From Escherichia phage 121Q: a stretch of DNA of 64,000 nt. The notes beneath the pieces were generated by a model, which ran no database searches, had not been told where the DNA came from, and worked only from the letters and a program-made list of their open reading frames with translations. Shown in pieces: positions 1-64,000 of the stretch. Where the stretch lies: the sequence record NC_025447.1; one strand, written 5' to 3'. The position numbers and the translations under genes were made by a program. Numbering within the stretch: the stretch's first letter is position 1; each line of letters starts with the position of its first letter.

Positions 1-3000
1 AGCACTATTAAGTGTTGAGCTACCAGAAATATTAGCACTAGAAGCAGTAATAGTTCCAGAATCAACTTGTATACCACCAGCAACAACCTGAATTCCACCA
101 GCATTAACTGTTAGTTTACCAGCAGTATTCAATGTATTTGAAACTGTTGTTGCACCAGTTAAAGTTGTAGTGCCAGTTACACCTAAGTTACCAGAAATAG
201 ATGGACTACCTGTAATGTTACCAGTAGTTAGTATCAAATCAGTACCTACGGTAGTGGAGCCAGTACTTTCTAGTGTTACACCGACGATGTTTGCAGAACT
301 TAGGTTAATAGTACCATCAACAGTTAAGTTACCTTGAACGGTTGCATCACCTAGAGAAGTTAATGTCTTCACAGACACATCAGTTGTGCTAAGATCAATA
401 ACACCCGCAGTTAGTGTTCCAGATACTGCTAAATTACCAGTAATCGCGGTATTTTTAGTAATGGATACATTTTCTGCCGCTGAAGTAATAGAACCAACAG
501 TAAGTACACCACCAACAGTTGCGTTATTAGTTACATTTAGAGCAGTTCCAACACCAGATAGTGTTGCTGACCCACCAGTAATTGCACCTGAGATTGAAGC
601 TGTTGCTGCTGAAACATCACCAGAAACTACTGCATTTGTTGCATTTAGAGCAGACACTGTAACTTCAGTACTTTGAACTTTAGGTAGAACGTTGATACCT
701 TCTGCACTACTAACTGTAATAATACCAGTACTTGTTAGAGATTTAACAGATACATCAGCACCACTTAAATCAACTGTACCAGAAACAACAAGATCTCCAC
801 CAATATTTGCTCCAGCGGTAGTAGTAATGGATTTTGCACTTACATCAGTTGTGCTCAAATCAATTGCACCTGGTGTTACTGTACCAGAAACTGTTAGGTC
901 ACCAGTAATAGATGTATTATTGGAAATAGATACACCATCAACGTTACTAATTGTTGGGGTTTCTACAGAAACTGCTTTAACTTTACCTGAAGAAGTTACG
1001 TCAGCTACGGTAGATGCACCAGTAACATTCAAATTAGTAATATTTGCAGTTGTTGAACCAAGGGTTGCAATAGTTGCATCAGTACTTTGAAGTTTAGGTA
1101 GAACACTACTAATTGTGGATTCATTACTAACAATTGCACCAGTACTAGTTAAAGATTTGACAGTAACATCAGCCGTAGTAAGATCTACTGTACCATTAAC
1201 AGTTAGGTTACCACCAATAGTTGCACCAGCAGTAGTAGTAATGGATTTAGCATTAACATCAGTTGTTGCTAGATCGATAGAGCCTGGAATAACTGCACCA
1301 GTAACAGTTAGGTCACCAGTTACATTTGTATTATTGGAAATAGTGACACCACTTGCATTTGAAATGGTTGGGGTAACCAACGATGCAGTTGTAGTTTCAC
1401 CAGTTACAGTTAAAGTTGACCCAACTAGAACAGATGAGCTTGAGTAAATTGTACCCAAATTAGCAGATCCGGTAACAGTTATATCATCAGCATTAACAGT
1501 AGTTGCCGTTATGGTAGTACTATTAAGTACTGGAAGTACGTTAGCATTAACAAGATCATTACTTTTAACAATACCAGAAGTAGTTAATGATTTAACATTA
1601 AGGTCGGCTGCTGATAAATCAAAAGAGCCTTGAACTACTAAATCACCACCAATAGTTGCACCAGCAGTAGTAGTGATTGATTTAGCATTAATATCGGTAG
1701 TGCTCAAGTCTAGAGAACCAACAGTTAAGCTACCAGTAATATCAACATTTTCTGTAAAGTTAGTATTACCACTAATAGTTGGTGCAGTCAGAGTTGTTGC
1801 ACTAATATTAGTACCGTTAATTGTTTGCCCACTTACAGTTCCACTCGCAGTGATAGTAGGGGCCGTTACTTCAGTAGATGCACTAATTGTTGGTGCAGAT
1901 ACAGAAGTTGTACCAGTAATAGAACCAGAACTTACTGAACCAGCGGATAATGCACCAGAAAGAGTTGCAGTTGTACCAGCAATATCACCAGTAACAGTTA
2001 GTTTAGCACCCACGGTAGTGTTACCAGTACTTTCAAGTGTTGCACCTTTAATATTTGCTGCCGCGACAACAGAATTAGGTGTTAGATCCTGCCCACTAAC
2101 ATCAACAGTTAGTCCAGTTACTGTTCCAGTAAATTCAACATCATTAAGAATTGCTTTACCACCAACTTGTAGGAATGGTGTACCTGGAGCTTGTGTTTCG
2201 TTACCAGTAATAGTTAGGTAATCTAGTTTGTTTAGACCGTTACCAGTAATACCATAAGTGGAAAGAGAAGCGTTACCGAAAGTTGCTGTTTTAAGAACGT
2301 TCAATGTAGAAGGAGAAACGACTTCTGATTGAACTTCGTTAGGTAGAATAACTGTTGGGCGTTGACCTGGTGCAGTATATCCAAAACCTAGTTTCACTGC
2401 CGCATCTTGACTATTTTGACCTAAGCTGATAGCTTTAAAGGATGCAGTACTGTTATAACCAGTAATATTAGAACCAAGAGTAACACCACCAACTAATGAA
2501 GTTACACCAGTAACGTTCAAAGATACTGCATTAATATCGTCTAGTTGGAACGTTCCACCAAGAAGACCAGAAACATTAATGTTATTAAAATTAGCAGTAC
2601 CAGTACTTTCGATATTTGGAATAGTTGCAGTTCCGGTTACTTCAAAGTCAGCAACTTTAGTTTTTCCTTTTTGAACTTCTAATAGTGGTGTGTCTGGTGA
2701 TTGTGTATTGTTACCAGAAACTGTTAGATAATCTAATTTGTTTAGACCATTACCAGTAATACCATAAGAAGATAATGACGCATTACCAAAAGAAGCAGAG
2801 GTCAATACTGTCAAGTTTGCAGGTGACATTAGCTCGGACTGAATTTCGTTTTGTAGAATAACAGTTGGGCGTTTACCAGGAGCAGTGTAAGGGAAGCTTA
2901 ATCTGAAGGTTTGTGATTCAGAGTTAGAACCAATACGAATGTCTTTAAAAGTAGCAGTACTGTTAATACCAGTTACGTTAGCACCGAAAGTTACTGCACC

Positions 3001-3612
3001 TTGTTGGTTAGATGCACCAGTAACGTTCAATGTTACTGCATTTAAGTCAGATAGATTAAACTCACCACCAAGTGTACCACTAATTGTCACATCGTTAAAT
3101 GTAGCAGTACCAGTACTACTAATATCTGTTGTACTTACATTAGTAATTTCTGCGGTATTAGCAGTAATTTTATCAAATGCAGCAGTAGTCCCAACATCAG
3201 CAGTAATATTACCTTTAAATGCTGTTGTTTCAGCAACTTCTAAGTTTTTAACTTTAGTTGCTTGTAGAGTGGTTGTACCAGCAGTTTGTGTAAAATCAGA
3301 ACCAACTGATACAGTACCGTTAAAGGTAGCGTTTGAATTAATTGTTGCTGTATCAGACCCGACAACTGCACTACCGATTGTAGTATTACCCTCAACACCA
3401 AGACCACCAGAAAGTGTTGCTTTGCCACCTACATCTAAAGTAGATGTAATGTTGGCAGTTGATGATTCAATGGCAGTAAAAGTTGCATTTGCAAAAGTTA
3501 CAGTACCATTTACAGTTAGGTTATTGTTGAAAACAGCATTTCCTTTGACTAAAAGATCCTTACCAACCGTACCAGCACCAGTAATATCTAAGTCAGTTTT
3601 TATTGAGTACAT
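1..3612 (-). CDS. Long tail fiber protein, partial (3' end lies beyond the window start); Gly/Thr/Ser/Asn-rich with internal tandem repeats
   Basis: Minus-strand ATG at 3610-3612 preceded by GGAGG; my translation begins MYSIKTDLDITGAGTVGKDLLVKGNAVFNNNLTVNGTV and stays open as far as I read. Absent from the ORF track, presumably because it has no stop inside the window. The plus-strand ORFs 386-3682 are its antisense frames. Confidence 0.6.
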   Translation of the reverse strand, partial: MYSIKTDLDITGAGTVGKDLLVKGNAVFNNNLTVNGTVTFANATFTAIESSTANITSTLDVGGKATLSGGLGVEGNTTIGSAVVGSDTATINSNATFNGTVSVGSDFTQTAGTTTLQATKVKNLEVAETTAFKGNITADVGTTAAFDKITANTAEITNVSTTDISSTGTATFNDVTISGTLGGEFNLSDLNAVTLNVTGASNQQGAVTFGANVTGINSTATFKDIRIGSNSESQTFRLSFPYTAPGKRPTVILQNEIQSELMSPANLTVLTSASFGNASLSSYGITGNGLNKLDYLTVSGNNTQSPDTPLLEVQKGKTKVADFEVTGTATIPNIESTGTANFNNINVSGLLGGTFQLDDINAVSLNVTGVTSLVGGVTLGSNITGYNSTASFKAISLGQNSQDAAVKLGFGYTAPGQRPTVILPNEVQSEVVSPSTLNVLKTATFGNASLSTYGITGNGLNKLDYLTITGNETQAPGTPFLQVGGKAILNDVEFTGTVTGLTVDVSGQDLTPNSVVAAANIKGATLESTGNTTVGAKLTVTGDIAGTTATLSGALSAGSVSSGSITGTTSVSAPTISASTEVTAPTITASGTVSGQTINGTNISATTLTAPTISGNTNFTENVDITGSLTVGSLDLSTTDINAKSITTTAGATIGGDLVVQGSFDLSAADLNVKSLTTSGIVKSNDLVNANVLPVLNSTTITATTVNADDITVTGSANLGTIYSSSSVLVGSTLTVTGETTTASLVTPTISNASGVTISNNTNVTGDLTVTGAVIPGSIDLATTDVNAKSITTTAGATIGGNLTVNGTVDLTTADVTVKSLTSTGAIVSNESTISSVLPKLQSTDATIATLGSTTANITNLNVTGASTVADVTSSGKVKAVSVETPTISNVDGVSISNNTSITGDLTVSGTVTPGAIDLSTTDVSAKSITTTAGANIGGDLVVSGTVDLSGADVSVKSLTSTGIITVSSAEGINVLPKVQSTEVTVSALNATNAVVSGDVSAATASISGAITGGSATLSGVGTALNVTNNATVGGVLTVGSITSAAENVSITKNTAITGNLAVSGTLTAGVIDLSTTDVSVKTLTSLGDATVQGNLTVDGTINLSSANIVGVTLESTGSTTVGTDLILTTGNITGSPSISGNLGVTGTTTLTGATTVSNTLNTAGKLTVNAGGIQVVAGGIQVDSGTITASSANISGSSTLNSA
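676..1800 (-). repeat. Three tandem copies of a ~400-bp coding repeat inside the long fiber gene
   Basis: Blocks starting near 676, 1088 and 1520 share long near-identical stretches (for example accagcggtagtagtaatggattttgcacttacatcagttgtgctcaaatc versus accagcagtagtagtaatggatttagcattaacatcagttgttgctagatc); boundaries approximate. Confidence 0.5.
2219..3210 (-). repeat. Two tandem copies of a ~480-bp coding repeat inside the long fiber gene
   Basis: Copy 1 about 2219-2700 and copy 2 about 2729-3210, both starting taatcta(g/a)tttgtttagacc...accagtaataccataag; encoded units share ...PGxRPTVILxNExQSExxSP...FGNASLSxYGITGNGLNKLDYLT.... Boundaries approximate. Confidence 0.5.
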
Positions 3613-3706
3613 TTATACCCTCCATTATAACCTTGTTAATATGTATATATTTAGTTTTATTATGCTGTTATCCAACAATTAATATGTTATTTGACAAAAG
3701 CAAATA

Positions 3707-3749
3707 TAATAAAAACCAGACTTATTTAGAACAAGTCTGGTTAATTTTT
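3707..3749. terminator. Bidirectional terminator hairpin between two fiber genes
   Basis: Stem CCAGACTT/AAGTCTGG (3716-3740) flanked by an A-run and a T-run. Confidence 0.55.
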
Positions 3750-4646
3750 TTACTTACCAGAGATGACAATCTTACCACTGAAAGAAATATCAGAAGTGAA
3801 GATTACATCACCAGTACTACTAATTTGTGTATCAGTCACTACCAATTCAAATGGAGATGACGAAACACTCCCAGGTGTTTTATTTGCATAAATTGAAATA
3901 TACAAATTATCTGGTGTTTGATTGTGTTCAGATGCAGGAATAGTGATTGTAAAATCACCATCACTAGAAACCCAATCTGCTTGGTTTACCAATTTACTAT
4001 AAGGTACTGTCATTGTTGTTGCTCCTATAATGTTTACTTTAACACTTGCATAATCTGTGATTTGACCAATCACATCAATTGTTATATCCCCAATACCACT
4101 AACTGTTACTGTGGTTTGGAATACTGATTCCAATGCAACATTACCTGGGTCACCTTGTAGTTGGATCATAATATCAGAACCTCTACCATGAACTGATTCT
4201 GGTAGTGTGTAAGTATAATGATCAGTAGTATCTGGCACTAATGTAAATGCAGAAACAGGAACTATTTCAGTAGTTACATATGAGCTATCAGTCCCAGGTG
4301 AGCTACCTTTAAATGGTTTCCAAATACCAAGATCTTTAATATAAATTTGAAGAACATTAGTACTATCAACCAAAAAGTAAACGTCACCATCTAGACCGAT
4401 CGAATCGGATGGTGCTGTTGTTCCACGTAAGATACCAGAACTACCACCACCACTGTGTGCGTTTAAATATCCCAATGTAACCAAGTGTGTGTTTGCAGTT
4501 GGTTCACCTGCTGAAATTGGAAGAAGTTGTGTTCCTGAGTAGTTTTGAATTTGCACAACACTACCATTTGTGGTAATCTGTGCACCATTCTTCCCAAGAA
4601 TGAAGGACTTCTTCATGGTTCCTTCTAAATTAGAAAAAACTGCCAT
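3750..4646 (-). CDS. Receptor-binding / tail fiber protein with N-terminal module shared with the 4663-6804 gene
   Basis: 298 aa; N-terminus MAVFSNLEGTMKKSFILGKNGAQI nearly identical to the neighbouring gene; GGAG ribosome-binding site upstream; terminator hairpin immediately downstream. Confidence 0.55.
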   Translation of the reverse strand: MAVFSNLEGTMKKSFILGKNGAQITTNGSVVQIQNYSGTQLLPISAGEPTANTHLVTLGYLNAHSGGGSSGILRGTTAPSDSIGLDGDVYFLVDSTNVLQIYIKDLGIWKPFKGSSPGTDSSYVTTEIVPVSAFTLVPDTTDHYTYTLPESVHGRGSDIMIQLQGDPGNVALESVFQTTVTVSGIGDITIDVIGQITDYASVKVNIIGATTMTVPYSKLVNQADWVSSDGDFTITIPASEHNQTPDNLYISIYANKTPGSVSSSPFELVVTDTQISSTGDVIFTSDISFSGKIVISGK

Positions 4647-4662
4647 TTTAATATAATCTCCT

Positions 4663-6804
4663 TTATGGTAGGGTTATGTAAGTTACGGGTTGGGCAGCTT
4701 TTAATGCTGCACCAGCGGCAGTTGCTGTTATGATAGGATCTGCAATATCAATTCTATATACGTTGTTTACAACATACACTGCACGAGTTATATACGTTCT
4801 CAAATCACCACCATTTTCACCAGCACCGGATATAATGATCTCAGTACCAGCAGCTTTTGCATATTGGTTTTCACCCCATGACACACCCAATGCTTCTATG
4901 TATGTTTGTCCTGCTACCGTTTGTCTAATTGTGTCATATTTTCCGAAAAAAGAACCACCAACAGTTACAATATATTTTCCACCCGATTGTTTATGAATAA
5001 TCGTGCCTTCAGAGAAATAGCGTCCCCCAGGAAAAGTATCGTATGGAATATAATATTGCTCAACTACAGGTATCAGTACTGGGCCACGGTGACCTGTACC
5101 ATCGATTGCAGTTGTAACTTTAAAGTTATTAGATGATTGGTCTATTCTGTCTACATACATTTTAGAAAAACTATATTTTGAAACATTACAATCATCTTGA
5201 ACAACACAGTTAGTCCAATTAGTATAAGTATATTTAGAGCGAGTATAGATACCACCACCTTCGCCTTCGGTAGAGAGGTGTTGACCAATTACATCTAATT
5301 CTTTAGTTCTAATATCACTAAATTTAGATGATGATGGCAAACCACGCCAAAGGATTTTAGAACAAGTGATATTGCTCAATTCTGTATTATTTAACCAATT
5401 ATCAGAACCGGAAGTATAAACAAGTATAGAAGACTCTGGAATATAGAGATTAGAAATTTTAAAGTTTCTAGGTGGTCCAGCAAAACGACCAGAAGTTACA
5501 CCCCAGTTTATTGAAACCATTCTATTTGTGATAGAAGGATCATTAAGCAAATGACCAGTCAACCCATCAATAATGAATTCTTTCGAACCATAAGTTATAA
5601 CACCAGCAGTGGTTAATCCAGTACCAACAGAAACTAAAGATGATGGATAAACTTCATTATTAAGTATTTTAAAGTCCATTCCTAATTCAACGTGTATACA
5701 TTGTCTAACATTATATAGTCTGTTATTTTTAATAACAAAGTTTCTGACATATTGTGTATCTGGTGCATCTAAACCATAAGGACCAGAACCAGCAACGCCA
5801 ATACCAATGCCCCAGTTTGAAAGTGGGATTGGAGCGTTAGAACCATCAACGTTTTCAATTACGTTTCCTTCAATCACAAAACCATCAGGATAATGTGAGT
5901 TAATTACGTTTAGTTCAATTGCATCACCATAGATATCATGAATATGGTTATATGAATATCTACCAACCTTCATTTTCTCACCAGTACCTTGTTGAAGAAC
6001 ACCATACTTACATTGGGTCATTTCATTAAAGCAAAAATCTATTGTTCCTGGTTGTGTCATACCTTGCATTAAAAATGCAGCAGTACTTGTGATGTTTATA
6101 AATTTATTAAAATAAAACTTACCATCTCCACCGAAGAATTTTAAATAACATCCAGTAAGTGTTGCAAATTGTATTTGGGAATTAATAACAGATACCATAG
6201 TACCACCGTTACCAGTAATAGTTCCCCCAAACCAAGTTACATCTTCTAGGTATATTGCAGTTTTGATACGGTAATTACCACCAGCCTGAATTTGGATTTT
6301 ATTTTCTTTAGCATAAGCAGCACATAAATTTACAGCAGCAGTGTCATCAGTTTCGCCATCACCTTTAGCACCAAATTCTTCTGGTGTTATATAAAACTGG
6401 GCCTGTTGAACTGTACCTCCAGTAATAAGTCCGATGAAATCACCACCATTTTTACTGGATAGAACTTTTTTATTAATGTATAATGATTTTACCCATGTAC
6501 CATTACTTTTTGCAAAAATATCAACAATACCATCTTCATCAATTTGAAAATACGTATTATTGTTCTTTCCTACATCATCGGTAGGGGGTACAACACCAAA
6601 TAATGCATTAGGGTTATCTTCAAGATATTTTACGTTAACTGCTGAATTAGGGTCAGATGAAGTTCCTACCTTCAGTGGTAGGAACTGTTCTCCTAGATAA
6701 TCTTTTATAGAAACTGAATCATTGATAAAATTTATTGAAGCACCTTTTTTCCCCAATATGAATTTGGGCTGCATAGTTCCTTCAAAATTAGAAAATACTG
6801 CCAT
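4663..6804 (-). CDS. Tailspike-like protein with pectate-lyase-type beta-helix motif (putative polysaccharide depolymerase)
   Basis: 713 aa; shared N-terminus MAVFSNFEGTMQPKFILGKKGASI; GDGETDDTAAV motif (encoded 6340-6363) typical of pectate lyase 3 / tailspike beta-helix domains; GGGAGG ribosome-binding site. Confidence 0.6.
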   Translation of the reverse strand: MAVFSNFEGTMQPKFILGKKGASINFINDSVSIKDYLGEQFLPLKVGTSSDPNSAVNVKYLEDNPNALFGVVPPTDDVGKNNNTYFQIDEDGIVDIFAKSNGTWVKSLYINKKVLSSKNGGDFIGLITGGTVQQAQFYITPEEFGAKGDGETDDTAAVNLCAAYAKENKIQIQAGGNYRIKTAIYLEDVTWFGGTITGNGGTMVSVINSQIQFATLTGCYLKFFGGDGKFYFNKFINITSTAAFLMQGMTQPGTIDFCFNEMTQCKYGVLQQGTGEKMKVGRYSYNHIHDIYGDAIELNVINSHYPDGFVIEGNVIENVDGSNAPIPLSNWGIGIGVAGSGPYGLDAPDTQYVRNFVIKNNRLYNVRQCIHVELGMDFKILNNEVYPSSLVSVGTGLTTAGVITYGSKEFIIDGLTGHLLNDPSITNRMVSINWGVTSGRFAGPPRNFKISNLYIPESSILVYTSGSDNWLNNTELSNITCSKILWRGLPSSSKFSDIRTKELDVIGQHLSTEGEGGGIYTRSKYTYTNWTNCVVQDDCNVSKYSFSKMYVDRIDQSSNNFKVTTAIDGTGHRGPVLIPVVEQYYIPYDTFPGGRYFSEGTIIHKQSGGKYIVTVGGSFFGKYDTIRQTVAGQTYIEALGVSWGENQYAKAAGTEIIISGAGENGGDLRTYITRAVYVVNNVYRIDIADPIITATAAGAALKAAQPVTYITLP

Positions 6805-6818
6805 TATGACATCCTCCC

Positions 6819-7970
6819 TTAAATATTATCTTGAATCGGTTGGATAGGAGCTTGCCATGAAAGAGTACAAATAATTTCCATTTTTCCATAAGGACTGTTG
6901 TTAACAGAATCGTTGAATACACATGAAATAATTTCATCAACATCGGATGCTGCATGATTAGTTTCATTAACAATAAAACGCATCTGACGATTGATATCAA
7001 AGTAGGAAGTTGGTGCAATTACCGTCCCGCCAATATCTTCTTGTGCTTCACCACCAAAACGTACAAACATATCAGTTACTGGAAGAGAATAAGGTTGTAT
7101 AACGTTTACATCAATATTAGAAACTACATATCCAGCAGGACATGTACCAATAACTAATAGTGCGTTAGTCCATGAGCTATCTATGGTATTTCTAATAGAA
7201 ATTGTATCTTTACCTGGTGCACCTGGTTCGCCTTGTATACCTTGAATACCTTGCTGGCCTTCTTTACCACGGAATAGAATACCCTCACTCCACTCTTTTG
7301 AAGGAGGGGTAGTTGTAGTTACTTCATCAACATAATATAGTTTTCCATCAGTGTTGTTATAAAAACAATAATCAACTGGAAGATTTTCAATACTTGGAAA
7401 TTGATCACCACTGCTATCAATATGGAAACGACCACGCGGACCTTGTTCACCACGGAAAGGTATACCATCACTCCAAGTAGCAGTTACACTTTGATAGAAA
7501 TAAAGTTTACCATCTTGAGTATTATAAAATGTATAGTTATTAAAAAGACCAGTTGTTGGGAAAGTAGTTCCAGCACTATCAATGTGGAACGGCTTACCCG
7601 CTTCACCCGTATCACCTTTACCAAACTCAACACTAATCCATGTACTTGTCGGATCTTGTGCATCATTTGATTTAAAGTATAGAGTACTGGTATTGTTAGC
7701 CAAGCTTAAGTAGCACCACCCAAGTGGTTCACCAACTTTAAATTGTTCGGAAGGAATTTCAAAACCAATCTCATTAGGATAAAAGTTTTTACCATTCTCG
7801 CCATTCTGTCCTACAACAAGACCTAAATCTTGAATTGTGTTATCTGCATAGGTTACAATTAAATGCCCAGCACCATTAATAACTAGACTTTTGATGCCGG
7901 AGTTATTACATGAACCATTAAATGAAATTGTCATAATATTTCCCTTGTATGAGTTAATGTCATATACCAA
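6819..7970 (-). CDS. Tail fiber protein with collagen-like Gly-X-Y triplets
   Basis: 383 aa; GEQGPRGR and GKEGQQGIQGIQGEPGAPGKD collagen-like runs, each preceded by a duplicated ~60-aa unit (FHIDSAGTTFP... and FHIDSSGDQFP...). Confidence 0.5.
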   Translation of the reverse strand: MVYDINSYKGNIMTISFNGSCNNSGIKSLVINGAGHLIVTYADNTIQDLGLVVGQNGENGKNFYPNEIGFEIPSEQFKVGEPLGWCYLSLANNTSTLYFKSNDAQDPTSTWISVEFGKGDTGEAGKPFHIDSAGTTFPTTGLFNNYTFYNTQDGKLYFYQSVTATWSDGIPFRGEQGPRGRFHIDSSGDQFPSIENLPVDYCFYNNTDGKLYYVDEVTTTTPPSKEWSEGILFRGKEGQQGIQGIQGEPGAPGKDTISIRNTIDSSWTNALLVIGTCPAGYVVSNIDVNVIQPYSLPVTDMFVRFGGEAQEDIGGTVIAPTSYFDINRQMRFIVNETNHAASDVDEIISCVFNDSVNNSPYGKMEIICTLSWQAPIQPIQDNI

Positions 7971-8044
7971 TATTTATCAGTACAAAATACATTTCGTTAT
8001 CATTAATAAATAAATGAAAGTTCACTACTAAAAGGGCTTAAACA

Positions 8045-8542
8045 ATGGCATTAAGATCAAAAGACTTTCTCTTCAGAAGAAAAACAAAAGATGGTTCATG
8101 GCAAGATTTTCCTGAATCTGATAGCTGGTATCCAGCTAACTTGGATTATCACTGGAATGAACAAACGTTACCACTAGCAAGTGGTGGCTACTATGGCTGT
8201 ACTACAGGTTTACATACGATTTCATTTACACTACGTAATTTTATTGGTAGAATTTATGTGTTAGCTACATTAGCTAGTAATCCTACTGATGATGATTGGT
8301 TTCCAATTAAATTCACTGAAAGTTGTAATTATTATCTTGAATTTACTGATATGGTTATTTTAAATCCAAATGGTGGGGATTTAATTAGACAACAAGGAAC
8401 TACCGGAACATTTGCTGAAACAGTAACTGGTAATTTTACTTACCTTAAAGTTGGTATAGACCGTGATTATATTAGTAAGTATCCATCAGATGTCCAAAAA
8501 AGTTTAGCTGGGAAGTTAGAACAAATTTTAATTAACTACTAA
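8045..8542 (+). CDS. Hypothetical protein (first gene of plus-strand island)
   Basis: 165-aa ORF with AAGGG ribosome-binding site; no recognisable motif. Confidence 0.4.
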   Translation: MALRSKDFLFRRKTKDGSWQDFPESDSWYPANLDYHWNEQTLPLASGGYYGCTTGLHTISFTLRNFIGRIYVLATLASNPTDDDWFPIKFTESCNYYLEFTDMVILNPNGGDLIRQQGTTGTFAETVTGNFTYLKVGIDRDYISKYPSDVQKSLAGKLEQILINY

Positions 8543-8551
8543 GGATTAGAA

Positions 8552-9160
8552 ATGAAATTAGAAACAGAACAACCAAAACTATTTGTTAAAGGTCATGTCC
8601 TAATTACTGACGTTACTGATCCATCAAATCAAAAAATCGTTTTAGATAAATCTAACGCTATTCACCCTGAAAATATGAGTACTGCCATTGCTAATGCGTT
8701 AGCATATAATCAAGACAGTACTGGTATTCCTATTGGTTCTATTAGCGAGATGCGTTTTGGTAATGGTGGTACAGTAGTTTTAAGTACTGGGCGTGTTACT
8801 TATAAAAAACCACGTGTTACATCATTTGGTGGTTTGTATTCACAAACATATTTGAAAAAAATCAACCCAAGAATTACGGCTGGTATCGATTCACAATATA
8901 ATAATATTACGACTGTTCATATACCAGGTCAGTCCTATACTGATATTGTATGTATTTGTACTTTAGGCTTAGGTGAACCATCAGATCAAGGTGTGAGTTC
9001 AGGGACAAGCATGGACGGAACATATGTGTTTGATGAATTGGGATTATACACCGATGGTGATAGTGGTATTCCTTTAACACATATTATTTTCCACCCAGTT
9101 GAAAAAAGTGCAAACCGTGTTTTGCAAATTAAATACACTGTGCGTGTACAACTACAATAA
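8552..9160 (+). CDS. Hypothetical protein
   Basis: 202-aa ORF tightly packed after the previous gene; GGA ribosome-binding site. Confidence 0.4.
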   Translation: MKLETEQPKLFVKGHVLITDVTDPSNQKIVLDKSNAIHPENMSTAIANALAYNQDSTGIPIGSISEMRFGNGGTVVLSTGRVTYKKPRVTSFGGLYSQTYLKKINPRITAGIDSQYNNITTVHIPGQSYTDIVCICTLGLGEPSDQGVSSGTSMDGTYVFDELGLYTDGDSGIPLTHIIFHPVEKSANRVLQIKYTVRVQLQ

Positions 9161-9172
9161 TGGGGTCATATA

Positions 9173-10273
9173 ATGAGTGTTAACTATACAATTTATCGAA
9201 GTAATGGTAGTGTTTATGCTACCATTCCAAATAACGTTATTTTAGGTCCAAATCAGCCAGGTAGTAACCCAGTTCCATTAAATTTAGTTGGTAGAAACAA
9301 AGTAAGTTATGGTCAAGCATGGAATGAAAACTTTTTACATTTAGTTGAAAACTTCAGTTCAGCTTCAGCACCACGTGGTAACGTAAATGGTCAACTTTGG
9401 TATCGAAATACTGGAAGTACTGGTGAGTTATTAATATCATTAGTGGATAATGCTAGACAACCAGCAGATATGGTAAGTGAAGCGGAATGGGCTTCTATTC
9501 CAATGATAACCGTATTCAACACTGTACCAGATGGTGAAAACAGTGTTATGGGTCGTATGGTATTAACCAGCAATGGTGATTCACTTCGTGTTTTGATGAA
9601 AAACAAAGAATGGCGTGAAATTCAAACATCTCGACCAGAAAACAAAGAATATACATCATTATTAGATATTAACTATGATAATGGAAAAAAATACATAGAG
9701 TTTACACAAAGTAACAGTACTAAACCAATTGCGTATTTTAACTTAGGCGGTACTTCACAAGTAGATACAAATAACTGGACAACATTAACTAATGGTACTG
9801 GTGTATTTGAATTTGGTAGCAACTATTTCTATGAATTAAAAATTATGATTAGAGAAGTAAATGATTCTTCTGGTGAGATAGTTTCTCTTCCATATAATTC
9901 AAAAACCTTTTTTATAAAAGGGCAATTCTATGTAGATAATCAAGGAACTTTTGTTCCTGGTTCGGTTGGGGCAAGTCAAATGCCAGACCCACGTAGGATT
10001 ACACAATTAGAATCCATAAAAGATGTTATTACCAGTAGTCGCCCAAACTGGGACGTAAATATTGTTATTAATGGTGTAGATCCATCTATCCCAAATCCTA
10101 ATGGAACATCTAAAGCTGATTATGAAAATTGGGTTATCAATTCTCTAAACTCAAATAAAAATTTAGGTTTTCGAGTTGATGGTAGCATTAGTAATCTAAC
10201 TGCTGGTGAATCCGTTAAACTACAAGCATCCGTGTTGTTAAATATTACAGGTATTCCGATTATTGGAGTATAA
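9173..10273 (+). CDS. Hypothetical protein, possibly fiber or baseplate associated
   Basis: 366-aa ORF, Asn/Ser/Thr/Gly-rich like the neighbouring fiber proteins; followed by a terminator hairpin. Confidence 0.4.
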   Translation: MSVNYTIYRSNGSVYATIPNNVILGPNQPGSNPVPLNLVGRNKVSYGQAWNENFLHLVENFSSASAPRGNVNGQLWYRNTGSTGELLISLVDNARQPADMVSEAEWASIPMITVFNTVPDGENSVMGRMVLTSNGDSLRVLMKNKEWREIQTSRPENKEYTSLLDINYDNGKKYIEFTQSNSTKPIAYFNLGGTSQVDTNNWTTLTNGTGVFEFGSNYFYELKIMIREVNDSSGEIVSLPYNSKTFFIKGQFYVDNQGTFVPGSVGASQMPDPRRITQLESIKDVITSSRPNWDVNIVINGVDPSIPNPNGTSKADYENWVINSLNSNKNLGFRVDGSISNLTAGESVKLQASVLLNITGIPIIGV

Positions 10274-10304
10274 AAAAAGGAGCCATGTGGCTCCTTTTTG
10301 TTTT
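10272..10304. terminator. Bidirectional rho-independent terminator
   Basis: A-run, stem GGAGCC/GGCTCC (10279-10294), T-run; sits between convergent genes. Confidence 0.6.
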
Positions 10305-10767
10305 AATATCTATATGGTAAACTGTTGACAAACTGTGTACCTTCACGTATACTTTCCCATAGTGAGTAAAAATCTTTCATTAAGTTTGTGTTAAGTAAAG
10401 TATTTTTAGCACCAGGGTGTAATGGTTTAGGCCAAGAACCAATTCTAACCCAAGCATAACCAGAGCTTTCATGATTTAAAGTTGGTACAAATTCATTCTC
10501 AACTACAATAACAAATGAATAATATTTAAATTTACCATTTTTTGTACAAAATACATCAAACGGTATAATATCAATAATGTTAGGTATTGAGTTGCCCAAC
10601 TCTTCTTTAATTTCTCGCATCAGACCTTGTAGTGGTGTTTCGTTATGTTCAAGCTTTCCACCAACAAATGCCCAGTTGTTAGAATAGGTACTTCTTTCAG
10701 AACGCAAGTTTAACATCATATGTCCAGTACTTTTTGATAAAAATATAGCACCAACCGCTTCATTCAT
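10303..10767 (-). CDS. Nudix hydrolase
   Basis: 154 aa; perfect Nudix box GGKLEHNETPLQGLMREIKEELG (G-x5-E-x7-REUxEExGU). Confidence 0.8.
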   Translation of the reverse strand: MNEAVGAIFLSKSTGHMMLNLRSERSTYSNNWAFVGGKLEHNETPLQGLMREIKEELGNSIPNIIDIIPFDVFCTKNGKFKYYSFVIVVENEFVPTLNHESSGYAWVRIGSWPKPLHPGAKNTLLNTNLMKDFYSLWESIREGTQFVNSLPYRY

Positions 10768-10780
10768 AACAACACCTCCT

Positions 10781-12124
10781 TTATTTGTCAGTGAAAGTTA
10801 TTTTCCAATATCCCTGACGATACACAGGCATGATACTTTTATGCCATTTAAATTTGTCATTATATCTATAATAACCATTGTCTTCTTTATTATAAATGTA
10901 ATTTCGTACAGTAGATGGATCAATTAATTGTGCACCATCATTTGTAATTTTAAACAAATAATTTGATGGGATTTCGGTTTCTTTATAAATGATGTTATGT
11001 ATACTGTTATTTACATAATATTGTTCAGGTAATGCACTTGAAAGTACTGAATCTTTCTGCACAAACCCATGTATAGTGTAATCAACAGTATAATTGGTAT
11101 TATCAAGCTGTACTATAATTTTGTTGGCATCTTCATTTTCACCATACGACGCTATATGACCTTTTAGTGGGTTGTCTTCTTCAATAGATTGTTGAAATTT
11201 AATCCCTACTTTTTTGTCATCAAAATTTGGTTCTAGATATTTAAGATATTTTTCCCATGAATATATTCCACCGTTGGGAGAAACCGCAGATAGCGATTGG
11301 CTAACCAAGGTAAGTTGGTATGTATCAGGTAAATTATACTTGGAATTAGTAATTTCTTCAACTTTAATGCATAAATTCTTGGGTGTAAAAACATCTGTTA
11401 TTATATCTGAATAATTTCCCATTTCAAAATCAAATTCGTCACGAGCACCTTTAATATTTGTAGTAATCTGTTGGATTAATTTTGGTTTTTCAACAATAGC
11501 TGGTAAAGAAAACCATATTGTCGTTTCAAATGTTAAAACCATTATATCCAAATCTGGGTCAGTTCCTTGTGGAAAACCACGAGTAGAAAACTGACAATCT
11601 ATTAGTTCAACATCACTAAGCGATGTCCAATCTAACGGGTTATCAGATAATTGAAGTTGTATACTAGGTGCAAACAAAGTTGAGATTTGTTCGAATAATT
11701 CCATTTTAGTTTGAGTTTGAGTTACCCAAATATTCAAATCAAACGTAAAAGTCCAAGGTACTGGGTTATGTCTTACAATTTTGTATTGTGTGTCAAGATC
11801 TTTTGTGTACTCATTAATAGCAGGGGACTTGTTAGACCCCATTACTATAGTTTCGTTGGCATTAGAACGAATATTTTTACGATCCAACTTTAGTTGATTA
11901 ACACTTATGGTCATTATAGGTGCTGATGGGAGAACATTTTCACTATTCCCATTTATAATTGCTGCTGCCATTCTTGAAATATCGGCATAGCGACATGGAA
12001 CCTTTTTGTATTTTGGGTTTCCATTAGCATCAATACCATTTTGTACTTGAAATTCACCAAAAACTCTGATAAGATGTTTCAGTACTCTGCGAAATTGACC
12101 GTCATAATAATAATCTATTTTCAT
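10781..12124 (-). CDS. Hypothetical protein, likely structural
   Basis: 447-aa ORF; 4-nt overlap with the upstream gene suggests translational coupling. Confidence 0.4.
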   Translation of the reverse strand: MKIDYYYDGQFRRVLKHLIRVFGEFQVQNGIDANGNPKYKKVPCRYADISRMAAAIINGNSENVLPSAPIMTISVNQLKLDRKNIRSNANETIVMGSNKSPAINEYTKDLDTQYKIVRHNPVPWTFTFDLNIWVTQTQTKMELFEQISTLFAPSIQLQLSDNPLDWTSLSDVELIDCQFSTRGFPQGTDPDLDIMVLTFETTIWFSLPAIVEKPKLIQQITTNIKGARDEFDFEMGNYSDIITDVFTPKNLCIKVEEITNSKYNLPDTYQLTLVSQSLSAVSPNGGIYSWEKYLKYLEPNFDDKKVGIKFQQSIEEDNPLKGHIASYGENEDANKIIVQLDNTNYTVDYTIHGFVQKDSVLSSALPEQYYVNNSIHNIIYKETEIPSNYLFKITNDGAQLIDPSTVRNYIYNKEDNGYYRYNDKFKWHKSIMPVYRQGYWKITFTDK

Positions 12125-13614
12125 TCTGTGTCCTTATGTATGCGATAAACAGTATTAGGTTTAACTGCGTCATGTAATGGAACTTTGTTATCACTATTTA
12201 CAAACTGTGTAAGTGCTAAGTCTGCACCTTCCCACGGTTTTCTTCCACCATAATCAAAAATAACCCATGAATTCTTAGTTGCATTGAATTCCCATAACGT
12301 AACTGGAGTATAATCGGTGCGATAGAAATAGTCACCATCTACTGCATCAGTTGGGAACATATTTCCTTCAGGGACTGTACCTCGTGCTGGTGGAATTTTA
12401 GGACGATAATCTTGTTGCGAATCAATATTACCATATACACAATTGGACGTGAATGGTTCATTGACATAAGTTACCTTTGGTTCCCCCCACTTGTCATCAT
12501 TATACTGATAAATGTGTGGTTCTTTATAAAAAATACAAAAATCTTCCACATCTTCTGGTGGAACATCACTGGTAGTATATTCTACATCACAATTTAACCA
12601 TTTTTTAGCACTTTTATCATATTGATACAACGTATAACCTGTCACATCTGCGTCATTTTCTTTAAAGAAGAAGTCACCATCCATTGGTTTTCTGGGAAAG
12701 ATGGTTCCACGCTTGACTTCCACAGAAATCCATGTATCATTAACAAACTCTTTGAGTACTGGGTATGTTTTTTTCAAAAAATACATTCCATCGGCAGGTT
12801 CTTCTGGAAAATCATAACCGTTAAGCATATATTTTGATAAATCTACTGTATCAGGTCGATCATCATACAAATGTTCATTTGTATAATGAATATAGGGTAC
12901 TTCATCATCAGCTTGCATGATGATACGGTTCATGATATCCATTTCATTGCCATAGTTACTGTTTTCCGACGAACCATCATCGGTATTTCCATTACCATTA
13001 TTAGGGTCATCTGGATTATCAGGATAATTATTGTTACCGAGTAAATCGGAGTACTCAGGTGAGTCGGTTAGCGGTTTAACTCTAAGTTTATAAATGTGAT
13101 GTTGCCACGTAACCGAGTATCCCTCAGATGTACGAAATGCATCTTGGACGACATAGAAGCGGTTTAGACCTGTATCTTTACCCAATACATCAAAATCACG
13201 TAAATTTGGTAGTTCTATCACATCCCCTGGCATGATTTTTCTACCTAAACGCTGCATCATTGTATTATAATGGATTGTGATGTCCATAGTGTTGAAATTA
13301 AAGAACAATCCTGGGATTTTCAAGTCTGGAGTTGCTTCTTGAACTTGATAGACACAACTAAGTGTGATAGCTTCAAGGTTGTAGTTTCTGTTTGGTGTGT
13401 CACCAAAAATTAAATCGCCAATACTTGACACAACTGATCCTGAAGATGTATAATCACCTCCATAGGATAAGTCAGTGTTGTCAGCAACTTGTTTTGGACC
13501 GACATATGCATAAAGCCACATGTCAACTCCACCAATGTTGTATTGTTCAGCAATGGCAGAATCAATGAACTTGTAATCATTGGTTCTACCTTTTTTCCAC
13601 ATTCTATATGTCAT
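12121..13614 (-). CDS. Hypothetical protein with low-complexity Asn/Asp/Gly/Pro segment
   Basis: ORF track starts at a TTG (13626); I prefer the ATG at 13612-13614, which has GGAGA 5 nt upstream. Contains PDNPDDPNNGNGNTDDGSSENSNYGN. Confidence 0.4.
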   Translation of the reverse strand: MTYRMWKKGRTNDYKFIDSAIAEQYNIGGVDMWLYAYVGPKQVADNTDLSYGGDYTSSGSVVSSIGDLIFGDTPNRNYNLEAITLSCVYQVQEATPDLKIPGLFFNFNTMDITIHYNTMMQRLGRKIMPGDVIELPNLRDFDVLGKDTGLNRFYVVQDAFRTSEGYSVTWQHHIYKLRVKPLTDSPEYSDLLGNNNYPDNPDDPNNGNGNTDDGSSENSNYGNEMDIMNRIIMQADDEVPYIHYTNEHLYDDRPDTVDLSKYMLNGYDFPEEPADGMYFLKKTYPVLKEFVNDTWISVEVKRGTIFPRKPMDGDFFFKENDADVTGYTLYQYDKSAKKWLNCDVEYTTSDVPPEDVEDFCIFYKEPHIYQYNDDKWGEPKVTYVNEPFTSNCVYGNIDSQQDYRPKIPPARGTVPEGNMFPTDAVDGDYFYRTDYTPVTLWEFNATKNSWVIFDYGGRKPWEGADLALTQFVNSDNKVPLHDAVKPNTVYRIHKDTE

Positions 13615-13654
13615 GATTGTCTCCAAAATAAATCGGGTATATCTTTATTTACCT

Positions 13655-13684
13655 TGTAGACAAACCGTAAGAATGTGATATAAT
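13655..13684 (+). promoter_or_regulatory. Sigma70-type promoter candidate for the ClpA-like gene
   Basis: TTGTAGAC -35-like element, 17-nt spacer, TGATATAAT with TATAAT at 13679-13684. Confidence 0.4.
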
Positions 13685-13724
13685 GTTTATTAATTAGAGT
13701 GACGTGAATCACATAGGAGAATAC

Positions 13725-16013
13725 ATGAATCTTACTCAATTGTTCAAAAAAAGCGACGAACTGGCAACATCTCTAGGTCATACATTCTTGACTATTGACC
13801 ACGTAAGTGCCACAGTACTGACTATTGATAGCATCAAGAACGTATTTGAAGATATGAACATTGATGCAGACAAACTGCACAACCGCCTGATGAACTATCT
13901 TAAAAATACAACAGTTCCACATGCACCAAAAAGTGTTAAAGATGAAGACGCGAATCGAACTTCACTTCTAGTGAATCGCGTTGTACATGAGCTTTCTAAA
14001 AAATCAGTCATTGAACAACTAAAAAGTGATGATTTTTCGATTGATGCATATTTTGTTCTATTCGAATGTCTGTCTTTCCCTAACACAGCACTAGAAGCTG
14101 CGTTAAAAGAAGAAGGTGTTAGCTGTACTGAAGCTGCACGTGCATTACAGAAACACGTTGAGTCACTTGATAAGGGTATCAACTTACAAAGTATTAATGA
14201 CGAACCGATTGGAGATAAAAAAGTGGCCCAACAGCAGCAATCATCTAAACAAAAAGGTTTGGAAGACTATACAACGAATCTAACTGCTCTTGCAAAAGAA
14301 GGCAAACTAGATCCTATGATTGGTCGCCAGAAAGAATTGTCTGCATTGATTGAGACTCTTGCTCGCAAAACCAAAAAGAATGCTATTCTCACTGGTGAAG
14401 CTGGTGTAGGTAAAACACAAATCATCGACGGGCTTGCACAAGCTATTGCTGATGGTAACGTACCTGAACACCTGAAAGACGTTGAAATTCTTTCACTAAA
14501 TGTTGGTGCATTGACTGCTGGTACTAAGTATCGTGGTGAATTTGAAGAACGCATCGACAATTTGCTAAAAGAACTAAAGAAACGTGAAAATACTATTGTT
14601 TTCATTGATGAAATTCATATTATGGTTGGGGCTGGTTCCGCAAGTAATGGTTCTATGGACATGAGCAATATGCTTAAGCCAGCACTTTCACGTGGTGAGA
14701 TTCGTGTAATTGGTGCAACAACATATGATGAATATCGTAAAAATATCGAGAAAGATAGTGCATTAACTCGTCGTTTTATGAAAATTGACGTAGTTGAGCC
14801 GACAATTGATGAAACTCGTGCAATTGTTAATGGTTTGAAACCAACGTATGAAAAATTCCATAATGTTGAGTTCACATCTGATGCAATGGATGCTGTAATT
14901 TCTCTCAGTGATAAATTCCTGAAGAATAAGCACTTCCCAGATAAAGCAATTGATCTAATGGATGCTGCTGCGGCTAAAGTTCGTTCACGTGACAACAATA
15001 GTAAGCTAATTACTGCCAATTTGATTCAAGAAGTTGTTGCTGGTATTGCCAATTTGGATATCAACGTGGTTGCATGTACTGAAAGTGATCGTATGCGTAA
15101 TCTACCAGATGCACTACGCTCACGTGTATACGGTCAAGAGGAAGCTATTCAAAAATTAGTTGATAACGTGATGGTAGCTCGTGCAGGACTGCGTGACAAA
15201 TCTAGTGTTCAGGGTGCATTTATGTTTGTTGGACCATCTGGTACTGGTAAAACAGAAATTACCAAAGCATTAGCAGACGCAACTGGTGCGGAACTCATTC
15301 GCTTTGATATGTCAGAATTTTCTCAAGAACATACTGTTTCTAAACTAATTGGTTCACCTCCAGGTTATGTTGGTCATGATTCTGGTAACGGTTTACTGTT
15401 GGATAAAATTGAGCAGTTCCCTAATGCAGTACTGTTACTTGATGAAATTGAAAAAGCAGATCGTAAAGTACTACTAACCTTCCTACAGGTTTTGGATGAA
15501 GGTCGTCTGACTGGTTCTCAAGGTAAAACTGTATATTTTAATAACGTAACTGTTATTATGACTACAAACCTTGGTGCGGCTGATTCAACAAAGCGTAGCA
15601 TTGGTATGAGCGGTAGTGACACTGCACAGGACAAGGCAATTAAAGCATTCTTGCCACCAGAGTTTATTAACCGTATTGATAGTATCGTTACGTTTAAAGA
15701 CCTAAGCAGTGAAGCTATTGACAGCATCATTGATAAGTTCATGGGTGGTTTGAATGAACAAGTCAAAGACCGTAATGTTAAAGTTACATTAACAAAAGCT
15801 GCACGTGAATGGCTTGCGAAAAATGGGGTAAAAGTTGGTATGGGTGCACGTCCAATGAAACGTACCATTGAACAAAACATTCGTGTGCCACTAGCTAAAG
15901 AAATGTTGTGTGGTTCACTTGTGAATGGTGGTAACATTACATTTGATGTTATTGATGGTAAAATCGGTATTAAGCCGAAACGTACCAAAGCTGTAGATAA
16001 AGCACTAGTATAA
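13725..16013 (+). CDS. ClpA-like AAA+ unfoldase (two nucleotide-binding domains, ClpP-docking-type IGM loop)
   Basis: Walker [10 protein letters not shown] (domain 1) and GPSGTGKTE (domain 2); Walker B FIDEIH and LLLDEIEKA; segment [10 protein letters not shown]...[20 protein letters not shown] resembles the E. coli ClpA IGL-loop region. Start moved to the ATG at 13725 (AGGAGA 5 nt upstream); the ORF-track start is a GTG. Confidence 0.85.
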
Positions 16014-16049
16014 AAAAAGAAAAGGAGAGCATAATGCTCTCCTTTTTTT
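16012..16049. terminator. Bidirectional rho-independent terminator
   Basis: Stem GGAGAGC/GCTCTCC (16024-16042) flanked by A-run and T-run, between the convergent ClpA-like and giant genes. Confidence 0.65.
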
Positions 16050-16050
16050 A

Positions 16051-19000
16051 TTACTTAACTAATAATATATTTTTAATATCATTACCACTAACTTGTAGAC
16101 TATCAGTGTATACTGAAAGATCTATAGTGTAACTATTTTGTGTGTAACGTTTTAACATATCATAATTACCTAAATTAATTCCATTGAAAGAATATGTAGT
16201 ATTAAGTTTAAAATCATGTTCTGCACTATACATTACACCACGGAGTAAATTATTTGCATTTCTAACTTCAACTTTTTCATATCCAATCGATATAATATCA
16301 TTCATGTTTGCGGCTGAACCGGATAAAACATTATTTCTAATACTATAAGGACTTATTGATTTAGGTTGAGAAACATAGGTTGTATTTTCTTCACTAATGG
16401 TTGTGATGTTAGTAACAGTACCACCAACAACACCGATATACATACCGTCAACCATTGGGAATCCATAAACCCATATCCCTTCATTATTTCTAAACGGTTG
16501 AATAACACTTGAATCATATTCGATAACGTTGATTTCTAAACTATCAGTCATTTTAGTTCTTGCCAATTCACTAAGAACTCCCGCACCCGTAATTGGTAAG
16601 TTATAACCGTTATCGATAGTAATTCCATCAACATCAAATATTTCATTAGAGATTATCCAAACGTCAACGTCATCTGGTGTTATTCCGTCATTGTACTTAC
16701 CACCATTTAAAGTAGTATCGTAGAAAACATCATAATTAATTACATCAATGGTGTAATTTCTATTTTGTTCATACAATTTAATACCATTCTTGACAAATTC
16801 AGGGTCAGCAAATGTTCTAACACGAACAATGTTCAATGCTAGAGGCTGTACTGGCTCATTTTGTTGTGCAAGAGTGATGTTATCATAACGGAGAACTGCA
16901 CCAGTACTCTCATCAATCAATTCAATCGTTTCCTTACCTGTATTTCTTACAGTGAATAGGATCGGAGTTGTATTGTTTTTGATGTTAGATACACGCAAGA
17001 TTGTTTCCCATGTGTGATTTTGATATCTCACAAAATCTTCACCATCAGGAGTGAAAATCATCACCTTATCACCATCAGATAGGTCATTGTCAACTATTTC
17101 TGCTTCAGTTAAGCTATTAATAGATCTCACACGATAGAAATATTTTTCATCAAACTTCGATGTTGTTTTATTAATATCATTTTCAATCTTAGCATATGAA
17201 GGAATACTTACAATTGCTTCTGTATGTTTATATGGATTGATAATTGCCATACCTTCAGTTTGATATCTGCTGTTATCACGTAATTGTACAAGAGATACAT
17301 TGTCAAACCCATATCCATCAACTGTAAATCTAATTTGACCTACATCACGCCCAGAAGGGTTTATGTCAGATATATCCACAATATAAGGATCAACTTCATC
17401 ATCTTTAACTTCCCATTTTATTGAAGAAGTTTGAGATTCCAATGCTAGGTTATCAAATGCATTCATATCATTGAAGTACTTAGCTTCAGTAATACTATCA
17501 AGTATATATTGATAATCAGAATACATTGGATTATTTTGATCTAGTGGTAAATCATCAAGATTTATTTCAGCTAGTTCAACCATTTCACCATTTGTGATAA
17601 AATAATCTTCCATGAAATCATCAATACTTTGTTCATCAGGTATACTTTGATATACACCGTTAACATTTAAGTAAACATATTTTCGTGGAATCATTGTAAT
17701 TGCATAGATATCAATTGGGGTCTTACTAAGAATCTCTTCAGCTTTTTCGTACTTATCAGTAGCGTCTTTGTCGAATAACCCTCTCATACCTGCTAATACG
17801 TGAATAGCATCAGTATAGAAACGGGTATCACCACCTACTTCATCATAACGATAAACATATACACCATACTCAACTTCAAGTTTAACTTTTACTTCATAGT
17901 CTGATGCGTCAGGATTTTTATCTTTAATTAATGAAATGTATTTTTGATACAATTCACTGCTTATTTCAAAATATCCATAGTTATAATCATTACTAGAAGA
18001 AAAGCCTAATGGAAGTCTAGTACTAGGATTGTCATTATAAGTAAGTCCACTAAATCCACATCCAACTTCATCGTGAATTTTCTCATCACTTATATCTTTA
18101 TAAAGTTTCAAACGGTTTGCCAATGTGTTATACTGAACATATTGTCTAAGGTCAGTAAACATATCGTTATGCGTTGATTCTTTATAAACACGTTCCAATG
18201 TAGCAGTGAATTCATCAGTTGCTTCTAAATCTTCCGCATGGTCTTTATACCACTGGTTAACGCCATATGCTGTTCCTAGTGTTACATCCAATTCTGGATA
18301 GTAGATTTGCATTTGATAAGCAATAAGAAGATCGAAAGTTTCTTCACTATATTCTGGGAAAGAATATATATAACGTTGTAATTCATAGTTACTAACAGCA
18401 TCCTTTTCATTGGATTGATATTTGTTATTAACACTTACTAATTCATTTATGCTTGCCAAATCTTCATTTGGTTTACACTGAATATTATCATAATGCATAA
18501 TAATATCAATTTCTTGGAATCTTCTATTTGGTGTAACGAAATCACTTGGTAGTGAACCTACCTGTTCCCATTTTTGGGTAATTTCATTAAATTGAGCGTA
18601 CTCATAATCCCAAATATCTTTTTCAGTTTTGATCCAAGAACCGTCAACGAAAATATATCCATTAGGATCTAAATCATTACATAGACCTTTTATTAAATCA
18701 TCATCAGATGTCTTTTGCTCTATTTGTGAACGAATTTTAGTTCTATAAGGTTTAACTTCTTCAAAATATTCAACAATTTGATTAATCAAATTATCGTTTG
18801 AATAGTTTTGAACTAATGATTGTTCCAAACCAACAATATAGATATATGATGTTTTAAATACCCAATCCACAACACTTTGTTCAACATGTACATATTTGAC
18901 CATATCAAAAACAATTTCGCTTTGATGTAAATCGAAAGAATTTTTGAGTAAAGCTAGTGCTTTACGAACGTTGATTTCACGATTGCTTAGTGATCCATTA

Positions 19001-22000
19001 TCATTATGAACACTATAATCTGCGTAAAGCATATCATTGAGTTCAACTGTACTGTTTTCACGACCAATCGCTTTCCAATAAATTGAATCGCGTGATTGTG
19101 ATTTAATATACAATGTCCAAATGTTTTCACTATCGGTAACTCTGATAATATCGCCAACTTGGTAGTTTTTAGTATTAGCATCTTCTAAGCTTGACTCTTG
19201 TGTATAAGTCGTGTTACTATCATACCCAACATCATACCAATCAGCATATGACCAGTACTGAGTCATGTCCAATGAAGTTCCCAGTGATTCAACATAATCA
19301 GATTGTTTAATCATTTTATGTTGACCCTCACCTTTGTTCTCTAACGTTATAGTAACAACACTACCCGCGTTTGCTGGACTATTCATTAACTGAATATATC
19401 CATTTTCGTCGAAGTGAATAAAATAAACAGCACTAGAAGTTAATGGATTTGGTAGATATCCACTAGTACTTAAAATAACAGCGTCATTTTCTTTAAATTT
19501 ATCACTTTCAACTGCAATAACTAATTCATTATTGTAAGACAATACACGGAAAGAAACTTCATTCGGATTAACTTCAGTGGTTTTAACATTAAACACATCT
19601 TCCATAACAACACTATTAGTGGTTATGTTTTGTGACCTATAATAATTATTAGCACTTTCTACAAAGTTTCTACGAGCTTCTATAACATTTTGGAACCAAG
19701 TTTTGTTTGAACCTAAACCGTTATCAACATCTGGATATAATAAATTAATCACAGAACCTGATTCAGTTGTTTCTTGACCAATTAGTGAGTTCCACATTGA
19801 ATCCCAAATTAGTGGGTTAAAGTTATAGCTGTCACCTTCTTTACATAGTTGATACTGGTCATGTTTAACAACTTCAGTACTATCCATGTAATAAGAAACA
19901 GTTAAAATACTGGTATCATCATTCACTTTAAATTGCATATTACTAAGAATAAACGAGTTTTCATTGATTGGAGCGAACCAAGGAATGTTTAGCTGTGTTG
20001 GATCTTTAATAATACGAGCAATGTCAGTACATGATTTTGTTCTGGTATGTAGTGGTGGTACATAAATTGTATCACGTACCCAGAAATAGTATTTTGTCAC
20101 ATAACTATCAGTTGAACTATCATATTCCAAAAATGTACTATAATTATCTTCAAGTGCAGTTCCACTTGGTAGATACATAGTATTATTTTTGTTTTTCTTA
20201 GCAACATCTTTACAGTATTTGTCCCAGTTATATGGCTCAACTGGTGAACAAACCCACTCTAACACATCAATTGTACTATGTGGTAATAAACGACCCCAGT
20301 TGTAACGTTTGTATTCATTGGTTGCATCAATATCAACATTACCGTCTGCGTCATAAATTGCACGAGTATAATCCAAATAAAATGCAGTGCTAGTGTTCCA
20401 CCATACTTGACCAACTTTATCAGCACCCCAAGCCTGGATTAACTCTCCATTACTATTATACTGTGCAGGATCAACTGGTGAAGTATATGTTACGTTTTGC
20501 ATAGCCGCACCTGGAATAACACCATTAATTGGGTCATAAACGTTTAGATATAGCTCAGTAATGTTAGTACGTTCATCATATGTCGTTGGACGATCAAATA
20601 AAGTACTTTGTGGTGCTTTAAAACTATATTTCTTGTCAATGTAAGCTTGACGTTCATCAGTACTGGCAAAACGTGATACATAACGATACAAACGTGGACG
20701 TGTATCTGGATCAGTAAATTCAATATCAATAGAAGTGTCAAATGGAACTACCATAACTTTAGGATCAGAACCAGCAGTATAATATTGACTTTCTACTGTT
20801 AAAGTATCTGGCATAAAGTTAGTTTCATCAACAAAATAATAATAATCACCATCTTCAAGTGGTACATTATCAGTTAAAGTTACTTTACAAAATTGTTCAG
20901 CATACACATCGGTATTTTCAATAGGTGTTATAGAAACCATTTGCACATTAGTATCAACCAATTCAAAAATGTTCCACAAACCATTACCGTCTTTAAACAT
21001 CCACACAGATTCAGGATTTTCACCTTTACCATTAGTATAAGTTATGCGGTCATTATATGCAGTACTGAAATCTTTTGTTGTGTACGATACTTCATCCAAT
21101 GTTACTGGACCAATATCTGGAAGTTGGATGTTTTCACTTCTTCCACTACGCATTGGGAATGAGAACTTACCATTTGGACGTGTAATCCAACGAGGATCTT
21201 TACCCTGCTCACCGAAGTATACAATATGATTACCATTACCATTTGAAGTTGCATTTACATCAAAAGAAACCATTTGAGGTTGTTGTTTAAATTGGTCATT
21301 GATTAGTTTAAATTGAAGGTTTTTCTTACCATCAATATTACCATATGTACCAATTTTAAATGCCCATTCTTGTAATGCTTTATATTCATCAGTGTCATAT
21401 GATTTAGAAACACGAAGTACACGTTCTAAAACTTGGTTAGTACCTTTATCGTGAATGAATCCTTTATAGAAATCAACACGACTAACATCACTGCTAATCA
21501 TACGCTGTAGATAATCACGAGATTGATAACCAATCAAATGGTTTGACAACTCTTGTAATTGTACATCACTTACTGGAGTTTCACTATCATAATAATGTTG
21601 GAAATCCGACACTAATTTTTCAAATGATGGTAGTGTTCCAGCTTCCAAGATAATAAATCCAGGAGCTTGTAGGCGACCAGTCCATGAACCAGTAATATAT
21701 CCATACATTTTAATTAGTTCTTGAATAGAACCATATGTTGGCTGATAAATGTAATCACCAAAAATAGTTTTATCATCAAAAATAACAGCATGTTCATATG
21801 AACACAAACTTAAACGAATCAATGCAATGCGTTTATTAGATTCTAAAGTTCTAACAGTGAAGATATTTCCAATACGAGAAGTTTCAATTTCATATTGGCG
21901 AATACCTTGGTTATTATCATCAAGTAATGACCATACACCACCATTATTTTGCGTAATAGATTGTACTGAACCAAAGTCTGCCCCAAATTTAGCGTTTGCA

Positions 22001-25000
22001 GCACTTGGGGTACAAGAAATAAATTCACCAGTTACTAGAGAATTCTGACTCCAGATCACGAAATCTTTAGCAATAGTGTTCCAATCTTGTTGAGCACCAC
22101 TATCATTTACATCTTCAAAAATCCAACCATGTTCTTTAAGATATTCACCATATCCACAAATAAAAGTATAAACTTCTTGGTAACTATTGAAAACTTTACC
22201 ATATTCAATTGAAGCTTCAGACTTCCATTCATTATAATGAACAACATTACGGTTTTCCAATTTAAGAGTTACTTTTCTACCATTTTTTACGGGAAGTTTA
22301 TATTTAAATTTAGCACCAACTAGATCATATCCATCAATCTGATATGCACTACCATTCCAAGTAATTTTGATCGCACTCATTTGCTCATCACGGATATTAT
22401 TAGAACGAACAAGACCAATGGTTTGGTTTTCTTGTGAAATAAGACCGAAAGATTTAGCATTGAATGTTAGCTGATCTGCTTTAGTAAATCCTCCAATTTT
22501 ATGACCAACATTTATATAAGAAGAACGAACTACATCCCCATACTTGGTGGTAATATTTTTATTTTGATACATCAAATGGTCACTTACAAACATTTGATAA
22601 CCAATTGTTCTTGTGCTATTTTCACCATGAACTACTGTATTTTTATCAAAATTAATACGCTTACGTGTATCACCATAAAGGAATTGTGAACCATCAGTGA
22701 ATACTTCTTTTAAGTTATCATTGCGGGTATCCCAGAAATAGTTAGCAAATTGTGCTGGTTTAGCTTTATACAAAAGCATCATTTGGTCATATGCAAACAA
22801 TGTAGTGTTCATGTATGTAAATTCCATGTCACCCATATCACCATATGTCCAAGGTTCTGCTCTATGATTTAAAGATCCAGACACTAAACCTAAAATTTCA
22901 GGTGCAATATATTCAACCACACAAATATCAATACCAGAAGATGTTTTATTTCCAGTTTTTGTAATTTTGAATGGCTGTACACCAAATCTTTTATATTTGT
23001 CATATTGACCACGACGATCACCAAATAAAATAGTTCCAGTACTGCTATCGCCAATAGTTCCGTCAATATCCCAAAGACCACTAGGAACTAAATCACCTTG
23101 CTCATTCATAACAAGTGCTTCATATACATATACAACATCACTATCACGTTCACCAACTTGAACAGCCGTTGGTTCGTATTCTTGGTTCCACCAAGTTGGA
23201 CGTTGTGTAAAGCCAAACATTTCCCACGGATGGGTAGCTGGGCGATATGTACCATATTGGTCAGTGTAAATGGCACGCCATGAACCACGTGCAGGAATTT
23301 CAGTACTTTGACCATTAACTACATAATAAGTGCCAGTATAGTTCCAAGTTCTCCAATTGTTAGGATCATAATCATGTGTACTATTACTGATACCATTAGT
23401 TGCGGTGAAGTTAATGTATCCACGTAGTAATAATGTTTGTTTCTCTTCAGCACTATATTCAGTTTTAGTGAAATATGGTGTAGGGAAAAGGTCATCACTA
23501 TTCAATACTGGTACGTAATCAACATCTTTGAATTTATTATCAATACTATTAAAAATTCTATTTTCTAATTCATATACAACATCATCCATTTTATCAACAC
23601 CATTGATAACACGGTATGCTTTGGAAATAATACCAGTATGACTGATGTTATAACAGCTTGGTTTACTACCAGCAGTGAGGAATGTCGCTTTTTCTGGTAC
23701 ATATGCTTGAAGAATACCTAAGAACTGTGGTGTTGGTGGTATAAATGCACGAATGAATCCAGAAGTACTTCCAACATTATCATAATAGAATGGGAATGAA
23801 CTATCACGTCCCATATTAATAGTAGTTAAAATTGCATCAACAATGTTTGCAGCACTATTTTGTAAAAAGTCTGATGGATTTTCATCATACATACGAAGCA
23901 TTTGTGTATTAAATTTATTAATGAATCTAAAATATTCAGATTGCATAAACATAGTTGCTTCAAATAAATCAATATCTTCATTTGCAGTATGTGCCATCAA
24001 TGGAAGCATAGATGCTTCATTTTGGATAATTTTAGTACCTACGCCATTATTAACCAATCCTTTAGCCAAACGTTCTTCATAGTCATTGAAATCATCAGAA
24101 GAACCACGTGTAATGTTCTTTTGAATAATATCCTGAAAATGTAAAGTGTAGTCACCTTGGTTAATGTATATAATATTGGAATTGTATGGGTTATTTTGTA
24201 AGTTAATTGGAACTTCATATGCACCTAATTCTTTATTAGGAGTTACAGTACTGCTATAAGTTCTAATTTGAATAACTGAATCTTCATCCAAATCTACAGT
24301 GCTATCTAAGGTGATACTTTGAACTTGACCTTTTGATACATTTTTGGTATATTTTGATACATCAACACCATCAACAACAACTTCAATTATGTCAGAATCA
24401 TTATCTAAAACTTTTTGTGCTAATTCGAATGTGTGGTCATATTTTACAATCTGAACACCATCACCAGTGATTGGATGCCAGTCTAGATAAGTTTCGCGGT
24501 CTGCTTTATAGTACTGATAGGTTCTATCAACTTCAATAACATATGCATACATACCATCAACTGGTTCTTTAAAAACTTCCATATCATAAACAGTACTGAA
24601 TACACGATACATATCAGTACGTTTGACTTGTGGAGTTTGTTTTACAAATTGTTTAGAGTACTCTTCTGAACGAACCCAATCGGTTTGAAGATTCATTTCA
24701 TTATTTTCATCAATAATGTTATAATAGTATAAACCATCAATTTCAACTTCTTTTCCAAGATGGTCATAGGTATAACGTTGGGATTGTAAAAAGTTTTCAT
24801 AAATGTAATAATTATAATCACCAAGTTCAATGTTATATCCATATACACTATCAGTTGCATAGTTGTAATTTATTTTAAAACCAAACAACTCTGAACCTTT
24901 AAAGTTACTGGATGGATATGTAGTACTGTTGTCAAGTTTGATACCATTACGATCATAAAGTTGGAATTTAGGGAATATGTTAACACTAGTTTTTGATTGT

Positions 25001-26052
25001 GCACGAACCCACAAAGAACCATTCCAGTACATAGAACTGTTACCATACTCATTACCTTTGGTGATTAGAACAACATCACCATCTTGAGGTTCACCACTTG
25101 GGCGTGATTCGGTTTCTTCTTCTGGATCTAATGCCAAACCATAAACACGAGTACCATCCTGCATTTTTTTGACATATACATTATAAATTCTATTATTTTC
25201 ACCATTGTTACCAATACTGGTGAATAGAATACGCATACCATCTTGTGGAATAATACCATCAATACGGATGCCACTATTAATATCTTTTTGTACGATATCT
25301 TCAGGTTTGATTATATCTGAGAATAGATCGACAGTTCCACGGAATTTTGTACCGTAGTTAATTAGTTCAATATTTTTATTATATTCGATAATTGGAGCAC
25401 GGGCACGAATAAAGCGAGAATCTTGCATTAATTCTTCAGTTAAAATTGAACCATCTTCTAAAGTTTCACCTAAAGTATACCAAAAGTTTTGTAGTGACCA
25501 TGTATTACCATTAAGTGCACCACGTTCCATTACAATGTAATCAGGTGAAGTAATATTATAAGAGTTTTTAGTATCCCAAAGATATGAGCTAAAATTGTTC
25601 ATTTTATTTGGGTTAATAGCTGGAGTCCATGCATAAAACTTACCGTTGAACAAACGGCTTTCATTATCGGTTAGTGCTCCATAATGATTCATGTATCCAA
25701 CTAGATCATCATAAAATTGAATTGAACGAATTGTCGAATCATCATTTTTTGAGACGTAAGCAGTGGACAACTGATAAAGTTGACGTGCTACAGTACTTTC
25801 ATGTAAGAAGATATTACCAGCAGCGGCAGGAGAACCCATATCACCAATATAGCCGTCAACTAATTCGTTTTCAGCCGGATTAAACCATTGTTGAATAACA
25901 TCATCACTGACTTTTTGAATATCTTCTAAGCCTTGCATCCACTCAGGCAATCTTTTAATAAAAAGCTTCTTCTGTACTGCTTCAGCCATCTGTGTAGGTT
26001 GAAACTTAAAATTATTAGTCATTTTTGGACTCCATATAATTCGTTCATTCAT
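16051..26052 (-). CDS. Giant virion structural protein (3333 aa), probably baseplate or fiber associated
   Basis: Uninterrupted 10-kb ORF directly downstream of the gpJ/gp6-like gene in the same operon; no enzymatic motif recognised. Start is ambiguous: ATG at 26052 has no Shine-Dalgarno, the in-frame ATG at 26022 has GGAG upstream. Confidence 0.6.
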   Translation of the reverse strand: MNERIIWSPKMTNNFKFQPTQMAEAVQKKLFIKRLPEWMQGLEDIQKVSDDVIQQWFNPAENELVDGYIGDMGSPAAAGNIFLHESTVARQLYQLSTAYVSKNDDSTIRSIQFYDDLVGYMNHYGALTDNESRLFNGKFYAWTPAINPNKMNNFSSYLWDTKNSYNITSPDYIVMERGALNGNTWSLQNFWYTLGETLEDGSILTEELMQDSRFIRARAPIIEYNKNIELINYGTKFRGTVDLFSDIIKPEDIVQKDINSGIRIDGIIPQDGMRILFTSIGNNGENNRIYNVYVKKMQDGTRVYGLALDPEEETESRPSGEPQDGDVVLITKGNEYGNSSMYWNGSLWVRAQSKTSVNIFPKFQLYDRNGIKLDNSTTYPSSNFKGSELFGFKINYNYATDSVYGYNIELGDYNYYIYENFLQSQRYTYDHLGKEVEIDGLYYYNIIDENNEMNLQTDWVRSEEYSKQFVKQTPQVKRTDMYRVFSTVYDMEVFKEPVDGMYAYVIEVDRTYQYYKADRETYLDWHPITGDGVQIVKYDHTFELAQKVLDNDSDIIEVVVDGVDVSKYTKNVSKGQVQSITLDSTVDLDEDSVIQIRTYSSTVTPNKELGAYEVPINLQNNPYNSNIIYINQGDYTLHFQDIIQKNITRGSSDDFNDYEERLAKGLVNNGVGTKIIQNEASMLPLMAHTANEDIDLFEATMFMQSEYFRFINKFNTQMLRMYDENPSDFLQNSAANIVDAILTTINMGRDSSFPFYYDNVGSTSGFIRAFIPPTPQFLGILQAYVPEKATFLTAGSKPSCYNISHTGIISKAYRVINGVDKMDDVVYELENRIFNSIDNKFKDVDYVPVLNSDDLFPTPYFTKTEYSAEEKQTLLLRGYINFTATNGISNSTHDYDPNNWRTWNYTGTYYVVNGQSTEIPARGSWRAIYTDQYGTYRPATHPWEMFGFTQRPTWWNQEYEPTAVQVGERDSDVVYVYEALVMNEQGDLVPSGLWDIDGTIGDSSTGTILFGDRRGQYDKYKRFGVQPFKITKTGNKTSSGIDICVVEYIAPEILGLVSGSLNHRAEPWTYGDMGDMEFTYMNTTLFAYDQMMLLYKAKPAQFANYFWDTRNDNLKEVFTDGSQFLYGDTRKRINFDKNTVVHGENSTRTIGYQMFVSDHLMYQNKNITTKYGDVVRSSYINVGHKIGGFTKADQLTFNAKSFGLISQENQTIGLVRSNNIRDEQMSAIKITWNGSAYQIDGYDLVGAKFKYKLPVKNGRKVTLKLENRNVVHYNEWKSEASIEYGKVFNSYQEVYTFICGYGEYLKEHGWIFEDVNDSGAQQDWNTIAKDFVIWSQNSLVTGEFISCTPSAANAKFGADFGSVQSITQNNGGVWSLLDDNNQGIRQYEIETSRIGNIFTVRTLESNKRIALIRLSLCSYEHAVIFDDKTIFGDYIYQPTYGSIQELIKMYGYITGSWTGRLQAPGFIILEAGTLPSFEKLVSDFQHYYDSETPVSDVQLQELSNHLIGYQSRDYLQRMISSDVSRVDFYKGFIHDKGTNQVLERVLRVSKSYDTDEYKALQEWAFKIGTYGNIDGKKNLQFKLINDQFKQQPQMVSFDVNATSNGNGNHIVYFGEQGKDPRWITRPNGKFSFPMRSGRSENIQLPDIGPVTLDEVSYTTKDFSTAYNDRITYTNGKGENPESVWMFKDGNGLWNIFELVDTNVQMVSITPIENTDVYAEQFCKVTLTDNVPLEDGDYYYFVDETNFMPDTLTVESQYYTAGSDPKVMVVPFDTSIDIEFTDPDTRPRLYRYVSRFASTDERQAYIDKKYSFKAPQSTLFDRPTTYDERTNITELYLNVYDPINGVIPGAAMQNVTYTSPVDPAQYNSNGELIQAWGADKVGQVWWNTSTAFYLDYTRAIYDADGNVDIDATNEYKRYNWGRLLPHSTIDVLEWVCSPVEPYNWDKYCKDVAKKNKNNTMYLPSGTALEDNYSTFLEYDSSTDSYVTKYYFWVRDTIYVPPLHTRTKSCTDIARIIKDPTQLNIPWFAPINENSFILSNMQFKVNDDTSILTVSYYMDSTEVVKHDQYQLCKEGDSYNFNPLIWDSMWNSLIGQETTESGSVINLLYPDVDNGLGSNKTWFQNVIEARRNFVESANNYYRSQNITTNSVVMEDVFNVKTTEVNPNEVSFRVLSYNNELVIAVESDKFKENDAVILSTSGYLPNPLTSSAVYFIHFDENGYIQLMNSPANAGSVVTITLENKGEGQHKMIKQSDYVESLGTSLDMTQYWSYADWYDVGYDSNTTYTQESSLEDANTKNYQVGDIIRVTDSENIWTLYIKSQSRDSIYWKAIGRENSTVELNDMLYADYSVHNDNGSLSNREINVRKALALLKNSFDLHQSEIVFDMVKYVHVEQSVVDWVFKTSYIYIVGLEQSLVQNYSNDNLINQIVEYFEEVKPYRTKIRSQIEQKTSDDDLIKGLCNDLDPNGYIFVDGSWIKTEKDIWDYEYAQFNEITQKWEQVGSLPSDFVTPNRRFQEIDIIMHYDNIQCKPNEDLASINELVSVNNKYQSNEKDAVSNYELQRYIYSFPEYSEETFDLLIAYQMQIYYPELDVTLGTAYGVNQWYKDHAEDLEATDEFTATLERVYKESTHNDMFTDLRQYVQYNTLANRLKLYKDISDEKIHDEVGCGFSGLTYNDNPSTRLPLGFSSSNDYNYGYFEISSELYQKYISLIKDKNPDASDYEVKVKLEVEYGVYVYRYDEVGGDTRFYTDAIHVLAGMRGLFDKDATDKYEKAEEILSKTPIDIYAITMIPRKYVYLNVNGVYQSIPDEQSIDDFMEDYFITNGEMVELAEINLDDLPLDQNNPMYSDYQYILDSITEAKYFNDMNAFDNLALESQTSSIKWEVKDDEVDPYIVDISDINPSGRDVGQIRFTVDGYGFDNVSLVQLRDNSRYQTEGMAIINPYKHTEAIVSIPSYAKIENDINKTTSKFDEKYFYRVRSINSLTEAEIVDNDLSDGDKVMIFTPDGEDFVRYQNHTWETILRVSNIKNNTTPILFTVRNTGKETIELIDESTGAVLRYDNITLAQQNEPVQPLALNIVRVRTFADPEFVKNGIKLYEQNRNYTIDVINYDVFYDTTLNGGKYNDGITPDDVDVWIISNEIFDVDGITIDNGYNLPITGAGVLSELARTKMTDSLEINVIEYDSSVIQPFRNNEGIWVYGFPMVDGMYIGVVGGTVTNITTISEENTTYVSQPKSISPYSIRNNVLSGSAANMNDIISIGYEKVEVRNANNLLRGVMYSAEHDFKLNTTYSFNGINLGNYDMLKRYTQNSYTIDLSVYTDSLQVSGNDIKNILLVK

Positions 26053-26070
26053 TTGATTTATTTATGATAT

Positions 26071-26094
26071 AAAAAAGGCGTTCCGAAGAACGCC
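26071..26094 (-). terminator. Intra-operon terminator or attenuator hairpin
   Basis: Minus strand reads GGCGTTC-TTCG-GAACGCC followed by TTTTTT, between the stop of the 1153-aa gene and the giant gene start. Confidence 0.5.
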
Positions 26095-26101
26095 CGTTAT
26101 A

Positions 26102-29100
26102 TTAAGAACCGATATTAATATTACTTTTAGCTAGTGAGTTAACAATTTGAACATTTTCAACAGATGCAGTACTCAAAAATATTTGGTCTGAACGTGAAGG
26201 GATTTCAAATAGAGAACCAAATTTTGAATTTGGATTTTGTGCAACTATAACAATAGTACTAATATGTCTACCTAACTGTGAGTGTATGTAAGTACACAAA
26301 TCAGTATAATAGAAACTTTCACCGAAATCCCAGTTATCAACATTGAAGTATTCATTAGTTAATGCTATGACATTTTGACGAATTTCATCATCACTCATTG
26401 TGCTGTTTGGTAATTTCACTACTTTAAAATCAGCTTTGTAATCTTCAGCAGCACTGTTTCCAAATAAAGGTAAGTACTCAGCACTATGCCAAATGATACT
26501 ATCACTAATGACTATTTTTTGTTCAACATCTTTGAACATATCTTTTAATTCAACCGATGTTGGTGGTTTAGGAATACTACCAACAGCATTATTTTTCAAC
26601 CAAACGTCAACTTCAGTTTTATATGAATTGGTTAATACATACATATCAATTAAGTTTGTTCTACTAGGATCAATGCGATTGTCGTCAGGTGCATAGTGTT
26701 TCCAATGGAAGTCTATACTAGTACGTGCATTAGTTTTAACAGTGTACTGTGAAGTAACATCTTTGTATCCATAATAATCTAGCTTCTGATTCTCGTCAGC
26801 ATTAGTTCCCATGTTATTAATTGCACGATAAAAAGCCAATTCAGGACTAACAGTGCCAGTATCATCGGAATAAGTTAAATTACTAATTAGTTGTCCCAAA
26901 CGATCATTGTTATTGCCAACTGTTTGTTCAATAAAATAATATTTACCATCATAGTTAAAACCAACTAAAAATCCAGAACCTTTACTATATAATCCACTCA
27001 ATGTGGTTGAACGAATTGCGTTATTTCTAACAAATTCAGTTCTTTTATATGCATTCGGCTCTGCCAAAGCTTGTTCCATTGTATAAGACCACGATGAATC
27101 AAGAAGTGTGAAGGTATCATTTGGTAACGACAGTACTGATATAGTGAAATCACTATTTTCCTGAAATACCAAAATACCACCATATTTTAATGCATCGGTT
27201 CCAGTCCAAGTAGGAACAATTTCTTTAAATTGGTTTGGTTCCAATGGTATACCATTACTATCTACTTTCCTAGATGTAACAATAACACGAGAACCATCTA
27301 GATAGCCATTCTCTTGTTGAATTGTGTCATAAATTTGAAAATCTATATTACTTGTCAATCCTGAATTACTACTACTAGTAGTGTTAGATGATAAAATTTC
27401 AATCTTATCACTTTGAACTGTACCAGTACTTATATCAGTAATTTTTTTAGATGATACAAAGTAAAATCTTACTTTTTCTCCACCCACAAAAATATATTCA
27501 ATACCGTTAGCATCAAATTCCCAAGTTTCTGCTGTATATTTTACATTTATTATAATTAAAACTTCATTACCATTATACACAATAGTATCGTCATTAGTAC
27601 TTGCTTCGATTGGAACCCATGAAGTTGTTTCTTTATCATGTACAATTACAAAATCGGTTTTTTTATCCAACATAGCAGAAATAGACTGAACTTCAACTGT
27701 GTTAAATCTAGTTCTATATGGTAATATGTACTCTATTGCTTGCATTCCACTAGGAACAGATGTGCTTAGTACATAAAAACCATTATCTAACACACTTACA
27801 ACACTTGCCCATATCGTAGTACCAGAATTAGAAAATTTAATAAGAGTACCTACCTGATACGAACCATACACTGTTCCAGACGAACCCAAAATTCTGCCAT
27901 ATGTATTGGTTGTGTAATTTGAATTGTACACTGGAGTCCATGCTTGTTGTATTTCAATACCAATTGTATTGGATGGATACGCTTGGTAACGTTGTATTAC
28001 TGCATTTTCCCCAATCAATGGTTGAATATTGTCAATAACAATACTAGCATTTGTTTTTGTAGTTGGGAGCAATAACGATCTATTAAATTGCGTGTTTTCT
28101 TGATATAATGCACCATCATCACTAAAAACGTCGGTATTCTGATACTTACCAGTAGGATCATTGATATCAATGAACCTTGATTGACCACTATAAATTCTAT
28201 TAATAGCTTTAGATTTAAGTACTGTATTTCCTAAACTAAGTGGTGCTATATTATAATCTTCACCATTGACAAAACGGTTTTGGGTATAGTACATTTGTGG
28301 TGCACGTGCTTTAATCTGCTCAATAGTTTCAGCACTTTGTGCACGGTCGGATTCATATTGTAATGAAAAACGTATATCCAATGTACTAGATTCATAACTT
28401 GACTGTGTTTTTGTACGATATGTATATTTTACGCTTTTGTTTTGAATTTCAGAAGTTTTAATGTTATATGTTTTACCATTACTAACACGATACCATACAC
28501 GGAACGTCCCACGGGGAACAACACCACTTCTTGAGTCTGGGTACTTAATTGTTATTTGGTCTTTATCACGAGTAGTAACAGCAAAAATTGTTTTTAATTG
28601 ACGATTAACAGTGTTATATGCAATACTTTCCATTGATGGAACTTTTGTCCATTTGGTACGAACAATACCATCTTCATTTATTTCTTGAACCCATACATCA
28701 GTTTCGTTGATATTATCAACGTTAATATCTTGTATACGGTTCTCTTCACGGATAGCATATTGATAATCTTGATATGTTAATGTACCTTGTACGAAATATA
28801 CAAAAAACCCAGTATTTGGTGAGCTAAATCCATTACCATCATTTTGATAAACAATATATTTTTGCTCTTGTGGTTCTGGATGTCGTTCTTCAACACCAAC
28901 AGACGTAATATCAGGATTCACTACTTCAAATGTCATAGATTCACCATTGACAGTTGCAATAAATGGAATACTGGGTGCTGTCATTGGGATGGTGTTCATT
29001 CGATATAGTTGACGGGAGACACCATTAACATCAATACGCTTGACTGGATTACCAAATTGGTTAGTACTGACAAATGAACTGTTCATTACTAGAATAAAGT

Positions 29101-29563
29101 TTTCATACCAGTTAGCATCCATCGGGTCATTCCAACGAATAATTTTATCTTTTAATGATTCATTAAAACTATTACGAACATCTTGGTTTGTTTTAATTTC
29201 GGTTAATTTAGCAACTGCACGACCTGGATATGAGCGGCGTGGTGAGTAAGAAATCATTTTAGCTAGTTTTAGTACTGACGCACGACGAGTTGCAGTATCT
29301 AAAAAGTTTTCACGCGTGTTCAAATCCATACGAAATGCCAAGTTTTGTCCTAGCATAGAAATCGTATCTAAAATAAAAATAAACTGGTCGTTTTCGATCC
29401 AGTCGTTAAATGAATCTGGGTAAGTTGCACGTAGATAATCAATCATACTCTGACGGATAGTGTCGAAGTCATAAGCTGTTAGATTGATTTTATAAAAACT
29501 TTCATATACTTGAGTCCAATCCTCACCACTATATAAATTAGACTGTCTTTTTTGTTGTGACAT
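26102..29563 (-). CDS. Baseplate wedge protein, gpJ/gp6-like N-terminus
   Basis: 1153 aa; N-terminal region (DFDTIRQSMIDYLRATYPDSF...ATRRASVLKLAKMISYSPRRSYPGRA) resembles the baseplate J family as I recall it; position after the gp25-like gene matches the usual spike-W-J order. Confidence 0.5.
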   Translation of the reverse strand: MSQQKRQSNLYSGEDWTQVYESFYKINLTAYDFDTIRQSMIDYLRATYPDSFNDWIENDQFIFILDTISMLGQNLAFRMDLNTRENFLDTATRRASVLKLAKMISYSPRRSYPGRAVAKLTEIKTNQDVRNSFNESLKDKIIRWNDPMDANWYENFILVMNSSFVSTNQFGNPVKRIDVNGVSRQLYRMNTIPMTAPSIPFIATVNGESMTFEVVNPDITSVGVEERHPEPQEQKYIVYQNDGNGFSSPNTGFFVYFVQGTLTYQDYQYAIREENRIQDINVDNINETDVWVQEINEDGIVRTKWTKVPSMESIAYNTVNRQLKTIFAVTTRDKDQITIKYPDSRSGVVPRGTFRVWYRVSNGKTYNIKTSEIQNKSVKYTYRTKTQSSYESSTLDIRFSLQYESDRAQSAETIEQIKARAPQMYYTQNRFVNGEDYNIAPLSLGNTVLKSKAINRIYSGQSRFIDINDPTGKYQNTDVFSDDGALYQENTQFNRSLLLPTTKTNASIVIDNIQPLIGENAVIQRYQAYPSNTIGIEIQQAWTPVYNSNYTTNTYGRILGSSGTVYGSYQVGTLIKFSNSGTTIWASVVSVLDNGFYVLSTSVPSGMQAIEYILPYRTRFNTVEVQSISAMLDKKTDFVIVHDKETTSWVPIEASTNDDTIVYNGNEVLIIINVKYTAETWEFDANGIEYIFVGGEKVRFYFVSSKKITDISTGTVQSDKIEILSSNTTSSSNSGLTSNIDFQIYDTIQQENGYLDGSRVIVTSRKVDSNGIPLEPNQFKEIVPTWTGTDALKYGGILVFQENSDFTISVLSLPNDTFTLLDSSWSYTMEQALAEPNAYKRTEFVRNNAIRSTTLSGLYSKGSGFLVGFNYDGKYYFIEQTVGNNNDRLGQLISNLTYSDDTGTVSPELAFYRAINNMGTNADENQKLDYYGYKDVTSQYTVKTNARTSIDFHWKHYAPDDNRIDPSRTNLIDMYVLTNSYKTEVDVWLKNNAVGSIPKPPTSVELKDMFKDVEQKIVISDSIIWHSAEYLPLFGNSAAEDYKADFKVVKLPNSTMSDDEIRQNVIALTNEYFNVDNWDFGESFYYTDLCTYIHSQLGRHISTIVIVAQNPNSKFGSLFEIPSRSDQIFLSTASVENVQIVNSLAKSNINIGS

Positions 29564-29567
29564 TATT

Positions 29568-30332
29568 TTAATCCTTTAATAATATGTTAAAATTATCATA
29601 AAAGTACTTTTTTAGTACCGAAATATAGTCTTCATTATACTTCAATCGAAGTAAATTTATTCCATTCTCGGTGCAGTACGTGTTTTTAATTTTATCATTG
29701 TGTTGAGTTTGTTTTAGTGATTTTGTTCCACCCCAATGCTCTGAACATTGAAAATGTTGTTCACCATCATATTCGATACACAAGTTTAAATCTTCAATAT
29801 AAAAATCAAATGGCAATGTTAAAATATTCTTACAATTATCAAATCTCTTTTCTCTAACATATTTAAATGAAGATAATATATTTTCTATATCTGATACTGC
29901 CTTGGATTGAGTACTATCTCTCATACATTTTTCACACCCGTATCTACTATTCAAGTGATTATCAGGTCGCTGGTAGAATATACCATGTATTGGACAAATT
30001 ATTGATATATGTGTTTTATTATTAACATAATTAGCCATACTATAATCAAATTTATTTTTAAATTTAAAATTGGCTTTTTTCTTGAAATTTAAAAAATTAT
30101 GTGGACTTTTTTGCCTATTTGTATTATATTCAATAGAACATTTCATGCATCCTTTGCCACATGTATGGTCATTTGGTGTTTGTAGAAAAAATCCATGTTT
30201 TGCACAGCCAATCCATACTTTTGTTTTAGCATTATGATATTTAACCATACTATAGTCATATCGTATACCATGAACTTTTATCGCATTGGTTACAAATTTA
30301 TATTTTGTCGATCTAGTGGTTGCATATTTCAT
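29568..30332 (-). CDS. Homing-endonuclease-like protein: two zinc-ribbon repeats plus C-terminal PD-(D/E)XK-like motif
   Basis: 254 aa; repeats KVWIGCAKHGFFLQTPNDHTCGKGCMKC and HISIICPIHGIFYQRPDNHLNSRYGCEKC; C-terminal FDFYIEDLNLCIEYDGEQH. Inserted between baseplate genes. Confidence 0.5.
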   Translation of the reverse strand: MKYATTRSTKYKFVTNAIKVHGIRYDYSMVKYHNAKTKVWIGCAKHGFFLQTPNDHTCGKGCMKCSIEYNTNRQKSPHNFLNFKKKANFKFKNKFDYSMANYVNNKTHISIICPIHGIFYQRPDNHLNSRYGCEKCMRDSTQSKAVSDIENILSSFKYVREKRFDNCKNILTLPFDFYIEDLNLCIEYDGEQHFQCSEHWGGTKSLKQTQHNDKIKNTYCTENGINLLRLKYNEDYISVLKKYFYDNFNILLKD

Positions 30333-30367
30333 ACATCACTCCATGATTTATATAGAAATATTTATTC

Positions 30368-30394
30368 AAAAAGAAAAGCACTCCGAAGAGTGCT
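30368..30394 (-). terminator. Rho-independent terminator
   Basis: Stem AGCACTC/GAGTGCT (30377-30394) followed on the minus strand by a T-run. Confidence 0.5.
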
Positions 30395-30401
30395 TTTGTA
30401 A

Positions 30402-30797
30402 TTATAAAGACGATACTGAATATGTTGCCATTCTGTTATTACTTCTTGCATCGAATACAATAGTAAGTTCTTCTAATGTATCCAATACTACGTACTGTAA
30501 TACAATATTCATTTGGTATCCATATTCTATTCTTGAAATTTGTAATTTTTTAAGATTTAAACGTGGGTCTAAGCTAATTATTCTACGGGCATCTGCTTCT
30601 AAAAGGTTGATAGTATTATAACCTTCCAATTCAAATAGCAAATCCCATGCAATAAACCCATAGTCAGCATCAAATGCTCGTTCACCTTTTTTTGTATTGA
30701 AATGATTCATTAAATCTTGGCGAACCAATTCACTATCATACAATGTTTCAGTTCTACCAACTACAGGGGTAGAAAACCCTTTAAAAACAACTGCCAT
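30402..30797 (-). CDS. Baseplate wedge protein, gp25/gpW-like
   Basis: 131 aa; TKKGERAFDADYGFIAWDLLFE matches my recollection of T4 gp25 TRKGSRPFDPEFGCDLSDQLFE. Confidence 0.6.
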   Translation of the reverse strand: MAVVFKGFSTPVVGRTETLYDSELVRQDLMNHFNTKKGERAFDADYGFIAWDLLFELEGYNTINLLEADARRIISLDPRLNLKKLQISRIEYGYQMNIVLQYVVLDTLEELTIVFDARSNNRMATYSVSSL

Positions 30798-30812
30798 TGT
30801 CTATTTCCTTTA

Positions 30813-31301
30813 TTATACGGATTCAACGATACGTGCCATCTTTTCCGCTCGTGAAGTGGTTTGTTTATACCATGTACTATCACGCAATTCTTTACCAGCA
30901 GTTTTGTAATCAGCTTTACCTAATGCGGTCATTGCTTTTTTAAATTTCAAAACTTTGGTTTTTCCCATTTGGAATACCATTAACCATAATACACGTTGTA
31001 CCTGTACTGGTGCGGTCATACCGAATTGTTCATAAATTGATTTTGCATCATTGTACGCAGTTTGAGCATCTTTGAGAAGAAGTTGGTCAGCTTGAGCTTC
31101 GGTCAAACCATTCTTGAAATTTTCACCAGGAAGAACTAGATGACCATAACCAATAGTATCAAGACCTAAACTGTCTTTATATACCCAAAACTTATCATTT
31201 TTAAAATAACCAAGTTTTTTCTGATAAGCAATAGTTCCTTCAAATTCTTTAATTTCCTTAAAAAATTGCTCATCTGTATTTTTAATTTCCCATTTACTCA
31301 T
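30813..31301 (-). CDS. Endolysin, T4-lysozyme-like (GH24)
   Basis: 162 aa; FEGTIAY...LDTIGYGHL and VLWLMVFQMGKTKVLKFKKAM...WYKQTTSRAEKMARIV parallel T4 lysozyme (MVFQMG, WYNQTPNRAKRV). Confidence 0.85.
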   Translation of the reverse strand: MSKWEIKNTDEQFFKEIKEFEGTIAYQKKLGYFKNDKFWVYKDSLGLDTIGYGHLVLPGENFKNGLTEAQADQLLLKDAQTAYNDAKSIYEQFGMTAPVQVQRVLWLMVFQMGKTKVLKFKKAMTALGKADYKTAGKELRDSTWYKQTTSRAEKMARIVESV

Positions 31302-31337
31302 AAAGATATCCTCGTTTTATTTATAGTGCTAAAATAT

Positions 31338-34001
31338 TTATTGACATGCCTCCAAACGACGAGCCATTAACTCCGCACGGCGTGTGGTTTGGCGATACCA
31401 AGCAGAATTGCGGATTTGTGCCGCTGCTTGTTTATAATTACCTTTTGCCATTTCTGATAACATAGTTTTAAATTTCAATACACCACCTTTACCCATCTGA
31501 AATACCATTTGGCATAGTACTTGTTGAGCAAGATAAGGAGTTTTCATGTTATATGAAGCATAAATTGATTTGGCATCATAAATTGCTTTACTACTATCAC
31601 GAACTAACATATCATTTGCTTGTTGTTCAGTTATTCCATCAGAGAAGTTTTCACCGCTAACAATTAAGTGACCGTAACCAATAGTTGGATATCCACGACT
31701 ATCTAAATAACGCCAGAACTTACCATTACGATAATATCCCTTTGCTTGTTGATATTGTAATGTACCCTCATATTCTTTTAATTCAGAAATAAACTGAGCA
31801 TCACCTGGAACAACTTTCCAATCTATGGCTGTTTTATCAACATTACCTATATTATAAGTTGGTTGCTCAACTGGCGTAGTTGAAACACCACTTCTTTGTG
31901 TTCTTCTTCGACGAGGAACATGTCGTGAACCACGTTGTGAATAACCTGTACCAATTGTTTTAATTTTTGTAGTAACTACTAATTCATCACTATCAACAGA
32001 AGGTTGCACTACTGCTTGAGGTGCAGATTGATTGGTTGCTTTTCCTGCAATTAATGTTTTATTGGCTGCGTCAGAACCAGTACCAGTTTGAGATGCATAA
32101 AATAGACCCGGATCAACTGAACCGCTAAAACCAAGCACGTTAGCTGATGTAACACGTATTTCAAACTGTATAACACCATTTGCTTTACCAACAACTTGGC
32201 CTTTTTGAACAACATCTTTGTTTAATAAATCAGATTGAATATTATAAAATACAGATTTATATCCTGACTTATGTTGTATTAACAGTGCACCATTAGTAAT
32301 TACTATTACACCACCATCGGGTGCAACTATGTCACCTTTACATTGTATTTCCCATCCAGAACGATCTGACTTCCCACCACTTTGTGTTGGAACACCTTTC
32401 CCCCAATAACCATATTGGCGAATAGTACCACTACATGGCATGAACATATGTAAACCTTCATATGTAATACTATATCCAGTCATCCCAGGGTCAGATGTCA
32501 TTAAATCTTGAGATTGCACTTGTTCAGTTTCTGATGTATAGTTAACAAACTGAACAGCTTCAGTGTCTTGTGCTACGGGTAATTCTGGTGATACATCATT
32601 TGCTGGTTGTGGTTGTACTGGTGATTCACTAGAACCACTTCCACCACCTTGTCTTGGTGGTTCAACATAACTACCATGATTTTCAGCGTTAACCCATGCA
32701 GCAATATCATGAATGTGTTCATTAAGACCAGCAGATGGTGTTCTAAAGTTTGGTGCAGTAAATTCAGCAGTACCGCTATTACCACCACTATTAACTGTTA
32801 ATGTTTGTCCACCACCACTAATAATTGCTGATGATGATCCAATTAGGTTTGCAGATGTTGCGGCAGAAATAGAAGCATTTGAACCAGCCGTAATATCAGT
32901 ACTGCTACCACTTTGCATACGTAATGATGCAGCAGTAACTAAACGAAGGTCTGCCCCAGAATTAACAACAACTTGTCCACCAACTTTTGCATCAAGAGCA
33001 CCAATTAGATCTAATTTAGTATTTGCACCAACTCGTGCATTGAAATCTTGTCCGGTTTCAATATTATATGAACGTCCAGCAGTAATATTAATATCTTGAC
33101 CAGCACGAATATTAATATTCTTATCACAGTGCATGTCAATATCACCTTCACCAGTGAATTTTATACGTGCAGTGCCATCACGGTTAATTAAAAGAACATC
33201 ACCAGTAGCTTCTGATAAAAGAAGTTGTGCACCACTACGTGTTTTTATTACGACACCTTCATTTTTACGAGAACCAACACGTGTATCGTTTACTGGGTTA
33301 TTAAATTGTGTATCTTGATATCCATCTGGGTCTTGATCCCACGTTGGTGCTGTTAATTCCTCTTCAGTATATCCATCATCAATAATAAAACTATTACCAC
33401 GTGGCGAAGACATACCATATACAGTACTGGTGGTTTGTCGAGTACTACTACGATTCGCCAACCCAGCTTCTTCGTCATATAAAAGGTTTTGCTTTTTAAG
33501 ACCTGCGATAATTGGAACGTTAGCATATTTGTCTTGCATATCGGTAGTGATAGTGTTACGATCATAGTCAGTAACAGGAAGTGGCATATCAGTTCCACCA
33601 TAATTACTTACTTCAGTTGCCATGCCTGGAACCATAGTATTCATACGCTGGTCATATACACAACCAATCCAATATGCTTGGAATGTACGGGCTTGTGCAA
33701 AAATTACAACAACTGTACACCCTACATCTGGTGGTACTGCCCAAAAACCGTATCCTTTTGGATATTGACCATATGCATCAGCACTTGGAATACCTGGTGT
33801 TTTACCAGCAAAAGGAGACATGTAAGATGCTTCTATCCATGATTCTTTTGAGTTTTTATCACTTTGAGAACCTTGTATCCAAACTTTCAGTTTTCCTGAT
33901 TTAGTTGGATCTCTGTTATCCATAACAGTTGCTAACTGCGGATAAGATGGGTCAAAACGACCCAACTGCTGTTGTGCATACTTTTTACTTGTATCTGCCA
34001 T
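31338..34001 (-). CDS. Baseplate central spike: gp5-like N-terminus, beta-helical repeats, degenerate M23/LytM-like domain, C-terminal T4-lysozyme-like domain
   Basis: 887 aa; repeat region INIRAGQDINITAGRSYNIETGQDFNARVGANTKLDLIG...; M23-like GDIVAPDGGVIVITNGALLIQHKSGYKSVFYNI...VQKGQVVGKANGVIQFEIRV with the HxH motif replaced by QFE; C-terminal EYEGTLQY...PTIGYGHL...MVFQMGKGGVLKF lysozyme domain (about 31338-31829). Confidence 0.7.
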   Translation of the reverse strand: MADTSKKYAQQQLGRFDPSYPQLATVMDNRDPTKSGKLKVWIQGSQSDKNSKESWIEASYMSPFAGKTPGIPSADAYGQYPKGYGFWAVPPDVGCTVVVIFAQARTFQAYWIGCVYDQRMNTMVPGMATEVSNYGGTDMPLPVTDYDRNTITTDMQDKYANVPIIAGLKKQNLLYDEEAGLANRSSTRQTTSTVYGMSSPRGNSFIIDDGYTEEELTAPTWDQDPDGYQDTQFNNPVNDTRVGSRKNEGVVIKTRSGAQLLLSEATGDVLLINRDGTARIKFTGEGDIDMHCDKNINIRAGQDINITAGRSYNIETGQDFNARVGANTKLDLIGALDAKVGGQVVVNSGADLRLVTAASLRMQSGSSTDITAGSNASISAATSANLIGSSSAIISGGGQTLTVNSGGNSGTAEFTAPNFRTPSAGLNEHIHDIAAWVNAENHGSYVEPPRQGGGSGSSESPVQPQPANDVSPELPVAQDTEAVQFVNYTSETEQVQSQDLMTSDPGMTGYSITYEGLHMFMPCSGTIRQYGYWGKGVPTQSGGKSDRSGWEIQCKGDIVAPDGGVIVITNGALLIQHKSGYKSVFYNIQSDLLNKDVVQKGQVVGKANGVIQFEIRVTSANVLGFSGSVDPGLFYASQTGTGSDAANKTLIAGKATNQSAPQAVVQPSVDSDELVVTTKIKTIGTGYSQRGSRHVPRRRRTQRSGVSTTPVEQPTYNIGNVDKTAIDWKVVPGDAQFISELKEYEGTLQYQQAKGYYRNGKFWRYLDSRGYPTIGYGHLIVSGENFSDGITEQQANDMLVRDSSKAIYDAKSIYASYNMKTPYLAQQVLCQMVFQMGKGGVLKFKTMLSEMAKGNYKQAAAQIRNSAWYRQTTRRAELMARRLEACQ

Positions 34002-34014
34002 AATATTTTATTCC

Positions 34015-36264
34015 TTAATCAACTATACTATCGTGACGTTTGAGTGCACGAATTACAATTGCAGCTTGAATTTGTTGTGTAAAAGAACCACCTGCACCAA
34101 AATCATGAACAATTTTATTAACACGATAAATTGTTTGGTTAAATGTGGTTGGTGTATTAATATCCAAAACACCAGTGTTATCATTTATTGATATTACTGG
34201 TTGTAATTTTAGTAATAGATACGCTTCAGATGTTATATAATTTGCTACATGATAATCATCTGGGTTAATTTCCATATCTTCACCATTAATTACTTGTTCT
34301 AGATATTGTAAGTAAGAGTAATCACTCCACCCTAACCAGTACGGGTCGCCTACTACACGCATATCGAGTTTACACAAAAAAGGTCTATTGTAATAGTTGT
34401 CACGTATTTTACGTCTATCCATTTCATATGTGCTGCTGTTATCGTTTAACGAAGCGGATAAAGTTGTTTCATTGTTAGTTGCTTCGGTTGGCATTGTGAA
34501 CACTTCACCATAACGGTGACCAACACCATCAGTACCGCCATCGTTTTCTTCATAAGTGGTTACATAATCTTCAATATATTGAGGTAAAACATTGACTTGA
34601 TAGTTATTATAACGGTCTTGTTCTTCTGCGTTACCAACCTGCATTTGATTTTTTGCTAAAGTTTCAACTTCAGTTAACAATTGTTGTTGGGCTTGTGTTA
34701 ACATCCCTCCTAAATCACGAGTTACACGTAAATCACTTGTTTTTGCCCATGCGTCTGGTATACTATTGTATTGTACACCTTGAATATTGAGTTCTTGGGA
34801 TGTATGTGTACCTGCATGGTTCGCTACATCTTGTATCGGACCAGGGTTACGTGTAGTGGCTACGAAAAATTGCTGATCAAATTTCAAATCCAAATCAAGT
34901 ATCTCACTATTAAGCCCACTAAATTGATAATTATAAGTTTTCATGTTTATTTTTGGTTTTTGATCATTAGGATCTACGTATTTTTCTGCGTTCTCAAAAA
35001 AGTACTCAAATGTGAAATTTTCAGGTTGTAAATCCGATTCATGAACAATATCACCTATTTTAAATCTAACAATATAAAAAATTACTTTATAAACAGAAGT
35101 ATTACGATAATTATCAAAACCAACGTATTGTTTAACTGGTATAATGTTTACAAATTGACGCACACTAGTACTATCATCGGCTTGTACAGTACATGTATCA
35201 ATAACGTCATCAATAATTCGAGATATAGGAGTACTTGGGTTCCATGAAAAGTTTTTAGAACCTTGTGCACCACTTTTAGTTGTTCCGGCCTCTGCCATTT
35301 GTTTAGAATCATAGTTTATAAACAAATCTTGCAAATCAGGTGCTACTTTAAATTCGAAAAATTTACCTTCGGATAATTCACCAAATTTATATCTAAGATA
35401 ACCATATTGTTGGTCAGCCATCTGATTTAATTTATCTTCTAAATCAAAGCAGAAGTCACCAAAGTTTTCAGCAGTACAATTGAATGGTTCTTTTAAGGTC
35501 CATTCAATGTTATCAACTAAAGCTGCTCTATTATGAACTAAGTTCATAGTATACATCATAGTACTACCACTTTGTGAAGCACTTGCAGTAACACTATTAA
35601 TTTTAACTGACCAGCGTCTTGTTGTTTCTGGGATAATTTCAGGTATTCCATTTTTATTAAAGCCAATAAACTTTAATTCCAAGATCAATGGCAAGTCCAT
35701 AAATTTATGATATCTAAGTTTGTTACTTAACGAAATTAATTCATCATATAGACTCATACTATTATTTTCAGACATATTAAGTACTGCTGTATTAAAACAA
35801 TAGTTTGTTGTCATTCCTGGTGTTGAAGGTCCAGCTTGTGTCATTTGTACACTAGTGATATTATATTTGCCAGTAACACCACTTTCTGATATCACATGTC
35901 GTTGCACTTCTGCATCTGGGTAAAGCCAAAAGTTTTTAAAATCATCTTTATCTAAGGCAAATAAACAAAAGTGCCAAGTTGGGTTATCATATTTCAATAA
36001 TTTATTGTCATACGGTATTACAAACTGACTTAAATCGAGATCTTCATAAACTTGATCAACACTAGCACTTTGTTTTGGTAATGATACTACATTACTTACA
36101 TTTGCTTTGTAATTATTTTTTGTAATAGTTTTTACATCATTTTGTAATGTATTTGCTGTAGCTTTCAAACTATCAAGTGCATTAGATGTGGTGGTTTTAG
36201 CCTTACCAGTAATACTTGTAATATCATTTTGAAAATTATCAACTGTACTTCGTAAATCTGCCAT
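34015..36264 (-). CDS. Hypothetical baseplate or tail protein (749 aa)
   Basis: ORF immediately upstream of the spike gene in the same operon; coiled-coil-like N-terminus; function not determinable from sequence. Confidence 0.4.
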   Translation of the reverse strand: MADLRSTVDNFQNDITSITGKAKTTTSNALDSLKATANTLQNDVKTITKNNYKANVSNVVSLPKQSASVDQVYEDLDLSQFVIPYDNKLLKYDNPTWHFCLFALDKDDFKNFWLYPDAEVQRHVISESGVTGKYNITSVQMTQAGPSTPGMTTNYCFNTAVLNMSENNSMSLYDELISLSNKLRYHKFMDLPLILELKFIGFNKNGIPEIIPETTRRWSVKINSVTASASQSGSTMMYTMNLVHNRAALVDNIEWTLKEPFNCTAENFGDFCFDLEDKLNQMADQQYGYLRYKFGELSEGKFFEFKVAPDLQDLFINYDSKQMAEAGTTKSGAQGSKNFSWNPSTPISRIIDDVIDTCTVQADDSTSVRQFVNIIPVKQYVGFDNYRNTSVYKVIFYIVRFKIGDIVHESDLQPENFTFEYFFENAEKYVDPNDQKPKINMKTYNYQFSGLNSEILDLDLKFDQQFFVATTRNPGPIQDVANHAGTHTSQELNIQGVQYNSIPDAWAKTSDLRVTRDLGGMLTQAQQQLLTEVETLAKNQMQVGNAEEQDRYNNYQVNVLPQYIEDYVTTYEENDGGTDGVGHRYGEVFTMPTEATNNETTLSASLNDNSSTYEMDRRKIRDNYYNRPFLCKLDMRVVGDPYWLGWSDYSYLQYLEQVINGEDMEINPDDYHVANYITSEAYLLLKLQPVISINDNTGVLDINTPTTFNQTIYRVNKIVHDFGAGGSFTQQIQAAIVIRALKRHDSIVD

Positions 36265-36275
36265 ACGTTACTCCA

Positions 36276-36590
36276 TTAGCCTATGTTTCGAGTACCATTA
36301 AGATAATTCTGTACTCTTTGATTTGCTGGTATTCTAATTGTTACTCCACTTTTAAAATTATATATAGGATCTTCTCCTAGTATGTCTGGATTTAACAATG
36401 CGAAAATATAATATAAGCGTTCATTACCATACATTTCGTATGCTAAACGCCAAGGTTGATATTCATATTTCAATGGGATCTCATAAAAATCATCAGTATC
36501 AGCCGGAACAATATCACGTGGTAAATTATACCCAAGATACCATGTTTGTTTCACCTTAGCGTAAGGTGAGTATTGACTATAGTTGGACAT
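36276..36590 (-). CDS. Small tail protein with possible LysM-like segment
   Basis: 104 aa; LYYIFALLNPDILGEDPIYNFKSGVTIRIP loosely resembles a LysM motif; 1-nt overlap with the upstream gene. Confidence 0.35.
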   Translation of the reverse strand: MSNYSQYSPYAKVKQTWYLGYNLPRDIVPADTDDFYEIPLKYEYQPWRLAYEMYGNERLYYIFALLNPDILGEDPIYNFKSGVTIRIPANQRVQNYLNGTRNIG

Positions 36591-37321
36591 TAAATGAATC
36601 CTCCTTTACGTAATAGTTCACCACGTTTGAATGCATTGAGGTTGAACGTTTTAGTCATATAATCCGATGTTGGTTGTTCTTCAAGTTGTAACATAACTGA
36701 GATTTTTTGTGGAACCCAAACTTCATCTTGTGGGTTCATATATCCAGTACTTCTAAGTTGTTCGAAGAATTTTCTACTATCCATGTCGGATAAATTAAAA
36801 GTACTATCGCTACTATTCAACGGAACTTGAATATAAGAAACATCATTTGGGTAAGTAAAATTATAAGATTTTAAAATAACAGGAATATCATTATATGTAT
36901 AACGACCATATCCACTTAGAAGTAAGATTGGTGGTGGTGCACCTGCAATTGCGAGTTCGGGGTTATTAGCCGAAGCAGCTTGTCTACCAAAATCCATCAA
37001 TGAAACAGAACGTATAAAATGAACACATGCCAACGCATACATAGCTTCTGCTGCTGTATTTGCATAAAATTCACCCTGAATAGTGAAAACTGTATTAGTA
37101 GTGTTCTTATAGTTGTTATAGTTACTGTTGGTATGTATAGGAGACTGTGTTTCATACTGAATTGACCTTTGTTCAGTAATTGTTGGTGTTACAGTCCAAA
37201 CCAACCCATTAGTTGGACGCAGAAACGAAAGTAGTGTTGGTTCGGAGCTATCCCCGAAATCACCATATACATAGTTAGCACCTGCGGCTTTAGGTCGTAA
37301 TCGAATTCTACGATCAATCAT
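36590..37321 (-). CDS. Hypothetical tail or baseplate protein
   Basis: Start moved to the ATG at 37319-37321 (GGAGAA 8 nt upstream, downstream of a TATAAATA late promoter); the ORF-track start at 37411 has no ribosome-binding site. Confidence 0.4.
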   Translation of the reverse strand: MIDRRIRLRPKAAGANYVYGDFGDSSEPTLLSFLRPTNGLVWTVTPTITEQRSIQYETQSPIHTNSNYNNYKNTTNTVFTIQGEFYANTAAEAMYALACVHFIRSVSLMDFGRQAASANNPELAIAGAPPPILLLSGYGRYTYNDIPVILKSYNFTYPNDVSYIQVPLNSSDSTFNLSDMDSRKFFEQLRSTGYMNPQDEVWVPQKISVMLQLEEQPTSDYMTKTFNLNAFKRGELLRKGGFI

Positions 37322-37356
37322 CTTTTTGATTCTCCATAATAAGGGAACATTTGATG

Positions 37357-37364
37357 TATTTATA
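37357..37364 (-). promoter_or_regulatory. T4-type late promoter TATAAATA
   Basis: Minus strand reads TATAAATA about 36 nt upstream of the ATG at 37321. Confidence 0.45.
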
Positions 37365-37366
37365 CG

Positions 37367-37395
37367 TGGGACAAAATGCTTTTTGGTGCTATAAT
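37367..37395 (+). promoter_or_regulatory. Sigma70-type promoter (TGGGAC-N17-TATAAT) for the sigma-like gene
   Basis: TGGGAC 37367-37372, 17-nt spacer, GGTGCTATAAT with TATAAT at 37390-37395; same motif as at 42068 and 63957. Confidence 0.5.
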
Positions 37396-37452
37396 AACAT
37401 TGATGGTACAAGGATTGTACCTATTGGATTTAAACATGGAGAGTAAAATACA

Positions 37453-38292
37453 ATGACAAATAGACCAAAGCGTAAAAAGTATCTCAATAATGCTGATTTA
37501 CTTCGTGAAATACAAAAAAGTAAGATTTCATACTGCTGGTTATTAGACAAATCATATAGTATGTATGATTATATTGTTTTTCATGAGTCAGAAATTACTG
37601 CTGAGTTACTTGAAAAAGCCAAAGCAGCACGAATCAAACGACTAAACAATGAAATGCTTGATAGTATTCGTGAAAAGGAAAGTATGAGTGCTAAAAAAGC
37701 TAAAGAATATGCAGATGAAAATAATTTAGTTATCACTGATGTTCCAATCGATGAAGTTGTTATTCGTGTTATCACTGATGAACATATTCCACCCGACACT
37801 AGAGTTAACTTTGAACCATTCAAGCATTACATTGTAGATAATGAAGGAATTCTCTATGAAGTATGTCGTTCTCATTGGAAAGGAGATCTTGAAACTGGTG
37901 AATTCAGTACTGTTCATGGTAAAATTACAAATGAACTAGGGAAGATGTTCATTAAACTTGCTGAGGAAATCTCTCATAAATCTAATTACAGAAACTATAC
38001 ATACTTAGATGAAATGATGGGTGATGCAAGAATACAATTAGTTAAAAACGCACTTCTCTTTAAAGAGAGCATTCTTTATAAAAAAGATAAACCAGCAGTT
38101 CAGCTAAATCCTTTCTCTTACTATACATCATTCGTAAACAATAGTTTTCGTTCTATATTGAATAGTGAGAAAAATGTTCGAAATATACGTGATGATTTAC
38201 TTGAAATGCATGGCTTTACGCCATCACATACACGTCAAATTGAAATTGAATTGAACATGATTGAAAGGAAAAATGAAGATGGCTCTGTTTGA
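37453..38292 (+). CDS. Putative late-transcription sigma factor, gp55-like
   Basis: N-terminus PKRKKYLNNADLLREIQKSK resembles my recollection of T4 gp55 (PKYNYVNNKELLQAII); adjacent to the gp47/gp46 homologs as in T4; TATAAATA motifs occur upstream of structural genes. Longer than T4 gp55, so tentative. Confidence 0.45.
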   Translation: MTNRPKRKKYLNNADLLREIQKSKISYCWLLDKSYSMYDYIVFHESEITAELLEKAKAARIKRLNNEMLDSIREKESMSAKKAKEYADENNLVITDVPIDEVVIRVITDEHIPPDTRVNFEPFKHYIVDNEGILYEVCRSHWKGDLETGEFSTVHGKITNELGKMFIKLAEEISHKSNYRNYTYLDEMMGDARIQLVKNALLFKESILYKKDKPAVQLNPFSYYTSFVNNSFRSILNSEKNVRNIRDDLLEMHGFTPSHTRQIEIELNMIERKNEDGSV

Positions 38293-39310
38293 TAAAGCAA
38301 TTACATTCACTGATATTCACTTAGGTTTAAAGAATAACAGCAAGCAACACAATGAAGATTGTTTAAACTTCATTAAATTCATGATTGATGTAGCTAAAAA
38401 AAATAATATCAAAGTTTGTGTTTTTATGGGAGATTATTTTCATAATAGAAGTAATATCAATATTCAAACACTAAACTATGGTTTACAAATTCTTCAATTA
38501 TTAAATGATAATTTTGAAAAAGTATATTTTTTAGTAGGCAACCATGATATGTATCATAAAAACAAACGTGATATAACAAGTATCAATATGGCTCAAGTTT
38601 ATGAAAATATAGAATTCATTAATGAAATTACAACCTTTGATGATTGTACTTTCATTCCATTTATGATTGAAGATGAATATAAGTTGTTACCTCAACTAAA
38701 AAGTAAGTATGTTTTTGGTCACTTAGAGTTACCAGGTTACTTGCTTAACAAGATGGTAGAAATGCCTGATCATGGAAAAGAAACAGAAGGTTCTTTTGGT
38801 GGATGTGAGTATGTTTTTAGTGGACATTTTCATAAACGACAGTCAAAAACAACTTCAAAAGGAACTCGTGTAGTTTATACTGGTAATTGTTTTCCACATA
38901 ATTTTTCCGATACATGGGATGATGCAAGAGGTGTGATGATTCTTGAACATGGCAAAGAACCTATTTTCAAGTCATGGGATAATGCACCAAAATATAGAAC
39001 ATTCACACTTTCTGAATTGTTGACTGATCCAAGCTATTATCTACAAGATAACACAATATCAAAAGTTCAAGTTGATATATCAATAACAACTGATGAGATT
39101 AGTTTTATTCGTGATACATTTACTAAACTTTATAACATTAGGGAGTTTAATGTTGTAACTAGCAAGCAAAGTATTTCAGAATTAATCGAAGATGGTGTTA
39201 GTTTTGAAAGTACTGAATCAGTTGATGAGATAGTTTTACAGCAAATTATGGAAATTGATTCACCAATGTTTGATAAAAATCTTCTAATCCAAATTTACAG
39301 ATCGTTATAA
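38279..39310 (+). CDS. Mre11/SbcD-like recombination nuclease (T4 gp47-like)
   Basis: Calcineurin-like phosphoesterase motifs TDIHLG, GDYFH, GNHD, GHLE and GHFH. Start set to the ATG at 38279 (AAAGGA 9 nt upstream); the ORF-track start is a TTG. Confidence 0.8.
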   Translation: MALFDKAITFTDIHLGLKNNSKQHNEDCLNFIKFMIDVAKKNNIKVCVFMGDYFHNRSNINIQTLNYGLQILQLLNDNFEKVYFLVGNHDMYHKNKRDITSINMAQVYENIEFINEITTFDDCTFIPFMIEDEYKLLPQLKSKYVFGHLELPGYLLNKMVEMPDHGKETEGSFGGCEYVFSGHFHKRQSKTTSKGTRVVYTGNCFPHNFSDTWDDARGVMILEHGKEPIFKSWDNAPKYRTFTLSELLTDPSYYLQDNTISKVQVDISITTDEISFIRDTFTKLYNIREFNVVTSKQSISELIEDGVSFESTESVDEIVLQQIMEIDSPMFDKNLLIQIYRSL

Positions 39311-39318
39311 GGGACTAT

Positions 39319-41466
39319 ATGCTAAACATTACACGTATATCTATGAGGAACTTCTTTTCATTTGGTAATGCACCACAATCAATTGATTTGAATGGTTCCG
39401 ACATTTCATTAGTACTGGGTCAAAATAATGATGCAGTTATTGAAGGTGGTGACAGTACCGGACGTCGAAATGGTGTAGGGAAAAGTGCTATTATTCAAGG
39501 ATTAGTTTTTGGATTATTTGGTAAAAGTATTGGTAATGATATTAAAATTCCGAACCTAGTCAATAAAACTAATGGCAAAAATTGTGAAGTAGTTGTAGAG
39601 TTTGAAAAAGATGGTGTACAATATCTGGTTGAACGTGGGAGAAGTCCCACGTATTTCAATTTTGTTACTTTAGGGAAAGATAATAAAATTGAAGATGAAT
39701 CAAGGGGAGAAAAGAAAGACACACAAGAAGATTTGAATGAAATTCTTGGTATATCTCAATTATTATTTGAACATATTGTAGTACTGAATGCTAACGTTGA
39801 ACCTTTCTTAGCTTTATCCACACAAAAACAACGTGATATGATAGAAGAACTTCTTGGAATAACACAGTTGACGGAAAAAGCTGAAATGCTAAAGGAGATG
39901 TATAAGGATACTAAACGTTTAGCCGAACAAGAAAAGTTCAAAAATGAAACTGTAGCTGCAAGTAATGAACGTATTCAAAAAAGTATTGAGGCACTACAAG
40001 AACAGGCAAACCAGTTTGAAATTGATAAAAATAATAGAGTATCTAAGTTAAATGAAGAGTTGAATATATATAAAACTTTAGACTTTAATGACCTCTATGA
40101 AGCTGCTGACATAAAAGAGAAAGCTCTTATTCATAACGCAAAGCGTGGTGAAATCGAACGCCGTGTACAAGAGTTGGCTTTAAAATTTGATGCATATGAC
40201 CGTGAACTTGAAAGATCTAAAAGAGCATTAAATCTAAGCATTGATAAGCTAAAAACTATTGATATTAGTGCAGAATTGGAAAATCATAATGAGTTGGAGA
40301 TATGGAAACAGTTAGAGGGTATTCTAAAAGAGAATAATAACCAAAAACGTTTCAAAGAACAAAAACTAAACTCACTAAAAATAGCTTTAAAAGGATATGA
40401 ATGTTCAATTAATGCTGAAATTGACAAATTATCAACAGTTGAAAACAGCAAATGTCCACTTTGTATGTCTGAATTGGAACATAACGAACATACTTCTTCA
40501 ATTAAAGACAAAATCCAAAGTACTATTAATGATCTTCGAGCTAAAATTGATAGTTCTTCTTCTGAAATTGAAACATTACTTCAAGAAATTGATAGTATTG
40601 AGATTTTTGATATGCCACCTAAACCTGTGACATATTATAATACACTTTCGGAAGCACAAATGCATGAACATAAGCTTCAAGAATTGGTCAGAAAGAGTGA
40701 AGAAGAACCAATAAACATCTATGCAAATGAACTTATGTCATCATATGATGAACTTAACTCATATGAACTAATGGAAGTTCCAGATACATTAAACAAATAT
40801 GAAGTTAAAGAGTTAGAAATGACTGTAAATTCATTATCACAGCAATTAGATCGTGAATTGAAGACTACTAACACATTTATTAGCCAAATTAATACTCTGA
40901 AGACTGATTCTTTAGTACCAATCGATTATAGCGACTATAATAATCTTGATAAAATGTCAAATCACCAAGATTTCTTGGTTAAATTACTTTTAAACAAGGA
41001 TTCTTATGTCCGTAAACGTATTATTGAGCAAAATATCTCATATTTGAATACACGTCTCCAGTACTATATCGATATGTGCGGTTCTGAGCATAATGTTGTG
41101 TTTTTGAATGATTTGAGTGTTGAAATTGAGAAGAGTGGACAGTACTTTGACTATAAACAGCTTAGTAGAGGTGAGCGTACAAGGGTAAACATCGCATTAT
41201 CTTGTGCTTTCCGTGATACATATGAGTCATTATACCAAAGTATTAATATTCTTATCATTGATGAGATGATTGACCAAGGTCTTGACTCAAGTGGTGTTCT
41301 ACGTGTGTGGTCTATCTTCCAAGATATGGCTGCTGTACGTGGTAAGAACGTTTATGCTATTTCCCACAGAGAAGAGTTACTATCTAAGACTGAAAAAATC
41401 CTCAAAGTTGTTAAAGAGGACGGTTTCAGTACTGTTGAATATGCAACCCTTGACGATGTTTTCTAA
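39319..41466 (+). CDS. Rad50/SbcC-like ATPase (T4 gp46-like)
   Basis: 715 aa; P-loop GRRNGVGKSA, long coiled-coil middle with CxxC zinc hook (NSKCPLC), signature LSRGERTRVNIALSCA, Walker B ILIIDE. Confidence 0.8.
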   Translation: MLNITRISMRNFFSFGNAPQSIDLNGSDISLVLGQNNDAVIEGGDSTGRRNGVGKSAIIQGLVFGLFGKSIGNDIKIPNLVNKTNGKNCEVVVEFEKDGVQYLVERGRSPTYFNFVTLGKDNKIEDESRGEKKDTQEDLNEILGISQLLFEHIVVLNANVEPFLALSTQKQRDMIEELLGITQLTEKAEMLKEMYKDTKRLAEQEKFKNETVAASNERIQKSIEALQEQANQFEIDKNNRVSKLNEELNIYKTLDFNDLYEAADIKEKALIHNAKRGEIERRVQELALKFDAYDRELERSKRALNLSIDKLKTIDISAELENHNELEIWKQLEGILKENNNQKRFKEQKLNSLKIALKGYECSINAEIDKLSTVENSKCPLCMSELEHNEHTSSIKDKIQSTINDLRAKIDSSSSEIETLLQEIDSIEIFDMPPKPVTYYNTLSEAQMHEHKLQELVRKSEEEPINIYANELMSSYDELNSYELMEVPDTLNKYEVKELEMTVNSLSQQLDRELKTTNTFISQINTLKTDSLVPIDYSDYNNLDKMSNHQDFLVKLLLNKDSYVRKRIIEQNISYLNTRLQYYIDMCGSEHNVVFLNDLSVEIEKSGQYFDYKQLSRGERTRVNIALSCAFRDTYESLYQSINILIIDEMIDQGLDSSGVLRVWSIFQDMAAVRGKNVYAISHREELLSKTEKILKVVKEDGFSTVEYATLDDVF

Positions 41467-41477
41467 TTAAAGATAAA

Positions 41478-41500
41478 GGGAGCCTTAGCTCCCTTTTTTT
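41478..41500 (+). terminator. Rho-independent terminator (between convergent genes)
   Basis: Stem GGGAGC/GCTCCC with CTTA loop (41478-41493) then a T-run; overlaps the stop of the minus-strand gene. Confidence 0.6.
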
Positions 41501-41976
41501 ATATCAACCATATTTAATTTACCGTCCTTAATCAGCTTTCTAGCTTGCTTTACACGAGCAGTAGTGTTACTACCAGGGACAACTCCTAACCCTTCCAGAA
41601 TCGCGTTTTGCTGTGTTGCTGGAAGCCTTTTAAACTTATTAACATCCACAGTTAGTGCAGTGTGATGTATAACTTGTTCATCGTCAGGAATGCTGTTATT
41701 ACGCTCTAAGTAATCAGCAAGATTTCTGAGTACCTCATATAATGGTTTATCAGTTAAGTGCTTCATATATCGATTGAAGCTGTTTTGTACCTTTCCTTCC
41801 CAAGCATTGACTTCATTTTGAAGAACTTGTCTACAATGTTGGTTTCCATAGTGGTAGTGATCCAGTACTGGTTTAGTTATTGGTTCTTTAATTATAGGAT
41901 CTATTCCATTTTGTTTCTTTAGTAATTCGTTTCGATAGTTTGCAGCATCCTTACTATCTTTTAATCTTTTTTTCAT
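41485..41976 (-). CDS. Endonuclease VII-like protein (junction resolvase or homing-endonuclease-like)
   Basis: 163 aa; VLDHYHYGNQHCRQVLQNEVNAWEGKVQNSFNRY resembles the T4 endonuclease VII core (HLDHDHELNG...AAEGQMKHKFNR) as I recall it; minus-strand TATAAATA at 42007-42014 upstream. Confidence 0.5.
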   Translation of the reverse strand: MKKRLKDSKDAANYRNELLKKQNGIDPIIKEPITKPVLDHYHYGNQHCRQVLQNEVNAWEGKVQNSFNRYMKHLTDKPLYEVLRNLADYLERNNSIPDDEQVIHHTALTVDVNKFKRLPATQQNAILEGLGVVPGSNTTARVKQARKLIKDGKLNMVDIKKGS

Positions 41977-42006
41977 AATTCCTCACCAAACTATTTGTTA
42001 TCAAAA

Positions 42007-42014
42007 TATTTATA
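42007..42014 (-). promoter_or_regulatory. T4-type late promoter TATAAATA
   Basis: Minus strand reads TATAAATA about 30 nt upstream of the ATG at 41976. Confidence 0.45.
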
Positions 42015-42067
42015 GATTAGTTATTTGCAATATTTTAAGTACTTAATGAATATTTTTATAAAAATAG

Positions 42068-42096
42068 TGAGACAACTTTAAAGTTTGTGCTATAAT
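42068..42096 (+). promoter_or_regulatory. Sigma70-type promoter (TGAGAC-N17-TATAAT) with no downstream ORF
   Basis: TGAGAC 42068-42073, 17-nt spacer, TGTGCTATAAT with TATAAT at 42091-42096. Confidence 0.5.
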
Positions 42097-42102
42097 GTTT
42101 GT

Positions 42103-42557
42103 TGTAGTAATGACAATCCTGTTGAATGCAGAAATGCATATAAATTAGAACCTGATCCTATCGAAAATGTAGATGGCAGATGAGCAGTTCAACAGTGCGA
42201 TGAGCAAAAGAAACCCGTTAGATGTGGGCATAGTTTGAACCCCTCACGGCAATGCGGCTCAATAAAGAACTCCGATAAGCATACAGAGAGTTCCTCGATA
42301 GACATATAAGGATCGCACCTTACCAGATTTGCTAAGGGAGTTTATTAAGTGATTTTAATAAACAGCCTGAAGTTTGATTGTATAGACTTTCAGGTGAGTG
42401 TCAGGATGATTAAGACTGACGACCGTTGCACATGACTGCGATAGAGAGAAACAGAGCAACCCGCTTTCGTTCTTAATATATTTTTAAGAAATTCGCAATA
42501 CAATAAATGCTGAAACCATCAGCGTCAAGAAATAGAGACTTCATTGTCTCTTTTTTA
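42103..42557 (+). ncRNA. Candidate structured non-coding RNA (~450 nt), function unknown
   Basis: Bracketed by the promoter at 42068-42096 and the terminator at 42534-42557; no ORF of 60 aa or more on either strand; visibly more GC-rich than its surroundings; several local hairpins (CCTGAA/TTCAGG, GTCAG/CTGAC, GTTGC/GCAAC, CCTTA/TAAGG). No tRNA T-loop signature found. Confidence 0.4.
42534..42557 (+). terminator. Rho-independent terminator
   Basis: AGAGAC-TTCATT-GTCTCT followed by TTTTTT. Confidence 0.6.
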
Positions 42558-42773
42558 TTGTCTTCATTCCCCTGCGGGGGGATGAAAATGTCCTCAACAA
42601 ATCCCGTCAAGTATTAAATCTTTTAAAGTTCTTTATAATTAATTTAATTAAATGAATATGAGTTACGTAGTAACGAATATTCTTCAGCTAACGAATGAAA
42701 TGAGTTAGATGAATCCAATAATATTAAAATTAATCCTTTCATAATTCAATTCAAATAATTCTGTAGTTTAAAA

Positions 42774-42801
42774 CCAAAAAAAACCAGCAACAATGTGCTG
42801 G
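42774..42801 (-). terminator. Rho-independent terminator of the minus-strand operon ending at 42813
   Basis: Stem CCAGCA/TGCTGG (42784-42801); the plus-strand A-run 42774-42783 is a T-run on the minus strand. Confidence 0.55.
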
Positions 42802-42812
42802 CTATATGAAAA

Positions 42813-43022
42813 TTAGTGCTTCTCGTTTTGTTTTTTAATTTTTTTATTAAAAGACTTAACTAATAAGTCTCTATCTATTAATGGCATATTAAGGAGTGTT
42901 CCATAGTCAATGTTATCCATATATACAGAACATTCCATTAGTGCATTTTTGATTTCTGACTTATTCAGTTCTATCTCCTTCAGTACTTCTTGTATTTCTT
43001 CAGGAGATGACTGGAGAAGCAT
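42813..43022 (-). CDS. Hypothetical small protein
   Basis: 69-aa ORF with 1-nt overlap to the upstream gene; charged, coiled-coil-like. Confidence 0.35.
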   Translation of the reverse strand: MLLQSSPEEIQEVLKEIELNKSEIKNALMECSVYMDNIDYGTLLNMPLIDRDLLVKSFNKKIKKQNEKH

Positions 43023-43858
43023 TACTCGAAAAAATGACTAGGATCATATTTTAGTCCATCAATTTCCCATTGATGATTACATCCATCACATTCTACTTCC
43101 ATACTATGTGATACTCCAATTTCAAGTACTTCATCCATTTTTTCACGAATTAGTTTAAGTACTCCCTTCGATTGTTGTCCAAGCCATTCATTAATAAATT
43201 CTTTTTCAACTACTTCATCACCATCTGGTGTTATAATTTTTGCAATAACTCCACCGATCATGTCGAAGTTAAGTTGAGCCATGTTTTCAAATACTTCAGA
43301 AAATATTTTTACTTTTTCATCTTTATCAATATCAGCAGTTTCAAGAAACTTAGTCTTCTGTTGCTCACTGAACATGCGTTCAGCAAACGATGAATATTCT
43401 TTCCATGTCAGTGGTCTAAATTCTAAACGGAGTCCATTATCTAAATCAATTGATGGGATTTCTTCAAATGCTTGTGCAGTTTCAAGAAGATATGATAGAT
43501 TACGCTCAAATCGACCTTCTTTTTCACATTCAGGACATACAACGTTAATATCATATGTTTCTTCTTTAGAAGCAACTTTAATAGCAATAAGAAGCATTTC
43601 AACGTCATTTACATACAACTCATCAGCGTCAATTACATTAGGAACACAGTTTTCAATAACACGGGATACTGCATCTCCGTTTAGTAACATATCGGGGGTA
43701 TTAAGTGTCATTTCATCACGTGCACTACGTGCACAAACTCCACATTTGACACCTTTTGGACCTAGAACTCCTTCTTTATAAGGAATAACGCCGTTTGTAA
43801 CTAACTTAGTACTGATCTCTTCAATTTTAGTGTACTTAGCAAGTGGATTCATAGCCAT
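43022..43858 (-). CDS. Hypothetical Cys-rich, probably zinc-binding protein
   Basis: 278 aa with three CxxC pairs (CGVC, CPEC, CDGC); function not assigned. Confidence 0.45.
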   Translation of the reverse strand: MAMNPLAKYTKIEEISTKLVTNGVIPYKEGVLGPKGVKCGVCARSARDEMTLNTPDMLLNGDAVSRVIENCVPNVIDADELYVNDVEMLLIAIKVASKEETYDINVVCPECEKEGRFERNLSYLLETAQAFEEIPSIDLDNGLRLEFRPLTWKEYSSFAERMFSEQQKTKFLETADIDKDEKVKIFSEVFENMAQLNFDMIGGVIAKIITPDGDEVVEKEFINEWLGQQSKGVLKLIREKMDEVLEIGVSHSMEVECDGCNHQWEIDGLKYDPSHFFE

Positions 43859-43988
43859 TTTATTAAATCTCCATGTAATAAATGTGTTTTAGTATTTATA
43901 AGACCAAAAAAGATTAAATTAAACTAATTTTTATATTCTCTATAGTTTCATAAATATTTCTATAATACATCTATTAAAAGGGAATGTT

Positions 43989-46193
43989 ATGGCTGGAAAT
44001 ACAAGTGATTACCTACTCCAGCAGTTGGTTAATCAAACTAAAGATAACAACGATAGTTTGAGTGCTATACGTGAGTTATTGGCTGAAAATATAAAAAATG
44101 ATAGAAAGAAATCCGGTTCTAAAAGTGGAAAACGTAATGGAAGTAATTCATCAAGTACTGGAAACCGTGGCTCTCGAACAAATAACAAAGCTGATGATGG
44201 TAAAGAATTTGGAAAAATATTTAAATCATTATCATCTGAAGTATCGAATGTCGGCAAAACTATGATGAGTACGTCTGCAAACGTTAGCAATGTTGTAAAC
44301 TCACTAGGAATGAGTGCATCTTCATTTGCTGGTTCATTAGCAATGATCCCAGGTCCAGTTGGTGCAGCAGCATCTGCCTTCAAATTGGTTGCTGACGCTG
44401 GTTTAGCAGTTTATAATGTGTTAAATGCACAGCTTGAAGTTTATAATAGAATAAACAGTGCTGGTGTCGCTCTATCTGAAGGTTACGGCTCCATATTAAA
44501 AGGTGCTGGTGCATCAATGATGAGTATTGATGCATTTGGTGAAGCATTACAAACTCATAGTGCCGTTGTTGCACAATTAGATGGTGCATATGGTGATGGT
44601 GTTTCTACATTTGGTAAATTATTGGGTACTGTGCAACAAGCACAAAATCAATTAGGTTTATATGGTGTTTCTCAAAAAACATTAACTGATTTAACTGCAC
44701 GTAATATTAAATTCCAAAAGCAATTTGGTGGAAGAGAAATGTTACGTAGTATGGATCAAGCAAAAAGTACTGAACAGTTTATCATGAGCATGACTAAGTT
44801 CAGTAAAAGCATGGGTGAGTCAGTTGATGCACTATTAAATAAAACACAAAACTTAGATAAATCATTAGACACACGTTCAATGCAAATCGCATTACAAAAC
44901 TATTCTGGATTATCTAGTAAAGCAGCAGTTGCAACATCAAAAGCATTTAACGAAGCGGCTGCCAGTATGGGTGATGCTGGTGCAGATTTTCTACGTTTAA
45001 TTTCACATCGTTTAACTATTGGTGGAGTACCAGATGATTTATTGACTCCAGTACTGAACCAATTTGCTGATTTAGGTGAGAACTTGGTACGTAGTGGTGT
45101 TACTGATTCACAAGAAATTCGCCGTCAACAATTGGAATTTGTTAAAAAGAACAAAGAACTAATAAAGCAAGATTTATTAAATCAGATACAATTAGGAAAC
45201 ACTACGGCAGCAACCTTCAACCAACAACTACTTGATATGGAAGCTGCGATTAATGATCCTAAGAGTCAACCAGCAGATAAACTAACACAATTCACTGATA
45301 GATTCAATAGATGGATTAGTAAAGAATTTACTGAACCATTTAATAAAATGTATGCAGATACACAAAATTCTATTGCGGATTACCTTACTGATATTGCAGA
45401 CCGTACTGATGGTGCATGGGAATTTATCGGAGAGTTAGCACTTGATGGTTTTGGTTTGGTTCCTATTGCGAAAGATGCAGTTGCGTATTTGGATAGGATT
45501 GGTGGTGAGTTTGAGCAGTGGTTAGAAGGGTTAGGTACTGAAATTTTTGGTAGTGGATATAATAAAGTTTCAGAAGCATTTGATAGCTTTATGAATAACC
45601 TAATGGATCTTCCTGGTAAACTTTGGGATTCTGTTAAAGGTTGGTTTGGTGGTTCAGACGACAAAGTAAAAGTAGAAAACAATTCTGTTACCGATGGTGC
45701 AGAAAAAGTTAATAATTATTTTGAAGAAAAAATGAATTCATTTGGTGATTATATTTCTAGTTCATTTGATGGTTTTTTAAAATGGAATTCAAGTAGAAAC
45801 TTTAAACAACCAAAACCCCTTGATGAATCAGTTGCTGAAAAACTTATTAGTAGTGGTCTTGAAAATAAGCCAAGAGCAACTGCGAGAATCGAAAAATCTG
45901 AACATGTTGCACCATATGTTACCATAACTCCAAAAACTTTTGATAAATCAGCATGGGGTCCAAATGAACCACCAATTCAAGCTGAACCGGACGATTATGA
46001 GGCCATGAAAGCGATGATAAATAGTGGTAGTAGTATGGCAAATGCTAATAATAATGCCACAATATCAGAAGACATGAAAGAGTTACTTAAAAAACTTGCT
46101 GATGTTAATGAGCAATCTCTATCTGCTGTGCAACAGACAAATAACTATCTAAGAACTATCTCTGAAAACACTCAAGGTGAGAGAAACAGTTAA
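43989..46193 (+). CDS. Hypothetical virion protein with Gly/Ala/Ser-rich hydrophobic segments
   Basis: 734 aa; basic Ser/Gly-rich N-terminal region, hydrophobic stretch LAMIPGPVGAAASAFKLVADAGLAVYNVL; sits directly upstream of the portal gene. Confidence 0.4.
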   Translation: MAGNTSDYLLQQLVNQTKDNNDSLSAIRELLAENIKNDRKKSGSKSGKRNGSNSSSTGNRGSRTNNKADDGKEFGKIFKSLSSEVSNVGKTMMSTSANVSNVVNSLGMSASSFAGSLAMIPGPVGAAASAFKLVADAGLAVYNVLNAQLEVYNRINSAGVALSEGYGSILKGAGASMMSIDAFGEALQTHSAVVAQLDGAYGDGVSTFGKLLGTVQQAQNQLGLYGVSQKTLTDLTARNIKFQKQFGGREMLRSMDQAKSTEQFIMSMTKFSKSMGESVDALLNKTQNLDKSLDTRSMQIALQNYSGLSSKAAVATSKAFNEAAASMGDAGADFLRLISHRLTIGGVPDDLLTPVLNQFADLGENLVRSGVTDSQEIRRQQLEFVKKNKELIKQDLLNQIQLGNTTAATFNQQLLDMEAAINDPKSQPADKLTQFTDRFNRWISKEFTEPFNKMYADTQNSIADYLTDIADRTDGAWEFIGELALDGFGLVPIAKDAVAYLDRIGGEFEQWLEGLGTEIFGSGYNKVSEAFDSFMNNLMDLPGKLWDSVKGWFGGSDDKVKVENNSVTDGAEKVNNYFEEKMNSFGDYISSSFDGFLKWNSSRNFKQPKPLDESVAEKLISSGLENKPRATARIEKSEHVAPYVTITPKTFDKSAWGPNEPPIQAEPDDYEAMKAMINSGSSMANANNNATISEDMKELLKKLADVNEQSLSAVQQTNNYLRTISENTQGERNS

Positions 46194-46204
46194 GGACGAA
46201 AATA

Positions 46205-47944
46205 ATGAGTTGGAAACGACATATGACAGTGGGAAGGTCTAAACTATCGACCATCCCAAATCAGTCCAGTAATAGCAATAAATCAACAGGAACGAAAACA
46301 AATTTCGCTTCCTATCTTCCTGTTGTATATAATGGATTGGCAAACCGTACTGAGCGTTATAGTCAGTATGAGCAAATGGACCAAGATCCTGAAATTAGAA
46401 CTGCATTGAATATAATTGCTGACTTTTGTACCCAAAGTACTGAAGATTTTGGTTTACCATATAAAATCAAATATAAAGATGATATTGGTGATACTGAAGT
46501 AACGACTATTGAAGATCGTTTAGATGCATGGACTGAACAAAATGATTTTAAAACACGAATGTATGAAATTATGCGTGGTCTTCTGAAATATGGTGATCAA
46601 TTTTTCATTCGAGATCCAGAAACATTCGATTGGTATTGGGTAAGTCCCAAAAATGTTGAGCAAGTATTTGTTAACGAAGCCACTGGTAAAACACCAGTAA
46701 TTTATTATATACGTGACGTATCATTAAATTTGAAAGATAAAGTTTTTAGTAACCTTCAAGTAGGATTTGATAAAACCGCTTATCCAGGAGCTATTCCGAC
46801 AACAATGGGTGGTGGTGGTTCAGTAGCTGCGGGTGGTGCATCTGGTTTTACAAGTCAAGGAAATACTGCTGATCCATTCAGTACTAACGGTCAATTAGAC
46901 GTTATTCCTGTTGGTGCAGAACACGTAATTCATCTAACGCTAAATACAGGACAAGATGGGGTATGGCCTTTTGGTACTAGTATACTTGAGGACGTATTTA
47001 AAGTCTATAAGCAAAAAGAACTTCTGGAAGATAGTATCATAATTTATCGTGTACAACGTGCACCTGAGCGTCGTGTATTTAAAATTGATGTTGGTGATAT
47101 GCAAGCACACCAAGCAATGGCTTATGTTGAAAGATTTAAAAATGAAATCCACCAGCGTAGAATACCTTCAAACAAAGGTGGAAGTACTTCATTAATGGAT
47201 GCAGCATATAATCCATTAAGCATTTTAGAAGACTACTTTTTCCCACAAACTTCTGAAGGTCGTGGTTCAGATGTTCAAACATTACCAGGCGGTGATAACT
47301 TAGGACAAATTGATGACTTACGTTATTTCAATAATAAATTGATTCGTGGTCTTCAAATACCAGCTTCTTATCTACCACAAGGTCCAGATGATGGTGGTGT
47401 TTCATTATTTGGTGATGGTGCTACACAAGCTATGGCAAGTGAATTGCGATTCAATAATCAATGTATGCGTTATCAACGTTTAGTTGCAAAACATTTTGAT
47501 GCTGAATTCAAAAGATTTATGGTTAAAAATGGATATAACATTAGTACTTCATCTTTTGAAGTTATTATGAATCCACCTATTAACTTAGCTTCTTATCGTA
47601 AAGCTGAACTAGATGCTAAACTAATTAATACATATCTTCCTCTTAATGACTTGCCTTATATGGCGAAACAAACAATTCTTGAAAAAATGGGCTTTTCTAA
47701 AGCTGATATTGTTAAGAATGAACAAATGTGGTTACAAGAGAATCCACAAGATGGTTCCCAACCTTCTGGTGGTGAAGAAGATTCCGCAGGATTACAGTCT
47801 GTTGGTATTGATGCTCCAAATGATCCTGGAATGGATCTTGGTATTGATGGAGAAGGTAATTTGGAAAGTGCTGATGCCGAATACCAAGAGCAACAGAGTG
47901 GAAGTGGTGGTTTCAACCCTAATAATTTAGGCAATTCTTTTTAA
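46205..47944 (+). CDS. Portal protein (T4 gp20-like)
   Basis: LEDSIIIYRVQRAPERRVFKIDVGDM...TLPGGDNLGQIDDLRYFNNKLIRGLQIP aligns with T4 gp20 [26 protein letters not shown]...[28 protein letters not shown] as recalled. Confidence 0.85.
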   Translation: MSWKRHMTVGRSKLSTIPNQSSNSNKSTGTKTNFASYLPVVYNGLANRTERYSQYEQMDQDPEIRTALNIIADFCTQSTEDFGLPYKIKYKDDIGDTEVTTIEDRLDAWTEQNDFKTRMYEIMRGLLKYGDQFFIRDPETFDWYWVSPKNVEQVFVNEATGKTPVIYYIRDVSLNLKDKVFSNLQVGFDKTAYPGAIPTTMGGGGSVAAGGASGFTSQGNTADPFSTNGQLDVIPVGAEHVIHLTLNTGQDGVWPFGTSILEDVFKVYKQKELLEDSIIIYRVQRAPERRVFKIDVGDMQAHQAMAYVERFKNEIHQRRIPSNKGGSTSLMDAAYNPLSILEDYFFPQTSEGRGSDVQTLPGGDNLGQIDDLRYFNNKLIRGLQIPASYLPQGPDDGGVSLFGDGATQAMASELRFNNQCMRYQRLVAKHFDAEFKRFMVKNGYNISTSSFEVIMNPPINLASYRKAELDAKLINTYLPLNDLPYMAKQTILEKMGFSKADIVKNEQMWLQENPQDGSQPSGGEEDSAGLQSVGIDAPNDPGMDLGIDGEGNLESADAEYQEQQSGSGGFNPNNLGNSF

Positions 47945-47965
47945 ACATAAATAACAGTGTATAAG

Positions 47966-47991
47966 AATGAGGGTTTATTTTTACCCTCATT
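47966..47991 (+). other. Perfect 9-bp stem-loop after the portal gene
   Basis: AATGAGGGT-TTATTTTT-ACCCTCATT, followed by TATAAT. Confidence 0.4.
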
Positions 47992-48017
47992 TATAATGCA
48001 TATTTCAAGGAGATCAA

Positions 48018-48245
48018 ATGTTAAAGGACATCTTTGAATCTAGCAGTGATTCAATGTACGACCCTGAAGATGATCAGAACGTATATAAAATTACTGATTC
48101 CAGAAAACCGAAACTAACATTACAAGTATTAAACAACTTAAGAAAGTACCGTGAATTTAAAGCACATGAAGAACAACGCCGCAAAAATGTGGTTGCAGTT
48201 GTTTATGCCGCTGCACCAACTGGTGACGGTTCTGGGTTAATGTAA
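48018..48245 (+). CDS. Small head-module protein (hypothetical)
   Basis: 75-aa ORF with AAGGAG ribosome-binding site between portal and core genes. Confidence 0.35.
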   Translation: MLKDIFESSSDSMYDPEDDQNVYKITDSRKPKLTLQVLNNLRKYREFKAHEEQRRKNVVAVVYAAAPTGDGSGLM

Positions 48246-48334
48246 ATCAAAAATCGCACTTTTTAAAGCTTTTAAAAAAGGCGATTTTATTCAGTACTAA
48301 ATAATATCATACTTTATACGAATGTAATATATCT

Positions 48335-49195
48335 ATGGAGGATATAATGGCGAATTTAAAACTACTACAAGAAGCAATTGCGGCGTTTGCAAATGGCGAA
48401 CAAGATATTGCTGATAAAAAAATGCGTAAGTATTTCGTTGAGCAAGCTCAAGAAATTAACAAACAACTAGAAGAAAGCATGGAAGATGAAGACGACGATG
48501 AAGATTGTGAAGTCGAAGTTAAAGTCAAAGATGAAGAAAAGCTTGACGAAGATTTTGATGTACAACCAGACGAAGGTCTAAATGCTGAAATCGAATACAC
48601 CCTTGGTGAAGAAGATGAAAGTGCAGAAGAAGAAGTTGAATTCTCTGCTGATGCAGATGGTGACGGTGAAGACGATGTTGACGTTGAAGTGAAAGCTGAT
48701 GCTGATGTTCCTTCCGAAGACCAATGGGAATCAATCCAAGATGCTTTCCGTGGCCTACAACAAATGTTTGATGAAATCGGTGACGGTGAAGTTGATCTAG
48801 ATTCTGAAGAAGAAGTAGAAGATAGCGAAGAAGAAGTTGGCGTTGACGGTGACGACGAATTTGCTGATGTTGAATTCGGTGATGAAAAATTCGGTGAATC
48901 CTTCAAACTAGAAAAAGTTGCTCCAGTTGATAAGAAAGAAAAAGCTGGCACTCATTCCAAATCTCCAGTAGCACCAGAAGCTAAATCTCCAGTAGCAGGA
49001 GCAGAGCCAGTTAAATTCGCTAAGAAAACTGACCAAGCACCACTACTAGACCTAGATGATAAATCTGTTCTACCAAAAGATAGTCTAGATCTTGGTAAAA
49101 ATGCTCGCGGTGAAATGAAAGATGTTAAAGCACCAAAAACTACTGCATCTAATTCTAAATCACCACTAAGCAAAGCACAACCTAAACTAAAATAA
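48335..49195 (+). CDS. Highly acidic prohead core or scaffold-like protein
   Basis: 286 aa with long Asp/Glu-rich runs (EDEDDDEDCEVEVKVKDEEKLDEDFD...); GGAGGA ribosome-binding site; located between portal and protease genes. Confidence 0.5.
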   Translation: MEDIMANLKLLQEAIAAFANGEQDIADKKMRKYFVEQAQEINKQLEESMEDEDDDEDCEVEVKVKDEEKLDEDFDVQPDEGLNAEIEYTLGEEDESAEEEVEFSADADGDGEDDVDVEVKADADVPSEDQWESIQDAFRGLQQMFDEIGDGEVDLDSEEEVEDSEEEVGVDGDDEFADVEFGDEKFGESFKLEKVAPVDKKEKAGTHSKSPVAPEAKSPVAGAEPVKFAKKTDQAPLLDLDDKSVLPKDSLDLGKNARGEMKDVKAPKTTASNSKSPLSKAQPKLK

Positions 49196-49215
49196 ATATC
49201 TGAAAGGAGATCATT

Positions 49216-49839
49216 ATGAGTAGTATGATTCGTGAATGGTCTTCATTCAATGATTCTAAAGTTGTTTTGGAACATCGTGATAATGGATTTGGTGGGCGTG
49301 ACTGCTATCTTCGTGGTATTGCTATTCAAGCCGACCAACGAAATTTGAACGAGAGAATTTACCCTTTATCTGAAATTACAAGGGCAGTAAATAACATGAA
49401 CCAGCGTTTAGCTAAAGGTGAAAGCATTCTTGTTGAATGTGACCATCCAGAAACACTAACTATTAACCTAGACCGAGTAGCAGCAATGATTACTAAGGTT
49501 TGGATGGAAGGTGCTAATGGTATGGCAGAAATCAAACTACTTGATACTGCACATGGTCAAAATATCCGTAAAATGCTAGAGGCTGGTGTAAAACTTGGTG
49601 TAAGTTCTCGCGGTTCCGGTAACGTTGATTATAATGGAATAGTTTCTGATTTTGAAATTATCACTATTGATATTGTTGCTCAACCTAGTGCTCCAGAAGC
49701 ATACCCAACAGCGGTATTTGAATCTCTGATGAGTAAGTACGGATCACCTTGTAATAGTTCTAAAAAAATCACTGAATCTAAAAAAGTAAATAATTTAGAT
49801 TCTGAAATATACGATTTTTTCAAGAAATTAAAAGGTTAA
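49216..49839 (+). CDS. Prohead protease (T4 gp21-like)
   Basis: 207 aa; VECDHPE and GVSSRGSGNV segments consistent with the prohead serine protease family; position upstream of the scaffold and major capsid genes. Confidence 0.7.
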   Translation: MSSMIREWSSFNDSKVVLEHRDNGFGGRDCYLRGIAIQADQRNLNERIYPLSEITRAVNNMNQRLAKGESILVECDHPETLTINLDRVAAMITKVWMEGANGMAEIKLLDTAHGQNIRKMLEAGVKLGVSSRGSGNVDYNGIVSDFEIITIDIVAQPSAPEAYPTAVFESLMSKYGSPCNSSKKITESKKVNNLDSEIYDFFKKLKG

Positions 49840-49850
49840 CATTTTAAAAA

Positions 49851-49858
49851 TATAAATA
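49851..49858 (+). promoter_or_regulatory. T4-type late promoter TATAAATA upstream of the scaffold gene
   Basis: TATAAATA at 49851-49858, about 48 nt upstream of the ATG at 49906; overlapped by an inverted repeat at 49856-49881. Confidence 0.45.
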
Positions 49859-49905
49859 TCTGTATGTTGAAGTACAGATATTTCAGTACTTAAAGGAGAG
49901 AACGA

Positions 49906-51021
49906 ATGTCTAAATTAGAAAAGCTTCTAAAAGAATCATCTCTTTCTGATGAGGCAAAACAGCTAATTCAGGAAGCATGGAATGAAGAAAAGAATACACT
50001 AGCCGCAGAGATGCGTGAAGAAATGAAAGGCCGTTATCAGCAAGATTTGGCTGAACTAACCGAAGGTTTGAACACTATGGTTACTCAAGTCATTGCTGAA
50101 GAAATGGGTGCTGTATATGAAGAGAAAAAACGTCTCGTTGAAGATCGTGTAACTCTACGTAAAACACTAAGCAATTTCTCTGCGTTTTCAAACTCTGTTT
50201 TGGCTGAAGAAGTTAAACAAATGCGTAAAGAACGTAAGCATCTTCATGAATGCATGGGTAAATTCGTTAATTTTTCTAACGGTATCCTAGCAGAAGAGCT
50301 AAAAGAATTCCACACTGAAAAACGCCAACTAGTAGAAACTCGCGTTAAACTACTTGCTGAAGGTTCACGTCAAATTGCTGAAGCTCGTAATAACTTCATC
50401 AAACGTACATCTGAAAGTGCTGCTAAATATATTGCAGAAACCACTCAGAAGAATCTATATGCGTTGAAACAAGATCTAGTGGAAGCAAAACAAAATATGT
50501 TTGGTCGTAAAATCTTTGAAGCATTTGCTCAAGAGTTTAATGTCAAACAATTTAATGAAAACTCATTGCTACGTTCCCTAACTGAATCAATTAAATCTAA
50601 AGAAGATGAAATTGCTCAAGTTAAGCAAGAACTACATGAAACTGCTAATGCCGTTAAAGCTGCTAAAACCAAACTACGTATTATGGAAGATGCACAAGCA
50701 CGTAATGCGATTATGTCTGAACTAGTAAAACCACTAACTGCACAGCAAAAACAAATTATGGAATCCCTTCTAGCTACTTCACCTACTGAAAAGCTTAAAG
50801 AAGATTTCAGCAAGTACCATAAGTCAGTACTTAACGGTACTAAAGTAAATGAATCTGCTACCACTCGTCAAGCAGTTCAGTCTTCCGCTAAGAAAACTCT
50901 TGCAGAAGGTAAAGTAATCACTGGCAACCGTCAGGCTATTGTTGAAAGCGAAGAAATGACCGCTGACGATATGGCATTCCTAAAAGAACTAGATGTTCTT
51001 TCAGGTATCAATAAAAAATAA
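49906..51021 (+). CDS. Prohead scaffold protein (T4 gp22-like)
   Basis: 371 aa, Glu/Lys/Ala/Leu-rich and predicted alpha-helical; sits between the protease and major capsid genes. Confidence 0.6.
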   Translation: MSKLEKLLKESSLSDEAKQLIQEAWNEEKNTLAAEMREEMKGRYQQDLAELTEGLNTMVTQVIAEEMGAVYEEKKRLVEDRVTLRKTLSNFSAFSNSVLAEEVKQMRKERKHLHECMGKFVNFSNGILAEELKEFHTEKRQLVETRVKLLAEGSRQIAEARNNFIKRTSESAAKYIAETTQKNLYALKQDLVEAKQNMFGRKIFEAFAQEFNVKQFNENSLLRSLTESIKSKEDEIAQVKQELHETANAVKAAKTKLRIMEDAQARNAIMSELVKPLTAQQKQIMESLLATSPTEKLKEDFSKYHKSVLNGTKVNESATTRQAVQSSAKKTLAEGKVITGNRQAIVESEEMTADDMAFLKELDVLSGINKK

Positions 51022-51059
51022 ACATTTTAAAGCATTTTAATAATCAAATTTTTCAGTTC

Positions 51060-51067
51060 TATAAATA
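51060..51067 (+). promoter_or_regulatory. T4-type late promoter TATAAATA upstream of the major capsid gene
   Basis: TATAAATA at 51060-51067, 45 nt upstream of the ATG at 51113; the extended motif TAAATAATATCATACT recurs upstream of 48335. Confidence 0.5.
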
Positions 51068-51112
51068 ATATCATACTGAAAAACGAATATAACATCTTTA
51101 AGGAGATATATA

Positions 51113-52288
51113 ATGTCACAACTACTAAATGAATCCAAATGGGTAGCAGTAAAAGAGAAACTAGTTGAAGGTCTACAGGGTACTCGTAAGTCTGTAATGG
51201 AAACTGTTCTTGATAACCATCGTAAAGTTATGCTAACTGAATCCGCAACTTCTGGTGCAACTACCGCTGGTAACATCGCTACTCTAAACAAAGTGATTCT
51301 ACCAATTATGCGTCGTGTAATGCCAACCGTTATTGCTAACGAAATCATCGGTGTTCAACCTATGACTGGTCCAGTTGGTCAGATCCACACCCTACGTGTA
51401 CAATATGCTGATAACGCACCTGGTGTAATCGCTGGTGAAGAAATGCTTTCTCCATACAAAATCGCTAAATCTTACTCTGGTGATCTAAATGCGGATAATA
51501 GCAACCCACAAGCTGCTCCTACTAGCCAACTAGAAGGTACTATGGGTCGTCGCGTTAACATCCGTATTCTACGTGAAACTGTTGAAGCGAAATCTCGTCG
51601 TCTATCTGCACGTTGGACTGTTGAATCTGCACAAGATGCTCAATCCCAACATGGTGTTGACGTTGAAGCAGAACTAATGGCTGCAATCGCTCAAGAAGTT
51701 ACTGTAGAAATCGACCAAGAGCTACTAAGCCGTCTACGTGCACTACCTGGTGCTGCTGCTGTAACTTATGACCAATCTAAAGTTACTGGTGTTGCAACCT
51801 TCGTTGGTGATGAGCACGCTGCTCTAGCTACTCTAATTAACCGTCAAGCAAACGAAGTTGCTCGTCGTACTAAGCGTGGTGCTGCAAACTGGGCTGTTGT
51901 TTCCCCAACTGCACTAACCATTCTACAATCTGCTACTACTTCTAGCTTTGCACGTACCACTGAAGGTACTTTTGAAGCACCAACTAACGTTAAGTTTGTA
52001 GGTACTCTAAACAGCACTATGCGTATTTTCGTTGATACCTATGCTAGTGATGCAGAAGATATTCTAATTGGTTATAAAGGAAATGCGGAAACTGATGCTG
52101 GTGTATTCTATTGCCCATACATCCCACTAATGGCTTCCGGTACTGTAATGGACCCTAACACTGGGGAACTCGTTACAACTTTCTTAACCAGATACGGGTA
52201 TGTTCAGTTGACCGATAGCACCAGTTCACTAGGTAACGCTGCGGACTACTACAGCAAAATCGCTATCAAAAACGTTACTTTCATGTAA
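51113..52288 (+). CDS. Major capsid protein (T4 gp23-like)
   Basis: RVMPTVIANEIIGVQPMTGPVGQIHTLRVQY and RILRETVEAKSRRLSARWTVESAQDAQSQHGVDVEAEL align with T4 gp23 (RRAIPNLIAFDICGVQPMNSPTGQVFALRAVY; RIDKQVIEAKSRQLKAAYSIELAQDLRAVHGMDADAEL) as recalled. Confidence 0.9.
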   Translation: MSQLLNESKWVAVKEKLVEGLQGTRKSVMETVLDNHRKVMLTESATSGATTAGNIATLNKVILPIMRRVMPTVIANEIIGVQPMTGPVGQIHTLRVQYADNAPGVIAGEEMLSPYKIAKSYSGDLNADNSNPQAAPTSQLEGTMGRRVNIRILRETVEAKSRRLSARWTVESAQDAQSQHGVDVEAELMAAIAQEVTVEIDQELLSRLRALPGAAAVTYDQSKVTGVATFVGDEHAALATLINRQANEVARRTKRGAANWAVVSPTALTILQSATTSSFARTTEGTFEAPTNVKFVGTLNSTMRIFVDTYASDAEDILIGYKGNAETDAGVFYCPYIPLMASGTVMDPNTGELVTTFLTRYGYVQLTDSTSSLGNAADYYSKIAIKNVTFM

Positions 52289-52333
52289 TTGTAATAGATT
52301 TAAAAGATTTAATCAAAAAAAATAAAAACAAAA

Positions 52334-52360
52334 GGGACTCTTCGGAGTCCCTTTTCTTTT
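52334..52360 (+). terminator. Rho-independent terminator after the major capsid gene
   Basis: GGGACTC-TTCG-GAGTCCC followed by a T-run. Confidence 0.7.
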
Positions 52361-52434
52361 TATTAAAAAACCCTTTACACAATGTTCTGGAATGTATATA
52401 ATACGCACATACACGAAAATAAAGAGACAAAATT

Positions 52435-53532
52435 ATGCCAAACGTAAGTATCAACAAAGAAGAGTTTATCAGCAAAATGACTGCTAAGTATGGTGAATTT
52501 GATTTCAGTACTTTAGTATTCAAAGCAAGTAAAACAACTGTGAAATGTAACAAGTGTGGAAAAGAAAACATAAAATCTGCACTTCGTCACATTGCATGTA
52601 CATGTGCATCATGTTATTCAAACATGTCGCAACGTTCAAACAACGACACATTCATCAGCACGGTAGAAAATAAATTTGGTAAAGATAAATTCAAATTTGA
52701 TAAACTAAATTACACTAACGCTATAACAAAAGTAACACTCTTTTGCACTGATGAAGAGCACAACGATTACTTTGAAATAACACCAAACAAATTTCTTTCT
52801 GGTAAGGGATGTCCTGTGTGTAATAAAAATGAAGCATACAGTACTGAATCATTCACTGCAAAAGTAAAAGAAAACTATGGTGATGCATTGGATTTGACAA
52901 ATACTGTTTATGTCAATCAGAAAACTAAAGTAACGGTTCATTGCACAAAAGGACATCACGACTGGACAGTAGATCCAAAAACTTTAATCGTCGGTAAAAC
53001 TGGCTGTGGTACATGCTCTGGTAAAGGTGGACGAAGTACTGAGCGTTTCATTGAACTAGTATCACCAATTCATAACCATAAGTATGATTATAGCTTGGTG
53101 GATTATACAACAAGTGAGAAGTATGTGGATATTGTGTGTCCGACGCATGGTGTTTTTTCCCAACAACCAAAAGCACATATGGCGGGTAAAGGATGTCCAT
53201 CATGTGGTGAATATGGATATCAACCATCAAAACCTGGATATTTCTATGTTCAAAAACTAACTAACAATGACAAGACGGTGTACAAATATGGAATCACTGG
53301 TGATATGAAACGCCGTGTAAACGAACAAAGTCGTAATTCTGGGTTCGAACATGAAGTACTAGTAGAACGCTACTTTGAAGATGGAAATCAACCATTACTG
53401 TTGGAAAAGTTCATAAAGAAATACATTGAAAGTGGAGTAGTAAGTACTGAAGAGTTGCCGTCAGGATTTACTGAAACGTTTGATGAAAAGTATCTAAAAT
53501 CTGTACTGGAAATTGTAAATAACTTTAAGTAA
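52435..53532 (+). CDS. Homing-endonuclease-like protein: three zinc-ribbon repeats plus C-terminal GIY-YIG/T5orf172-like domain
   Basis: 365 aa; repeats ...CTDEEHNDYFEITPNKFLSGKGCPVC, ...CTKGHHDWTVDPKTLIVGKTGCGTC, ...CPTHGVFSQQPKAHMAGKGCPSC; C-terminal GYFYVQKLTNNDKTVYKYGITGDMKRRVNEQ. Confidence 0.5.
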   Translation: MPNVSINKEEFISKMTAKYGEFDFSTLVFKASKTTVKCNKCGKENIKSALRHIACTCASCYSNMSQRSNNDTFISTVENKFGKDKFKFDKLNYTNAITKVTLFCTDEEHNDYFEITPNKFLSGKGCPVCNKNEAYSTESFTAKVKENYGDALDLTNTVYVNQKTKVTVHCTKGHHDWTVDPKTLIVGKTGCGTCSGKGGRSTERFIELVSPIHNHKYDYSLVDYTTSEKYVDIVCPTHGVFSQQPKAHMAGKGCPSCGEYGYQPSKPGYFYVQKLTNNDKTVYKYGITGDMKRRVNEQSRNSGFEHEVLVERYFEDGNQPLLLEKFIKKYIESGVVSTEELPSGFTETFDEKYLKSVLEIVNNFK

Positions 53533-53546
53533 ACAATCTAAAGGAG

Positions 53547-53906
53547 TTGACACGGATGTTAACTGTATACAAATTTAATAGAGAAGAGTACTTAAAGAGT
53601 CAGTACTCAAACATAGAAATAAATGTTCCTTATGGGACATTAGTTGGTTATGATGAATCCACCGAAACTTTATATTATAATGATGATAGATTGGATTATA
53701 GTTTAGATTCTTTTATAGAAGATATACTAAACACACATACTGAAGATATGTTATATGAAGAATACATAGATCATTATAGGGAACGTATGTCACAATTACA
53801 CTCGGACGCTCCAGTACTAAACATTACACAAGAACCTTCTGAATTTCAGCCCCATAATCCTTTTCAACGTTTAATAGATATTGGTTTGAAATTCACTATT
53901 AGTTGA
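53547..53906 (+). CDS. Hypothetical protein
   Basis: 119-aa ORF with GGAG ribosome-binding site inside the endonuclease island. Confidence 0.35.
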   Translation: MTRMLTVYKFNREEYLKSQYSNIEINVPYGTLVGYDESTETLYYNDDRLDYSLDSFIEDILNTHTEDMLYEEYIDHYRERMSQLHSDAPVLNITQEPSEFQPHNPFQRLIDIGLKFTIS

Positions 53907-53927
53907 TAGATAAATATCTCCATATTA

Positions 53928-54254
53928 ATGATGGAGATTGAATCTATGTCACAGATATGTTATGTTATAATAAATTCTGCATGGCCTGAGTATGTTAAAA
54001 TTGGTTTTACTTCAAAATCAGAAATGACAGAACGTCTAAGAACGTATCAGACTGCTACACCATTTCGTGACTTTGAAGTATATCATGAAGTTCATTTTGA
54101 TGACGCACGTTTAGCTGAAAAAGAGATACATAAAAGGCTTAAACAAATGAATGCAACTAGACAACCAAACACGGAGTGGTTTAAAATGTCTAAAAAGATA
54201 GCAGCAAACATCATTGATTCTGTGTGGGATGATATGGATAACGACTTGCTATAG
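53928..54254 (+). CDS. GIY-YIG/T5orf172-like domain protein
   Basis: 108 aa; CYVIINSAWPEYVKIGFTSKSEMTERLRTYQT fits the pattern of a hydrophobic strand, then KIG-T, then a conserved Arg. Confidence 0.45.
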   Translation: MMEIESMSQICYVIINSAWPEYVKIGFTSKSEMTERLRTYQTATPFRDFEVYHEVHFDDARLAEKEIHKRLKQMNATRQPNTEWFKMSKKIAANIIDSVWDDMDNDLL

Positions 54255-54294
54255 GAATAAATATAGTATATATTAATCATAAAGGGATTTATAC

Positions 54295-55905
54295 ATGAGC
54301 ATAAGTTTTAATAACCCATTGGATACAATGACCAGTACTGGTGCTAATGGATCTTTAGAACTAATAGTGCTTGGTGGTACACCAACTAACCCAAGACCTA
54401 TTCGTTTTAATTCGTCATCAGTTATTATACCAGTACAAACGTTACCTACTGGTGAACAAGGTGCAATGGTTTTTGATCGAAACGAATTAGTTTTGAAGTA
54501 TCATAACGGTACAAGTTGGATTGCAGTATACGATACTGATACTATTTTGGAACCAATTAGAATTTCATTAGATGAAGTAAACAGAAAATTAAATTTAAAA
54601 GTAGAAAGTGTAACATACAGTAGTAGTACTGTTCCTAGTGCAAGTATTAGTGGAACAAACTTAAACATTGTATTCCCTACTGCTTCTAGTGGTGGTTCTG
54701 GTCCAACTGGTCTTTACACTTCACTTAAACCAGGTGCTATTACACAATATTCATTGACTTCTGGTCAATCTGTTGCTAGTATACGTGAACAAATGTCAGG
54801 ACAATCGAATGGACAAAGTGGGAGAAACGGTTCACAAGGTGCTCCGTGGAAAACGTCTGACGGTTGGTGTTTTGCTGATGGTATGTGGTGGCAATGGGAG
54901 GGGGAAAATGGTACAATTACCAAACAAGTACCAAACCTTAACCAAAACGCGTACTTAAAAGGGATATCCACATCAGGTGTAACTAAAACTGATAGTGTTA
55001 TTGGTAGTAGCGGTAATATTAGCGGCACAGTATTAAGTGTTGCCCAATTACCATCACACTCATTTAGTTTTAGTGGGACCACAGGGGCTGCTGGTCGTCA
55101 TGGTCATAGTCAAGCACTAAAAGGTATGGACCGTAGTGGTCTAAATGCGTTAACTTCAAGTAATGATAACGGTATACCAACTGTAATCAATAACATTAAC
55201 GAAGCACCAGACCACATTCACTCATTTAGTGGAAACACTAACACACTTGGTGGAAACCAACCACACTATCATGGTATTAGTAACATTGATGTGGAACACT
55301 TTAACGTTGCATATCTATATAACATTGCTGAATCTAACGTCGCATTGAGTGAAAAAGTTGCAAACACTCGTTATGTACTAAAAACTGGTGATACAATGAC
55401 TGGTTCATTGACTATTGCAAACAGTGCGTCAATTAAGTCAAATGATACATCATTAGTTCTATATTTCCGTAACGCAAGCGGTGGTGAGCGTGCGGCAGTG
55501 TATCATAACTCTTCAAATAATACATTGAGATTACGTTCCGGTGGAGCAGAAGTTACTGTAAACTCTTCTGGTACTTTAGCTGCTCCATCATTAACTGTTT
55601 CTAACAACTCAGCTACTGTTGGTGGTAAAAATATTGTTCGTTCAATTAACGGTACTGCTGCTGATGCTAGTGGCAACGTTACTTTGCAAATTAGTACTAA
55701 TAACGTACAAAGTATTCGTTTGAGTGCACGTATTGAAACAAGTAAAATACCTGATTCTTCATGGACATATACACCAGAAGGTGCATTTATGGATGGCGTA
55801 TGGATTTCTGTTAATGGTAGTTCAGGCACTCACTTAGAACGAATTAGTTATCGCTATGTTCAAATGCAAATAAATGGTAACTGGGAAACAGTACGTCAAC
55901 AATAA
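54295..55905 (+). CDS. Tail-fiber-like protein with His-rich (HxH) motifs
   Basis: 536 aa, Ser/Thr/Gly/Asn-rich; SHSFSFSGTTGAAGRHGHS and DHIHSFSGNTNTLGGNQPHYHGIS resemble metal-binding HxH motifs of T4 fiber tips. Confidence 0.45.
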   Translation: MSISFNNPLDTMTSTGANGSLELIVLGGTPTNPRPIRFNSSSVIIPVQTLPTGEQGAMVFDRNELVLKYHNGTSWIAVYDTDTILEPIRISLDEVNRKLNLKVESVTYSSSTVPSASISGTNLNIVFPTASSGGSGPTGLYTSLKPGAITQYSLTSGQSVASIREQMSGQSNGQSGRNGSQGAPWKTSDGWCFADGMWWQWEGENGTITKQVPNLNQNAYLKGISTSGVTKTDSVIGSSGNISGTVLSVAQLPSHSFSFSGTTGAAGRHGHSQALKGMDRSGLNALTSSNDNGIPTVINNINEAPDHIHSFSGNTNTLGGNQPHYHGISNIDVEHFNVAYLYNIAESNVALSEKVANTRYVLKTGDTMTGSLTIANSASIKSNDTSLVLYFRNASGGERAAVYHNSSNNTLRLRSGGAEVTVNSSGTLAAPSLTVSNNSATVGGKNIVRSINGTAADASGNVTLQISTNNVQSIRLSARIETSKIPDSSWTYTPEGAFMDGVWISVNGSSGTHLERISYRYVQMQINGNWETVRQQ

Positions 55906-55915
55906 GGAATGTGTA

Positions 55916-56431
55916 ATGCAACTAACAAATTTTAAGATGTATGAAAAAGAAGGTGGTAATCCTAATTCTTTGTATATGATGTCCGATGAAGGTATGGATT
56001 GGTATGAATCTCGTGAATTGTTTGACATTAATAAAGCAAAATTTATGTATGATACTAATGGTTTAATTGTTTCAGCATCATATAACATTTATGATCTAGT
56101 ACCTTTAGGTTTTAGTGTTTCTGAAATTGAATATGATGGTGATATTAACAAACTTTATGGTATGGTTTACGATGGAAATACTATTCATGACTATATTGAA
56201 ACTAAAGAAGAAAAAATTGAACGCCTAAAAAATGAATTATCTAATTTGAAATACATTGCAATTCAAGAACTTGGACACTTAAAAACTGCTATGGATCTTG
56301 AGTTAGCAACTGATGAAGAAGCTGTATTGTTTGTAAAATTGAAAGATTATGTAACGCAATTGAATTCAATCAAACCAGCAGACATGATCAAGAAAACATT
56401 TTCATTTCCAGTTAAACCGGAAAAAAAATGA
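55916..56431 (+). CDS. Putative tail fiber assembly chaperone
   Basis: Immediately downstream of the fiber-like gene; start set to the ATG at 55916 (AAGGA 7 nt upstream). Assignment is by position and size only. Confidence 0.35.
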   Translation: MQLTNFKMYEKEGGNPNSLYMMSDEGMDWYESRELFDINKAKFMYDTNGLIVSASYNIYDLVPLGFSVSEIEYDGDINKLYGMVYDGNTIHDYIETKEEKIERLKNELSNLKYIAIQELGHLKTAMDLELATDEEAVLFVKLKDYVTQLNSIKPADMIKKTFSFPVKPEKK

Positions 56432-56464
56432 GACAACACGTAAAGACGTGATACAATTAAGTCA

Positions 56465-56497
56465 TCTCACCGATTGTGGTGAGGTGGCATTTTTTTT
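56465..56497 (+). terminator. Rho-independent terminator candidate
   Basis: CTCACC-GATTGT-GGTGAG hairpin followed within a few bases by an 8-nt T-run. Confidence 0.45.
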
Positions 56498-56522
56498 GAA
56501 AACACACATGGAGAAATACAAA

Positions 56523-56825
56523 ATGGCTAAATCTAAAAAAGAAGTTAAAGTTGAAATTCGTGATCTAAACGATGAACAACGTAAACGTCTCGGTGATGCA
56601 CTGAACAACATTGTCGTACAACTAACTTTCATTGATGATACCAAAGCATCCTTATCTGATTTTGTTTCTAGTGTTTCTGATGAACTTGGTATCGATGCAT
56701 CTGATATCAAGCAAGCTGCACAACGTATGTACAAAGGTGATTACTTTGACAAACAAAATAAACTCGATAATATCGAAACTATTCTTAGTGTTACTAATAA
56801 TCTTCCACAAGCAGATGATTACTAA
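56523..56825 (+). CDS. Hypothetical protein
   Basis: Start set to the ATG at 56523 (GGAGAA 7 nt upstream); the ORF-track start runs through the terminator hairpin. Confidence 0.4.
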   Translation: MAKSKKEVKVEIRDLNDEQRKRLGDALNNIVVQLTFIDDTKASLSDFVSSVSDELGIDASDIKQAAQRMYKGDYFDKQNKLDNIETILSVTNNLPQADDY

Positions 56826-56847
56826 TTAGTACTAAAATATATTAAAT

Positions 56848-56876
56848 AGCCTCCAATGACGGAGGCTTTCTTTTTA
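56848..56876 (+). terminator. Rho-independent terminator
   Basis: AGCCTCC-AATGAC-GGAGGCT followed by a T-rich run. Confidence 0.6.
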
Positions 56877-56904
56877 ACTTAATAAACGTAAGGGAATACA
56901 AACG

Positions 56905-59900
56905 ATGTATATCGATGCTTATATGGAACGTAAACGTACTGGTGATATTCTTCATGTAGTTGAACGTAAGAATGGTAAACGTATTCTACGCGAATTAGAT
57001 CCAGTATATGAATATTATGTTGAATCCCCACAAGGAACACATAAAACTGTTTATGGTACAATGGCTAAACATTTTGAGTTTCAAACTCAAGCTCAAATGA
57101 ATAAAAGTGTAGAGCAACACAAAAGTGAAGGTCTACGTATTTTTGAAAGTGATTGTAACATTACATTTAAAACATTAGCTAAAGAATATATGGGAAAAGG
57201 TTCACCCGATTTGAACATCGTGTTCTTCGATATCGAGACTGATTTCCATAAGAAATTTGGTTATGCTCCACCATCAGACCCGTTTAACCGAGTAACCGCT
57301 ATTTCTCTATATCAATCATGGACTGGAAAGGATTATGTACTTACTTTACCACCTGCTGATATGGAAATTTATGAAGCACAAGATATTGTTCGCCAACTAA
57401 ATGAAGAAACAAACGATCCTAACAGTACTGTAATTTTATATACAGACGAAAAGGAAATGTTTATGGAATTCTTTAGTTTAATTGATGATTCTGATGTTAT
57501 TTCAGGATGGAATAGTGAATTCTTTGATATTCCATATATGATCAATCGAACTAAAAAAATCTTCAATGAAGCAACAACTGCTCGTTGGTGTTTATGGAAT
57601 AAAAAACCAAATTCACGTGAAGCAGACAACTTTGGTAAAACTGTTCAAACATATGATCTGGTAGGTCGCGTCCATCTTGATTATTTGGCTTTGTATAAGA
57701 AACATGCTGGTCAAGTTGAACAATCTTATAAACTAGATTATATTGCTGAAAAAGTAACTAAAGAAAATAAAGTATCATATGAAGGTTCATTGGATAAACT
57801 TTACAGAGAGGATTACATTACTTTCTTGCGTTATTCTAAACAGGATAGTATTCTTCTTAAAAAGATTGATGCTAAATGTGACTATATCAACCTACACAAT
57901 CGACTTGCACACAAAGAATGTGTACTTATCAGTACAACAATGGGTTCAGTAGCACTAATCGACACTGCTATTATCAACTTAGCACATACTCGTGGTGAAG
58001 TTGTTTTCAACAAAGCACCGAAAGATGATCTTGAGTTTGATCCAGAAATGGAATATTATGGTGAAGATGGTGAAGATGAAGATGAGAAAATTAGTGCAAA
58101 AGCAGCAGGTGCATGGGTACAAGATCCAGTACTAGGACTTGTAAGTGACCTTGGGTGTACTGACTTTAACTCTCTTTACCCTACTGTTCTACGTACTTTG
58201 GGTATGAGTACTGAATGTATTCTTGGTCAATTACGTCAAGATTACACCGATGCGTATCTTGCAGCTAAAATCCAAGAACAGAAGAACAAATCTAAATCTA
58301 AATCATTTGAACCAGATTGGACTGCGGCATGGCATGGTTTATTTGCTGCTGTTGAATTTACAATGGTTCATGAAAAGTCAGAAGAAACATTGATTGTTGA
58401 TTTAGAAGATGGGAGTTCTTTTAAAGCAACGGGCAAAGAGCTATATGATATTATTTTTGCAGAAGATAGTACTATTGTACTTAGTGCAAACGGAACACTT
58501 TTTGATAAGTCTAAGTCTGGTGTAATTCCTGACATTCTAACTCAATGGTATTCTGAACGTAAAGCACAGCAAAAAATGGTCATTGACTACAAACATATGT
58601 ATACTGATGGTTGGGAGTTTAATGGCTATGAAAAAGTCGAACCACTACTATCAAACTATACCCCTGGTACAATGTTTAGAACTAATATTCATGATAATGA
58701 TCCTGTATACTTACTTCGTAAAGAAATTGGTAAAGGACAGTGGGATGAAGTTGCTAAGTTGATTGTAGAAAACGGATTAGTACTAAAAGATGGTCGTATT
58801 TTCTGTCCTAAAGAAGAAAAAGATTACTTCAAACAACGTAGTGCTTTCTGGAAACAGAACCAACAGATTCGTAAGATTCTTCTAAACAGTCTATATGGTG
58901 CACTATTGAACAAAGGTTCTCGTTTTTTTGACAAACGTTTAGGTCAATCCGTAACATTAACTGGACGTTCTATGACCAAACATATGGCAAGTCGTATCAA
59001 TGAAATTACTACTGGTGTATATAACCACCAAGGTGGTTCAGTAATTTATGGTGATACTGACTCAGTTTACTTTAGTGTAACTCATTATCTGAAAGAACAA
59101 GGTATTCCATATAATCTATCTAAAGAAGAGATTGTTGATATGTATATTAAAATTGGTGAAGAAGTTGGTGAATCTTTCCCATCATTTATGCATGAGATGT
59201 TCAACACTGGTATTGAAAAAGGTAAGATTGTTGGTGCAGACCTTGAGATGGTTGGTTCGCGTGGCCTATTCTTGAAGAAAAAACGTTATGCAATTCTGAA
59301 GTACTGGGAAGATGGGTTCCGTAAAGATATTGATGGTAAACCAGGTGAAATCAAAGCGATGGGTCTTGAAATTAAACGCTCAGACACGCCAAAATACATC
59401 CAGAACTTCCTAGAAGAGACTCTAATCGCATTACTGGTAGGTGAGAGTGAACAACAGCTAAAACAGCGTGTACGTGAGTTTAAGGACGTATTTAAGGATA
59501 TGCCTGTACATGAAAAAGGTTCACCAAAAACTGTAAAAAACTACACTAATTTAGAGGCTGAATATCAGCTAACTGGTAAGTGTAAAGTTGGTCACGTTCT
59601 TGCTGGTATCCAATGGAACCGTCTACGTGAAGTTTATGATGATAAATCTGTTCCAGAAGTAACAGATGGAACAAAAGTAATTGTCTGTAACTTAAAAGAT
59701 AATCCTATGGGAATTAAAGCAGTTGGTTATCCAATTGACTGTGTTGAGTATCTTCCAGAATGGTTCTTGGAACTACCATTTGATACTGAAAAAATGGAAG
59801 AGATTGTTCTAACTAAAAAATTAGAGAATATTTTTGGTATTTTGGATATGGATATTGGTATTCATGAAAAAAGTACTGCGTCAGTAAACAATGGATTCTT

Positions 59901-59910
59901 CACTTGGTAA
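56905..59910 (+). CDS. Family B DNA polymerase (T4 gp43-like)
   Basis: 1001 aa; exonuclease motif VFFDIETDF; polymerase motif A DFNSLYPTVL; motif C YGDTDSVYF. Confidence 0.9.
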   Translation: MYIDAYMERKRTGDILHVVERKNGKRILRELDPVYEYYVESPQGTHKTVYGTMAKHFEFQTQAQMNKSVEQHKSEGLRIFESDCNITFKTLAKEYMGKGSPDLNIVFFDIETDFHKKFGYAPPSDPFNRVTAISLYQSWTGKDYVLTLPPADMEIYEAQDIVRQLNEETNDPNSTVILYTDEKEMFMEFFSLIDDSDVISGWNSEFFDIPYMINRTKKIFNEATTARWCLWNKKPNSREADNFGKTVQTYDLVGRVHLDYLALYKKHAGQVEQSYKLDYIAEKVTKENKVSYEGSLDKLYREDYITFLRYSKQDSILLKKIDAKCDYINLHNRLAHKECVLISTTMGSVALIDTAIINLAHTRGEVVFNKAPKDDLEFDPEMEYYGEDGEDEDEKISAKAAGAWVQDPVLGLVSDLGCTDFNSLYPTVLRTLGMSTECILGQLRQDYTDAYLAAKIQEQKNKSKSKSFEPDWTAAWHGLFAAVEFTMVHEKSEETLIVDLEDGSSFKATGKELYDIIFAEDSTIVLSANGTLFDKSKSGVIPDILTQWYSERKAQQKMVIDYKHMYTDGWEFNGYEKVEPLLSNYTPGTMFRTNIHDNDPVYLLRKEIGKGQWDEVAKLIVENGLVLKDGRIFCPKEEKDYFKQRSAFWKQNQQIRKILLNSLYGALLNKGSRFFDKRLGQSVTLTGRSMTKHMASRINEITTGVYNHQGGSVIYGDTDSVYFSVTHYLKEQGIPYNLSKEEIVDMYIKIGEEVGESFPSFMHEMFNTGIEKGKIVGADLEMVGSRGLFLKKKRYAILKYWEDGFRKDIDGKPGEIKAMGLEIKRSDTPKYIQNFLEETLIALLVGESEQQLKQRVREFKDVFKDMPVHEKGSPKTVKNYTNLEAEYQLTGKCKVGHVLAGIQWNRLREVYDDKSVPEVTDGTKVIVCNLKDNPMGIKAVGYPIDCVEYLPEWFLELPFDTEKMEEIVLTKKLENIFGILDMDIGIHEKSTASVNNGFFTW

Positions 59911-59921
59911 GGAGTAATAAT

Positions 59922-60071
59922 ATGGTTATTGTAAATGAAATTGAACTAAACTATGACGAAGTAAACGATACTTTCACTAATGAGATGTTGAATCTTACTG
60001 AAGAAAGTGTAAATGAGGCATGGGAAAAATATGTAGAATGGACTTCATTACAAGGTAAAAATGATGAGTAA
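59922..60071 (+). CDS. Small ORF (49 aa) translationally coupled to the next gene
   Basis: ATG at 59922 preceded by AAGGAG; my translation is MVIVNEIELNYDEVNDTFTNEMLNLTEESVNEAWEKYVEWTSLQGKNDE; its end overlaps the start of the 60061 gene. Below the 60-aa cutoff of the ORF track. Confidence 0.35.
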   Translation: MVIVNEIELNYDEVNDTFTNEMLNLTEESVNEAWEKYVEWTSLQGKNDE

Positions 60072-60360
60072 TATATATAAGCGTATTGGTGAAGTATTAG
60101 AAGGTAATGGTATCATTAATTCTGTACTAGCGTATGATAATGATGAAGAAGTAGTTCTAATTGGTGCGGGTTTTACTCGCACTGGTTCCGTGGAAGTTGA
60201 CGGAGAGATTGCTGATGTTTACACTCTTGTGAAAAAGCGTAAAGTTGTTTTTGTCGATGATGTACATACATTAAAAGACTTGAAAAAATTACGCGATAAA
60301 ATTGGCATGAGTTCTACAATTGATAAGCCTTATCTTCAACGTTGGAATACAAAATACTGA
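60061..60360 (+). CDS. Hypothetical protein
   Basis: 99-aa ORF. Confidence 0.4.
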   Translation: MMSNIYKRIGEVLEGNGIINSVLAYDNDEEVVLIGAGFTRTGSVEVDGEIADVYTLVKKRKVVFVDDVHTLKDLKKLRDKIGMSSTIDKPYLQRWNTKY

Positions 60361-60462
60361 TAAAAAATTGAGACAAGCATCATTTTTGAGATATAATGGT
60401 GCTTGTAGTAATCTTACATAAAAAAACATTTTTGATTAACAAATAAAACGGAGAATTATATA

Positions 60463-61194
60463 ATGGATCTACGCAACGTACTACGTGACCTCGTAAACAC
60501 AACCAGCGGTATTGACTTCTCTTGTATTGCAGTAAGCAGTGAAGACCGTGGTGAAGGACAACGTGTATATCTAGAAGCGTACACGGATGACCGAACTCTT
60601 GTAATGCGAGCATATACTAAAGAAGATGTTCCTGAAGTTCAGGGTCGTTTTGGTTTAGGTAATCTAGGTCTTCTTCAGGGTCTAATGTCTCTAAAAACAT
60701 ACAGTACTGAAGGAACCACAATCACATCAAATGTTAAAGATGGTTCAGTTAAAAGTCTGGCATTTAAATCTGAAGATGCAAGCACTACATTTATGGTACA
60801 AGCTGAAAAACTTATTCCAGTTCAACCACGTTTCCATGAACAACCATATGACGTACAGGTTATTCCTAGTGCAGCAAAAGTTCAGGAACTAAAGAGTTTT
60901 TCTGGCGTATTTAAATCTTTTAGTTCTCTTGTAACTCCATATACTGAAGGTGACACCCTATACTTTCACGTTGGTGAGAAAAACAAAAGCAACCACGTTG
61001 GTTCTCTAGCTTTTTCTAAAACTGAAGGTGAATTAGGTCTTGGTTTTGGTTATAATATTGATCGCGTACTTCAAGCATTATCTCGCGTATCCAATGCCGA
61101 ATCAGTATCACTTGGTATTACTAAAACTGGTATGCTAAATGTAACACTAGATACTGGAATTGCAGTATACAAATTTTACGTAACAGGCTGCTAA
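60463..61194 (+). CDS. Putative sliding clamp (T4 gp45-like)
   Basis: 243 aa (T4 gp45 is 228 aa); LRDLVNTTSGIDF and GLGNLGLLQGLMSL loosely match recalled gp45 segments (LKNFATINSGIML; YDLNGFLGILSLV); downstream of the polymerase. Confidence 0.4.
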   Translation: MDLRNVLRDLVNTTSGIDFSCIAVSSEDRGEGQRVYLEAYTDDRTLVMRAYTKEDVPEVQGRFGLGNLGLLQGLMSLKTYSTEGTTITSNVKDGSVKSLAFKSEDASTTFMVQAEKLIPVQPRFHEQPYDVQVIPSAAKVQELKSFSGVFKSFSSLVTPYTEGDTLYFHVGEKNKSNHVGSLAFSKTEGELGLGFGYNIDRVLQALSRVSNAESVSLGITKTGMLNVTLDTGIAVYKFYVTGC

Positions 61195-61258
61195 TATAAA
61201 TAACGGGGAACATAGTGTTCCCCAAATTGGTTTGATTTAAAAAGTAAAGGAATACAAA

Positions 61259-61465
61259 ATGCCATTATATACATATCGTTGTGAAAAAGAAGAATGCAAA
61301 CATAGCATGGAAAAAATTGTTAAAATTGCAAACCGTGATGAACCTCATGATTGTCCTAAATGTAATGGTGAAAAAACTATGAAGTTGGAAGTATTCACTC
61401 CAGGTGATAAGGGTGCTAATCTTTATTTCCGTGGAAAATGGTTTGCAAATACTGGAGGTTACTAA
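61259..61465 (+). CDS. Zinc-ribbon protein (FmdB-like)
   Basis: 68 aa; MPLYTYRCEKEEC ... CPKCNG gives two CxxC pairs. Confidence 0.5.
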   Translation: MPLYTYRCEKEECKHSMEKIVKIANRDEPHDCPKCNGEKTMKLEVFTPGDKGANLYFRGKWFANTGGY

Positions 61466-61466
61466 T

Positions 61467-61766
61467 ATGAAAATTAAAATGATTAATGATTACGTTCTTG
61501 TTCGACAAATTGAAGCACAGAATAAAAGTACTGGTGGTATTATTCTAGGTAATGTTGAACCACCATGTATTGGGATGGTAATTTCCGTTGGTCCAGGTAA
61601 AATTCTTCCGAACGGACAACTTGCAGAACATAATATTAAAGAAGGTGATATGGTTGTGTTTGGTCGTTCATCTTTGAACACACCTCTGACTGAAGATCTT
61701 GGTGGTGGTGAAGATACATATTATGTAATGAAAATCGAAGAGATTTTTGGTAAGAAAAATGGCTAA
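61467..61766 (+). CDS. GroES-like co-chaperonin (Cpn10)
   Basis: MKIKMINDYVLVRQIEAQNKSTGGIILGN...GMVISVGPGKILPNGQ...IKEGDMVVF parallels E. coli GroES ([25 protein letters not shown]...GEVLAVGNGRILENGE...VKVGDIVIF). Start set to the ATG at 61467 (GGAGG upstream). Confidence 0.75.
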   Translation: MKIKMINDYVLVRQIEAQNKSTGGIILGNVEPPCIGMVISVGPGKILPNGQLAEHNIKEGDMVVFGRSSLNTPLTEDLGGGEDTYYVMKIEEIFGKKNG

Positions 61767-62484
61767 AAAGAAATTTATTCCATTTTGGATGGTCCCTGCT
61801 CACTGGGGACTTTCTGGAAAGGCAAAAGAGATAGCTAAAGCATACTACTACAATGATGATTATGAAGCTGATATGAAAGTTGCTGAATTGACATATCTAA
61901 CTCCATATGAAGTTGAACTGGCCCAATTGGATATTAAAAAGAAATATAGCGTAATTGGAGATTTGGAATATCTAATTACAGTACTTGATGTTGAACTAAA
62001 ATATTCTAAAATTACTCGTGAACAGTATAATGTTAAAGTTCTTGATGCAAAACTAAGTACTGGTTCTATTACTGAAAAAGAATATGATATGGAAATCATT
62101 GAGTTAATGCCAGACGGTGATGAAAAAAGGCTTAAGGCTATAGAATTTGCATATCGTTATGAAGAAATCACTCAAAGTGAATATTCAAAGGAGATATATA
62201 CACTTCGAAAAGAGCCTTGGATTGATTTGGATGTGGTTCTTGATCCTGAAACAAATGAAGTTGAGTTTGTTTTTGACTATAACGAATATTTCTGGAAAAA
62301 GTTGAAAGCCGAAGGTCATCCAGGTAATGATGAAGAAGAAATCATAGATAACTTTGTTAGAGACTTGGGGCGTAAACTTGCTACGGATGATTTCAGTGAT
62401 GATTACGACACAAAGCTAGTGAGTGCGAACGAAGGATTAGACAAGCTACCTGGTTTACCTGAAGGATTTCGTTCATATAGATAA
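61747..62484 (+). CDS. Hypothetical protein
   Basis: 245-aa ORF overlapping the end of the GroES-like gene; Glu/Lys/Tyr-rich. Confidence 0.4.
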   Translation: MVRKMAKKKFIPFWMVPAHWGLSGKAKEIAKAYYYNDDYEADMKVAELTYLTPYEVELAQLDIKKKYSVIGDLEYLITVLDVELKYSKITREQYNVKVLDAKLSTGSITEKEYDMEIIELMPDGDEKRLKAIEFAYRYEEITQSEYSKEIYTLRKEPWIDLDVVLDPETNEVEFVFDYNEYFWKKLKAEGHPGNDEEEIIDNFVRDLGRKLATDDFSDDYDTKLVSANEGLDKLPGLPEGFRSYR

Positions 62485-62494
62485 AAATAAAAAA

Positions 62495-62520
62495 GGAGAG
62501 CATTTGCTCTCCTTTTCTTT
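62495..62520. terminator. Bidirectional rho-independent terminator
   Basis: Stem GGAGAGC/GCTCTCC with ATTT loop, flanked by A-run and T-run; the stem is nearly identical to the one at 16024-16042. Confidence 0.65.
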
Positions 62521-62529
62521 TGTAAAATA

Positions 62530-63219
62530 TTAAACCAATGCTGGGATGTATTGGAAAAGTTTAACACCGAAATCCCCTGCTGCATCAGCAGACTGGGAAC
62601 GTAGATAAACTTCAGTAACACCATCTTTAGCAAGTAGCGGAACACCAGTTAGATCATCAATTAGTAGACGGCCTTCTTCGGATTCAGTACTTGGTACACC
62701 TTGTGGTGATTTAAGATCTTTGTTAAAGACACCAGCACGTTCAACTAGGAAGGTTACAACGGAAGCATCAGCAATACTAACTGAACCTGCACTCAATACA
62801 CCATCAGGTGCGTTGGTGAAACCAGTAACTGGAAATACTTCAAGACCATTACCTGCGATGTTAGAGGTAGCGATGATAACCGCACGTTGTTGAACAACAT
62901 CGACAATACGTTTAACGTTAGTTTGTGCTGCATAAGATGCATTGTAATCAGCTTCTAGTGTGCCAAGAACAAATGCAGTTCCATCAATACGTTTGATACC
63001 TTTATCATTTAGATATGCTAGAATTTCTTCTGGAATATCAGTGTTTAGAAAACGTTGTAGACCAGCATAAGAAGAAACTGCACCAGTAACTAGAACGTTT
63101 ACGTTTCCTAGCTTACTGATAGCAATGGATGCTAGGGCGTTAGTGCCACAAAAGTAACCTAGAATACGTTCAAAGGAATAACCATTGATACGTTCAAAAG
63201 AAGTATTAGTATATGACAT
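62530..63219 (-). CDS. Hypothetical protein, paralog of the 63234-63833 gene
   Basis: 229 aa; shares a central block (QQRAV..., FL/FICER..VFNKD/Q) with the neighbouring gene. Confidence 0.45.
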   Translation of the reverse strand: MSYTNTSFERINGYSFERILGYFCGTNALASIAISKLGNVNVLVTGAVSSYAGLQRFLNTDIPEEILAYLNDKGIKRIDGTAFVLGTLEADYNASYAAQTNVKRIVDVVQQRAVIIATSNIAGNGLEVFPVTGFTNAPDGVLSAGSVSIADASVVTFLVERAGVFNKDLKSPQGVPSTESEEGRLLIDDLTGVPLLAKDGVTEVYLRSQSADAAGDFGVKLFQYIPALV

Positions 63220-63233
63220 AATCTATCCTCCTA

Positions 63234-63833
63234 TTATAGTTGAACAGGAAGAGCAGCACGTACTTTAATTGCTACAGCAGTAGATGCACCTGCATCACCA
63301 ACACCATCAGTACCTTGACTTACGAAAGTTTTGGTACGGAAAACTTTAGCTTGAGCGATAGACTTAGCTAGGTCAACAGTTGGATCAACTGGAGCAGGAC
63401 ATGCTGAACCAGGACGAACTTCTTGCTTGTTAAATACGTCTTGACGTTCACAGATGAAAGTCAATGCAACAGAATTAGCACCACCTGCTACATCAGCACC
63501 ACTAGTACCGAACGCAACTACGTTTGGATTAGCATTTTTGAAATCAGCAGGAATAACAACTTCTGAATCAAGAGCTAGTAGAGAGGTAGTAACTAGAACT
63601 GCACGTTGTTGTAGTAGTTGGGTAACCATGAATAGGTTATATTGAGCATTACTTAGAGCAGTTTGATACGCTTCAGCTTGAACATCAGAACCGTCAGAAG
63701 TAACTTTGGTAGTACCTAGTTCAACATCAGTTGGTAGATCGATTACGATGGTAACGAAACCGTTATTACCACCCCACCATTCGCGAGCAACGCTAGACAT
63801 ACCATAGTTACGGTTAAAAGAATTAAGACTCAT
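63234..63833 (-). CDS. Hypothetical protein, paralog of the 62530-63219 gene
   Basis: 199 aa; shared QQRAVLVTTS...TFICERQDVFNKQ block; Ala/Val/Gly-rich. Confidence 0.45.
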   Translation of the reverse strand: MSLNSFNRNYGMSSVAREWWGGNNGFVTIVIDLPTDVELGTTKVTSDGSDVQAEAYQTALSNAQYNLFMVTQLLQQRAVLVTTSLLALDSEVVIPADFKNANPNVVAFGTSGADVAGGANSVALTFICERQDVFNKQEVRPGSACPAPVDPTVDLAKSIAQAKVFRTKTFVSQGTDGVGDAGASTAVAIKVRAALPVQL

Positions 63834-63956
63834 GAAAATCTCCTTGTCAAATTTTGTGCAGGTATATCCTGCTTAAAGTTATTTATCAAAAAATATCACT
63901 AGCATTTAAATTTACTGAGATATTTAATGAATTTCTATGATATTATTTATCAAATC

Positions 63957-63985
63957 TGGGAAAGTGATTCAAGATGTGCTATAAT
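63957..63985 (+). promoter_or_regulatory. Sigma70-type promoter (TGGGAA-N17-TATAAT) reading out of the window
   Basis: TGGGAA 63957-63962, 17-nt spacer, TGTGCTATAAT with TATAAT at 63980-63985. Confidence 0.45.
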
Positions 63986-64000
63986 TATCAATGAAAATCA

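What the first reader, a model, noticed from the sequence alone, without database searches (positions are those of the whole stretch)
62530..63833. Tandem paralogous genes of unknown function at the right end
Two adjacent minus-strand genes of 229 and 199 aa share a conserved central block (QQRAV...ATS/TTS...VFP/VIP...FICER/FLVER..VFNK) but have divergent termini. I could not assign a function. Duplicated small genes downstream of a replication and chaperone cluster could be structural or could be a diversifying accessory pair.
Basis: seen in the sequence. Interest (0 to 1): 0.45.

Follow-up and report, generated by a model that had tools for sequence, protein, structure and literature searches.

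The report
Abundant paralogous jumbo-phage virion protein pair
The two neighbouring genes are real, full-length duplicates that encode two of the most abundant particle proteins of RaK2/121Q-type giant phages; they were already detected by proteomics, and their exact place in the particle (most likely the head surface, probably not the tail tube) is still unknown.

Summary
ORFs 63234-63833(-) (199 aa) and 62530-63219(-) (229 aa) are significant paralogs (BLASTP E=8e-9). Both match phrog_9326 over their full length (E~1e-86).

The window is an Asteriusvirus jumbo coliphage, 99.9% identical to G17 over the 1.6-kb query. The genes correspond to phAPEC6 gp210/gp211, RaK2 ORF107w/106w and CBB_271/270. 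All were found in virions by mass spectrometry, with coverage comparable to or above the major capsid protein. The pair and its relatedness were noted in 2013.

New here:
- Homology runs end to end; the long copy carries a ~32-aa helical insert.
- The short-then-long pair and its neighbourhood are conserved in every relative examined.
- Selection is purifying (dN/dS ~0.2), so this is not a diversifying pair.
- The pair forms a late operon: T4-like ATAAATA promoter motifs, a covarying 5' hairpin, two ribosome-binding sites and a bidirectional terminator.
- Codon usage is the most capsid-protein-like among the 59 genes compared.
- The predicted fold is an alpha+beta sandwich with no solved structural relative.
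- RaK2's tail-tube guess is disfavoured, because tube-family paralogs sit next to the sheath gene.

Best guess (~50%): unprocessed capsid-surface accessory proteins acting as a 1:1 pair.

The parts
63234..63833 (-). Short paralog, 199 aa, 20.9 kDa, pI 4.76. Corresponds to G17_00306, PBECO4 gp504, phAPEC6 gp210; ortholog of RaK2 ORF107w and CBB_271.
   Evidence: ORF. phrog_9326 E=1.3e-86. Annotation transfers. Virion MS. AF2 model pLDDT 86, pTM 0.81, alpha+beta sandwich. pI and composition.
62530..63219 (-). Long paralog, 229 aa, 24.3 kDa, pI 4.64. Corresponds to G17_00307, PBECO4 gp505, phAPEC6 gp211; ortholog of RaK2 ORF106w and CBB_270. Same core as the short paralog plus a ~32-aa helical insert (about residues 47-78).
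   Evidence: ORF. phrog_9326 E=4.5e-86. BLASTP against the short paralog E=8e-9. Alignment A2. AF2 pLDDT 80.5. Virion MS.
63878..63890 (-). Proximal late-promoter-like motif TTTGATAAATAAC (T4-type ATAAATA core), about 45 nt upstream of the short gene's ATG. Conserved across genera.
   Evidence: Coordinates. Conserved in 9 of 10 aligned leaders from Asterius-, Alcyoneus-, Mimas- and Eneladusvirus, Munch, XaC1 and Vibrio phage. ATAAATA was proposed as the late promoter of CBB and GAP32 structural genes (PMC5259590). The transcription start was not mapped; this is an inference.
63936..63948 (-). Distal exact 13-mer AAATAATATCATA. The same motif lies 38 nt upstream of the major capsid gene and 24 nt upstream of the 286-aa prohead-cluster gene.
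   Evidence: 4 exact copies in the window against 0.05 expected; 0 of 100 shuffles reached 4. Alignment of the four sites. The motif is specific to Asteriusvirus; it is absent from the RaK2, CBB and Vibrio phage loci.
63858..63872 (-). 5'-leader hairpin GCAGG-ATATA-CCTGC (5 bp, about -7.8 kcal/mol), between the proximal promoter motif and the ribosome-binding site. Likely a 5' mRNA stabiliser.
   Evidence: Coordinates and energy. Covariation across 10 phages: 94% of cells paired, 3 of 5 pairs with compensatory changes, 0 of 500 shuffles as high, slid registers at most 44% paired. The stabiliser role is inferred from general knowledge of 5' stem-loops.
63840..63845 (-). Shine-Dalgarno AAGGAG of the short gene.
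   Evidence: Sequence. Conserved in the leader alignment.
63227..63231 (-). Shine-Dalgarno GGAGG of the long gene, inside the 14-nt spacer. The two genes form a bicistronic unit.
   Evidence: Sequence. No terminator was found between the genes.
62489..62518 (.). Bidirectional intrinsic terminator, shared with the convergent 245-aa gene (61747-62484, +).
   Evidence: Terminator scan on both strands: 13-bp and 11-bp stems followed by T runs. A terminator is annotated at this position in G17 and at the equivalent position in Munch.

Best explanation
The two genes are an ancient, strictly conserved tandem duplication. They form a bicistronic late operon in RaK2-like (~350 kb) jumbo myophages.

SHOWN:
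- They encode full-length paralogs with an alpha+beta sandwich core and a conserved, flexible N-terminal arm.
- Both proteins are abundant, unprocessed components of purified virions in three phages.
- Their codon usage matches that of the major capsid protein, and one upstream motif is shared with the capsid gene.

INFERRED:
- Transcription starts from T4-type ATAAATA late promoters.
- The transcript begins with a conserved hairpin that stabilises it.
- Two strong ribosome-binding sites 14 nt apart yield roughly equimolar products.

MOST LIKELY ROLE (inferred, not shown): the two proteins act together, plausibly as a 1:1 hetero-pair, as outer accessory proteins of the T=28 capsid. They could be the unassigned elongated network seen at 10 A in phAPEC6/121Q, which bridges capsomers across local two-fold axes with one copy per major capsid protein. 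Alternatively they could be the dimer-shaped anchor at each hexamer centre. In this reading they bind the mature shell through the conserved N-arm, much as Soc or Hoc bind T4. They are probably not the tail tube.
For: Identity and paralogy.

Virion presence and abundance:
- phAPEC6: 69.8% and 69.9% coverage, against MCP 74.9% and sheath 68%.
- CBB_270: 91.3%, the highest coverage in that proteome.
- RaK2: 53.5% and 55.4%; both are discussed with the major proteins of the virion gel (Fig. 5) and migrate at their predicted mass.

No propeptide removal: the 91.32% coverage of CBB_270 is only reachable if the peptide covering residues 5-20 was observed.

Expression class:
- CTA/Leu fraction is 0.73 and 0.68. 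The MCP has 0.83 and the scaffold 0.57; every other window ORF except the 286-aa prohead gene (0.78) is at or below 0.46. The sheath has 0.51 and the tube-like genes 0.19-0.33.
- In an all-codon likelihood ratio against the MCP, the short gene ranks 1st and the long gene 3rd of 59 genes.
- The exact 13-mer is shared with the MCP and prohead-gene promoters.

[quoted passage not shown] 121Q shows the same features.

Against a DNA-binding internal role: both proteins are acidic and low in charge, with positive GRAVY.

The tail-tube slot is taken: phAPEC6 gp275c, gp274c and gp273c, directly downstream of the sheath gene, match phrog_4542 or phrog_13438 'tail tube protein' (E from 1e-80 to 1e-227), and gp275c and gp273c weakly match the general tail-tube family phrog_45.

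Strict co-occurrence, fixed order and purifying selection fit an obligate two-component structure.
Against: - Nothing places either protein on the capsid directly. MS sequence coverage is not a copy number, and codon bias is only a proxy for expression.
- Other well-covered small virion proteins (phAPEC6 gp347, gp306c, gp253) compete for the same unassigned densities.
- The phAPEC6 authors could not exclude that the surface ridge is part of the MCP itself.
- 121Q-type heads also contain a large inner body that needs hundreds of protein copies.
- The hetero-pair idea rests only on co-occurrence and similar coverage. No complex was modelled.
Confidence: 0.5

Rival explanations
1. Inner-body or internal head proteins. 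The pair would build or coat the 91 x 18 nm proteinaceous inner body seen inside 121Q and phAPEC6 heads, as the paralogous inner-body protein families do in phiKZ.
For: The inner body exists in this phage group and its components are unidentified. By my own estimate from its dimensions, it would need several hundred copies of a 20-25 kDa protein, which fits the abundance and MCP-like codon usage. From my own knowledge, phiKZ inner-body proteins also form paralog families and are encoded away from the main head cluster. The conserved N-terminal arm could be a targeting signal.
Against: The proteins are not processed. RaK2 gp106w and gp107w run at their predicted mass, and residues 5-20 of CBB_270 are present in virions. 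By contrast, T4 and phiKZ internal proteins are typically trimmed by the prohead protease (own knowledge). Both proteins are acidic, low in charge and slightly hydrophobic, with no DNA-binding character. They are not encoded in the portal-protease-scaffold-MCP cluster, unlike the 286-aa gene.
Confidence: 0.2
2. Tail component. Either the tail tube, as the RaK2 authors suggested for one of gp106w/gp107w, or a sheath-associated decoration or anchor for the 'hairy' fibres.
For: The RaK2 paper proposed a tail-tube role from size, predicted beta content and abundance, and labelled both proteins 'putative tail protein'. phAPEC6 tails carry unassigned decoration proteins and fibre anchors.
Confidence: 0.12
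3. Diversifying accessory or host-interaction pair. This is the first reader's alternative: a rapidly evolving, dispensable duplicated cassette.
For: Tandem duplication, and a location outside the main structural module, between replication genes.
Against: The 199-aa protein is 100% identical across 17 listed phage records, with 20 records at >=99%. dN/dS is 0.18-0.24. The short+long pair and its neighbourhood are kept in every lineage sampled, including a Vibrio phage; distant metagenomic relatives keep the tandem pair and neighbourhood. Eleven columns are invariant across both paralog types.
Confidence: 0.02
4. Abundant late non-virion proteins that co-purify with particles, for example a separate self-assembling shell or lattice.
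Against: The pair was recovered with very high coverage in three independent CsCl or gradient-purified preparations from three genera. It forms distinct stained bands in the RaK2 virion gel. The fold match is generic ferredoxin-like and far below family level.
Confidence: 0.04

Closest known systems
RaK2 gp107w/gp106w, CBB_271/CBB_270, GAP32 gp265/gp264, phAPEC6 gp210/gp211 (phrog_9326, 'virion structural protein')
   Same: These are direct orthologs; the phAPEC6 short protein is 100% identical. They share the tandem order, the neighbourhood (RNaseH on one side, the ORF105-like gene and GroES on the other) and virion detection by MS.
   Different: Nothing differs in kind, because this is the same gene pair. 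The published functional labels are not supported here: 'putative tail protein / tail tube' for RaK2 and 'hemagglutinin repeat-containing protein' for phAPEC6 gp211.
T4 Soc and Hoc (capsid decoration proteins of a T4-like head)
   Same: The proposed mode of action is the same: late-expressed, unprocessed, very abundant small proteins that bind the outside of a gp23-type shell, between capsomers (Soc) or at hexamer centres (Hoc). From my own knowledge of T4, soc and hoc are also encoded away from the head gene cluster, each under its own late promoter.
   Different: There is no sequence or fold similarity. Here there are two paralogs of 21 and 24 kDa rather than two unrelated proteins of 9 and 40 kDa. 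Capsid location is not demonstrated.
T4 gp19-type tail tube proteins (phrog_45, phrog_4542)
   Same: Similar size (20-25 kDa), abundance in virions and beta-rich regions. These were the basis of the 2013 suggestion.
   Different: No profile match. The predicted fold differs. The genes are not next to the sheath gene, whereas genuine tube-family paralogs are.
phiKZ inner-body protein families
   Same: Paralogous, abundant head-associated proteins in a jumbo phage that has an inner body (the phiKZ details are from my own knowledge).
   Different: No sequence similarity was detected. The pair is not proteolytically processed and is acidic with low charge.

Membership tests
phrog_9326 (RaK2-like 'virion structural protein' family) | Full-length match to the family profile | tested here: met
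   229 aa: E=4.5e-86, residues 3-229 on profile positions 1-195 of 195. 199 aa: E=1.3e-86, residues 1-199 on 1-195 of 195.
phrog_9326 (RaK2-like 'virion structural protein' family) | Physical presence in purified virions | not testable with these tools
   Taken from published MS on identical or orthologous proteins: phAPEC6, RaK2, CBB. Not measured for this isolate.
Myophage tail tube (T4 gp19-like; phrog_45 / phrog_4542) | Sequence or profile similarity to tube proteins | tested here: not met
   No tube family among the PHROG hits of the pair. hhalign of the pair family against phAPEC6 gp275c/274c/273c gives probability 0.1%.
Myophage tail tube (T4 gp19-like; phrog_45 / phrog_4542) | Tube/Hcp-type beta-sandwich fold | tested here: not met
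Myophage tail tube (T4 gp19-like; phrog_45 / phrog_4542) | Gene adjacent to the tail sheath gene | tested here: not met
   In phAPEC6 the sheath gene gp277c is followed by the tube-family genes gp275c, gp274c and gp273c. The pair lies about 80 kb away, between RNaseH and GroES.
Capsid decoration / cement proteins (functional class) | Located on the outer capsid surface at symmetric sites | not testable with these tools
   Unassigned outer densities exist in phAPEC6 and 121Q at 10 A. No map or model fitting was available.
Capsid decoration / cement proteins (functional class) | Copy number of the order of the major capsid protein | tested here: inconclusive
   Only proxies are available. MS coverage equals or exceeds that of the MCP. 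Codon usage is the most MCP-like of 59 genes and stronger than the sheath's. A promoter motif is shared with the MCP gene.
Capsid decoration / cement proteins (functional class) | Fold shared with a known decoration family (beta-tulip, Ig-like, OB, jellyroll, Soc) | tested here: not met
T4-type internal proteins / phiKZ-type inner-body proteins | N-terminal targeting peptide removed by the prohead protease | tested here: not met
   The coverage arithmetic for CBB_270 requires that the peptide covering residues 5-20 was observed. The RaK2 proteins migrate at their predicted mass.
T4-type internal proteins / phiKZ-type inner-body proteins | Location inside the head, embedded in DNA | not testable with these tools
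   An acidic pI (4.6-4.8) and low charge argue weakly against DNA binding.
Hemagglutinin-repeat proteins (GenBank label of phAPEC6 gp211) | Match to a hemagglutinin repeat model | tested here: not met
   Pfam at E up to 10 returns only a sub-threshold GLMA_C hit (12.8 bits against a cutoff of 27). NCBIfam returns nothing relevant.

The most novel reading that the evidence does not exclude
The two paralogs assemble as a 1:1 heterodimeric cement of a previously unseen alpha+beta fold. This cement would form the hexagonal inter-capsomer network (about 810 copies of each protein), or the dimeric hexamer-centre anchors, of the T=28 capsid of RaK2/121Q-type jumbo phages. It would be a two-gene decoration system with no relative among solved decoration proteins, and it would substitute for the insertion domain that the small (37 kDa mature) gp23-type capsid protein lacks.
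Probability: 0.35. Interest if true: 0.5.

Novelty: already known. Interest (0 to 1): 0.3.

Why it matters
The pair is among the most abundant components of the ~350-kb RaK2/121Q-type phages. It is conserved in every member of the group, yet it has no assigned place in the particle and no solved structural relative.

Two cryo-EM studies left major capsid densities unassigned: a network with one copy per capsid protein, and hexamer-centre anchors for the 'hairy' fibres. Naming the genes behind them would explain how a small T4-type capsid protein builds a stable T=28 shell. It would also give handles for display or engineering on therapeutic jumbo phages.

The practical result here is modest. 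It corrects two misleading database labels ('tail tube/tail protein' and 'hemagglutinin repeat') and narrows the candidates. For a genome scan, this is a known pair of virion genes, not a new system.

Tried and rejected
- Sequence searches for a known function found nothing: Pfam, NCBIfam, PDB by sequence and PDB by family profile.
- Fold searches of the 199-aa model:
  - Foldseek against the PDB found nothing with E below 0.1.
  - BFVD returned only unnamed relatives, apparently from Vibrio phage 2.275.O and marine viruses.
- The tail-tube hypothesis from RaK2 (2013) was tested and rejected.
- The diversifying-pair idea was rejected.
- The convergent 245-aa virion protein (61747-62484) is not a third paralog (BLASTP E=2.4).
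- phiKp24, the only high-resolution Klebsiella jumbo-phage capsid found, has no decoration proteins and did not appear among the family's sequence or profile hits, so it is uninformative.
- Literature searches for a high-resolution Asteriusvirus or RaK2-like capsid found none. The Sharanji paper contains none of the searched terms on proteome, promoter, tail tube or decoration.
- The sigma-70 promoter scan of the region was at chance level (11 found against 11.6 expected).
- No tRNA genes in the window explain the CTA-Leu preference.

Full report
**What is there**

The window's right end carries two minus-strand ORFs, 63234-63833 (199 aa) and 62530-63219 (229 aa). They are 14 nt apart and each is preceded by a strong Shine-Dalgarno site. 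BLASTP of one against the other gives 35% identity over 89 residues, E=8e-9. Both match the same phage protein family, phrog_9326 'virion structural protein', over their whole length (E about 1e-86).

**Which phage**

The 1.6-kb region is 99.9% identical to Escherichia phage vB_EcoM_G17 and Sharanji, and about 99% identical to PBECO4, phAPEC6 and other Asteriusvirus jumbo phages. The genes correspond to G17_00306/00307, PBECO4 gp504/gp505 (RefSeq: 'virion structural protein') and phAPEC6 gp210/gp211.

**Extent of homology**

Database searches returned 29 and 74 clusters. A 77-sequence alignment shows that the two types align from end to end.
- Eleven columns are invariant across both types: R8, G11, G22, N24, N66, Q76, R77, V79, S84, E129 and R130.
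- K190 and P196 are nearly invariant.
- The 'divergent termini' are thus an impression from a single pair.
- The length difference is a ~32-residue insert in the long type. AlphaFold2 models it as two short helices preceding the long core helix.

The models are confident (pLDDT 86 and 80.5, pTM 0.81 and 0.76). They show a disordered but conserved N-terminal arm of about 20 residues, followed by a beta-alpha-beta-beta-beta-alpha-beta sandwich with a 26-residue helix.

**Distribution and age**

A profile search of 1.84 billion representative proteins found only 42 family representatives. tblastn of the phage collection found 72 records. All are ~350-kb RaK2-like jumbo phages: Asterius-, Alcyoneus-, Mimas- and Eneladusvirus, Munch/7t3, XaC1/XbC2 and Vibrio phage 2.275.O.

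In every locus inspected the arrangement is the same. Terminase and RNaseH lie on one strand, then short followed by long on the other, then an ORF105-like gene and GroES converging. This holds even in the most distant metagenomic relatives.

Subfamily HMMs assign one short-type and one long-type copy per genome. The Vibrio phage has a third, short-like copy. In the most divergent lineage both copies score only as long-type.

The 199-aa protein is 100% identical in 17 listed isolates, with 20 records in the >=99% identity band. dN/dS against Ecwhy_1 is 0.24 for the short gene and 0.18 for the long gene. This is a core, purified pair, not a diversifying cassette.

**What is already known**

[quoted passage not shown] It discussed them with the major proteins of the virion gel, reported no cleavage, and guessed that one might be the tail tube. 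Its supplement lists 55.4% and 53.5% coverage. One search confirms orthology.
- CBB_270 and CBB_271 have 91.3% coverage (the highest in that proteome) and 56.4%.
- phAPEC6 gp211 and gp210 have 69.9% and 69.8%, next to the MCP at 74.9% and the sheath at 68%.

The observation itself is therefore not new.

**Testing the tail-tube idea**

In phAPEC6 the sheath gene gp277c is followed by gp275c, gp274c and gp273c. These match PHROG tail-tube families (phrog_4542 or phrog_13438) at E from 1e-80 to 1e-227, and gp275c and gp273c weakly match the general tail-tube family phrog_45. All three were found in virions.

**Expression anatomy**

Upstream of the short gene lies TTTGATAAATAAC (63878-63890). Its ATAAATA core is the late-promoter motif proposed for CBB and GAP32 structural genes, and it resembles T4's TATAAATA. 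This motif is conserved in 9 of 10 aligned leaders across genera.

It is followed by a 5-bp hairpin (63858-63872, -7.8 kcal/mol) whose stem covaries. 94% of cells are paired, 3 of 5 pairs show compensatory changes, 0 of 500 shuffles score as high, and slid registers reach at most 44% paired.

Farther upstream (63936-63948) is an exact 13-mer, AAATAATATCATA. It occurs only four times in the window (0.05 expected). Two of the other copies lie just upstream of the major capsid gene and of the 286-aa prohead-cluster gene. A bidirectional terminator at 62489-62518 closes the operon.

The transcription start and the stabilising role of the hairpin are inferred, not shown.

**Abundance proxies**

The unusual preference for CTA-Leu (and ATC-Ile) separates five genes from the other 41 window ORFs. 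The fractions are MCP 0.83, the 286-aa gene 0.78, short 0.73, long 0.68 and scaffold 0.57. All others are at or below 0.46. The sheath has 0.51 and the tube-like genes 0.19-0.33.

In an all-codon likelihood ratio with the MCP as reference, the short gene ranks first and the long gene third of 59 genes. The sheath scores negative. This points to an expression level at capsid rather than tail scale.

**Processing and chemistry**

The 91.32% coverage of CBB_270 equals every tryptic peptide of 6 aa or more except the C-terminal heptapeptide. The peptide covering residues 5-20 must therefore have been seen, so no N-terminal propeptide is removed. This agrees with the RaK2 gel. Both proteins are acidic (pI 4.76 and 4.64), low in charge and slightly hydrophobic.

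**Most likely role**

Cryo-EM of phAPEC6 at 10 A, and of 121Q, shows two unassigned capsid features. [quoted passage not shown] The other is a dimer-shaped protein at each hexamer centre that anchors fibres.

A pair of same-fold paralogs fits either density well. They are made in near-equal amounts, are as abundant as the MCP by every proxy, are unprocessed and acidic, and carry a conserved flexible arm. I therefore favour an outer capsid accessory role (~50%), working like T4 Soc or Hoc but without membership of any known decoration family.

The main rival is the inner body of these heads (~20%). Abundance fits that role, but the lack of processing and the low charge do not. Other tail roles (~12%) and co-purifying non-virion assemblies (~4%) remain possible. 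The diversifying-pair idea is effectively excluded.

**Verdict**

This is a real, well-conserved and already published pair of abundant virion proteins whose location is unknown. The scan finding is correct as an observation and ordinary in kind. The residual interest lies in the unassigned capsid densities of T=28 jumbo phages.

Noticed in passing
window 58444-58456 (-): The fourth exact copy of the late-promoter-like 13-mer AAATAATATCATA lies antisense inside the DNA polymerase gene (56905-59910, +). It could drive a late antisense transcript across an early/middle gene.
   Followed up: no
window 61747-62484 (+): A 245-aa, very acidic and highly charged protein (35 K+R, 52 D+E). It corresponds to RaK2 ORF105 and PBECO4 gp506, labelled 'virion structural protein' (21.7% MS coverage in RaK2). 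The first possible start of the listed ORF (TTG at 61747) overlaps the end of the GroES gene; the annotated CDS in G17 and PBECO4 begins slightly downstream and also overlaps it. The gene converges on the pair and shares its terminator. It is not a paralog of the pair.
   Followed up: partly
window 48335-49195 (+): A 286-aa gene between the portal and prohead protease genes (PBECO4 gp521, apparently phAPEC6 gp228c). It shares both the exact promoter 13-mer and the extreme MCP-like codon usage (CTA/Leu 0.78). It is probably a very abundant prohead core component.
   Followed up: partly
window-wide; examples 51113-52288, 49906-51021, 62530-63833: CTA, a rare Leu codon in E. coli, is the dominant Leu codon only in the most highly expressed late genes (68-83% in the MCP, the 286-aa gene and the pair; 57% in the scaffold). 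It makes up 6-46% of Leu codons elsewhere. No tRNA gene lies in the window, so a phage tRNA-Leu(UAG) elsewhere in the genome is a likely explanation.
   Followed up: partly
L005 43644-46307 (phAPEC6 gp273c-gp275c): A second paralog series: three tail-tube-family proteins (228, 258 and 364 aa) in a row directly downstream of the sheath gene. All three were detected in virions.
   Followed up: partly
L005 36565-37890 (phAPEC6 gp265c): A MoxR-type ATPase found in the virion proteome has MCP-like codon usage. It is the only non-head gene with a positive score in the codon likelihood ranking.
   Followed up: no
L008 1135-3206 (Vibrio phage 2.275.O NVP2275O_488/487/486): This distant relative carries three family members in tandem. 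The extra, short-like copy (488) has a C-terminal extension and its own ATAAATA motif plus leader hairpin.
   Followed up: partly
L010 1-16776 (metagenomic relative): The most divergent relatives keep the tandem pair and its RNaseH/terminase neighbourhood. They also encode a Cpn60/GroEL-type chaperonin and a two-ORF terminase. Both of their copies score only with the long-type HMM.
   Followed up: partly
window 61259-61465 (+) and 62530-63219 (-): Two database labels look spurious. The 68-aa zinc-ribbon protein is called 'type I antifreeze protein' in 121Q, as noted in the G17 record. phAPEC6 gp211 is called 'hemagglutinin repeat-containing protein', and no such domain is detectable.
   Followed up: partly
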